Part shown: positions 1-64,000 of the stretch, piece after piece
How positions within the stretch are numbered: position 1 is the first letter of the stretch
Layout of the letters: each line of letters starts with the position of its first letter
Assembly (NCBI GenBank): GCA_035221665.1
Contig: CM069161.1
Coordinates: 12,524,001 to 12,588,000 of the forward strand
Source of the DNA: Okamejei kenojei
Taxonomy: Eukaryota
DNA: 64,000 nt
Direction of reading: 5' to 3'
Program-made: the position numbers and the translations under genes
The notes under the pieces: generated by a model
Database searches by the model: none
What the model saw: only the letters and a program-made list of their open reading frames with translations
What the model was told of the DNA's origin: nothing

Positions 1-262
1 CATGTTATAATGTTATAAGTGAGTACCTCCTTACTATGTTAGTCCGATCAAGGATAGTCCGAGGATCCATGAAGAGGTTGATAGTCGTTCAGCACTGCTC
101 TCTGGTTCTTCAATATAGATTCTATTGGCATTATGTCGCCCAGGACAGCAGGTCCAATATTTCGCTTTTCCAATTTCTTAAATAATGGGGTCAGGTTGGT
201 TACCCTCCATTGCACATCAACAGTTTCAGAACCTCCCATCTCCTGAGACATTTTATTTTTCA
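1..262 (-). mobile_element. Degenerate CR1-clade LINE ORF2 fragment
   Basis: QWRVTNLTPLFKK...NDYQPL resembles CR1 RT DWRVANVTPLFKKG...NYRPVSL. Confidence 0.55.
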
Positions 263-384
263 AATCACTAGAAGATAACTAAGACACCCATTACCTTTTC
301 AGTCATCGTTTCCCAACCATCTGAACGCAATCTTGAAGATCTGTGGGGATGATTGCGTCAAGGTGGGATCTGAGGAGATGCCAA

Positions 385-590
385 AAGGTACAATTATGCA
401 GTACACGTTCAATTGATCTTCACGCAATCAATGCGAGGTGTTACATTTTGGGAAGTTATTCCAGAGCAGGAACTTCATATTGAATGGCAGGGCCCTGGGG
501 AGTAGTGTAGAGCAGAGGGACCAAGGGGTGCGGGTACATAGTTCACGAGTTGGGCCGAAGGGCCTGTTCCCTGCTGTATGACTCTAATAC
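385..590 (+). mobile_element. CR1 LINE fragment with internal deletion joined to its 3' tail
   Basis: CEVLHFGK...NGRAL..VEQRDQGVRVHSS, followed directly by the tail ttgggccgaagggcctgttccctgctgtatgactcta. Confidence 0.7.
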
Positions 591-1264
591 CATTTCCCGC
601 CGTTTTTTAAAAATGTTCAGCTTTTTTGCTATGTACAAGAATAAGAATGCTACCAATAAACTAGAAAGCAAAACAAACAAATAATCCTTTTTTACTAACA
701 AACTCTTATTGAAAATGCATACATCTATCTCTACTTTAGCAATTGGACACAGCGAGAAAACTATTTCAGAGCATACTAATGAATCACTCCCTGCAGTTCG
801 ACCCAATTCATTGAATATTAACTCTGTGCATTGATTAGAAAATGTGCAGATTAATTAGTAATCGAGTGCATTAACTCGTGATTTACGGAATCAATTAGTG
901 ACCCTCGCAATTAATTGATAATGTGCGTCTTAATTTGTGACAACAGATATGCATTAATTGTGTTCATTAATTAGTGTGAATTAACTGGAGGTGCGGAATA
1001 TAATTATTGATTCAGTGCATTATTCACTACCGTAATATATCATTTAGTTGTTTGGTGCATTAATTATTGATTCAGTGGATTGAATTGTGATTCGTGGCAG
1101 TAATGCTCTTGCCAAGTATGAAATCATCTATTTAATCTCGTGTTACGCCAACCCGATGCTCCTGGCTACAAATTAAATATTTGTTAACGTCAGAAACTTC
1201 CTGTGGTGGGCAGAGGTTCAACTGTATAAGCATTTAGGTTAGGTTCATACCTCTTATGCCCACC

Positions 1265-1405
1265 CCCGGCTCTCAGTCTGGGGAAGGGTCTCGATCTGAA
1301 ACGTCACCTGTTCCTTTTCTGCAGAGACGCTGCCTGACCAGCATTACTCCAGATTTTTTGTGCATCTTCCGTGTAAACCAGCATCTGCCGTTCCCTCCTA
1401 CACAT
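1265..1405 (+). mobile_element. Penelope-derived terminal-repeat cassette (degenerate hammerhead core)
   Basis: gaagggtctcgatctgaaacgtcacc...gagacgctgcctg...taaaccagcatctg, the same family as 14292 and 22840. Confidence 0.75.
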
Positions 1406-1409
1406 TTGG

Positions 1410-1872
1410 CTTAGTTTGATTTAGTTGAGTGTGGTGTAGGTGTACCGAGGTGCACATTGAAAAGCATTTTTGTTGCGTGCTGTCTAGTCAGCGAAAAGAC
1501 CATACATGATTACAATCAAGCGGTCTACAGTGAACAGAAGATAGTCACTAAAAGCTGGAGGAACTAAGCGGGGATGGCAGCATCTCTAGAGAGAAGGAAT
1601 GGGTGACGCTTCTTAAGTAGGATCTCGACCCGAAACCCCCTCCTTCTCACCAGAGATGCTGCTTGCCCAGCTGAGTTACTCCAGCTTTTAGTGTCTATCT
1701 ACGGTTTAAAGAACCATCTTCTGCAGTTGCTTCTAACACACAGTCTACAGGCAACGGATAAAGGGAATAATGTTGAGTGAAAGGTAAAGGCCAGTAAAGT
1801 CAGATTATAGACAGTCTGATGGCCTCTAAAGAGGTAGATATTAGGTCAGGACCGATCTCAAGTTGGTAATAA
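1410..1872 (-). mobile_element. Rex/Babar-like LINE 3' tail split by a Penelope fold-back cassette (about 1537-1740)
   Basis: tgtaccgaggtgcac...aaagaccatacatgattacaatc resumes after 1740 and is colinear with the copies at 20860 and 31620. Confidence 0.65.
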
Positions 1873-2799
1873 GTCGACATTGTGCAAGGGATTTGAGAAC
1901 AATAAGAAAGCTTTGAATCTGATGGGATAGTAGCGTCCACAATGGAAGCTCAAATACAAGTCGTCGATAGAGAATGTAAGCGAAATTATAGGACAACTAA
2001 AAGCTTCTGTGTTCCACAAATATCCAGTAGATACTTATAATTCCCAGATGATGCGAAGAAACGTTTGAAATAAAGATTTTGTATTCACATGCACATTCAC
2101 TACATTACATACAAATGATTACACGGATATTTCTCACGGATTCCTCGCTTAATGAATGAATATTGGTTTACGTGAATGAATAACAAAAGAGGAAAATACA
2201 TTCTCAATTATATGTAACATATAATGGTTTCTGCAACGCTGCATCTCAATTTAACTTAAACCGCAATGTGCTTTTTTAACATGATGTTTACACACACGTT
2301 TAAATTCCAGTGGCAAATTATCTGTATATTAGTCAGGATGGTCTAAGTTATTTGTAGACTGCAGTTAAAAAAAAGATTACAGAGGACTTCATTGTATTTC
2401 GCGGAACAGCAGAAGCTTGGAAAGAAGTATATGTGTCATATGGTCATCTCCTAGGGCTACATATGGAACAAAAGATCGTTACACATTTGGAAATAAGGAA
2501 TTCAGTGCAGAACTTGGGATAATTAAGCTACTATTCAAAGGTCAATGGCCTGTTGCACATTTGACAGAAACATTTTAGAATTTTATGCAAACGTCGCACA
2601 GATACGCAGTGGATTCAATGGAAACATACAGTGGACCAGCAGAAGCAAAAGTTGCATCCATAGTCTCATTATCTGGAGAAACAATTCAACCCAGTGACAG
2701 GCAGCCTTCACAAGAATGCTACAACCCCCTTCACCATATTCTTTTCAATTGGAACACATTCAGAAAAAAAAGAAAACGGCGATAGAATGATTATCAGTT

Positions 2800-3092
2800 C
2801 ATGCAGATGTGTGGGGTAAGTTATTTTACTCGGGAAGTGGTAAGTGCCTGGAATACGCTACCAGGAGTGGTGGTTGAGGCGTATACGATATCGTATAGGC
2901 GCATGGGTATTCTGGAGATGGAAGGGCGTGGTTCATATATAGGCAGATTCAATAAATTTGGTCAGTCTGAAGGAGGGTCTCGACCCGAAACGTCACCCAT
3001 TCCTTCTCTTTAGAGATGCTGCCTGTCCCGCTGAGTTACTGCAGCATTTTATGTCTATTTTGGTATTATGTTCGGTACAGACATTGCTGTAA
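2800..3092 (+). mobile_element. CR1 3' end interrupted by a Penelope cassette (2962-3062)
   Basis: YFTREVVSAWNTLPGVVVEA is the CR1 ORF2 C-terminus; it is followed by ctgaaggagggtctcgacccgaaacgtc. Confidence 0.7.
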
Positions 3093-4419
3093 AACTACAA
3101 ATTCTGGCCCAAAATTCCATCGCTCTATCAATTATTTGATGGAAAATCTTCATTGGTGATCTCAAACTGCTCACTCAATTATTAATCCCCCAGCTTGATT
3201 CCAGTTGGGAAAACACCAACGAGTTTGTCCTCTTAGGTCCGCCATCAACGTCAGAGAAGGGTGGGAGATTGCAACCTTCACGTGGTCCACCCTGATGCAA
3301 TCAACCCGGCGTGTACAAACAAAAGATCAAATAGAACAAGTTGACCCACAACTTTAGGCTGTGCGCGCCATACGCAAGAAGAAACGCCAGAGAGAATAAA
3401 GGACAATAATGTTTAATTTAGATGTAGTCGTATAATGGCATAGTGAATGAACGGATAGCCAAATGTATCGCATATTAGTTTATCATCAGTCTGCGGATAT
3501 CTAAATCCATTATTTATTAAGGTTAAAGGAAATATAGTCTTGGACCCGTTGTGATATTATGTTAGTTACCAACTGAGGCCTTTTTGTATGGCTGTGAAAA
3601 ACGAAACGTGGCATAACATCAATGGTAGTATCTGAGCACGAACCCCTCCCTTTCCTTCAAACCCACTGCGGCGCGGTTAGGGTTGCTGGAACTACGTTGA
3701 ATTCTGCGATTAGAAATAAAATGTGACCATGGGGCTAGGAATTCAACAATATGATTATATTCATAATTTATTTTTAAGCTGTGAATGCACTGGTTTTGTT
3801 TTGGGATTAATCAAACGTACAATCTATGTTTTCTCTGTAGGGCATTAAGCACCGCGCAGCAGAAATTTCGGTATTTCGTATACGGAGCGCAATTGGGTTG
3901 ATTAATGGATGAGCAGTTTTGCTTTTCTTTGCAAATACCAATCAATATGAGGCAATGCCTGACTCAAATGTTAACTGGTAATTCGAACACAAAGTTGGGT
4001 CCAATCTAGTCCTGAGGACTAGCTCGCACACACTGTGGTAGACACATGATATCATTGGATGTTTGTATTAGATTACAGTATGATCTAACTATTTGTGATG
4101 AATGTGCTAAGTAAATTTCATCCTCGGCGACTACGGCTCTGCGGAGACGGGAATGTGCGTGGAACAGTGCCTAATGGGGTGCGCATTTGGAATGGACGTG
4201 CGTAATGATGGGATGCTTTTTTTTCTGTGAGGATGCAAGCGTCCGAATCATTTTACCGTTCTTTTCAGTACGGCGTTACAAATTCAGAAGTTCAGAAGTT
4301 CTAGGAGCAACATTTGGCGATTCGGCCCATCGTGTCTCTACTGTCCGGCTGATCTATCTTTCCCCCTCAACCCACCCCTCGTGCCTTCTACTCGTAACCC
4401 GTGACACCCTTACTGATCA

Positions 4420-4521
4420 AGTTGTCACAGGGAGAACGTACAAACTCCGCACAGACAGCACCTGTAGTGAGTGTCGACCCCGGCAAAGTAAAAGGCAGCA
4501 ACTCTACCGCTGCGCCACTGT
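4420..4521 (-). mobile_element. Truncated tRNA-derived SINE (HE1/V-SINE-like)
   Basis: Reverse complement gives acagtggcgcagcggtagagttgctgcc...gggtcgacac...ctgtgcggagtttgtacgttctccc. Confidence 0.7.
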
Positions 4522-4669
4522 GGCGCATTACTTCACTATTTTTTCAAACTGTAGTTATATCCGATTCCGTTCCGGTTAGAGTCCCTTTGCAGCTACCTAC
4601 CACACCACGACCCAGAAATAAAGGTGTTAAAAGTTGCTACACTTGAAGCTGACATGTGCAAAAAAATAA

Positions 4670-4820
4670 CGTGTGGGAAGGAACTGCAGATACTGGTTTA
4701 AGCCGAAGATACAAAATGCTGGAGTATCTCAGCGGCACAGGCAGCATCTCTGGAGAGAAGGAATGAGTGGCGTTTCGGGTCTCGTCCCGCTGAGTTTCTC
4801 CAGCATTTTGTGTCTACCTG
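4670..4820. mobile_element. Penelope-derived cassette, fold-back form
   Basis: acaaaatgctggagtatctcagcgg ... ccgctgagtttctccagcattttgt form inverted arms. Confidence 0.75.
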
Positions 4821-4963
4821 CAAAACTAATATTGGTAGTTCTAGATGTAATATAAGCAATTTCAGTAAAACAATACGTCAACTGACATACACGTTGAGAA
4901 ACAATAATTATCTGTACAGATTAAGTGGATAAATTATTTGTTAATCTTGAGGGACTAACCAAT

Positions 4964-5093
4964 TCAAGAAGGGTCTCGGCCCGAAACGTCTCCCATTCCT
5001 TCTCTCCAGAGATGCTGCCTGTCCCGCTGGGTTACTCCAGTTTTTTGTGTCTATCCTCGGTTTAAAACAGTATCTGATGCTCCTTCCTACACG
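4964..5093 (+). mobile_element. Penelope-derived cassette
   Basis: aagaagggtctcggcccgaaacgtc...gagatgctgcctgtcccgctg...ccttcctacac. Confidence 0.75.
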
Positions 5094-5325
5094 ATAAGAA
5101 TATGAAAACGCATCGTTGCGACTTTTGATTTGGCAGAATTATTTCTAAACTGTGGCGAGATTACTTACTGCTTCGCATTCCGGAAATGTGTACAATTCCA
5201 GTAAATGTGAAAGTTTACTAGTTACTCCGCTCAATTTGCTTTAATTGCTTCACAATGCGCTACGATGCCATTCTAATGTATTTAATGTAATAGTCGTTTG
5301 AACTCAGAACTAGCCTGGGAATAAA

Positions 5326-5445
5326 CACGTGGAAAATCGAGGGTACACAAGGGTCTGAAGAAGGGTTTCGGCCCGAAACGTTGCCTATCTCCTTCGCTCC
5401 ATAGATGCTGCTGCACCCTCTGAGTTTCTCCAGCATTTTGTGTAC
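5326..5445 (+). mobile_element. Penelope-derived cassette, subfamily 2, with intact hammerhead-like core (5355-5382)
   Basis: ctgaagaagggtttcggcccgaaacgtt, flanked by the direct repeat cctgggaataaa. Confidence 0.8.
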
Positions 5446-6204
5446 CCTGGGAATAAATGCTCTTGTGTACGCGGGCCGGAGGGCGGGCATACTGCTTTCA
5501 CTCAGAACCAATTGATTCGTTGTTCCTTAAATATGAGACCGACGAAATAAAAAAAATAACATCTAGTTCATTTACTATTAAAATATAAATATTCACTTAC
5601 ATTGAAACAAAAAGTATAGCAACAAAATATTAGCATTTGGTTAAAATCACTCACGTCTTCCAACTAAAATATAATACTATTGTTTCGCATTATTGCAACA
5701 TGTTTCCAGCATTTTTCTGTCTTTATTTCACATCCGTTGACTTGAATGGCAACATTTAGCGACTCGGATTAAGGAATACTGGCATGTCTGAAAAACCTAT
5801 CAAGAGATATAACTTAGAACCATTTTGTGAAGGAAGATAACAAAATTTGCCCTTTATTTTAGCTGTAGATTTACCGGATGTTGAAGACGAATATCGGTAT
5901 GAAATTTGAAACCCAAAAACGCCATGTGCAAAAAACACGAGCCTCTCGTACATCGATTTCAATTATTGACCTTCAAATCCGACTGCGAGAACGTGGGAAT
6001 AGAAGTTCTAGAAGTTTGGAAATCGTGTTGGAATCGGGGGCTCGAGTTTACAAATTGCATCGGAACAGAGGGTCGTTTGGTTCGCTGCAAATGCGGGCAT
6101 TCAATAGTATCAGATGTTGAGGCAAAACGTGCCCATTTGCTACGCATCTGGTCAAGTTCTACTTTATCCCCACTTGTAATAGTTTAAAAGTTACGGAGTA
6201 CACT

Positions 6205-6830
6205 AGAAAGGAAGAACCCAAGATAAGCAAACTCCGTTTTGGAGTTTTGTGCAAGGGAAATCATACTGGACCAATATATTGGAGTTCATTGAAGAAGTCA
6301 TAGACATTGTGGACATTTGGACACCAGTGGATCTGGTGTGTTTAGATGTCCTAAAGGCATTTAATAGACAATAGACAATAGGTGCAGGAGTAGGCCATTC
6401 GGCCCTTCGAGCCAGCACAGCCATTCAACATGATCATGGCTGATCATCCCCAATCAGTACCGCGTTCTTGCCTTCTCCCCATATCCCCTGACTCCGCCAT
6501 TTTAAGAGCCCTATCCGGCTCTCTCTTGAAAGCATCCAGAGAACCCGCCTCCATCGCCGTCTGAGGCAGAGAATTCCACAGACTCGCCACTCTCTGTGAG
6601 AAAAAGTGTTTCCTCGTCTCCATTCGAATGAGTTATGGCGTTGAAACAAATCCCACGATGTTTTCTTAATGTATTGGCACGGGTAGAACTTGGCTGATTA
6701 ACAACCAACAAGAGATTTACAGAAAATGAGTATTTTGCTGTTTGACAAGATGTAATGACAGGTGTGCAATGACGATCAGTAATGGGCCTCGCCTGCTTAC
6801 AGTCTTTATAAAATGAAGGCATCATTCGGA
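6205..6830 (+). mobile_element. Old CR1 RT fragment split by a younger CR1 3' end on the minus strand (6364-6630)
   Basis: VDLVCLDVLKAF precedes the insertion and a degenerate GVPQGSVLGP-like segment lies at about 6760. The insert starts with the tail atagacaatagacaataggtgcaggagtaggccattcgg. Confidence 0.7.
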
Positions 6831-7179
6831 TACATATTTTCCCATTGGTAACAGATAAAGTTAAGTAAGAAAGTAATTAATATAAGCAGATTACACAGAG
6901 ACATAAGTGAAAGTTAAAATGCAGATACAGGAAATCTGAAAAAATTGGCTCTTTGTATATTTCTTAATAAATGTAGAAAATCCTAAAAATCCTGAAGTGG
7001 GGCAGGGCATGTGGGGACGAAAAGGGGTTCATTGTCAAAATCAATTAACTTTAATAAAAACTGGCCTTCTGCTGAACAACCGCTGCAGTAAAAGAAGTGG
7101 ATCCACCAACGATGACAGTTTTGAGATTGATTAAGGTTGTATAAACAAGGAATTACAGAAGCTGGTTTACCAAAAAAAG

Positions 7180-7375
7180 ACACGAACTGCTGAAGTACCT
7201 CACCGGGTCAGGCGTCATCTCAGGGAAAATGGGTAGGTAAGGTTTCCGGTCGAAGAAAGGTCCCGACCCGAAATATCGAGGCTGAAGAAAGGCCCAGACC
7301 CGAAACGTTATCTATCCATGTTCTCCAGAGATGCAACCTGACCCGCGAAGTTACTCCAGCACTTTGTGTCTTTTT
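7180..7375. mobile_element. Penelope-derived fold-back cassette with two tandem hammerhead-like cores
   Basis: Inverted arms surround gaagaaaggtcccgacccgaaatatc and ctgaagaaaggcccagacccgaaacgtt. Confidence 0.7.
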
Positions 7376-7812
7376 TTTTTAGAATAAGTTAGCGCTATTT
7401 GAAACATTTTCACAAAGGTGTGTGGTTGCGGAAGTGCATTTCCTCCGAACGTGGTGAACATCGGTTACAAGATACCTGTTGTGAATCAAGTAAACGAGAC
7501 AGGCAGAAATCCCGTTGGGGAGGTGAGCAGAATGTCTTTAACAAGGATTTTTTTTCCCCTGGAAGAGACGTGGGGGGATTAAAGAGAAATTGAAAAGGAA
7601 ATAAGTGCAAATACTGGAATTGCGAAATAAAAGTGGAAAATGCTGTAAATATTCGGCAGCACGGGCAGCACCTGCGGAGAATGAAGCAAGAATGTTTCAC
7701 TTCGATGACCTTTGATTGGAATTATGGCTTTCATCAAAGTTCATACTTCAGTACATATTTCAAGCGAATTACGTTTTTCTTCGCACCTTCCTGTAAGTAA
7801 GCATTCATTCTT

Positions 7813-8124
7813 TAAATTTAGTTTAGTTTTGTTTAGTTTAGTTAAGCGATACAGCGCGAAAAAAGGCCCTTCAGCCCGCCAAGTCCGCGCCGATCAGCGA
7901 TCCCACGCACACCAACGCTATCCTACACACACTAGGGACAACCAAGCCAATTAACCTACAAACCTGTACTTTGGAGTGTGGGAGGAAACCGGAAATCCTG
8001 GAGAACCCCCACGCAGGTCACAGGGAAAACGTACAAACTCCATATAGACAGCGCCCTTAGTCAGGATTGAACCCGGTTCTCTGGCGCTGTAAGGCAGCAA
8101 TTCTACCGCTACGGCGCCGTGCCG
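7813..8124 (-). mobile_element. Full-length tRNA-derived SINE (HE1/V-SINE-like)
   Basis: Minus strand shows A box ggcgccgtagcgg, B box gggttcaatcc, central V-domain-like gagtttgtacgttttccc...ggtttcctcccacactccaaag, a LINE-like 3' end and a (ctaaa)n tail. Confidence 0.85.
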
Positions 8125-8179
8125 TGCTTTCTTACAATTTGGTTTCTTGCAAAATCTTTCGGATACTGCAAACTAAAAT

Positions 8180-8722
8180 CAAAAGAGCTGGTCCTTGTTG
8201 CGAATGGGGAGAGAGGGAGCAAGAGCGGAGCTGCTGGGTATCGAGAAGACCTTAGTGAGAGCCTTATCTCTAACGGAAGAGGAGAACCCCCGTTTCCGAA
8301 AGAATGAGGACATCTCCGATGCTCTAGTATGGAAAACCTCTTCCTGGGCGCAGATGCAGCGTAGAGGGAGGAATTGTGAGCAGGGGATAGAGTCTTTACA
8401 TGAAGCGTGGTGGGAAGAAGTGTAGTCTAGATAGCTATGGGAGTCAGTAGGTCTGCAGTAGATGTCGTTCAATAGTAGTCTGTCTCCTGTGATGGAGACG
8501 ATGAGATCCTGAAACGGTTGGGAGATGTTGGAGATGGTCCAAGTGAGTTTGAGTGCAGGATGGAAATTAGTGGTGAAGATGATGAAGTCAGTGAGTTCTG
8601 CATGGGTGCAGGGGGGCAGCACCGATGCAGTCTTCAACGTAGCGGAGGTCGAGTTCGGGGATAGGGCCAGTGTACGCCTGGAACAGTGATTGTTCGACGT
8701 ACCCTACAAAGAGGCAGTCATA
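8180..8722 (-). mobile_element. Penelope-like element RT fragment (frameshifted)
   Basis: CLFVGYVEQSLFQAYTGPIPELDLRYVEDCIGAA (degenerate YxDD), then FTTNFHPALKLTWTIS...IYCRPTDSHSYLDYTSSH...SIPCSQFLPLRCIC, typical of PLE RT palm/thumb. Confidence 0.88.
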
Positions 8723-8904
8723 CCCTACAAAGCTATAAACATGAACCTGTTTACAGTGAGCTAATCAACGGGTTGAAACTCTGCCATTTGCTATCGCCCT
8801 CTCTTATTTCCGGCATTTAGGGTCTAACTTTTATTTGTAGTTTGTAGTTAAAAAAAAACCAATTAATAATTTTTGCATCATCTTAAATTGCACAATCAAA
8901 TTAA

Positions 8905-9342
8905 TATAGAAAGATAGAAACATGGAAAATACGTGCAGGAGTAGGCCATTCGGCCCTTCGAGGCTGCACCGCCATTCAATATGATCATGGCTGATCATCC
9001 AACTCAGTATCCTGTACCTGCCTTCTCTCCATACCCCCCTGATCCCTTTAGCCACAAGGGCCACATCTAACTCCCTCTTAAATATAGCCAATGAACTTGC
9101 CTCAACTACCTTTTGTGGCAGATAATTCCAGAGACTCACCACTCTCTGCGTGAAAAATGTTCTCCTCATCTATGTTTCTATGTTTCTATCTCGGTCCCAA
9201 AGGAATTCCTTCTTATCCTTAGACTGTGACCTCTTGTTCTGGACCTCCCCAGCATCGGGAACAATCTTCCTGTATCTAGCTTATCCAACCCCTTAAGAAT
9301 TTTGTAAGTTTCTATAAGATCCCCCCTCAGTCTTCTAAATTT
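8905..9342 (-). mobile_element. CR1 (HER1-like) LINE 3' end
   Basis: FFTQRVVSLWNYLPQKVVEASSLAIFKRELDVALVAKGIRG followed by 3' UTR and a microsatellite tail. Confidence 0.9.
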
Positions 9343-9411
9343 AAAGCCAATCGGGAGCTTTCAGTGAGAACAGGTCGATAGTTGGCATTCTAAAGAAACT
9401 GAACGGCGTCA

Positions 9412-9606
9412 GGTAGACACAAAATGCTAGAGTAAATCAGAGGGTGGGGCAGCATGGTTGGAGAGAAGGAATGGACGACGTTTCCTATCGAGAACCCTTT
9501 TCAGATCATCCCTTCTTTCCAGAGATGCTGCCTCACCCGCTGAGTTACTCCTGCATTTTGTGTCTACCTTCGATTTAAACCAGCATCTGCAGTTCTGTCT
9601 TACACA
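9412..9606. mobile_element. Penelope-derived fold-back cassette
   Basis: ggtagacacaaaatgc ... gcattttgtgtctacc form inverted arms. Confidence 0.8.
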
Positions 9607-10399
9607 TCTCACTGAAAGGCGTCAACTGCATATAAATAACTGATCTTGCAATTCAAATTTATTTCAATTACGTTAATTATAATTCCGCAAGTATTTAAAA
9701 TACATTTTAATATTTTGTACGCAGCGTAATAAACCAGGGTGCAGTACATTATACCAGCAGAGCATGTTTTATTTTTGTCAGTGAGTATCTAATTTGCCAT
9801 CTCACGCAAAAAGACTCCAGTTGATCGCTCGTAATTCAGACTCCACTGCCAAATAAATATTTACATGAAATACCTTAAGTCCAGCAAGAATCAAATATTA
9901 GAACCACCACGTCGACGATATGAACTGTCCTGATTTCACTAATGGATGACAAAAACACTACCAGCGATTTAATCCACCAAACTGAAGGAGAGTACTATTT
10001 TATATCATGGGCAGAATTGACCATTTAGCGAATTATTACACTCACATCTTGAGGCCAATAATTGAGGCTGGGAAACTAATCCTATACATCCACATTCTAC
10101 TACACGTGCATGACCTACAGGCAACTTTTGAAGCTTGTAACCAAATACTATTCACAAACATTTCGCAAACTGAATGTAGTTTTACGGTCTGAACATTAGC
10201 CAATCAATTGAAAGAGTTTAATGTTTTTATTGAATGAAAATAGAATTGATATTGCACAGTAGCCGCGGAGTGAAGACGCCTGTGTACGGATACAGCAGAA
10301 TATAGATTGGTCATAGATATGGGCGGAGAAATGATCGATCGAGTTTCATCCGGGTAAATGTGAGATGTTGCATTTTGAAATCGGTATTGATTTGTCATC

Positions 10400-11045
10400 C
10401 CGATTTCACGTGTACAAAGATACAGTGAAAAGTGTCGTTTGCCTGCTATCTCGTCAAATCCTACCGTACATGCGTAGAATCAAGCAAGCACAACACGTAA
10501 GGCAAATGGAAAAATAACCAGGAGAAGAATATATTGTTACATCTTAACAGTATTAGAGGAACAGAGAAAGGGCTGGCAATAAACGTCCACGAGCCGCGTT
10601 AATGTAGGTTGGAAGATCGGTATTGCACGCTTCGCTTATGAGAGACCCTTTCAGTAGTCTCATAATAGTCTCATAATAGTGGTGACGAAGCTATTTCTTA
10701 ATCTGATGATTCGTGGTTTCAAACATTTGTATCATCTGCCCGCCAGGAGAGTGGTGAACAGGAAGTGACTGGGGTGTAAGTTTTCCCTGATTGCGCTGGC
10801 ACCTCTCCTGAGGCAGTGTGAAGTGCAGATGGAGTTGGTGTGTGGATGCTGGTCTGTGTGATGGACTGGGTTGCATCCACACGTCTGCACCTTTCTTGCA
10901 GTCTTTGGCAGAGCTCTTGCACACCAAATCCTGATATGAGGCATACTGAAAGTGCATCAGTAGAAATTGTTAAGAGTAGTTGGAGACATGCCGAATGTGC
11001 TTTGTCTCTCGGGGAAGTAGAGATGTCGGTGTGCTATGTTGACCC
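10400..11045 (-). mobile_element. Rex1/Babar-like LINE 3' region
   Basis: SHCLRRGASAIRENLHPSHFLFTTLLAGR...IRLRNSF matches the HP.H.LF.LLPSGRRY...RL.NSF C-terminus of this clade. Confidence 0.7.
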
Positions 11046-11770
11046 TAGTGGTTAGAGTTGGGAGATTAAATGTAAGGGGGAATTATACAGTTATTGGCAG
11101 GGCCATTGAAGGCATTGATGTACAGGTGTATTTTGGGATCCAAATCCATAGCTTTCTCAAAGTAAAAACACAGGTAGGTACAATTGTAAAGAAGGCAGGT
11201 GACATACTTGCCTACATACGCGGGCCATTGAGTGTAAGAGTCAGGAAGCCATGTTGCAGCTTTGTAGAAATTTGGTTAGGCTGCTTTTGGATTGTTGCAG
11301 TTCTTGTCACTCATTCACAGGAAGCATGTGACGTCTTTGGAGAGGGCTTAAGGGAGGTGTCGGGATGCTACCGGGACGAGAGGGTAGTAGCTATAAGGAG
11401 AGATTGAACAAACTTGGATTGTTTTCTCTGGCATGTCGGAGGCTGAGGGGTGACTTGATAGATGTTTATAAAAATACGTGAGACACAGATAGGCTCTTCT
11501 TCTTTCCCAGGCTGGAATTTTCAAATATTAGATGGCAGAGCAACAAGATCAGAGGACGGAATTTTAATGGAATTGTAGGGAGATTTTTTGTTGATGGCTA
11601 CCTGGGACGCCAGGGTTGTGCTGGAAACGGGGACGATAGTGGCGATATGCAGAGCATGGAGGGATATGGAAGGATATGGAGCAGATGCTGACAGAACGGG
11701 TGAGTTTAACTTGGTATCATGTTTGACACAAGCATAGGAAGCATGGGAGGGTCTGCTCATGTCTTCTAAT
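11046..11770 (+). mobile_element. Degenerate CR1 LINE 3' region
   Basis: GNYTVIGRAIEGIDVQVYFGIQIHSFLKVKTQVGTIVKKA, later RLNKLGLFSLACRRLRGDLIDVYK. Confidence 0.8.
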
Positions 11771-12679
11771 GTTCAAACTGACAACACGTGTCTAATGTTA
11801 CAGAAATATCATTTATTAGTCTGGTTAGAAATGGGCTGGGAAGATACAATTTTTGCCTGGAATTGGAATATCCACTGACGAATGTTGAACCATGAACAGT
11901 GTGGATGTGTAATGTAATTTGGCTAGTGTTTAGTAATGGTACACTGGGCAAATGACACTCAATCAGTCCCATGAGGCAACAACGAGCAAGTGCTGGGAAG
12001 TATGTGCACTGACAGAAAGTCAGTTGGATCAAAATCCGCCTTCAAGAGGCAGATCAATGGGCTTTATGGACATTGTGAAAGTTATTTTCTCCAAGGCCTG
12101 GGCTGGGCCGCTTTAAGGTTTATGTAAATCCAGTAACTGCATCTGGGCAGGCGTTTCCTGTTGTTGGACCCCAATGCGCAAGCCCGGGACATTCCATGCA
12201 TGACGTCACATAAGCGCATCGAACTCAAAACAAAAATCGACAATCATGTGATCAGCCTTCAATTTTCTTGCACCTTTCATTCTCCACCTAGACGGAATAA
12301 CGTTGCGCAATTAAACGTTGGATTTCATAATCGAGTTTATAAAAGCAATAATGTTTTTCCGTGGCTACTTACAATCACTGCCGACGAATGACGTAAAATT
12401 GCAAAGTGCAGTGACTGTTCCTTTGTGTGTAAACAGCAAACGTGACAAGTGATTACTTTAGTCAAAACATTGGGAAACTCGCTTGCTCGCCTTAAATTAG
12501 GCATTTTGGATCCAAGGACGCACAAAGTAAACGTAGATGTTACTTTAAATGTGTGGTATGTGTGTTGAAGTCAACTGCCTTCCCAGATGCGATTTAATTA
12601 TGTTAGCCAAACATTCAGTAAATGCTCAGGTTCTTGGCACGCCGTGGTCTGATAGCGCAGAAGGAGATTCTATTGGAAG

Positions 12680-12850
12680 TGAAGATAGACACAAAATGCT
12701 GGAGTAACTCAGCGGAAAGGGCAGCATCATTTGGCAGAAGGAATGGGTGAAGTTTCGGGTCGAAGAAGGTGCTGCCTGTCCCGCTGAGTTACTCCAGCAT
12801 TTTGTGCCTATCTTTGGTTTAAACCAGCATCTGCAGTTCATTCGTACACA
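12680..12850. mobile_element. Penelope-derived fold-back cassette
   Basis: cacaaaatgctggagtaactcagcgg / ccgctgagttactccagcattttgtg are perfect inverted arms. Confidence 0.8.
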
Positions 12851-13059
12851 GTCTATTGGAAGTAACGGTTAGATCACATTTTATACCTCAGCCAAATCTG
12901 TCGGTCATGGTGGTCAAAATGGAATACTATTTCGAGAAGGCGACGTCCCTGTGGCGTCTGAGAGATATTAAGTTACTCAAGAAACGGATTTGTTCTTTCA
13001 TCGCATTACTATCTCTGAGAGATTTCTCCGCCCTAAATTAATACAGGATCCGGATAGAG

Positions 13060-13500
13060 GCATATACAGTTATGAGGTATAGATAAGTAAAGCAGTCAGG
13101 TCCATTTCCCCATAAGATAGACACAAAATGCCAGAGTAACTCAGCGGGACAGACAACATCTCTGGATAGAGGAATGGGTTACGTTTCGGGTCAAGACCCA
13201 TCTTCAGACCATTTTTAAAAGGCTGGAGGGCATAGTTTTATGGTGAGAGGGGGGTTTAAGGAAAGGTGCGAGTGATGTTTTACACAGGCTGGATTGGATG
13301 ATTGGAACACGCTGGCAGGTGTGATGGCGTAGGCACATGGAATAGGAGCATTTAAGAGGCTTTAGGTGGGGACATGACAATGATGTGCAGGGAATGGGAG
13401 GATATGCAACATTTGCAGGCAGAGAGGATTAGTTTAGCTTGGCATCATGGACAGTGTGGGCCGAAGGGCCTGTTCCTTCGTGGTACTGTTTCATGTTATA
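13060..13500 (+). mobile_element. CR1 3' end interrupted by a minus-strand Penelope cassette (13114-13209)
   Basis: Degenerate CR1 3' coding region and tail gggccgaagggcctgttc, with inserted agatagacacaaaatgcc...tcttcagac. Confidence 0.65.
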
Positions 13501-14234
13501 TGTATACCACTGCCACAGTAACTACATTTAACACGTATTATTTTGAGCATGATTAAAAATTAAAATTTGGGGAATACTCAGCGTGGCAGGCAGTAGTTGT
13601 GGAGCGGCGCGATACAGTTAACGTTTCAGATCGGTGATCTGCTGGGAACTCCCAGCATTTACTGTTTTCATTTCGGATTCTTAGCATCCATAGATTTTAT
13701 ATTTTAATTGGCGCGAATCGCTTTGCGACACCCTATGAAATGAAGTCAGCATCTAAATTGAAGTTCTTTCTTTGTTTGCCAACTTAAATTTATCTTTGGA
13801 AGCTGCTGTTAAAATCGTTTCTGCAACGTTTTCATAAAGTGCATTCTCGATTATACCAATTAATTTGCTATAAAATATTCTTACCATCTCTTGTTACTTT
13901 ATCAAATACCATAACCTTTCTGATTATGGGTTTAGCACTGTCAACTGGACAGTAAAACAGTGGAAAACATTGATTTGCCCGTTATTCACACAGATCATGC
14001 CATAAATGCCATTTTATTACTGATCCATCTACAAGTGGGAAAATTTGGCTCTTGTATTGAATATCTCACGGAATCTCATACATCTCTCGTTTCTCCTCAT
14101 AATTGTGCGTCTGCCGATTGCTATTTATTCTCAAATATATATTCTATCCCTTCTTCAAATCCAGGTATCCCACAAAATCAAATATCCATCTATATCTCCA
14201 AATGCATCCATATTCTCTGTTCTTGCCATTGTTT

Positions 14235-14387
14235 TTTATCTCTCTACATCGTCGTCTATATCCCTCGTTTTCCTTTTCCGGTGACTTTAGTCTGAAGAAG
14301 GGTCTCGACCCGAAACGTCACCCATTCCTTTTCTCCAGAGATGTTGCCTGTCCCGCTGAGTTACTCCAGCTTTTTGTGTCTATCTCT
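14235..14387 (+). mobile_element. Penelope-derived cassette with intact hammerhead-like core (14292-14319)
   Basis: ctgaagaagggtctcgacccgaaacgtcacc preceded by the pyrimidine-rich pLTR segment. Confidence 0.8.
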
Positions 14388-15882
14388 GTTCTTCCTTTCT
14401 CTGCAAACATCTGCGGCCAAAAGAATCTTGTAAACACTCTGTATTCCTTCATTTCCCAGTTGCAATGTACCTTAGTTGCTTAGGCCCACTCACCAGCAAT
14501 AGATTCGCCTGAGGAAGAAATGGGATGCATCATAATCAAATTCTGCATTGGCTCATAGCGTTGCTGATTTTGTGTACAGCCATTCTGTGTAGTGAGCAGC
14601 GTGTAAGCCCCATGTTTAGGACTTGGCAGTGCTACTCTTCCATAAACTTGCACTTGGGCCTTAACTCTCCAACTTGCACGCGATTTCTAGTTCAAAGCGC
14701 ATTCCTCTCCCGTTCGTTAATTTGGTTATATGCCTTGCCCCACTCTGTGTACATGTTCAAAAAACACAATAATCTAATGTCATATAAAGCATTGCAAGTC
14801 TGGAACGCTTGTTTGAAAACGAATCTGAGCAACTATTGTGGATACATTGCCTGTTTCTAGAAACCCAAGTTTTCATACTATCTTCAGACCGTTCCTCCTG
14901 CTGCAAACTATTTTTTCAAACCGACCTTCCTTCCTGCATTTTTTTCTGCAATTGTTCATGACTATTTTCATTCTGTTTTGTATTGTTTTCATTCATACTA
15001 AGAACATCCTAATGAATCTTGTGTTGTGTTCTCTCTGCAGCCTCGCCAATTTTCCTATCGGCAGTAAGCCGAGGCATGACCAAACTAAACATAAAATAGT
15101 GCAAATGTAGGAAATCCAATATAAACACCAACTGTTGGAATCATTCAAGAGCCCGGGCAGGATGCGTGGAACTGGAATGAAAATTTATGGTCTGAGATTT
15201 AGCCGTGTTTTTGATCTTTCTCTATCGACGCAACTCGACATACTGAGAGTTTTTTTTGTTGCTTTTTTCTGTTTTTCTTTTAGCACAGCTTGATTGTTCA
15301 GTAAACATACCATTTGCCTCGCTGCATAATAAAAAAACAAACAGTCGCCAGCCAAAGGTGTTTCGTTTGGCTTGTACGTGTGCCAAGGTCGCGAAATTAT
15401 TCAATACCTCTGAAATAACGGGAAACACAAACACGCAAGGCCAAGAATAATATCATCGAATGAGGTTCTTTGGATTTGGTGGAGGTCATCTGCAATCCAC
15501 CGAAATGGCAAACTAAAATCACGATCGTTTGGTTGCCATGTGGAATTCTCTCCCGTTTTATATTTCAGAATCAGAATCACACTTTATTCGCCAAGTATGT
15601 TTTGCAACATATGAGGAATTTCATTGGCCAGGTCAGTCACACAAATAAAAGTAACAGAAACACATTTTCACATGAACATCCACCACAGTGACTCCAACAC
15701 ATTCCTCACTGCGATGGGAGGCGAAATAAAGTTCGTGTCCTTCCCTTAGTTCTTCCTCGGTCTATTTCACTTGGAAAAAGGCAAACGAACTAGACCAACA
15801 GTAGATGTAATTTGAAAAAGTGGTTTCAAGCTTCTTGCATCTGAGGAATTAGCAATACAGACCAACAGAAAGCATTACGAAA

Positions 15883-16080
15883 TGTTTAGGAAGGAACTGC
15901 AGATGCAGATTTAAACCGAAGATATGCACAAACGGCTGGAGTAACTCAGCGAGTCACCTATATTTCTCGTTTCCCTTTTCCCTGACTCTCAGTTTGAAGA
16001 AGGGTCTCGACCCGAAACATCACATATTCCTTTTCTCCTGAGATGCTGACCCACTGAGTTTTTCCAGCTTTTTATCTATA
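15883..16080. mobile_element. Penelope-derived cassette with inverted 5' piece
   Basis: taggaaggaactgcagatgc...gctggagtaactcagcg followed by a forward ttgaagaagggtctcgacccgaaac. Confidence 0.75.
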
Positions 16081-16502
16081 TATAGAAAGTATATTTTGTT
16101 CGGAATGTTATTACATCCTTCCATGGTAACTGGGCCCTAAGAATCGATTATATGCCTAGAATTCTGCACAAACCGTGTTAGCATGTTTTCTAATAACGTC
16201 TGCCAATTTGTTAAGTGGGTTTCCGAAAAAATTATCACACACTAAATACAGACATAAGGAACTACGGATACCGATTTACAACAGCAACAAAAAAGAAACA
16301 ATGAGCTCAACTTCTCAGCGGGTCAGGCAGCATCTCTGGGGAACATGGCCAGCTATCTGATCCGATGAGTTACTCCAGCACTTTGTGTCTACACACAAAA
16401 TGTATCTTTAATGTCAAAACGATGATGCGAGTCAATGACAAGCATAAATCTTTACTGCAGATTTGATTCATTATGATGTATAATGTAGTAATGGGCGTGA
16501 AG

Positions 16503-16823
16503 GACGGCTCAGCTGCGCAGCTGGTAGAGCTGCTGCATCACAGCGCCAGAGACCCGGTTCGGGTCTGACATCGGGTGCTGCCTATGTGGAGTTTACAGGT
16601 TTCCCCTGTGGCGGCGTGGCTCTCTGCCGGATGTTCTGGTTTACACCCACATCCCAATGACGTGCAGGTCTGTAGGTAAATTGGCCTCTGTAAATTGTCT
16701 CAAGTGTGCAGGGGGTGGATAAGAAAACATGACAATATAGAACTGGTGTAATCGGGTGACCCTAATGCATGGACTAGTTGGGCCGAAGTGCCTGTGTCCA
16801 TGCTGTATTCCCAAAATAAACGA
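16503..16823 (+). mobile_element. tRNA-derived SINE (HE1/V-SINE-like)
   Basis: gcgcagctggtagagctgctgc...cagcgccagagacccggttcg, central tgtggagtttac..., 3' gggccgaagtgcctgtgtccatgctgt. Confidence 0.8.
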
Positions 16824-17739
16824 AAGTTGTTTTCCTTTTCTGATTCTACAGAGCACACGTCTTCAATGATAGACACAAAGAGCTGGAGTAACTCAGCGGG
16901 ACAGGCAGCATCTCTGGAGATAAGGAAAGGGTCGAGACTATCACACGTCTTTTTGTTTACCAGTGCCACATAGTATTGTAACTAAATCGTCCATTCTATA
17001 ATGAAATCTTGGGTTTAGTTTAAATGCAGCAAAATATATTACACATAACTTTGTATTTGAAGAAACCTCTACGTCAAATAATAAAAAATTACAAATGCAG
17101 CTTTTATATGCATTAAAATGTAAAACGGTGCGTTATACTATGTTGAATGACATATGTTATCATTATGTATGTCCATTTACATGGAATTGTGAGTGAAAGG
17201 TAGCAACTTGCTTTTTATGTTTTAAACTCAGCTGCCTCCCGCAGTTATTGTTTAACATGCTGATGTTTTTTAGGATTTGTAAATATGTTGTTTTTCTTTC
17301 TTTATAACAGCAGTTTTGTTCAGAAAGCTCATCAGTACACATGAGGGTTGACATTCATTGCTTGTGCTTATGACAGCAGGTCGACAATGGGAACTGCTAT
17401 CTGACGTAGAATGTATAATTCAATTTCATGTGCTTAAACAAGGCAACTATGAAGCAGCCTTCACTAAATTCCATTACATTTTGTTCTTACTGTTACCATG
17501 ATCATCGTCATACTTCTTAAAAGCAACCTGGTGGATTTTGTGAAATGGTTTCCCCAGCAGACGGTCAAGGAGTTTTGACAGAAGGTTTAACACTTCAAAC
17601 AGCTTCAAACAATTACTAACATTTTATTAAGCTAATGTTGTGAAGGGTCCTTTATTCCTTGCACAGTTGGAGGTTCACTGCCACTTCCTGCTACCCAAGA
17701 AACGACCGTGGTCAGGATGAGAACATCATCTATTTAGTT

Positions 17740-18070
17740 GGAGACAAGAGCAACTACAGATACTGGTATCTTGAGCAAAGCACAAAGTGCTGGAGGATGT
17801 CGGTAGTGGGTCAGTCGGTATCTGTGGTGAGACAGAGGACATCTCGGGACAGAAACCGTCCTCTCACCCTGATTGCTGTAATGGGCAGAGAGCTGAAAAA
17901 TTGAGGTGAGGCCTGGACAGAGCCTGGCAGATTAAAGGTGAAGTGCGGGAGAGGGTTATTGGCAGATGAGTGGAATAATTGGCGAGGGCTAGATGTGAAA
18001 GGATGTCAGATAGTGGGTGAGGTGGAGGAGCGAAATGTAAAGCTGGTTTGGTGGGGGGGGGGGGGGGGGT

Positions 18071-18101
<31 letters not shown>

Positions 18102-18135
18102 AATGGCTGGAACGGGACTAGAGGGAGAGCGAGGG
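17740..18135 (-). mobile_element. Older Penelope-like terminal repeat containing a poly-G tract (18053-18100)
   Basis: gagacaagagcaactacagatactgg...cacaaagtgctggagg...gggtcag...tctgtgg is a diverged version of the cassette. Confidence 0.5.
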
Positions 18136-18719
18136 CAACGTTCCATTTAGTTCTTGAATGAACGTCTGTCAAGAAGGTTTGGAAAGATATAGAACGGCCT
18201 TTGTTCAGGTTCATCCCAAACAGCTGCATAACAGACTGAGTCACATATGCTCTTGAAAGGTTATCATCTCGACGAAATATGCAAACTGGTCTGCTTGCAA
18301 CTGTCTAGCCCTTCAGTCCGTGACCCACGGCCGTATATAAGACATTCCATTCTCCAGGGCTATATGCTAAGAGTGAATCTTGGCACACTTCCGGCAAATG
18401 ATCAATGGAAAAACATGTAACTCACGTGGCAGAATTTCGTTTTTCGAAATGTTTGGTTACGAAATTTATGTTAAGGAACATAAAAACCGATAATGATCGA
18501 AACACTCATCAGGTACAGGAGAAAAATAATAGTTGACGTTGAAGGGTAATAGCATTTCCTCGGAACTGGAGGATTAAATCTCCATACCATTGAAGGGATC
18601 TACAGGAAGCGCTGCCTCAAAAAAGTCATCGAAGCCCACATCCCCGAGCTGCTCTGGATACTAACCCGCGCGCCCTCTGCTGTCCATAAAGCGACATTAA
18701 CTATTAACTATTAACTATT

Positions 18720-19237
18720 AACCAACCTGATCTCTCAATTGCCGGACACCTGCATTCACCTTCCCATTCCTACACAGACCTTTCAGTCCCCGGTCCCCCC
18801 CTTCTCCCCCCACCCCCCATTGGCAGAGTGAGGCTGAACGCAAATTGGACGAACAGCATCTCATATTTCGCTTAGGCAGCTTGCAGCACAGTAGTATGAA
18901 TATTGATGTATCTCACTTCAGGTAGCCCCGGCATCCCCTCTCTCCCTCGCCCTCCCCCACCCAAGTCGCATTAGCTTTTCATTTTCACCGTACAGACAAC
19001 TTACAAACTGTTTCCGTTCTAATCGTTCCTTTTTTGCATATCTTTCATTCATTGTTCGTTATCTCTCCACATCACCCCCTCGTTTCCCTTATCCCTAACC
19101 AGTTTGAAGAAGGGTCTCGATCTGAAACGTCACCCTTTCCTTCTCACCAGAGATGCTGCCTGTCCCACTGAGTTACTGCTCCAGCTGTTTGTGTCTATCT
19201 TCGGTTACAACCTGCATCTCCAGTTTCTCCTTATACA
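18720..19237 (+). mobile_element. Penelope-like element 3' end: GIY-YIG endonuclease C-terminus plus terminal repeat
   Basis: 18824-18925 reads QSEAERKLDEQHLIFRLGSLQHSSMNIDVSHFR*, matching the PLE endonuclease terminus (R.L.E...I..L.T..P.GMN), and runs into the cassette at about 19104. Confidence 0.85.
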
Positions 19238-19259
19238 TCAACTATTACTTTATGACTTT

Positions 19260-19854
19260 GATAGGAATCATAGAATCATACAAAATAGGTGCAGGAGTAG
19301 GCCATTCGGCCCTTCGAGCCTGCACCGCCATTCAATATGATCATGGCTGATCATCCAACTCAGTATCCTGCACCTGCCTTCTCTCCATGCCCCCTGATCC
19401 CTTTAGCCACAAGGGCCACATCTAACTCCCTCTTAAATATAGCCAACGAACTGGCCTCAACTACCTTCTGTGGCAGAGAATTCCACAGACTCACCGCTCT
19501 CTGTGTGAAAAATGATCTTCTCATCTCGGTCCTAAAAGACTTCCTCCTTATCCTGAAACTGTGATCCCTTGTTCTGGAGTTACCCAACATCGGGAACAAG
19601 CTTCCTGCATCTAGCCTGTCCAACCCCTTAAGAATTTAGTAAGTCTCTATAAGATCCCTCCTCAATATCCTAAATTCCAATGAGTACAAGCCGAGTCTAT
19701 CCAGTCTTTCTTCATATGGAACTCCTGCCATCCCAGGAACCAGTTTGGTGAACCTTCTCTGTACTCCCTCTATGGCAAGAATGTCTTTCCTCAGATTAGG
19801 AGACCAAAACTATACGCAATACTCCAGGTGTGGCCTCACCAAGACCCTGTACAA
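19260..19854 (-). mobile_element. CR1 (HER1-like) LINE 3' end, well preserved
   Basis: RPHLEYCV.FWSPNLRKDILAIEGVQRRFTKLVPGM...DRLDAGSLFPMLGNSRTRDHSFRIRRKSFRTEMRRSFFTQRAVSLWNSLP; closely similar to 8905-9342. Confidence 0.92.
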
Positions 19855-19929
19855 GAGCAAGATGACGGATCGGGATATTCCCACATAGTACGAGGCCTAA
19901 ACTTCTTCCGTCCGAACATGCCAAACATA

Positions 19930-20027
19930 ACAGTCTGAAGAAGGGGTTCGACCCGAAACGTTGCCTATTTGCTTCGCTCCATAGATGCTGCCTCACCAGC
20001 TGAGTTTCTCCAGCATTTCTGTCTACC
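19930..20027 (+). mobile_element. Penelope-derived cassette, subfamily 2
   Basis: ctgaagaaggggttcgacccgaaacgttgcctat...gagtttctccagcatt. Confidence 0.75.
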
Positions 20028-20859
20028 ATGACAATACATTCAACTGTTTCTTCCTCTTTTCGTTTCAAGTTGTGGAAAATAGAACATCAAGTGGATGGAT
20101 TTCCAGTTCTATTTTCAAGAGTCAAGAGTGTGTTATTATCATATGTCCCAAAACGGAACATAGAAATTCTTACTTTCAGCAGCACACGATGTGGAAACCT
20201 TGTGGAAAGAATACTGATTGCCCACACCCTGCTTCATCTAGGATAGAAGAAAAACACCATGGTTAGAGAAAAAATAAATATTCGGTTTTATATTTTAAAA
20301 TGAGCGGTATGAAATTGAAAATGACACGAATTAACAAAACGATGTTCATGTCGTGGAAATAATCTGTTGGAACGTTTGGCAGCAAACTGACGAACATTAT
20401 GCTGTACTGTTATGACAATGGAAATGTACTGACCATAGTAAGATCACGCAGAAGATGAAAGTAATTATGATCACGTAACATTTAGTGCTATTAACTGCAG
20501 GACCTTCATATCCGTCAAAATAACCGCGCTTGAGCTCTTCGTGCCTACCTGGAAGACAAACAAGGGCGAGAACTGAACAGATGATTCGAAAGACAGAGCA
20601 TAAACAACATGACCCCTCCCCCCCCACACATTTGGACAATGGTTTAGCAGCTGCACTTGAACAATACCTCGATGAACATACCTTAAGTAACCACTGTTTA
20701 AAAACACATCCTGCAGAAATCCGGACAGTATCTGTGCTTCAAATCGATAATTGGACAGAAATTTGGGGATTTAATTGTTCCGTTTGGGATATATGACAAT
20801 AAAACAGTCTTGATCTCTTGACCTCTTCTCTTCATTTATATCCATGCACATTGTTTTTT

Positions 20860-21120
20860 TATTTTATTTTAGTTTATTGTCACATGTACCGAGGTGCGGT
20901 GAATGATGTTTTGTGGCGTGCTATCCATTCAACGTAAAGACTATACATGATTACATTTGAGCCCTCCACAGTGTACAGATGCAAGATGAAGTGAATAGTG
21001 TTCAGTCCAAGATAACGTCCAGTAAAATCCGATTAAAGATAGCCCGAGGGTCTGCATTGAGATGGATGGTACCTCAGGACCGCTCTCGGGCTGTTGATCG
21101 GATGGTTACGTTGCCTGATA
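20860..21120 (-). mobile_element. Rex/Babar-like LINE 3' tail
   Basis: tttagtttattgtcacatgtaccgaggtgcggtgaa...gactatacatgattac, shared with 1410, 10403, 31620 and 47245. Confidence 0.6.
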
Positions 21121-21393
21121 TCTTGTCTCGCTTAACATTGAAAAAAATGTGGCTTGTAAATACGATTTTAGTATGTCAAGGTCTTCACCTCCCGGGTTCA
21201 AGATTTCTGCAGTGGATGCAATGATAGACCTCACCAGGTCTAGATTAAAAGCAACGCGTGGAAATTATCTTGATTTTGCAGCGTAAACCATATTGAATGT
21301 GTAAATGAACCCAAAGGGCGAGCGCCTTGGTCTAGTCATACATAATAATAAAATTATCTGTTCTCACATACCTATTTCTTATGGAATTATTAT

Positions 21394-21489
21394 CTGAAGA
21401 AGGGTTTTGGCCCGAAACGTTGCCTATTTCCTTCGCTCCATAGATGCTGCTGCACCCGCTGAGTTTCTCCAGCATTTTTGTCTACCTTC
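21394..21489 (+). mobile_element. Penelope-derived cassette, subfamily 2
   Basis: ctgaagaagggttttggcccgaaacgtt, flanked by the direct repeat ctgttctcac. Confidence 0.78.
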
Positions 21490-22573
21490 CTGTTCTCACC
21501 ACGACAAGTTCCCTGACAAATTTTCGACGTCTCTGAATAACAATGACATTTCAGTTGATATCTTTACTCTGTAGAAAATTAACTTGCATTTTCAGGGACG
21601 TCTGTGAATGTTAAAGAGGTGGTGAATTCGCAGAAGACCATCAAGCCTCAAAACAAGGAGACACAAGGAACTGTAGATGTTGGAACATGGAGCAAAATGA
21701 AGCGTGCTGGGGGAACTCAGCGGGTCAGGCAGCGTCTGTGGAAGAAATGAGCAGACCGTTTCCGGTCGAGGCACGTCTTCAGACAAAACATATTAGATGG
21801 GCGAAATCTAATCTTTGAACTGCGGTAAAGGAAATATTAACTCCTTCTAACATCGTAACTCAATGTCCCTGATTGAACGAGACACCAATTCCACGCACTT
21901 CAAAGCAGACGGCGCCACTTAAAAAAAAATACAGCCTTCACTCGATCCCATCTCCTGGTCATTTCAAGTGCGATGACTTATCATAGCTGTGAAATGACGA
22001 ATATTCCACTTCATTCATGATAAACATTCCACGTTGAACAATTCCGAAAATATTTTCTCCACGTTGTGACGCCCGTAGAAGGAAGAATAAATGAAGATGT
22101 GATCAAATGTAATATTTAGTTGAAGATCACGTTTACGTGTGGAGACTGAAGCTGCTCGTATGTGTGCCAGGGATGGGGTAAAAAAACAAACAAACTACTA
22201 AACAGAACAAAACCTTTGAAATTAATCCCTCTCATTTCAGTAGCTATTTAGTATCTACACTCTAGCAGATCATTACGATTATTTATCTCTCGTTAAATAG
22301 AGATGTAGTTGCAAATGCCTGATTCATATTTTTCCAAAAAATAAGGATGACGGAGTATCATCTGGTATTCATTACCTTGGTTATTTCTATCATATATTAA
22401 GAGCTTACACACACACACATTAAATACCACTTAATACACCCTCTACCTCTATTTAATCTCATATTACGTTATAACGTTTGACGTTATCAGAATGTAATAT
22501 CTACAGCAGGATTTGTCTGCAGAGTGCCAGGATATCCGAGGACTTTATCCTGCGCCAATAAACATAGTTTCTT

Positions 22574-22965
22574 GGGTACACAAAAGGCTGGAGAAACTCA
22601 GCGGAAGGGGAGGTTCCTCCCCTTCCCACCTCTCCCTCAGCCCACGGGCTCTGACATTCCCTCTCTCTCCATCTCTCTCCCCCACCCTAGTCGCACTAGC
22701 TTCTCATTTTCACACTACAAACAGCTTACAATGGCTTGTTCCCTTTATCATCGATAGTTTTTTGCATACCTTTCATTCATTGTTCTTTATCTCTCCACAT
22801 CACCGTCTATATCTCCCGTTTCCCTGATCCCTGACCAGTCTGAAGAAGGGTCTCGACCCGAAACGTCGCCTATCTCCTTCGCTCCTTAGATGCTGCTGCA
22901 CCCGCTGAGTTTCTCCAGCCTTTTGTGTACCCTCGATTCTCCAGCATCTGCAGTTCCTTCTTTAA
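22574..22965 (+). mobile_element. Long Penelope terminal repeat with inverted 5' piece; intact hammerhead-like core at 22840-22867
   Basis: Colinear with 18930-19237. The 5' gggtacacaaaaggctggagaaactcagcgg is the reverse complement of 22903-22932. Confidence 0.85.
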
Positions 22966-25900
22966 AACATAGTATCTTGGTGTCTTCATCATACCACCGG
23001 CACATACTTTACAGCCCCTGTAAATCTATTGTGGTGCCTAATACTGCAAACCTGCTGACCCCGGAGAGCAAAAAAAAAACCAAAACACCTATTTCCCCCG
23101 AGTTCAACAAAGCATCTGGCTCATTTCTTATGGAATTATTATCCAACCTGGACCTACGAGGTTTTACACATTCCCTTCAAAACTACGTGAAAGTATTATG
23201 AAACTGCCAAATAAATAGTATTTTGACACAAAATGCTGGCATAACTCAGCGAGACAGGCAACATCTCTGGGGAGAAGGAATGGGTGACGCTTTGGGTCGA
23301 GTCCTTTCTTTTGCCATTTCACTGTTTAACTATACCAATTTTAAACCATTTTCAAAAATCCCTCTTCAATAAAATTAGCTCGTTCTTTCTCCAGCGGAGT
23401 AGGCCCCAGCCGAATCATTTAAATTGCATCATGGCCATTTTACTTTATCTCCTTTAACCCTCTTTTTTTCTAAACCCCAGAAACATGTATCCATGAAACA
23501 TACCCAAGTGTCGTTCATGCTAACTTTATTTGGCCATCACCTTGCCCATCTTCCCCACCACTCATCATTCACAGCCTTTGGAGGCGATGGGGATTTGCGA
23601 TCGGTCGAGGGCAGAGTTCCATCTTTAAAAAGATACCCTTTACGCATAAACGTTTCCTAAATTCATTTCAACAGGCATTGCTTTAATTTTAATATTGTCT
23701 AGAATTCCCTACCAGCACGGTCAGTACATTCACCGATTAAAAAAAAATCATTTTAATATAGATTCGGTAGCGTATCTCTAACTGCTACGTGTAAAGGAAT
23801 GTTTACAAATAATTGAAGATGATGCATTGTTAAAATTTTGGGGCAATATTTCTGGATTCCTGTCTGCTTTATGGTCCAACTATTTTGCACGTTATTTGTC
23901 CTTCACTCTCTAACGTTTGTGGAAGCAACTGTTGGTTTCCACCAATTTGGTAGCCTAAATTATAGAAACTAAGAGCAAAATAGAAAACTATCCGCAAATG
24001 CTGTTAAGTCGTTTATTTCATTAACAACAATCATGGAACCTCGAAGTAATTCATCATACTTTGTGTGAATTCCACATGGTACCAACATCAACCTAAGAAT
24101 ATTGTTTTGGAACTCTTGTTGACATGGAGATACAACCTTTCTATCACAATGGGATATTATGATCCTAATTATCAAGGTCGATCGGGTTGCGGAAATTCGC
24201 GCTGACAAACTTCACAAATCGCTACCAAAAAACATGAGCTCATGCCAAATTATCACCATGGAATGCATATTAATTAGTAAATAAATCAACTCTGTTTAAA
24301 AACAAAAAGTTTCTTGATGCGCGCAATTTTGCATAACGGAAAGTTGTGATATTGCCTGATTTTTCTTGGAGCGCATCCCCTCGTAAGGTCGGGGTCGCCT
24401 GCATTAATATTATATTAAGGTAATATCAGGTGAGTCTCGACATAACGTATTAATTTCTAATTCTCTGGACCACGTATGTACTCACACCTCGCGAGTGCAC
24501 AATAGTTCGACCATACCACTAATGCAAGATAACCTTCCTCTGTAGTTACACGGCACAAATATCGTGTTAGAATTGTAACTCCTTCCACTTGCCAAATGGT
24601 TTTGAGATGAACTGTTGTATGAAAAAGAATGTTCACAAAGAAAGGAAGGTAATGCGTGGATTTCTTCCTTGTCTGCTTAATGATCAAACTATTTTGTACG
24701 TTAGTTAGTTTATTCTCTAAGGTTTCCGCCAGATTGTCAGTCAGTACCTTTTTATATCAATAATAGTGGATGCATTCCTCGGCCATGTCTTTTCCTGTGT
24801 GTGACGGTCCCTGTATCTGAATATATCTGCCTGTAAGCAGCGATACGGAATGTTGTGTTTATTGTAGAATGTATTAATTAATTGTAGTTGAAGGCCCCTT
24901 ACACATTTTTAGATAGTATAACTATGCATGGACGCAAACATTGCTCATATCTACACGAGGACGAGAGTAGGGGCAAGGGTAGAGTAAATATCAGATAATA
25001 ATGAGCTATTGCGACAGTAGAATTTCACTCCGTAAGTCGGGTGGAAGTTCGCAATTTGTCTATACTTACTCTGTAGTTCAAGTACGGAAATAACGTAGGA
25101 ACCTCTTAAGATGTAAAGTGAGACTTCTGCGACCAATGAAGGGTGGGATCTCGAAACCCCAGGGCCGAGCGAGTTAATATTATGCGCCTACACTGCTTGA
25201 GTGCTGATGCCTATCGCGTCTTAATGCGATTACAAGTTCATCTCTTCACCCAGCGAAATGACCAGCGAAATGATCGGCTCTTTTGTAGTATATTGGCTCT
25301 GGAGCGTAAACTCGCAGACGGTAAGCAATTTAGCCACCGCACTCTCTCCGGCCTTTTTGTGTCCGCGATGACAAGTGCGGCAATGAACTTTTCGTCTGAC
25401 TTCAAAGCTGCGGCTATTTCACACCAAATACTATTTATTCAGTCCGTTGTTACCATACTCATTACAGCGGTACGGCGGTTCTTTGCACGATTTCTCCTCA
25501 ATCTTACCTTTCTCCATTTCAGAATTTTAATAAGCGACTTTGCTTTCACCTAATCATTACTTTTTAATTGACTTCCCCATTTCTAACTGCTTGCAACGTG
25601 GACCTTAGGTATTCACCTTGACCTGTCGTTGAAACATATCAAGCAGAATGCCTTTACAATTACAATTAAAAAGAATGCAGTTTGTCTTCTTTATTCACAA
25701 TGTTTGATATTTTTGCCGTTGTAAATTGCCAACTTTGTTTTTTTGCACTTGACTTTAAAATATCAAGGGTTGGTGCACTATTTAACTTTCTGCTGTTTCG
25801 ATTGAGTTGCCGGTCTCGCTCTTATTCATTGTAGAATTAGATTGATCTGATTTCCATGCTACAAGGAACAAAGTCGACCAGTCCGCAGTTGGAGCAGCAG

Positions 25901-28711
25901 AGTTGTTGTCTAATTACCAAATGAGTGAAAATGAGCTCGAATCTGAACTGTGCCCGTGGAAATACATTCTTATTAAAGGTGAAAATTGTTTCAATTTGCT
26001 TTGCAAACTTGTTTAATCTGTAAAAATTCGCTGTAAAGATAACACTATTCTTGAACATAGGGTGTAAATAATGATCAAACGTTGAACAAACCAGGCATTT
26101 AGAGGAAGTATAATGAATGTCTTATCTTTTATTAGTTCACATGATGGTGTGGAGATGTTTTTTGATTTACAAAAATACTCCGTGTTTCAGACCCACGTCT
26201 ATGGAATTAAGACTCCATAATGTTAATGAAAATAGGCGCGAATATATGCTAAAGAACAGTGTCTTTGTGAAGACTATTTTTAAATCGCATTCGTAACGTA
26301 ACAACACCTCCATTCACGCTAACACAAAATGCGGCGATTCGCATAATTCCAAAAGAACTACATTCGGCTGTCCCTTTTAGATTGCAATCGATGTTTTGTA
26401 TTGGTAAACCGTGGTTTTGAAAGATATAATTGATGCAATCGAATTTGCACAGTAACTAAAAGCAAAAAATGATAGAAATTAACAAAATAGATTCGGAATA
26501 CCTCCCTCATAGCGTATTGTAAAATAGAAATATATTTCAGGTTCTTGTGCAACAAACCCTAATTCGCAGTCACCACAAACCATTTATTTCCCATGTGTTG
26601 TATTTCCTCCCAAACCATTTCATCGATGCCGCTGTGTAGTATTACCAGTTACGAACAGTTTTGTAAAAACAGATATTTTCTCCGATGCTGGGGACATATT
26701 AAAAAATAAATTAGCATATTTCTTAAACCACATCATTCTGAAATTGTTCAAAAGCTGGAATTTATAAAAGAATCGTCCCATGATATTTTATATGTTGAAT
26801 TAAAGTTTACTGTTGTAATGTCAAACTAAGAAGGGTCCCGACTCGAAAGGTCGCCTATCCTTTTTCTCCAGAGATGCTGACTGATGCTCAGAGTTACTCC
26901 AGCACTTTGGGCCTATCTTTAGTATAGCATTTGAGTTATTTTTTCCACTATTGCTTAATTTTATCATTGTTTATTTTTTTTAAATTTAATTGCAGGTAAG
27001 AGTGTTATTTTAGAAATGAGTGTTTTAAAAAGAATAAATAGATTAAATACCATTCCTCTCCTCAAATCCCCTTTCACTGGGGAAATATAGTCAATAATGT
27101 TAACTGTACACTGGGGATAACAATTTAAGATATAGACTTATTTTCGAAAGATCCCTGCACCTCTGTACGGTGCTGGAGTTATTAGCATACACTAAGAAAT
27201 AGGAAAAACGTCTATATGTCACCAAAATTCGTGGTTAAGTACCCGCTTATCTCTTTGGGCCTACATCGGTTTGGGAATTTGCTAACCATTTCCATGATGA
27301 CCCAATGGAGATAAAGCTCCAAGGTGAAATGCAGGAGTTTGTTGCTGGATGCTAAAATAACTATGGTGCGTTTGGATGTTGGCCAAGTTCTGGCGACCAT
27401 TTACTTAATAAAACAAAAGTGAGACGATCACAGGACAAAGTAACCAAAGGACGTTGGATGTATTGTGAGCAAGTTATTCTGATCAAATTCCACAGAGTCC
27501 TCATTGAAATCGATGTTTAATAGTTTTATTCTTCGCTTCCGACGGGTGAATCCTTTAGAATTCTGTTTTACATTTCAGCTCAACAAACTCATTTTTCTGC
27601 GTCATCTTTAAGTGGCGCTTTTTTTTTGTTCTTTCATCGCCAGTTACAAAAGGACCAAATATGTTAATTGCAGTAAACTTTCTTTTAGCTCATAATCCAA
27701 TAGTTTGCCTTCCGAAAACAAAAAGGTGGCCGGCAATAAACGAGCCGTCGCTTCAAAAATAGATATTTTAAATTGTGAATGAATAATCGTGGTGTTATAA
27801 TCAATTTTTCGATTTCGTTCTGGGGGGGGGGGGGGGGGGGGGGAGTCTGCATCAGCGGCATTTTCTACCAAAGCGTGGAGAATGAGACAACCGGCCAAAT
27901 TAAGAAAATGACGAACTGCAAGTTTATCGTTTTTCCCCAAAAGCAGGATGTACTAAATGTTTACAAAAATAACGAGCATCTTGGCACATTCCACACGCTT
28001 GATTAGCAGAACCGTGACAATCTCACTGTGAAACCGGAGTTCCCTCACTGGAACACTGTGCGCTTCTTTTTGGATCGGTTACAAAATCTCAATAAAATAG
28101 TAGTTAAAATTATTGTAAAACAGTCAGACTGGTACAAATTAACTACTGTGCCTTTTAGAAGGACACAAGCCACAATTCACCTTGAAAGGACGTTTCAAAT
28201 AAAATTTCTGTTTGCAAAATATTCGGTTGGGAAATACTTTCGTAAAAATAAATAATACCGAAATATTTCGAAATAGAGAATTGGCAATGAGGCAGAGTTC
28301 GTCAATATTATCATTATTCCAACACGAATTACCATTACTCCAAAAAAACCCGATCTTTTTACTTGTTAGTGATGATTCCTTATTGGTGATTTCACACAAA
28401 ATATTAGTATGTCGTGCTATTTACCTCAAATTAATATTAATAAAGATAATGGAAGCATATATTTCAAAACCTTAAACCTATAAGCTATTCTGCCCGCCAA
28501 AAATAATGTAGCGGCTTTGTGCGATCACGTGGTCGGATGTCGTGTCGGGCAGAACCATGTTATAACTAGAGGGGATTTATGCAAACTCTATAAATACACA
28601 AACTATTAAATGTAAGGTTTAGTACATGTCCTAATCCACCCAATGGTTCTTCTCTCCGCAGATGCTGCCTGACCTTCGGAGGGTTTTTAGAACCATTTTG
28701 TTGGTGTTGGA

Positions 28712-28907
28712 GGCAAAATGCTGGCGTAACTCAGCGGGACAGGCAGCAGCTCTGGAGAGAAGACATGGGCGACGTTTTGGGTCGAGACCCTTCTTCAGAA
28801 ACGTCACCCATTCCTTCTCTCCAGAGACACTGCCTGTCTCGCTGAGTTACGCCAGCATGCTGTGTCTATCTTCGATTTAAACCAGCATCTGCAGTTCTTT
28901 CCTACAC
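28712..28907. mobile_element. Penelope-derived fold-back cassette
   Basis: atgctggcgtaactcagcg / cgctgagttacgccagcat are inverted arms; flanking duplication cattttgttg. Confidence 0.8.
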
Positions 28908-29618
28908 ATTTTGTTGTTGTTTTTGGCTCATATTTCTTGAATACTAAGGCTCCTGCCACACTTTGTACTGACACCTCTTACTTTAAATTTACGTGTGCTT
29001 TTAGTCCGTGTGTGTTGGCGACGCAGCTTTCTCTGCGTTAGTGAAATGGCGCTTTGTTCTCAAAGAAAGAGACATGTATGAACTGACCTCTTCGGACAAA
29101 TCCGGGCCATAGAATTGATTTCTTACTCCAGTTTCCAGCACTTTAAACTTTCACAGGAATAAACATCCGCTCCAGAAGGTGCGACCGGTACGTTCCATGG
29201 GGGACTGCGTCCAGGGAATAAAGTTTAATTCTGGTCCTGTTTCAAGGTTAGAGACAGCGGGAGAGAAAACAAGTGGGCGACAAAAATAACAACAGAAGTT
29301 CAGTCATTTGAGGCCAGTCGTCGCGGTCATAAAGAGCTAAAGCGCCGGCGGGGGCAACCAAATTCCTACAAGGCATTTCTTTTCAATCAATCCAAACAGT
29401 TGAAACACTCGGATACTTGCGCAAGGAGACATGTCAGACATGTTATCCGTTGCCAGTTTAAACTTTGAAAACTCCATGACAAACATCCGTGATCAATTAA
29501 TTGACCGGTTTGTTTTCACGGAGACATGGGGTTTTTTTTTTGCATTTAGAGTTTTATTCAAATCTAGCCGAGTAACGAAAGGGAACTATCGGTGGAGAAA
29601 TATGAAGAGACGTGGAGT

Positions 29619-29637
29619 CAGAGAGGGAGAGCGAGCG

Positions 29638-29677
<40 letters not shown>
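29619..29677. repeat. (GA)n microsatellite
   Basis: Directly visible. Confidence 0.95.
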
Positions 29678-29679
<2 letters not shown>

Positions 29680-31517
29680 TGGGTAGATTGTAAGTGAGGG
29701 CTTGAGCGAAAATACCAATCTCACGGTTGCGCTGATGCAGCTTTTAAAGCTTGCGATTTATCCCAAGGCGTTGTATGAAGAACGCACACAGCAGCCGGGG
29801 GCTTTATTGCCTGTCTGTCTGTGTGAACTTTATGTGCTTGCAGACAACTGGCAGCAGAGAAAAAAAGACAGAGACAGCGGTGCCTCTTATAACAACATCA
29901 AACTTGGCGGTCGAGAGCGAGAGAGTGGGCCAGATAAAGAGATCTTTACATAAATAAAGGCCAAAAAAGCTTTTAATCAGGAACCTGAAGTTTATTTGAC
30001 AGATTGAGCCGGATTTGTTATCAGTTTTGGGTGAAAGCAGTGGTAGGATTTGCCTCTGAAAAATGTTGTTTTTTGATTAATATTATTTGATAAGAAAAAA
30101 CTACGTTGGAGACTAGACTTTACTTGCTCCCTTAAAATATCCGGAGCCAGTAGACTAAGCATATTTTCAGTTGTAGTTACGTTGCTAAATTCCTCATACG
30201 GCTTTTAACTTAAAAAAATCCCCCAAGATCGTTTTTTGGTTGGGACCAGATCTTCCAGACTGCTATTTGTAAATATCCTCAAACGCCGAAGACACGAACA
30301 CATCTGTAGTGATTCGAGTTTTAAACATTCTTTAAACAGAGACCAACTCTGTCATTGAGATATCCTGATACAGATGTATAATGTTGCCATTCCTCGCCAG
30401 AATGAAAACCCCATCTATGAATACAGTGGCGGATTACAATTTAGAAGTAATTCAGAGGGCACTAAACAATTCTGAAGGCCCCTTACAAGAAAGTGCATTA
30501 TTTTCTCTTCAGTATTGAAAGTAAATTTCAACGTTTAATTTTCAGTTCACTGGATTGAACAGCCCGTGGCGCACATTAAATACCACTCCATCTATAAAAT
30601 AAAGACCAACAGGAGCGACGATAGTTACAATGGTTGATGTGCCTTAATGATAGAGAATATTCATAGCAGACGCTGTATATTACACAGGCTTCACTTATTT
30701 ATTTGCCGAAAACTAGTCAATTCGATACAATAAACCATGATTTTTCCCCCCTATTAACTCCTGCTCTCCAATGTTTAAATGTCAGAAAGTACAGAACCGG
30801 CGAGATTTAAGATATTCCAATTAATGTAATCCTCATTGCAATTTGAACACGGTTCTATTTCTGGCAGAGGATAACAAGAATATAAAATGAAAGGTGGAAA
30901 GTGGTTTGGTGTAGAACTGAATATCATATTTCTCAAACTATCGATGCCTTGAAAAATAAATCACGATTCATTTCATGGTATGTTTATTGGATGGGGTTCT
31001 GAGGGAAAAAGTAAAACAGGCATTAATGGTAAAAATATAATTGTTTTTAAGATTAAGTCGTTTGTTTAAATTTGGGGACAGAATCCATTCTGGAAATACT
31101 CACAGACTGGGGTATATTTCCCGTCCAATTTGTTTTAGCTGAGTATCTCGCAACATCCTAGTCTTTGCCTTAGTCAACATCCTAAACAGTTTTCCGGCTA
31201 AACGTTGAGCCAAGGGCAGGAATTATCTGATTCCTTCCATTTGATAATAATAACAAATCTGAAGAAATGTCTCACTTCCCATCTTTAAGCGTTTTACTTT
31301 TAAAGTGTCCGATGTTTTACTTTTAGCATTTATCAATTTCAATAGCAGCGAAATGTTCAGAACAAATTTTCTTGCGTTGCATCTTTACCAGTATAGGAAA
31401 CATAGAATAAACTCGTCTTCTCACCATTTTTTCCTAGTTTAAACTTGAAGGATGGGGGAAGTGTTTCCTTAACATCGGTAATTGATTATTTTCCATTGGC
31501 AATCGGTCTAGTGCTGA

Positions 31518-31800
31518 CGGTATACAAAAGGCTGGAGAAACTCGGCGGGTGCAGCAGCATCTAAGGAGCGAAGGAGCTAGGCGACGTTTCGGGTCGAGAC
31601 CCTTCTTCAGACTGATCTTTGTTTAGCTTTAGTTTAGTTTAGTGTTGTCACGTGTAACGAGGTACAGTGAAAGGGTTTTCTGTTACATGCTATCTAGTCC
31701 GCGAAAAGACTACACATGCTTTAAAATCAAGCCGCCCACAGTGTACAGACACAGGATACATGATATAGCGTTTAGTACAAAATAGCGCCCAGTGCAAGTC
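31518..31800 (-). mobile_element. Penelope cassette (intact core 31583-31610) next to a Rex/Babar-like tail (31620-31800)
   Basis: gacgtttcgggtcgagacccttcttcag, then tttagtttagtgttgtcacgtgtaacgaggtacagtgaa. Confidence 0.75.
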
Positions 31801-34489
31801 AAAACAATATACGGTTATTCTCAGCGCCAGTAACTTCTATAATGTAAAATACAATAACATTGTTTGAGAGTCGAGACAGGTAACCATCTTTCAACACATT
31901 TATCTATTCTTTAACCCCAATTTAAAGGCAATGCTATTTCAGTAGTCGAGTTAAAATAAATGAAATACGATGGAGACAAAATAAACGAGAAGAAAATGCC
32001 ACGTTTTTAAATGTTAATTAATGAGCAGAAGCAATTGTCAGATGTGGAATAGGCTCGCAGAGCAGAATGCTGGAACAATTACACAAGTGTTTAAAGGAGG
32101 TTTTCAGGAAGAAGAAGTAGGTAGTGGTTCCCGCAGGAATCCATGATGGGGCATTTGTTTGTCAACATGTAGATAGATATACAATCAACGTTGACACGAG
32201 TTTGGAGGGGCAATGTTGCCACTCTCAGATGACGTACAACTCGGGATGATGGTTCTGAGGATGGGAGGAGTTTGTTTTTGGAGGTGGAGGGGGATGGAAG
32301 TTGTTGGAATATGCAATAACCTATTAGTTTGCTTCTAGATTGTAATTACGTGCCCACANNNNNNNNNNNNNNNNNNNNNNNNNNNNNNNNNNNNNNNNNN
32401 NNNNNNNNNNNNNNNNNNNNNNNNNNNNNNNNNNNNNNNNNNNNNNNNNNNNNNNNNNNNNNNNNNNNNNNNNNNNNNNNNNNNNNNNNNNNNNNNNNNN
32501 NNNNNNNNNNNNNNNNNNNNNTGGAAAAAATCGGGTGCACTTACGTTCGAGTCAACCATACAAGTCAAATTTGATAGTATGTTTGTTGCTTGCGGTTCTG
32601 AGAGAAAATTGCAAATTTCGCATTGATGGTAAAAAATAATTATTTAAGAGATTGTGTCAAAATGAACTTGTCTGGCAATTGAGATAGAACCCCGTATCCC
32701 AGCGCTGATTCAAGTCAATACAAATGCTGCAATCTTGAGGAAAACATGAAGTTCTGGAGGAATTCAGCGGGTCACGCAAATTTGTGGATGGAAATGGAGA
32801 GTCAGACAATTTATCTCCACAGATGCCGCCTGGACCGTTGCGTTCTTCCAACAACTTGAGGTTTAGCGCAAGATTGCAGCGCAAACACCTATCGTGGAAT
32901 GTTAAGTACAAATGTTATTGCTCTAGTTAAGGTAAAAAGTAACGTGGTAAGATGGTGAAAACAAAGAAGTCCATTCTGCCCACCTGGTTGAATCCGCGGC
33001 CACCCCAGTCCCGATCCACGTATCCTTTGATTGCCCCACCCACCAACAATCTATCGATCTCGCCAGAAAACCAGGTCAACAGCTGAACGGCCGAAGTACC
33101 TGGAAGGTGGCGAAATGATTTACAAGGATATCAACAGAAATGAAAAGTGGCATCGACAAGAAAACAAATGACAGCGTTCGTTTCAATGTCAAATAGGGGA
33201 GGATTTAGAAGACTGAAATGTAAAAGTGCTCATTGGGTTGGGGAAACAGCGGGCCGTGTGTGATTAGATGGTCGTGTGCGAAAAAAGATGACCATGAACA
33301 AATGAAACAAAGAATATAGGAGGAGGATGAGTCAGAGGTAGTGCTGAGAGCGGAGACATCGCTTTACATGAAATGCACGAGTAGATAACACTCAAGGGAA
33401 GGTGTGGACGTGAAACCAAAACAGATGGGCAGATACCTATGCAGAGAATTGTATTCCTAATCAGGGTTATGTCACATGAGATGGATAAAAACTGCTGGAG
33501 TCACGAGTCAAGCCAAGCAGCAGGCTTTCAATTTCATATATTGATTTTTTTATGCAGATCTGGAGAATCGAGGGTACACAAAAAGCTAACTCAGGGGTGC
33601 AGGGAGCGTTAGGCGACGTTTCGGGTCGAGACTGGTCAGATCCTTCATCAGACTACCTTATGAGCATGCTTTCAATTTCATATATTGATTGTTCTATTTA
33701 GATATGATTACGTTTACCTTGACCTATTGTTGCAAACATATTCTGGCTTCGTGGCAACTACGAGCAGGCATTTTTGTTCGTACTATATGTTGTAAATGTG
33801 TAATAGCCTAGTCTACTTTTAAAGTTCTTTTTGTATTCTTAGTGGATACATATAACACATTCTTCCTGGGGATTGCTTGCTCTGGTCAGTTAACATTCTA
33901 CCGTGTGACCATCTGGGTTAAAGGAGTTATTCTCTCTTCAGGCCAGAGAATAACTCATATGGTTCCTTCTGCGGCTTTAAAGTTAAACATTCACCGAATT
34001 GCTGCAATTTTAGTCACATTTTTCACATTCACATCTTCATTATGCTTGATTTCGGTCATAAAGGCAGTGCGTAATGGGTACACCGAGAGACATAAACAGA
34101 TCACGAGGAGGAATGTGGCATCACAACCCCCAACAGCTCATTGGGAACCAAGGAGGCGAATTACTCGGGCTCACGGATCGTTTCAAATAAATAATCAAAA
34201 CAAATGGTAGTTTAATTATTAATTTTAGCTTCAGAAATTTAGTTAGCAATATTAATTAACTTTGTAATAAATTACTTGTGGATCCGACGAGTTGGTGGAT
34301 TCAGTTTCCTTATTTCGAAACGCAAAATATGGAGATAAAATAATCTTGGCAATTCAGTAAATAATCTTTATTAGTTTGCCAGAACATACGATGCTCGGCC
34401 TCTGAACATTCTCAAATAATAAAATCACACAATCCTCACCATTTTGGACGCTGTACTTGCTAAATGCAGCATGCGAATGTGAATTTTAT

Positions 34490-34765
34490 TATGTGTAGGA
34501 AGGAACTGCAGATGCTGGTTTAAACCGAAGATAAACACAAAAAGCTGGAGTAACTCAGCGGGACAGGCAGCATCTCTGGCGAAAAGGAACAGGTGACGTT
34601 TCGGGTCGAGACTCTTCTTCAGACTGAGAGTCAGGGGAGAGGGAAACGAGAGATATAGACGGTGATGTAAAGCGATAAATAAAACAAATAAATGAATGGT
34701 ATGCAGAAAAGTCACGATGATAAAGGAAACATGTAATTGTTAGCTGTGGCCTAGGTGAGAACGCC
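34490..34765 (-). mobile_element. Penelope terminal repeat, core 34595-34622
   Basis: Reverse-complement homologue of 22700-22965 and 14235-14387. Confidence 0.82.
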
Positions 34766-35063
34766 ACGCTCAAAATAGAAATTCGCGCTGAATTTATCCT
34801 TGATTACCACCGCTAGTTTAACACCTCAAATTCCACATCCCGCGGTAAAACCCTTCTGCTCGTGGAATAGGCCGCAGGATTTTGCCCAACCACAAAGAAA
34901 GAAGACATTATATTAAGTCTCCACACCTATTTTGCCTCCATTATAACCCTCAGTTTACTGAGCACAGGAGCAGGAAATATGCACTAGGTCAGAGTAGGTC
35001 TTCAAACTATTGACAGACTAATGTAATTTATTAACTTAGTACGGTGCACTTGGCTTAGTAACT

Positions 35064-35342
35064 GCACGGTGGCGCAGCAGTCGAGTTGCTAACCTTACAG
35101 CGCCAGAGACCCGGGTTCTAACCTGTCTGTACGGAGTTTGTGCATTCTCCCCGTTACCGCGTGGGTTTTCTCTCGGTTCTCCGGTTTCCTCCCACACTCC
35201 AAAGACGTGCACGTTGTTGGTTAATTGGCTTCGGTAAAATTGTAAATTGTCCCCAGTGTTAGTGCACAGGTGATCGCTGAGCGGCGCGGACTCAGTGGGC
35301 CCGAGAAACCTGTGTCCACGCTGTCTGTCTACATTCTAAACT
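35064..35342 (+). mobile_element. tRNA-derived SINE (HE1/V-SINE-like)
   Basis: A box tggcgcagcag (35070), B box ggttctaacc (35114-35123), central domain ggagtttgtgcattctccccg...cccacactccaaagacgtgc. Confidence 0.85.
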
Positions 35343-36817
35343 TTATCGCTATTTTTCAGCACGCAGCAACAATTGATGAATCATTCAATTTAAGGTTAAA
35401 TGCAGATGGATGCATTTTGGACTCGAATTATATTAAACGATGCTAAGAATTAGGAAATCAATTATAAACCGAGAGAGAAACTGGCCATACAACGTGAACG
35501 CCCCAAACAAGCATCCAATTGATGTTTATAAAGTCATCGTGAACCAGACCTGGACAATGTGAAAGTGTCTTCCCAAAATAAATCCACGCGTGCACTTAAT
35601 TTGTGGAAACCGCGAGATTCACCACGTAACCGGTGTAATGCTAGTTTTATGATAGTTTGCATAGTTTGGCATTCACTGGGGACAAAGGGCAAGACATAAC
35701 CGTATGTGTGCGAAGCATGTTCATAATATCTAATCGTTGCCCATCGGTTATGAATGCAGCCTACATTCGTCAATATCTGCCATACGCACACATAGCCATC
35801 TGCACCCCGAATCTAACGTTTGCTCTAGATTTTGCAGTTGGAATGAACAGGCGACGATTCGGGTCGAGGCGAACCGACTTGTCGTCTATCCATTCCCTCC
35901 ACAGATGGCGCCTGGCGCCCTGAGTTCCTCCCGCACTTTGTGTTTAGATCAGGTTTCCGGTATCTGCAGTTGCTTGTGTCGCCTTTGTCCCAAACGTCCT
36001 TGTATTTTCCTCATTTGTACACCATTTGTAATTAACACGCAACGGGCAATACCAAAGAGTGTATTATATGTCTTTAGTTTCTTGCACGGAGGTATTCAAT
36101 GCCACCATCCAAATCTCTAACTCTCTCTCTTTGTCATTCGCCTTCAACTCTCCCCGCGAGTGACACATTAACAATAAAGGTCCAACAGTTCGACGAAAAA
36201 CCAAAGCCCGGGTCAACTTGAAAGGACGATGAAACCGAGACATGATGCAATTGTGCAGTGCAAACCTTCCCCGTGTCCCCTGGTTAAACGCGGCGAATCT
36301 TCTGATTTATTAGAATTGTGTTTAAGTAGAAGTCTCAGAAGGGCGAGGCCGAACTAAAGGTATTTCCGTCGGAACTTTGTGGCCCGGTCTCTATTTACTC
36401 CCAGAACGCAGGAGAGAGGGTGGAGGAGGGGTGTGGTGGCTGCGGGCAGGGGGGTTGGAGGGAGGTTGTTGAGAAGATTCGCTGACCGAGTGACAGAGTC
36501 CAGCCAAATGCCTTTGATTAAATATGTCCCAATTTAATGCACGGGTCCAAATGTCCACCATAACACAAATAAATGATTCGAAGTCTAACATTAAATATCT
36601 TTTAAAAAATATATAACAGCGTTTGTCGCATTCGTTCTTGCATTTCTTCGCGAGGTCGAAGTTTCGAAGGTTAGCGCTGAGATCATCTTTCTGTCCGAAC
36701 TCGTTGCTAAACACATTTCTCGCCTGAGTTTCATCCATGTTGGTGAGCACATGTCGGCAAAATAAGTTTTACAAAACGCGCCGAGGAACTAACTGCTCAG
36801 ATGTATTAACACAGGAT

Positions 36818-36915
36818 GTCTGAAGAAGGGTCTCGACCCGAAACGTCGCCTATTTCCTTCGCTCCACAGATGCTGCTTTATCCGCTGAGTTTCTCCAGCA
36901 AATTGGTCTTTACCT
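36818..36915 (+). mobile_element. Penelope-derived cassette, intact core 36820-36847
   Basis: ctgaagaagggtctcgacccgaaacgtcgcc, with tattaaca duplicated on both sides. Confidence 0.78.
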
Positions 36916-37361
36916 ATTAACAGATGCAAACGTGTTTACCCGGAATCTAATAAACGTCATTAATTCCACCATTTTTGTGTCTCCTTGATTAGATATTTGT
37001 CGTTTTTTTCTGTTTATATTCCATCTCCAGTCTCCCTTCCTCGCCTATCCCCACTTTACAACAAATCCCCGACGTCTCCACGCCTTCATATTCGCAGCCT
37101 CAATCTCCCGACTTCATCAGTTCTCTGCACTTTCTTCCCTCGATGCTGCAGCGTTGCAACCATGGCCGGATGTCTGTCATACTGAAAGAATTTTTGAACA
37201 TTCTAATGCTCCCCAGTGAAAACAATAACATATATATCTCTATTAACTTTTGCTGTCCATTTTCCTGACCTCTTTTAACATCTTCGCTGCCCTCTCCTCC
37301 TTTCCACGGCCTCCTTGCCTCTGTATCTCCCTCGTCTCCTTCTTGGGTATTGTCTTCCATC

Positions 37362-37413
37362 TGTCTCTCTCTCCCCCCCCCCTCTCCCCCCTCTCACTCT
37401 CTCTCTCTCCCCC

Positions 37414-37448
<35 letters not shown>

Positions 37449-37495
37449 TATATATATATATATATCACTCTCCACCCCTCTCTCACTCACTCTGC

Positions 37496-37539
<44 letters not shown>

Positions 37540-37704
37540 CTCTCTCTCACTCTCCACCTCTCAGTCTCCACTCTCCTCCCTCTCTATCTCTCAATCCACC
37601 CCTCTCTCACTCACTCTGCACCTCTCTCTCTCAGACTGCTGTCACCCCCCCCCCCCCCTCCCCCTCCCTCTCTCTCTCTCTCCCTCTCTCTCTCTCTGTC
37701 TCTC
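37362..37704. repeat. Compound (CT)n/(TA)n/poly-C low-complexity tract
   Basis: Directly visible; includes the duplicated unit tccaccc(c)tctctcactcactctgca. Confidence 0.95.
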
Positions 37705-51003: not shown

Positions 51004-54000
51004 ACCACCTAGGCAAAACAAAAAGCAATTGAGACTTTCAGGAATGATTTGCGAATGGATTGGAACAGAAAATCCGAATGCTGATATTTCAAATACAGCA
51101 TTAATATGAAGTAGCGTTGGGTCACCAAAACGCAGACGATTGTGCTAACATACTAGTGTAATCAGAAACATTTAGGCACATTTTATGATCAGTAATGACT
51201 AATCATAGTTAAACGCTTACAAGACATACATCATTCTAAACATGGAGCAGATAAACGTGTGCCCATGTGCTAATGTATACATATAATAGTGGGAGAAACA
51301 AGGTGAAAACACACACAAATTCGCAAGAAAACTTATACATCCCTTGGAGTCAATATATTTATGTATATAGGTGCGCGGCTGTGTGATAGAAAGCGAGTGG
51401 GAAAGCAAGAGCGATGAGCTCAAATGATGCTATAAGGTTTTATAGACGCTCACATATAAAGGTTAATACACATGGATGGAAGAAAAAATACAGAGAGCGG
51501 TCGGGTTTTTGAGCCGCTCGGTAAGCACCACGTTGGTGACCACCAATATGTTACATGACTTGTTGTGGGTTGGTGATGTATGGGGCGTAAGCCTGGCATC
51601 ACGAGAACAGCAAGATAGGCAGCTAAACAACGGCCTCTTAATGTTAGCTCGTGTATCAACCCGTGCTAAGATGCATCCATAAATTCCAAATGCTGAATAT
51701 AAATAAAATGAGCTTGTTGGCAGCATGCGATGTTTATTTAAGGTCGGCATGCTGCTATGGAGCTAAATAATGGCGCCAAATTAAAATTGCACCACACAGG
51801 GCTGCTGTGATATTACTGCGTTGTTTCATGAAATCGTGCTGCTCATTAAATTAGTGAGAAATGTGTGGCATGGACAAACACATTATTCTTAAAACATATC
51901 TTAAATAGCGTTTCATTTCAATTGGTACCAACAATTTAAATCGTGCCAATCCACTGGCTTTTTCGATTTTCTTGGCATTGTATTGTGCATTTAATTGGGA
52001 ATTTCCTTGTGTTCAACAGGAGGGCAAAGCTATAATATAAAAATATAAAGTAGGCTAACGTTTACCACTTCTCAAGAGGAAAGGGGTAGGTAAACACCAG
52101 GATGCAATTAATAGGGAGGAAGTTGCAATTAATAGGGATCTACCAAAACGGATTTCCTCCGCTACACTCACACACACCAAAGTAGTAAAAAAACTCTGAG
52201 ACAAAGCCATTTCAACACGAGCGGGCAAATCCTTTGTAAAAATAAAAAGGTGATATCTAACGGGATGAATGGTTAGTTCCTTGTTTGTGTCTGGTCTTCC
52301 CTGTGTGGTGTTGAGACCTAAATATATGTTCCAGTGATAGGCTGTTCTTTCGTTCAGACACAGACTTTATTGAGTGTTTACCCATATAATCGGGTGACAC
52401 AAACCAAGAGACCAAACTAGACATCAAGTCACAATGGCGTATAGAAATGTTAGCATTGTTATGGAAATCTGGGACATGTTAGTTACACGTTACACTTTCA
52501 ATCTGAGTCAAAGTATTGTACGTCGGCCTGATGTATCCCTTGTCCGACGAGATAGACAAGAAAAAAACTTACAGGTCAAATTAGCTGATAATTAGGAAGA
52601 GGCATTGGACGTTTTCTAATTTTTAATTGATATTTTGAGCATGAAAATTATTGATAATATTTGGTGGAAGAACGTAAGTTACACGAGGAGTCCAATCGAG
52701 CTATATGGTGGGAAGTTCCGACTTAAAGGTCTTTGGTCTAAGACATGTGGACCTGCCTGGGCTTTGCTACCATTTGACTATAAGAATCTTCATTTGACAC
52801 AATGACTCTTCTGTTTACTTTAGAACCAACGAATCGTTGGACTGTTCTGTGAGAGATCACTCATCGCCGGTTGAATATAATTCCGCAGAGAGCAATATCG
52901 TCCAGAAATGCTTTGTTTTAAAAACATAAGCAAATCGTTAGCTGCATAGAACAGCTGACATGCCAAATTTCTGGACATGATGTGACTTCCCTGTTTCTAT
53001 TTTTAATGGAAATCCATAAAAAGAAAAACTAAACCTAATGACAAACTCCCGCCATCTTTGCTGTTCTGAAGTAATATCAGTTTCACACAAAGAGTTTAAT
53101 GATACCAGGTAGTTGAAGCAATGAAGATCAACTTTTTTACTGAATGGATTTCCGCCTATTTTGAAAGACACAATCCATGCGAATAACAATGGAAAGTGTA
53201 ACGCGACGATATGATTCGATTTAAGTGTATGCATTTGTTCTTCATTTGCAATACGTGCTGTTATTGTTAATTTCGAATAATTGGCGAGACTCAAACTATA
53301 AGTAGAATGCAAACATATAATCACTATCACTTGAGATTTTCCAGCACATTATTAGCAGACGTTATATTGTAATTAATTAACAAACGACTCTGCATTTCAT
53401 TTTAATTTTCAACGTTAATTCTCGATTCTGCTTTGGCGTATTTCATTTCAAGTCCTTGGCACTCTGAACACTTAGTCAAATTAGTCTATTTGTAGTTTTA
53501 ACTCAGGACTGGAGAGACACCCACAGCATACAATCCCCGTGTTGTTAGAAGCACCCTTAATTAATTAAGTTAGTTGAATAACTAAGCTCTTCGTCACATC
53601 ATAAGTAAAGTGAAATGGACAACACACTACCTGTAAAATAAAAGTATCGGAGAAGCCTAGAAGATCTCAGACCCATCAATATCTGTATTTTGTTTTTCTT
53701 TTGAAAAAATTATCTCATGTGGTAAAAAGGTGAAGGAAATGTTAGAATGTTAAATGTGCTTCTATGTATGAAATTTAAATATATATATATATATACCACA
53801 AATTGACATGTATTTCATGTTATCTGACGACACAATATGCAGAAGGAACATTGGTGATACGCTGCAGTTGTTTCAATATCAGACCATGCACACTGGCGTG
53901 AATTAAACGACGTTTTGTGTAACTTTATAAACATACTTGAGGAATGTAATATCCGGAACTATTGTGTTAAATATTGGGAATTGCAATATGAACCTTAGCG

Positions 54001-55611
54001 GGATGGACTTTTTGTAAGAGTTTTTGAATTCTCAGCAAGGTCACGGTCAACCATTAACCGTTTGCATTTAGGTTATGCAGCATTCAGATTGTTCCGGATT
54101 GAAAGCTTTCGGGAAAAGAAGAACCATATTGCATATTCTGCGCTATTTGAGGAACTGTCGACGTTTTAAAACATTTAATCATTTTTTCTAGGACATTAAC
54201 TTACAGCAAGAGTATATGCAAACATGGCGTATTTCCTACGTCCTATAATGTTTATTTCTGTATTTCACAATCAAGATTGTACTCTCTGACCTATGAAATT
54301 GCCATTGGTTTTTCGTTATCCTCTCAGCCCTTTGTAATGGCCCTCTCTTAGAACTATCTGAACTTATACTGTTGACAGGATTTCGTTATTACATTTATTA
54401 TTCACCGTAGATAACAAACTTTTACTACACAGATGGTGGAAAACATGGAAATGTCCTGTGTCTACAATTTGCCAATTGTCACCGTAATGTATCGCATAGC
54501 AATATAACGCAACGGCGGCAGATGCATTTAATAGTGCGAATTAGCTCAAGCAACACGATAGGCAGAGATAATTCGCTTTTTTTTAAATAATGCATGACTT
54601 TATTTTTTATCATTGTGCGTTTCATCAACGTACTGTGAACAACTTAGTGAATGGCAAAATATTGCACAACTTTTTTGCATCACAACTAATAAAATAAATA
54701 TGGAAGTTTTAACTAGTGAAAGAAAAATAAAATGTTTTCCAAGTAGCCTGATGCGTCGGTGGAAAAGAATGTGTGTCCATGTTTTAATTTCTGTCTCTCC
54801 CGCTGCTAGAGGGTTATTTTCTCTCCCTTAACGCGAAAATCTCATCAAAATACATTATGGGCCTTAAAGGTTGCTTTGTAAGGTGAGAACTCACTTTTAA
54901 AAGGATACAGCAGCTTTGCATTTTGCAAGTTGGTATGTGTTTAATAGACTTTAGCGTGATATCTGCAGGATATAAACCTCTTGATCTTAAACTTGTAAAG
55001 CAGGGTGTTTATACCGTTAATTAAATTTTATTTCCTGCGAATACCAAATTCTATCCGTTGCGGAGTAAGCATGACGACGTTCACAGTGCAGCTATTAAGG
55101 TTTCAAGTATATTTACAGTCAAGGCAGAAGGTTCTGGCAATAGGCATAGGGCACAGCGAAGTGAGCTTTGGTTTTGATATATCCCTTTCCAGTTCATTCA
55201 GTTCCATTGATTCACAGTCTAACCGGAAATCCCATGTTCGATGCAGTATGCATTCGAAATAACATTTTCATTTGAACTTAAATCGGCACTGGCCGTGTTT
55301 ATTCATCTATGAGCAATTCCCTTACTTAGGTGCGATTGGAATATATTTTGTTGATCGCATATTTATACTACAGCAATGCAGTACAATGGCCGCGAGATAT
55401 CACAATCGTCTTTAGCACTCAATGATGGGGATTGAGAAAATGTTAAGGGTCCATATCCGCCCAGTAAACAGAGAGCTGAAATTCTGACTCATTCCCCGTT
55501 CCCTACTCAGAAAGTTCGTTGAAACTCCTGGGCATTACACTGTTGGCGGTAAAATAGGGAAAGCCGTTAATTCTTCAGGTCGTTTGACAATTTGTTTTTC
55601 CCGATTGACAG

Positions 55612-55883
55612 AAAGCGCGAAGACCGCGAGTGCGACAAACTGGATGACTGCGAAGGGAGGAAGAAAGAAGCGTTGTCCGTACACCAAGTACCAGACTCTG
55701 GAGCTGGAGAAGGAGTTTCTCTTTAACATGTACTTGACTCGAGAGCGCCGCCTGGAGATCAGTCGGAGCGTGAATCTAACCGACAGGCAGGTCAAAATCT
55801 GGTTTCAAAACAGGAGAATGAAGCTGAAAAAGATGAGCCGAGAGCACAGGATTCGAGAAATATCAACTGCTTTCCCCATCTGA
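55612..55883 (+). CDS. hoxb10: Hox paralogue group 10 homeobox protein (probably HoxB10), exon 2 with homeodomain (55659-55838)
   Basis: Acceptor tttgtttttcccgattgacAG (55610-55611) keeps the frame with exon 1 (712+272=984 nt, 327 aa plus stop). Encodes [69 protein letters not shown], a diagnostic Abd-B class PG10 homeodomain. The B-cluster assignment is inferred from context. Confidence 0.96.
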
Positions 55884-57049
55884 AAGCGGCACTATGCTTC
55901 GATTTGATTAAAGAAGAGACGACGGATAATGTCGTTGAGGAATCCGAAGACTACGACAGCATTGAAGATGGTGAAGGGGAGGGGAGAGGGAAAGGCTGGA
56001 GGGGGGGACATTTGCTAGACACTGGCGACGAGTCACAAGTTCAGGTCTAGTCACCAGAACAAATTGGAACAACTTAAGAGGAAGGGAAATGATGGCATTG
56101 CGAACTTGTAATTTCAATCTAATGGCTTACCTTCTGATAAACACATTTAACAAATACTGAAGGGTCTGTTGTTACTCATGAACCCATTAATTGTCATCGA
56201 TTCATGTAGTGGCATTTCTCATTGTCGTGCCGAATGAAACGGAACGCAAATACCCTAAGCCAATAAGCGGGCTATTTTTTGTTCGTTTTCTTCTTTTAGG
56301 TGCTTATAAACTCTTTTTATCTTATTGTTAATCCAGCATTTATGTATTATGCTTAGAAGACATTATTTTAAGGCAGCGTCCAGTTATTGAAGGACAGTAG
56401 AAAATTGGCAGTTGGTCGAGAACACCATGTAAGCTTCTGACATAATTTGCCCGCAAAAGTATCTGAAGCGTCTATAAAGTATAAATCAACATACCATCAA
56501 AGTACTGGGAGGCACGGACGAGTGGTTATTCAAAGGATGTGGCTCACCAAATTAAATTTGTGGTATTTATTTTACTTACCTTCGGTTTCATCTCGTCTTC
56601 TTTGATTGTAANNNNNNNNNNNNNNNNNNNNNNNNNNNNNNNNNNNNNNNNNNNNNNNNNNNNNNNNNNNNNNNNNNNNNNNNNNNNNNNNNNNNNNNNN
56701 NNNNNNNNNNNNNNNNNNNNNNNNNNNNNNNNNNNNNNNNNNNNNNNNNNNNNNNNNNNNNNNNNNNNNNNNNNNNNNNNNNNNNNNNNNNNNNTGGCGC
56801 AGATGTGAGCGACGCTGGTCATTGTGTGGACATTAATTATCCAGTGAACACTTTTTATTTCCCAAGTCCCAAGTACGAACTAGTCCCAAGTACGACTAAT
56901 GCATTTTTTTCCCGGAGGAATCCAGATATACCCAAATATCTCCCATATAGTTAAATAGAAGAGCATGGGATAACGAAGCAAAGAGGCATTCAGTGCATGC
57001 CGTTCTAATTAAGACTATAACACGCGTCTGTAAGGCGTTCAAGGCAAAA

Positions 57050-57250
57050 TAAATAAGAGTAGGCCTCTAGGCCCCTGGCGCTTGTTCCACCATTTAGTGA
57101 AGTCATGGCTGATCTTTTATCCCAGCGTACTTTCCTGCTCTAATCCCACGTCCCTTGACTCCCTTAATGTCTAAAGCTCAACTGACCTTCGCCTAGAATA
57201 TACCTAGTAACTCATTCTCCACCGCTCTCCTGGGCAGAGAATTCAAACTT
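57050..57250 (-). mobile_element. Old, diverged CR1 3' tail
   Basis: gagtaggcc...ggccc...ccaccattt...tcatggctgatc...tcccttgactccctta...ggcagagaattc is colinear with 19286-19485. Confidence 0.6.
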
Positions 57251-59473
57251 CTCGAAGAACGAAACGATTTGAACATTTTAAACAAAAATCGCTTTGGGAT
57301 CATGCGGACTATCGTGGAGGTTAACACAACATTGTATAATTGAAGCGGCTCAACGTCTGGACTTTCTATTAGCTTAGATTCTGCAGCACGTTAATATAAA
57401 GCATATTAGTTAGTACAACGAAAGGAGCAAGTAACAAGATTGAATTCATCATGATATATAAAAAAAGAATGACCCTCTGAGTTTTTTTTCTGGCAGTGTT
57501 ACTTTGACTGACTTAAAGAGGCTAAAATCAGTCACGAATAAACTTGCACACCTGGCTCATATCTCCTAACCCAAAACAATTTGTAAAGACTCCCGGTAGC
57601 TATTAATTTCATTTTTATTGCGAACTGCTGGTGACCTACACTTTTCCCCCTTGCACCCTGGACCTCAAGGTGAAGTAAATGTTTAACAAGACTGAGTTTA
57701 AAGTTTAGCTTTACTTTCTCACTCTGATCCACACCGAGTGAAGAGCTCCGACCAAACATAAAACAATTTGAGAAACCACTAACTGAAAACGAAATTTTCA
57801 TTCTATTTGCAGACTAATTCCCTCGGCAAATAAAAATATGTACACACACTGCTAATGAAAGTAAAACCAATGAAGGATTCTATAGAATATATGTCGCAGC
57901 GATCACGTGACTATAGAGCAATTGTGGAGAACTCAGCATGTAACACACTATCGGTGCTGATTAGGCCTGTTACACCTTTAGTGGACATTCTACATAACCC
58001 GTGTGTTGTATTGATGAATAAATTGTCTTTTATACATATTAATCAAAATATCTGACATTTAACACATGCAAAGAACATGATCTGTCGTCTCAATTTGTTT
58101 TTCATATGGTGGAGGTTTGTCAGATACGAACTGTGTAACGTTGGATTAAAATGTTATATTTAATTTAAAAATAGTGTAAAAAGAATTGTTATACCAAAGG
58201 TTATTAACTGTGTGTCCATTGCATCTTGTTTATTATCAAGCATACTGAACTCCGCACAACGCCCTTGCAAGAGACGGGGATTAAAAGGAAGTGTCAGTAT
58301 TTGATCCATATAAAAACCCATTCCTCAGTGTTTAGATGAAGTATTTTGTTTTCATGTTGGTCAACAAATGTGGGCAGAAATTCCTCTGTAAAGCATGTTC
58401 TGTATATATCACGGCTTGGAGTCGTTGCATCGTTTCCTAGGCCTTGTTACAGGTCTACATTAAAACGCAATAAAAATAAATAAATAAATCAGTGTTTGTC
58501 AGCATTTCTGTATTTTGAAATCGTGTTTGTTATTTAACGTTTTCAAATCTATTTAAATTTATTGTGGCCATTTAGTGGCTCTCCCTTGAAGCCTGACTCG
58601 TGTATATCATGCACCGTGGTTGGCTGATTGTGGACCCGTGAAATTGACCTGAAATGGACAACTTGATAGTTGAGAGGGAAAACAAGACAGAGAATTCTGA
58701 TTTTCCCAGCCCCAAAGCAACCTCTCGCAGTTTGAAATGTATTTGATATCCGGTGTCGGTGATTTAAATACCATCGAGACGGTCGTAACCTGACTCTGGG
58801 CACCGACGATGCTCCACGGACAATCACGGCGACGTTTGTTAAGTTTTATGGCAGCTAAATGTGTTTGGCAAGTTGCTGTCATGTAGGACCTGTTGGACTT
58901 GGGCAGTTTGGCTGTGAACGGCGCGCCACAAGACATAGCTTTGAGATCAGGATATGGCCATCCTTCTCTTTTCTTGACAACCTGGATCACTTGGCTTTCA
59001 AGATTTTGGAAAACGTGAGGAAAATGGTAGGACATTGTTGTCACGTCAGATATATATTCTGCAGCGACATTTTATAAGACTTTGACTTTGTAGAAATGTG
59101 TACGTTAAGCCTGTCCCAATTAGTTGATGCCAACAGTTCGGTGATTAGCTTAAAAGCTGAAATATTGACCCATCCCTGCGGTATTGAAAGAGATTAGTGA
59201 GGTTTGTGGCTACACTGACCGACAGTGTCATGGCTCAGGCAAAGCAAGGTCAAAATGCTACGGTCCTGCACTATTAGTACAATTCAAAATAGGTAGACAG
59301 GATTCCTGAGCAGGCATTAACTGTTTAATCACCTCTCTTCATATTTCTTATAAATATTTGTTTTTATTATTTGATGTTTAAATAACCGTATCCAGCTGAA
59401 GCATATTTCGCATCGTTGCTCTTTATTTTACTGTTCGGCTCGTTAGGACCAGACACTGGCGCCAGCGAAATTG

Positions 59474-59557
59474 AACTGTTGAGTGACTTAGGTAGTTTCA
59501 TGTTGTTGGGCTTCTGCTTGATCCCAGTGACAAGAAACTGCCTGAATTACCCCAGTT
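59474..59557 (+). ncRNA. mir196: miR-196 precursor hairpin; mature 5p at 59489-59510
   Basis: TAGGTAGTTTCATGTTGTTGGG matches mature miR-196a-5p exactly. Complementary 3p arm CAGTGACAAGAAACTGCCTGAA (59525-59546), basal stem aactg/cagtt, CNNC (catc, 59563-59566) about 17 nt downstream. Canonical position between Hox10 and Hox9. Confidence 0.97.
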
Positions 59558-62500
59558 ATTGACATCGCAAAACTTTTGGATTTTAAAATTAAAAAAAGTG
59601 GAGTCGCTGGCATTTGCGACGAAGAAATAAGAGTGTACATATGTATCAACGTGGTGCAGACGGATGATGTCTGTAACAAGGCCTGGTGCGGATTGTTCTT
59701 GAAGATGAACCGACGTATCAAACTGTCTAATTGTCTCTAATACGATGCATGCATAGAGGGTAACATAACCTCTGTGCAATCAAATAACTTCGCATATTAA
59801 CTCGTTCAACAGTAATATTTTTCTCAAAGCTAAATATATAGTTGTGGAATTGTGTAGTGGTGGCTAATTGTTCGATTAACTTGTCTAATCCTCAGAATCC
59901 AGCATTCTAGGTGGGAAGAAAGGCGAATTAATAATGTACAGACATTCATATACATATAAATATATAATATGTGTACATGTTTGCGTGTGTCTGTGTGTGT
60001 GTATATGTGTGTGCACTCGCGCNNNNNNNNNNNNNNNNNNNNNNNNNNNNNNNNNNNNNNNNNNNNNNNNNNNNNNNNNNNNNNNNNNNNNNNNNNNNNN
60101 NNNNNNNNNNNNNNNNNNNNNNNNNNNNNNNNNNNNNNNNNNNNNNNNNNNNNNNNNNNNNNNNNNNNNNNNNNNNNNNNNNNNNNNNNNNNNNNNNNNN
60201 NNNNNNNNNNNNNNNNNNNNNNNNNNNNNNNNNNNNNNNNNNNNNNNNNNNNNNNNNNNNNNNNNNNNNNNNCAACCTTCACAATACAATGTATAATTAT
60301 TTGGTATATATTTATGTCCGTATCTGTGTCTGTGTGTCGGTGTATTTATACACAGACACGCGTACACATACATATATAGCCACTAATTAACTATACATTG
60401 TATTATGAAGGTTAAAGTTCGTGAGTCGTATCTGTGAAGTCATGGCTTAGAGAAAAACTGATTCGTATTGCTAAATGTATTTCCCTGTTTAGTGGCAGAG
60501 AATATAGAGGCGCTGATAAACGGCATTGTCCACTTTATAGTATATTTGCGTTGTTTCATCAGGTAGCTTGATCAAATTTAAATTATAATGTAAGAAAACA
60601 TAATTTAACATATGAGATTGTGAATGTAAACACGTTCCATGCGACCAATCATAAGGCAATATGTGTGGCTTTGCAGTTCTGATATTTTCGGTTCCAAGAT
60701 GTAATCTATCCGAGCATGTATTAATGTATAGTATACAATCAGTAACAATGATTGTTCAGAGCTTTATACTGAACAAATGCAGATGGATACTATGCTTGGT
60801 GGGGATATGCAACTGGTTCATAACATAAGGGGAAAAGACCGCCTCCGTTTGGACCATTTGGGGAGGGTTGGTTTTTCGCTCCTCACATTCCCGTTTCAGC
60901 GATATCTTAAAAAAATTGAAGTTTGGCTAGCAGTTCCACAATTCGTTGATTTTAACTTTGTCAGTGTACAATCTGGTCCGCCGGCAAAATTATTATCGGC
61001 TCCTGCGCAAAACACTCCAAATACGTCACCTGGTCGCATGTGATTATGGAAGGGAATTAAATTAAAGGATGTTAGTATCAATTAGACGTTATATGTGGTT
61101 CGGCCATGTGTTATAACTGTATAACTCTCTTATCCTCATGAGTTGAATGCTATTTATTACAAACGAGCTTCGTTTGTTTTGCCTGCTCATCTGCATATTT
61201 TCAATGCACCATTACATGTACCAAGCCGAGGGAGACAGCAGGAACTCGTTATTGTTAAAGATGCCGGGCGTTTTAAACTTCATTTAGACTCTTAGACTTG
61301 CACAGCTTGGTAGTAGCCAGGAGCAAATGGCTTAATATCTTATGCATTTAGGTTTGATATAAACCTCTTTCTTTAAATCTAAATGCGGCGATCCCACCCC
61401 AATGGTTTGCAGCGACCCCGAACGACAGGACTTTTCTTATTCATGATGCTGGCGCTGGAGACAAACGCCATTTTTTTGGTTGGCAGCGACCTGGATATGT
61501 GGTGTAAAAGTCTTTAAAATATAATCGCATCTGCGTGGAATGTACTGAAAATGCCCATTGATCTGCACTGGTTGAACATAGATTCGCATTAGGGCTCTGG
61601 TACACAGAAATTTGTCGCGTAAATCTAGCCATAAATGTCTTTGTCTTTTTACAGTCTAAATCTTAAAAATGCGGTTGTTACTACTCATGCCCAAGTTACA
61701 ATGTGCCTCCGTTCTCGCATTTAGAAACTGTTACCTTCTGTATTTGAAACATATTTGACTGGCTACATAAAATAAAAAAAAACAGGTTTTGTCGCTAGCT
61801 CTCTAATGGTCTAGAGTGTCATAATTATTTTTACTTTGTTAACAGTGAAAGTCTAATCGCTATGAAGATCTGTGAAAAACGAGGTTTTTTTTGTGTTTAA
61901 ATATGTTATTTGCGAAAATGAGGCGATGCAATCTCTAAAGACGCATCTGGAATTTCATAGTTCTGATTTGCGCCAGTGTTGTTATCGCTTTAAGAGAGAG
62001 ACAGTCGGAGTCCTTGAAGCTGCAGTTGAACATGTGCACACCAACAGCCAAGCGGTTTTTCATTGTAAATGGGTACCCACAAATAACAATCGTGTACCTT
62101 GCCGTGCTTCGAATGGCCAGAAAGAAGAACTTTATTTTTTATAAATAAAATAACTATATTATCAATGGCTTCACAGTGCCAACACTTGATTAACTTCAGG
62201 AGGTATCATCATTTTATAAACCTCTTTTGGGTGTCAATGGAAATAAATATCCATGAAAAGCATATTTACTTACGACGATCAGTTCTTTATTAAAAAAGTT
62301 TACGCCATGAAAATATGTAATTTCCCCCTAGATTTGACCATAGCTGTTGCAGACAAGATCACCTCTTATTTCATAAGATTTATAACATGAATCAGAAAAT
62401 GTAGATGTGATGTATTTAGCCCTAATCCAAACGCAGTTTTCACGCAAAATTACAGGCCCGCTTGTTTTGGTTGCATGACTTGTTTGTTGAAAGTATGGCT

Positions 62501-64000
62501 AATTATTTCACAAGATAATATTCATATAACATTCAAACTAATGTAATTAAGATGGGCAGTATTTAAGAGGAAAATATTCTCAAAATGTATTCTTTGTTTA
62601 TTACTGCACTTTTGAAAGTATAGTGGGTGCAAAGTCAACGTTTATACGAAGAGTACAGAGGACAGAATAACAACATTATATTTATTTACATACAAGACAA
62701 ATGTATATATCTAATATGTCAATAAAATGATGTACATTTGCAAATATATACCCAAGGATAGTAAACAGTATATAGAATCAGTTTTGTGTTGATCTGATAA
62801 ATATTTAGCTGATATGTCTTCAATGTCCGTTATAACTTATTCGGGCCCATCCTGTAGTTAATAATCCGTTTAAAATGAAGTTAAGAATCTTTCCGGAGTA
62901 AGATTATCAGAGCGTAGTTAACATATTTAACAAATGCACAAATATTAGCTTTAATTTATAATCGTTTAAAAAATGAGAGGTCGACAGGCCAATGGCAGTC
63001 TGAAAGCCCATTGAGAGCCATTAATACGGCTTTAAGTTTAAAGACTTGAATGTTAATAAGCTGGTACTTGGGACCAAGCGACTGAACTTCTCTGCATAAA
63101 ATGTATTTTCGCGTCAGGGCTGAGTCATCAAAGTTTGGCAAAAAAAAAAGATCTGTGGTATATATAAACGGTTCGTCACACAGTCCTTTGCCTTCACCAT
63201 AACATGTCCTGCGATTTGACTTTGTATTAGCTAAATCCAACCACGTCTAGTTTTTTTTTGTGCTAGAAGCATAACAAAGTTAAACATTTTCAGTTTTTTG
63301 AGGATGAGTGAATTTAAAAAGATGTGTGAAAAGTTGGATGGTTCTATCAGGATTCCCCCAGTATTTCAGTATTCCTCCATTCTTCACGACGTTACATTTT
63401 GTCTTTATTTGAGTATTTCGCTGTGAACAAGGTCAAAAGAGATTTCGAGATTTCCACTCTGAATTTCTTGTCAATTTCTTCCCGGATTCCAATTACTTCC
63501 TTTGCTGGCATTCATTCTCGCGGAAAGGACGACCTCCCCCCAAAAAAATCAGATATGAAAGATAACAAGAGAGGACGTGGCTTTAAATTAACCACTTTTA
63601 ACAATTGATACATATATTTGAATCACTTCACAATAATTCGCTGATTCGCCGTGGGTCCGGCTGACCTCGGTCGAGACTTCCCATACATGTAAAGTAGCCT
63701 TGTTAGGGAATTAAAACGCAAAATCCTGTGATTTAGAGTATTATGAAGCAATGCAGTTAATTTATGGGTCAGCTTCAAAATAAGTAAAATCGGAACAAAA
63801 GGAACATGAACAATAAGTTATCATTAAATTAATCGAGTCCAGTAATATCCAAATAAGAATTTTGTCCAAATTAAAATATGATGGAGAACTATAAAGTCTT
63901 GACTTGTGAATTATTAGGAAGAACACTTTCACCGCAAACCTCTCTGTGTAAAGCTTTCAACATATTGAACTCACATGCATCTTGTTACCAGCACTGGTTT

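What the first reader, a model, noticed from the sequence alone, without database searches (positions are those of the whole stretch)
22840..22867. High-copy minimal hammerhead-ribozyme-like motif carried by a short Penelope-derived element
Seen: CTGAAGA-A-GGGT[ctcg]ACCC-GAAA-CG-TC recurs intact at 5355, 14292, 19935, 21394, 22840, 36820 and 45397 (+) and at 31583-31610 and 34595-34622 (-), with many more degenerate copies. Among these copies, differences fall mostly in the hairpin loop (ctcg/ttcg/cccg/ttgg) or keep pairing (T-A to T-G), while CTGAAGA and GAAAC are kept. Established: CUGANGA/stem II/GAAA/UH is the hammerhead core, and Penelope-like elements carry minimal type I hammerheads with a tiny palindromic stem III (here ACGT) thought to need dimerisation. 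Inference: this is an abundant non-autonomous, ribozyme-bearing retroelement family (retrozyme/SINE-like) in a cartilaginous fish, sitting inside a Hox cluster. Caveat: predicted stem I is only about 2 bp, so single copies may be inactive.
Basis: partly seen in the sequence, partly recalled or inferred. Interest (0 to 1): 0.8.

Follow-up and report, generated by a model that had tools for sequence, protein, structure and literature searches.

The report
Hammerhead-tipped Penelope retrotransposon fragments
The repeat is the hammerhead-ribozyme-like end piece of a very abundant Penelope-like retrotransposon, present in over 50,000 identical copies in this genome; about half of the young copies are only about 95-130 bases long and were likely copied from the capped, uncut start of the element's own RNA, which would show where this RNA begins and that the ribozyme likely does not cut the RNA that gets inserted.

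Summary
The motif is real: 15 window hits against 0 in shuffles, and 51,198 exact copies genome-wide. It is a minimal type I hammerhead core, with a 4-bp stem II, a palindromic ACGT stem III and a 2-bp stem I. It is not a separate retrozyme or SINE. It lies in the pseudo-LTR of a Neptune-type Penelope-like element (RT + GIY-YIG). The copy at 22840 is a 5'-truncated copy with an inverted end, a tail and a TSD. About half of the young copies start within a few bases of the core. They do not pile up at the predicted cleavage site (103 vs 152 control, ratio as expected). In duplicated 5' ends, the base before A(-3) is G in 28 of 29 informative cases, as a copied mRNA cap would give. Best reading: a capped transcript starts 3 nt upstream of the core, and RT runs from its internal start to the cap, inserting uncleaved RNA. 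This fits the Anolis PAc in vitro result. Activity is untested, and core-over-flank conservation is only suggestive (p=0.07). The copies sit in the repeat-rich Hox13-Hox10 gap and are absent from the cluster core.

The parts
22560..22575 (+). Left target-site duplication of the focal insertion (15 of 16 bases equal to 22965-22980; 9-bp exact core)
   Evidence: exact core; extension read by eye
22574..22604 (-). Inverted 31-bp copy of the pLTR 3' end (100% identical to 22902-22932), typical Penelope 5' inversion
22615..22836 (+). 3' UTR of the Penelope-like ORF (subfamily B); in long copies it follows the GIY-YIG stop codon
   Evidence: 95% to L025
22837..22837 (+). A(-3): inferred main capped transcription start, inside an initiator-like CCAGTC/TCAGTC (Inr consensus recalled)
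   Evidence: inference from insertion junctions; no RNA-end data
22840..22867 (+). Minimal type I hammerhead core: CUGAAGA, extra A, 4-bp stem II, GAAA, palindromic ACGU, GUC; predicted cut after 22867; stem I 2 bp (22838-22839 with 22868-22869)
   Evidence: geometry as in PMC4209133
22868..22932 (+). Rest of the pLTR, ending at the first common 3' end (about +92)
22933..22964 (+). Optional ~32-bp 'tail' ending at the second common 3' end (about +125); predicted to pair with AGAUGCUG in the pLTR
22965..22980 (+). Right target-site duplication
18711..19239 (+). Subfamily A copy: GIY-YIG ORF fragment (18711-18919, 59-62% aa to L017), 3'UTR, motif at 19104, tail
8185..8725 (-). Penelope RT/thumb ORF fragment (67-70% aa to L017)
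5353..5447 (+). Short subfamily B copy starting at -2
14227..14385 (+). Subfamily A copy with some 3'UTR
19931..20018 (+). Short copy starting about -4; stem II broken
21393..21478 (+). Short copy starting at -1
31521..31617 (-). Short subfamily B copy
34491..34747 (-). Subfamily A copy with 3'UTR and tail; stem II broken
36818..36899 (+). Short copy starting at -2
45396..45485 (+). Short copy starting at -1; stem II broken

Best explanation
The motif is the minimal hammerhead of the pseudo-LTR of a Neptune-type Penelope-like retrotransposon, and its many short copies are likely run-off reverse transcripts of the element's own capped RNA, which is inferred to start 3 nt upstream of the core and to be inserted uncleaved. 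Shown: the motif sits in both repeats of a pLTR-ORF-pLTR element with RT and GIY-YIG motifs; copies end at two fixed 3' points; about half of young copies begin at -4..+7; some carry their own TSDs; there is no excess of starts at the cut site; duplicated 5' ends carry an extra G before A(-3). Inferred: an internal Pol II promoter with Inr at (T/C)CAGT; the element's protein starts RT at +92 or +125 (as PAc does) and reaches the cap after 95-130 nt, so short inserts outnumber RT-bearing pieces about 60:1; cleavage, if any, would need a dimer or protein help and would not be a step in making inserts.
For: Element anatomy: L035 has a partial 5' pLTR and a 3' pLTR 93.9% alike, around an ORF from an ATG 162 nt after the core to a GIY-YIG end. 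It has DKG, YIDD, LIYCIRC and YIGET motifs and a C-x4-C-x2-C linker. Pfam gives RVT_1 E 1.2e-5 and GIY-YIG E 5.9e-4, both under the curated cut-offs. 5' truncation ladder across 39 loci. 3' ends cluster at about +89..+95 and +122..+131, matching the two RT starts and tail of PAc (PMC11167929). 5' starts: 21 of 35 subfamily-B copies in 799 kb of unselected DNA lie at -4..+7 (17 of 35 if four with another subfamily's UTR are set aside), none between -5 and -165; 41 of 59 at -8..+7 and 1 of 59 at -39..-9 in a larger, partly selected set. Cleavage site: 103 starts vs 152 at a control site, expected ratio 0.70, seen 0.68. Cap signature: among the first 100 of 389 tandem junctions, G 28, A 1, T 0 before A(-3), counted by eye (binomial p 3e-15); the same junction with an extra G occurs in another organism's run. 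An extra G marks the cap at L1 full-length 5' junctions (PMC11702581, one passage). PAc HHR mutants insert normally (PMC11167929).
Against: No raw reads were offered, so no RNA 5' end was seen. At plain (non-tandem) -3 starts the G excess is weak: 38 of 100 vs about 27 expected, p 0.011; among 7 TSD-defined -3 starts with extra bases only 2 end in G. 5' starts spread over about 10 nt rather than one base. Only 15 of 66 non-inverted, non-tandem short copies gave a TSD of 10 bp or more. Part of the apparent pile-up in older copies comes from other subfamilies with different upstream UTRs. No intact full-length ORF was found. Two of the 28 G cases could be templated, and some junctions are not independent (L240/L241). 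A hard RT stop at a structure is not excluded.
Confidence: 0.65

Rival explanations
1. The short copies are a true non-autonomous family (SINE- or retrozyme-like): short inserts are themselves transcribed from the internal promoter and remobilised by the Penelope protein.
For: Short inserts contain the inferred start site and both RT start sites; they greatly outnumber ORF pieces (321 pLTR hits vs 5 RT loci in 799 kb); pLTR depth far exceeds ORF depth in runs guessed to be RNA. Retrozymes are proposed to derive from pLTRs (10.64898/2026.07.22.740005).
Against: Short and long copies share the same subfamily sequence. No tandem units cut at the ribozyme: 389 tandem junctions against more than 51,000 copies, with only 8-11 of 100 at the cut site. 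No tRNA in the window. PAc needs ORF-start RNA for protein binding (PMC11167929), which short inserts lack. Lineage separation was not tested by a tree.
Confidence: 0.15
2. The 5' pile-up is an RT stall or truncation hotspot at the hammerhead/stem II structure in long read-through RNA; the extra G is terminal-transferase activity, not a cap.
For: Starts spread from -7 to +7; weak G excess at plain junctions; R2 RT adds non-templated G and T (PMC13000458, passage); 12,533 of 30,035 B motifs do extend to -11 exactly.
Against: RT moving 3' to 5' would stall on the 3' side of stem II (+19), not 3 nt beyond the core; near-empty zone from -9 to -39; the G excess is tied to A(-3) in 28 of 29 junctions; inverted pairs join at the same point.
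Confidence: 0.15
3. The hammerhead is active in vivo and cleaves the RNA as a normal step (dimer processing, circles), and inserts derive from processed RNA.
For: Core boxes show no subfamily-level change (0 of 10 positions vs 16 of 59 flank positions); subfamily differences keep pairing (U-A to U-G in stems I and II) and keep NUH; PAc HHR cleaves with protein (PMC11167929).
Against: No excess of inserts starting at +28; inserts keep the intact core; stem I is 2 bp; the monomer MFE (-9.5) beats the hammerhead-like fold (-4.2 kcal/mol) and the cofold does not pick the ACGU dimer. This leaves cleavage as a side or regulatory event open.
Confidence: 0.05

Closest known systems
Minimal hammerheads (min-HHR) of metazoan Penelope-like elements (Cervera and De la Pena 2014, PMC4209133)
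   Same: Type I core with no loop III, palindromic 15.2-16.2, extra nucleotide between 9 and 10.1, G10.1-C11.1 pair, location in pLTRs, mostly single dispersed motifs from truncated elements; the D. virilis variant also has a 2-bp helix I.
   Different: Copy number: 51,198 identical copies and about 100,000 descriptor-positive motifs by extrapolation, against about 4,000 (coelacanth) and 9,000 (Xenopus) there; low sequence variability; no cartilaginous fish in the parts I read; the motif is within 3 nt of the inferred RNA 5' end.
Neptune-clade EN+ Penelope-like elements (Craig et al. 2021, PMC8557442)
   Same: Single ORF RT + C-terminal GIY-YIG, CX2-5CxxC linker, DKG motif, partial-tandem pLTR, inverted 5' copies, 30-40 bp tail.
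   Different: Neptune vs Nematis was not separated by a tree; about half of the copies are a near-fixed short form rather than randomly truncated.
Poseidon_Ac (PAc) of Anolis (Frangieh et al. 2024, PMC11167929)
   Same: Two RT start sites defining the tail; HHR near the pLTR-ORF junction; uncleaved RNA is the insertion substrate.
   Different: PAc is Penelope/Poseidon clade, with the ATG inside the HHR and RT starts inside the ORF; here the ATG is 162 nt downstream of the core and RT starts lie before it. The evidence here is genomic, not biochemical.
Metazoan non-LTR retrozymes (PMC7229834; bioRxiv 10.64898/2026.07.22.740005)
   Same: Short, non-coding, type I HHR-bearing, related to pLTRs.
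   Different: Those are 150-450 bp tandem repeats, largely with canonical HHRs, that make circRNAs; these are dispersed monomers or inverted pairs with a minimal core whose ends are not set by the cut site.

Membership tests
EN+ Penelope-like element (Neptune/Nematis type) | ORF with PLE reverse transcriptase and C-terminal GIY-YIG endonuclease | tested here: met
   (Pfam hits under cut-off; DKG, YIDD, LIYCIRC/YIGET motifs); all copies seen are broken or truncated
EN+ Penelope-like element (Neptune/Nematis type) | pLTRs in partial tandem, inverted 5' copies, 30-40 bp tail | tested here: met
EN+ Penelope-like element (Neptune/Nematis type) | CX2-5CxxC linker between RT and EN | tested here: met
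   C-x4-C-x2-C read in L010; last C changed in L017; feature from PMC8557442
EN+ Penelope-like element (Neptune/Nematis type) | RT phylogeny within the Neptune clade | not testable with these tools
   no Repbase/Dfam or reference PLE proteins on hand
Minimal type I hammerhead (PLE type) | CUGANGA, GAAA and NUH boxes with paired stem II and palindromic stem III | tested here: met
   30 descriptor hits in 799 kb vs 0, 0, 1 in three shuffles
Minimal type I hammerhead (PLE type) | Helix I long enough to close the junction (4-5 bp in S. mansoni, 2 bp in D. virilis) | tested here: inconclusive
   2 bp in 18 of 30 hits; position -3/+30 is A-C in 82 of 118
Minimal type I hammerhead (PLE type) | Core better conserved than flanks, with covariation | tested here: inconclusive
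   0.068 vs 0.134, Mann-Whitney p 0.074; 0 of 10 vs 16 of 59, Fisher p 0.10; only one-sided U-G changes, no compensatory pairs
Minimal type I hammerhead (PLE type) | Self-cleavage | not testable with these tools
   needs an in vitro assay; genomic proxy shows no excess of ends at the site
Rfam hammerhead families | Match to a curated covariance model | tested here: not met
   0 of 13 matches at E<=1
Non-LTR retrozyme | Tandem repeat units each bounded by an HHR | tested here: not met
   389 close tandem junctions vs 51,198 copies, with variable junctions; only gaps up to 20 nt were searched, plus 30 more for one junction type
Non-LTR retrozyme | Circular RNA intermediates | not testable with these tools
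   only contigs were offered
SINE (Pol III) | tRNA/5S/7SL-derived head with Pol III promoter | tested here: not met
   no tRNA in the window, no such Rfam match; the 5' end is pLTR sequence

The most novel reading that the evidence does not exclude
This genome holds on the order of a million 'strong-stop'-like Penelope inserts (about 5% of the DNA). They map, in vivo, a capped start 3 nt before the hammerhead and show that uncut RNA is the substrate. In addition, the RT re-copies the first 30-37 nt after reading the cap, with landings confined to +26..+35. That would be a genomic footprint of short capped RNAs, or of a hammerhead-organised RNA pair held in the Penelope particle, and would point to a structural rather than cutting role for the motif.
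Probability: 0.3. Interest if true: 0.75.

Novelty: new variant of a known kind. Interest (0 to 1): 0.5.

Why it matters
The role of hammerheads in Penelope-like elements is stated to be unclear (PMC8557442), and the only mechanistic data I found are in vitro on one lizard element. A family with tens of thousands of near-identical young insertions is a natural record of the RNA template's ends. It argues that inserts come from capped, uncleaved RNA, predicts a start site to the base, and gives a simple route from an autonomous PLE to SINE-like copy numbers without a separate non-autonomous family. It may also be among the most abundant hammerhead-like motifs in a vertebrate genome. The ribozyme-in-pLTR arrangement itself is known.

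Tried and rejected
Rfam scan: no hammerhead match. Cleavage footprint in DNA: no excess of 5' ends at +28 and no peak of junction 3' ends at +27. A 3' splice site at CAG|TCTG as the cause of the 5' boundary: rejected because short copies share no upstream exon (flat base counts upstream of -6) and AG is kept in many starts. A longer stem III or stem I using the downstream GUC...CUGAG of subfamily A: considered by eye and rejected, as subfamily B lacks that GUC. Folding gave no support for a stable hammerhead fold (z -1.84 to +0.86). RNA evidence: only contigs of runs mostly guessed to be RNA were offered, so expression, strand and ends are not shown; runs X10, X12 and X13 held one contig each and were uninformative. 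Cross-species core conservation could not be read. Our earlier findings: two look-ups gave nothing. Literature searches for Penelope hammerheads or short cap-ended copies in sharks, skates or rays listed no such description. Repbase, Dfam and subscription journals were not searchable; Lunse et al. 2017 was not held; the supplements of the 2026 bioRxiv preprint (which sampled one chondrichthyan) were not opened and may list this family.

Full report
Numbering. Position 0 is the C of CTGAAGA (window 22840); the predicted cut lies between +27 and +28.

1. Observation. The motif is at all nine named places. The window has 15 matches at up to 2 mismatches against 0 in 100 shuffles, 21 at up to 4, and 40 merged BLAST pieces of the surrounding element. 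Six of the nine named copies keep all of stem II; three break a pair. Two downstream sequence types exist, A (GTCACC...) and B (GTYGCC...). Rfam gives no hammerhead at E<=1. My own minimal descriptor finds 30 hits in 799 kb of G000 stretches taken at round-number positions, against 0, 0 and 1 in three shuffles; by eye all belong to this element group. The exact 27-mer occurs 51,198 times in G000, control 0. Extrapolation gives about 100,000 descriptor-positive motifs and, from 321 BLAST hits in 799 kb (arms of inversions counted apart), about a million pieces; 5.4% of the first 399.5 kb was covered.

2. What carries it. The best genomic matches to the focal copy extend upstream into a GIY-YIG-coding frame. 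Of 39 loci fetched for that frame, shared sequence reaches back by very different lengths, up to about 2.4 kb. One, L035, has a partial 5' pLTR and a 3' pLTR (93.9% alike, motif in both) around an ORF of about 3.6 kb that starts 162 nt after the core and is broken in this copy (self-repeats were examined in 16 of the 39). L017 and L040 hold open pieces of 553 and 595 aa; Pfam gives GIY-YIG (E 5.9e-4) and RVT_1 (E 1.2e-5), both under the curated cut-offs, and nothing for three L035 pieces. DKG, YIDD, LIYCIRC, YIGET and a C-x4-C-x2-C linker are present; the linker marks Neptune/Nematis in PMC8557442 (passages). The window itself has an RT fragment (8185-8725) and a type A copy joined to a GIY-YIG fragment (18711-19239). 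The focal copy reads: TSD, inverted 31-bp pLTR end, 3'UTR, pLTR with the motif, 32-bp tail, TSD. This is the standard anatomy of a truncated PLE (PMC8557442; PMC8969392, passages). No intact full-length ORF was found.

3. The short form. 3' ends cluster near +89..+95 and +122..+131, as the two RT start sites of PAc predict (PMC11167929, parts 1-2 of 4 read). For 5' ends I used type B copies anchored on their 3' part. In unselected DNA, 21 of 35 start at -4..+7, 3 are long and 11 start at +20..+48; four of the 21 look like an older subfamily with another UTR, leaving 17. In a stricter, larger set (59 copies; 30 of its loci were centred on copies chosen for +5..+37, which thins the inner bins) 41 start at -8..+7, 1 at -39..-9 and 8 further up. 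Genome-wide, 30,035 B motifs match +5..+37 exactly and 12,533 match -11..+37. Of 99 short young copies, 31 have an inversion and 2 a tandem piece at the 5' side; 15 of the other 66 gave a direct repeat of 10 bp or more, mostly 11-18 bp (this set includes loci chosen for a -3 start). In older copies part of the pile-up is an artefact of subfamilies with different upstream UTRs.

4. No footprint of cleavage. Copies starting at +28 number 103 against 152 at a control site (+33); the degenerate letters alone predict a ratio of 0.70 and 0.68 is seen; both lists include some internal indels and small arrays. Copies with a non-C before A(-3) number 7,329 (types A and B, including some mutated long copies), and 981 start at -5 under a stricter pattern.

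5. A cap-like G. 389 loci have two motifs within 20 nt. In the 100 listed, counted by eye, the base before A(-3), when not the templated C, is G 28 times, A once, T never (p 3e-15 against 27%); two could be templated and not all are independent. Twenty such loci that I picked for having G show that the upstream piece also starts near the same 5' point (about -5..+2), so the layout is [start..+27-35] G [-3..end]. Landings: 4 at +26, 8 at +27, 8 at +28, 2 at +29, 59 at +30..+34, 19 further (including a six-unit array). About 22 of the 100 are type B G-junctions at up to +36, i.e. roughly 85 genome-wide, against 3 at +37..+67; landings below +26 were not searched. Contigs of run X5 (another organism label) show the same joints, +30 and +33 back to -3 with a G between. 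An extra G marks the cap at full-length L1 5' junctions (PMC11702581, one passage). Against: at plain -3 starts G is only 38 of the first 100 (A 37, T 25; p 0.011), and 2 of 7 in TSD-defined cases. D. virilis Penelope has an internal promoter with an Inr (PMC2377424, passages); the match of TCAGTC to the Inr consensus is recalled.

6. Is it a ribozyme? It meets the min-HHR geometry of PMC4209133 (parts 1-2 of 4 read), which reports no cleavage of a monomer, low cleavage of dimers, and a 2-bp helix I in D. virilis. Here stem I is 2 bp in 18 of 30 hits, and an RNA starting at -3 has only three bases to offer. Among 118 copies (of 163 spanning rows, of 321 hits), non-CpG core positions vary 6.8% and 3' flank positions 13.4% (p 0.074); 0 of 10 core vs 16 of 59 flank positions show subfamily-level change (p 0.10); the common changes in the motif are in the loop, U-A to U-G, and C17 to U. 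CpG decay hits G12 and 16.2. Folding does not favour the active fold. PAc's HHR cleaves only with protein and is not needed for insertion. So membership by sequence is good, activity is untested.

7. Hox context. Homeodomains lie at -17.5 kb (Hox13-like), 55.5 kb (Hox10-like, in the window), then 66, 77, 81, 89, 93, 108, 138 and 149 kb; paralogue names and the HoxB assignment are from my recall of the sequences. Element hits run at 5-11 per 10 kb from -10 to 49 kb (genome sample about 4 per 10 kb) and 0 from 49 to 110 kb. The copies fill the repeat-tolerant gap and are excluded from the core; nothing here points to a Hox-related role.

8. Comparison and verdict. It works like, and by anatomy is, an EN+ PLE of Neptune type with a minimal hammerhead. 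It fails the tandem-unit test for non-LTR retrozymes (PMC7229834, passages; bioRxiv 2026.07.22.740005, parts 1-3 of 5) and has no Pol III head. Other papers seen only as passages: PMC6155905, PMC6765202, PMC13000458. Nine searches listed no account of this family or of cap-ended short PLE copies, but Repbase, Dfam and most subscription papers were out of reach, so the family may well be catalogued. Known arrangement, exceptional abundance, and a testable inference on the RNA's start and on uncleaved templates: interest 0.5.

Noticed in passing
window 49844-50698 and 55548-55880 (+): Two exons of a Hox10-paralogue gene (likely HoxB10, name from recall); a Hox13-like homeodomain lies 17.5 kb upstream of the window.
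   Followed up: partly
window 59480-59553 (+): mir-196 precursor, 71 bits, above the Rfam gathering score.
   Followed up: no
G000 C3:86332035-86332346: A small tandem array of 44-bp units that each hold the hammerhead core; a possible nascent retrozyme-like minisatellite. L048 has an ~800-bp tandem unit with three motifs.
   Followed up: no
L230-L249; window 7250-7306: Duplication of the first 30-37 nt of the element at the 5' junction, landings confined to about +26..+35; cause unexplained (paused short capped RNAs, re-copying of a retained RNA end, or dimer geometry). The window has an old example at 7250-7306.
   Followed up: partly
window 1532-1732, 9411-9595, 12682-12842, 28714-28909, 43416-43570: Head-to-head inverted pairs of the short element; they look like MITEs or hairpins and gave spurious miRNA-family Rfam hits.
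   Followed up: partly
window 22888-22950: The tail is predicted to pair with AGAUGCUG in the pLTR in both subfamilies (8-9 bp), a candidate RT-start hairpin.
   Followed up: partly
L035 (G000 C5:55571250-55578999, - strand): The ORF has a long Pro/Thr/Ser-rich stretch between the N-terminal domain and the RT.
   Followed up: no
runs X10, X12, X13: Each holds a single near-identical contig of the element while X5 holds thousands; likely carry-over from another organism's nucleic acid.
   Followed up: no
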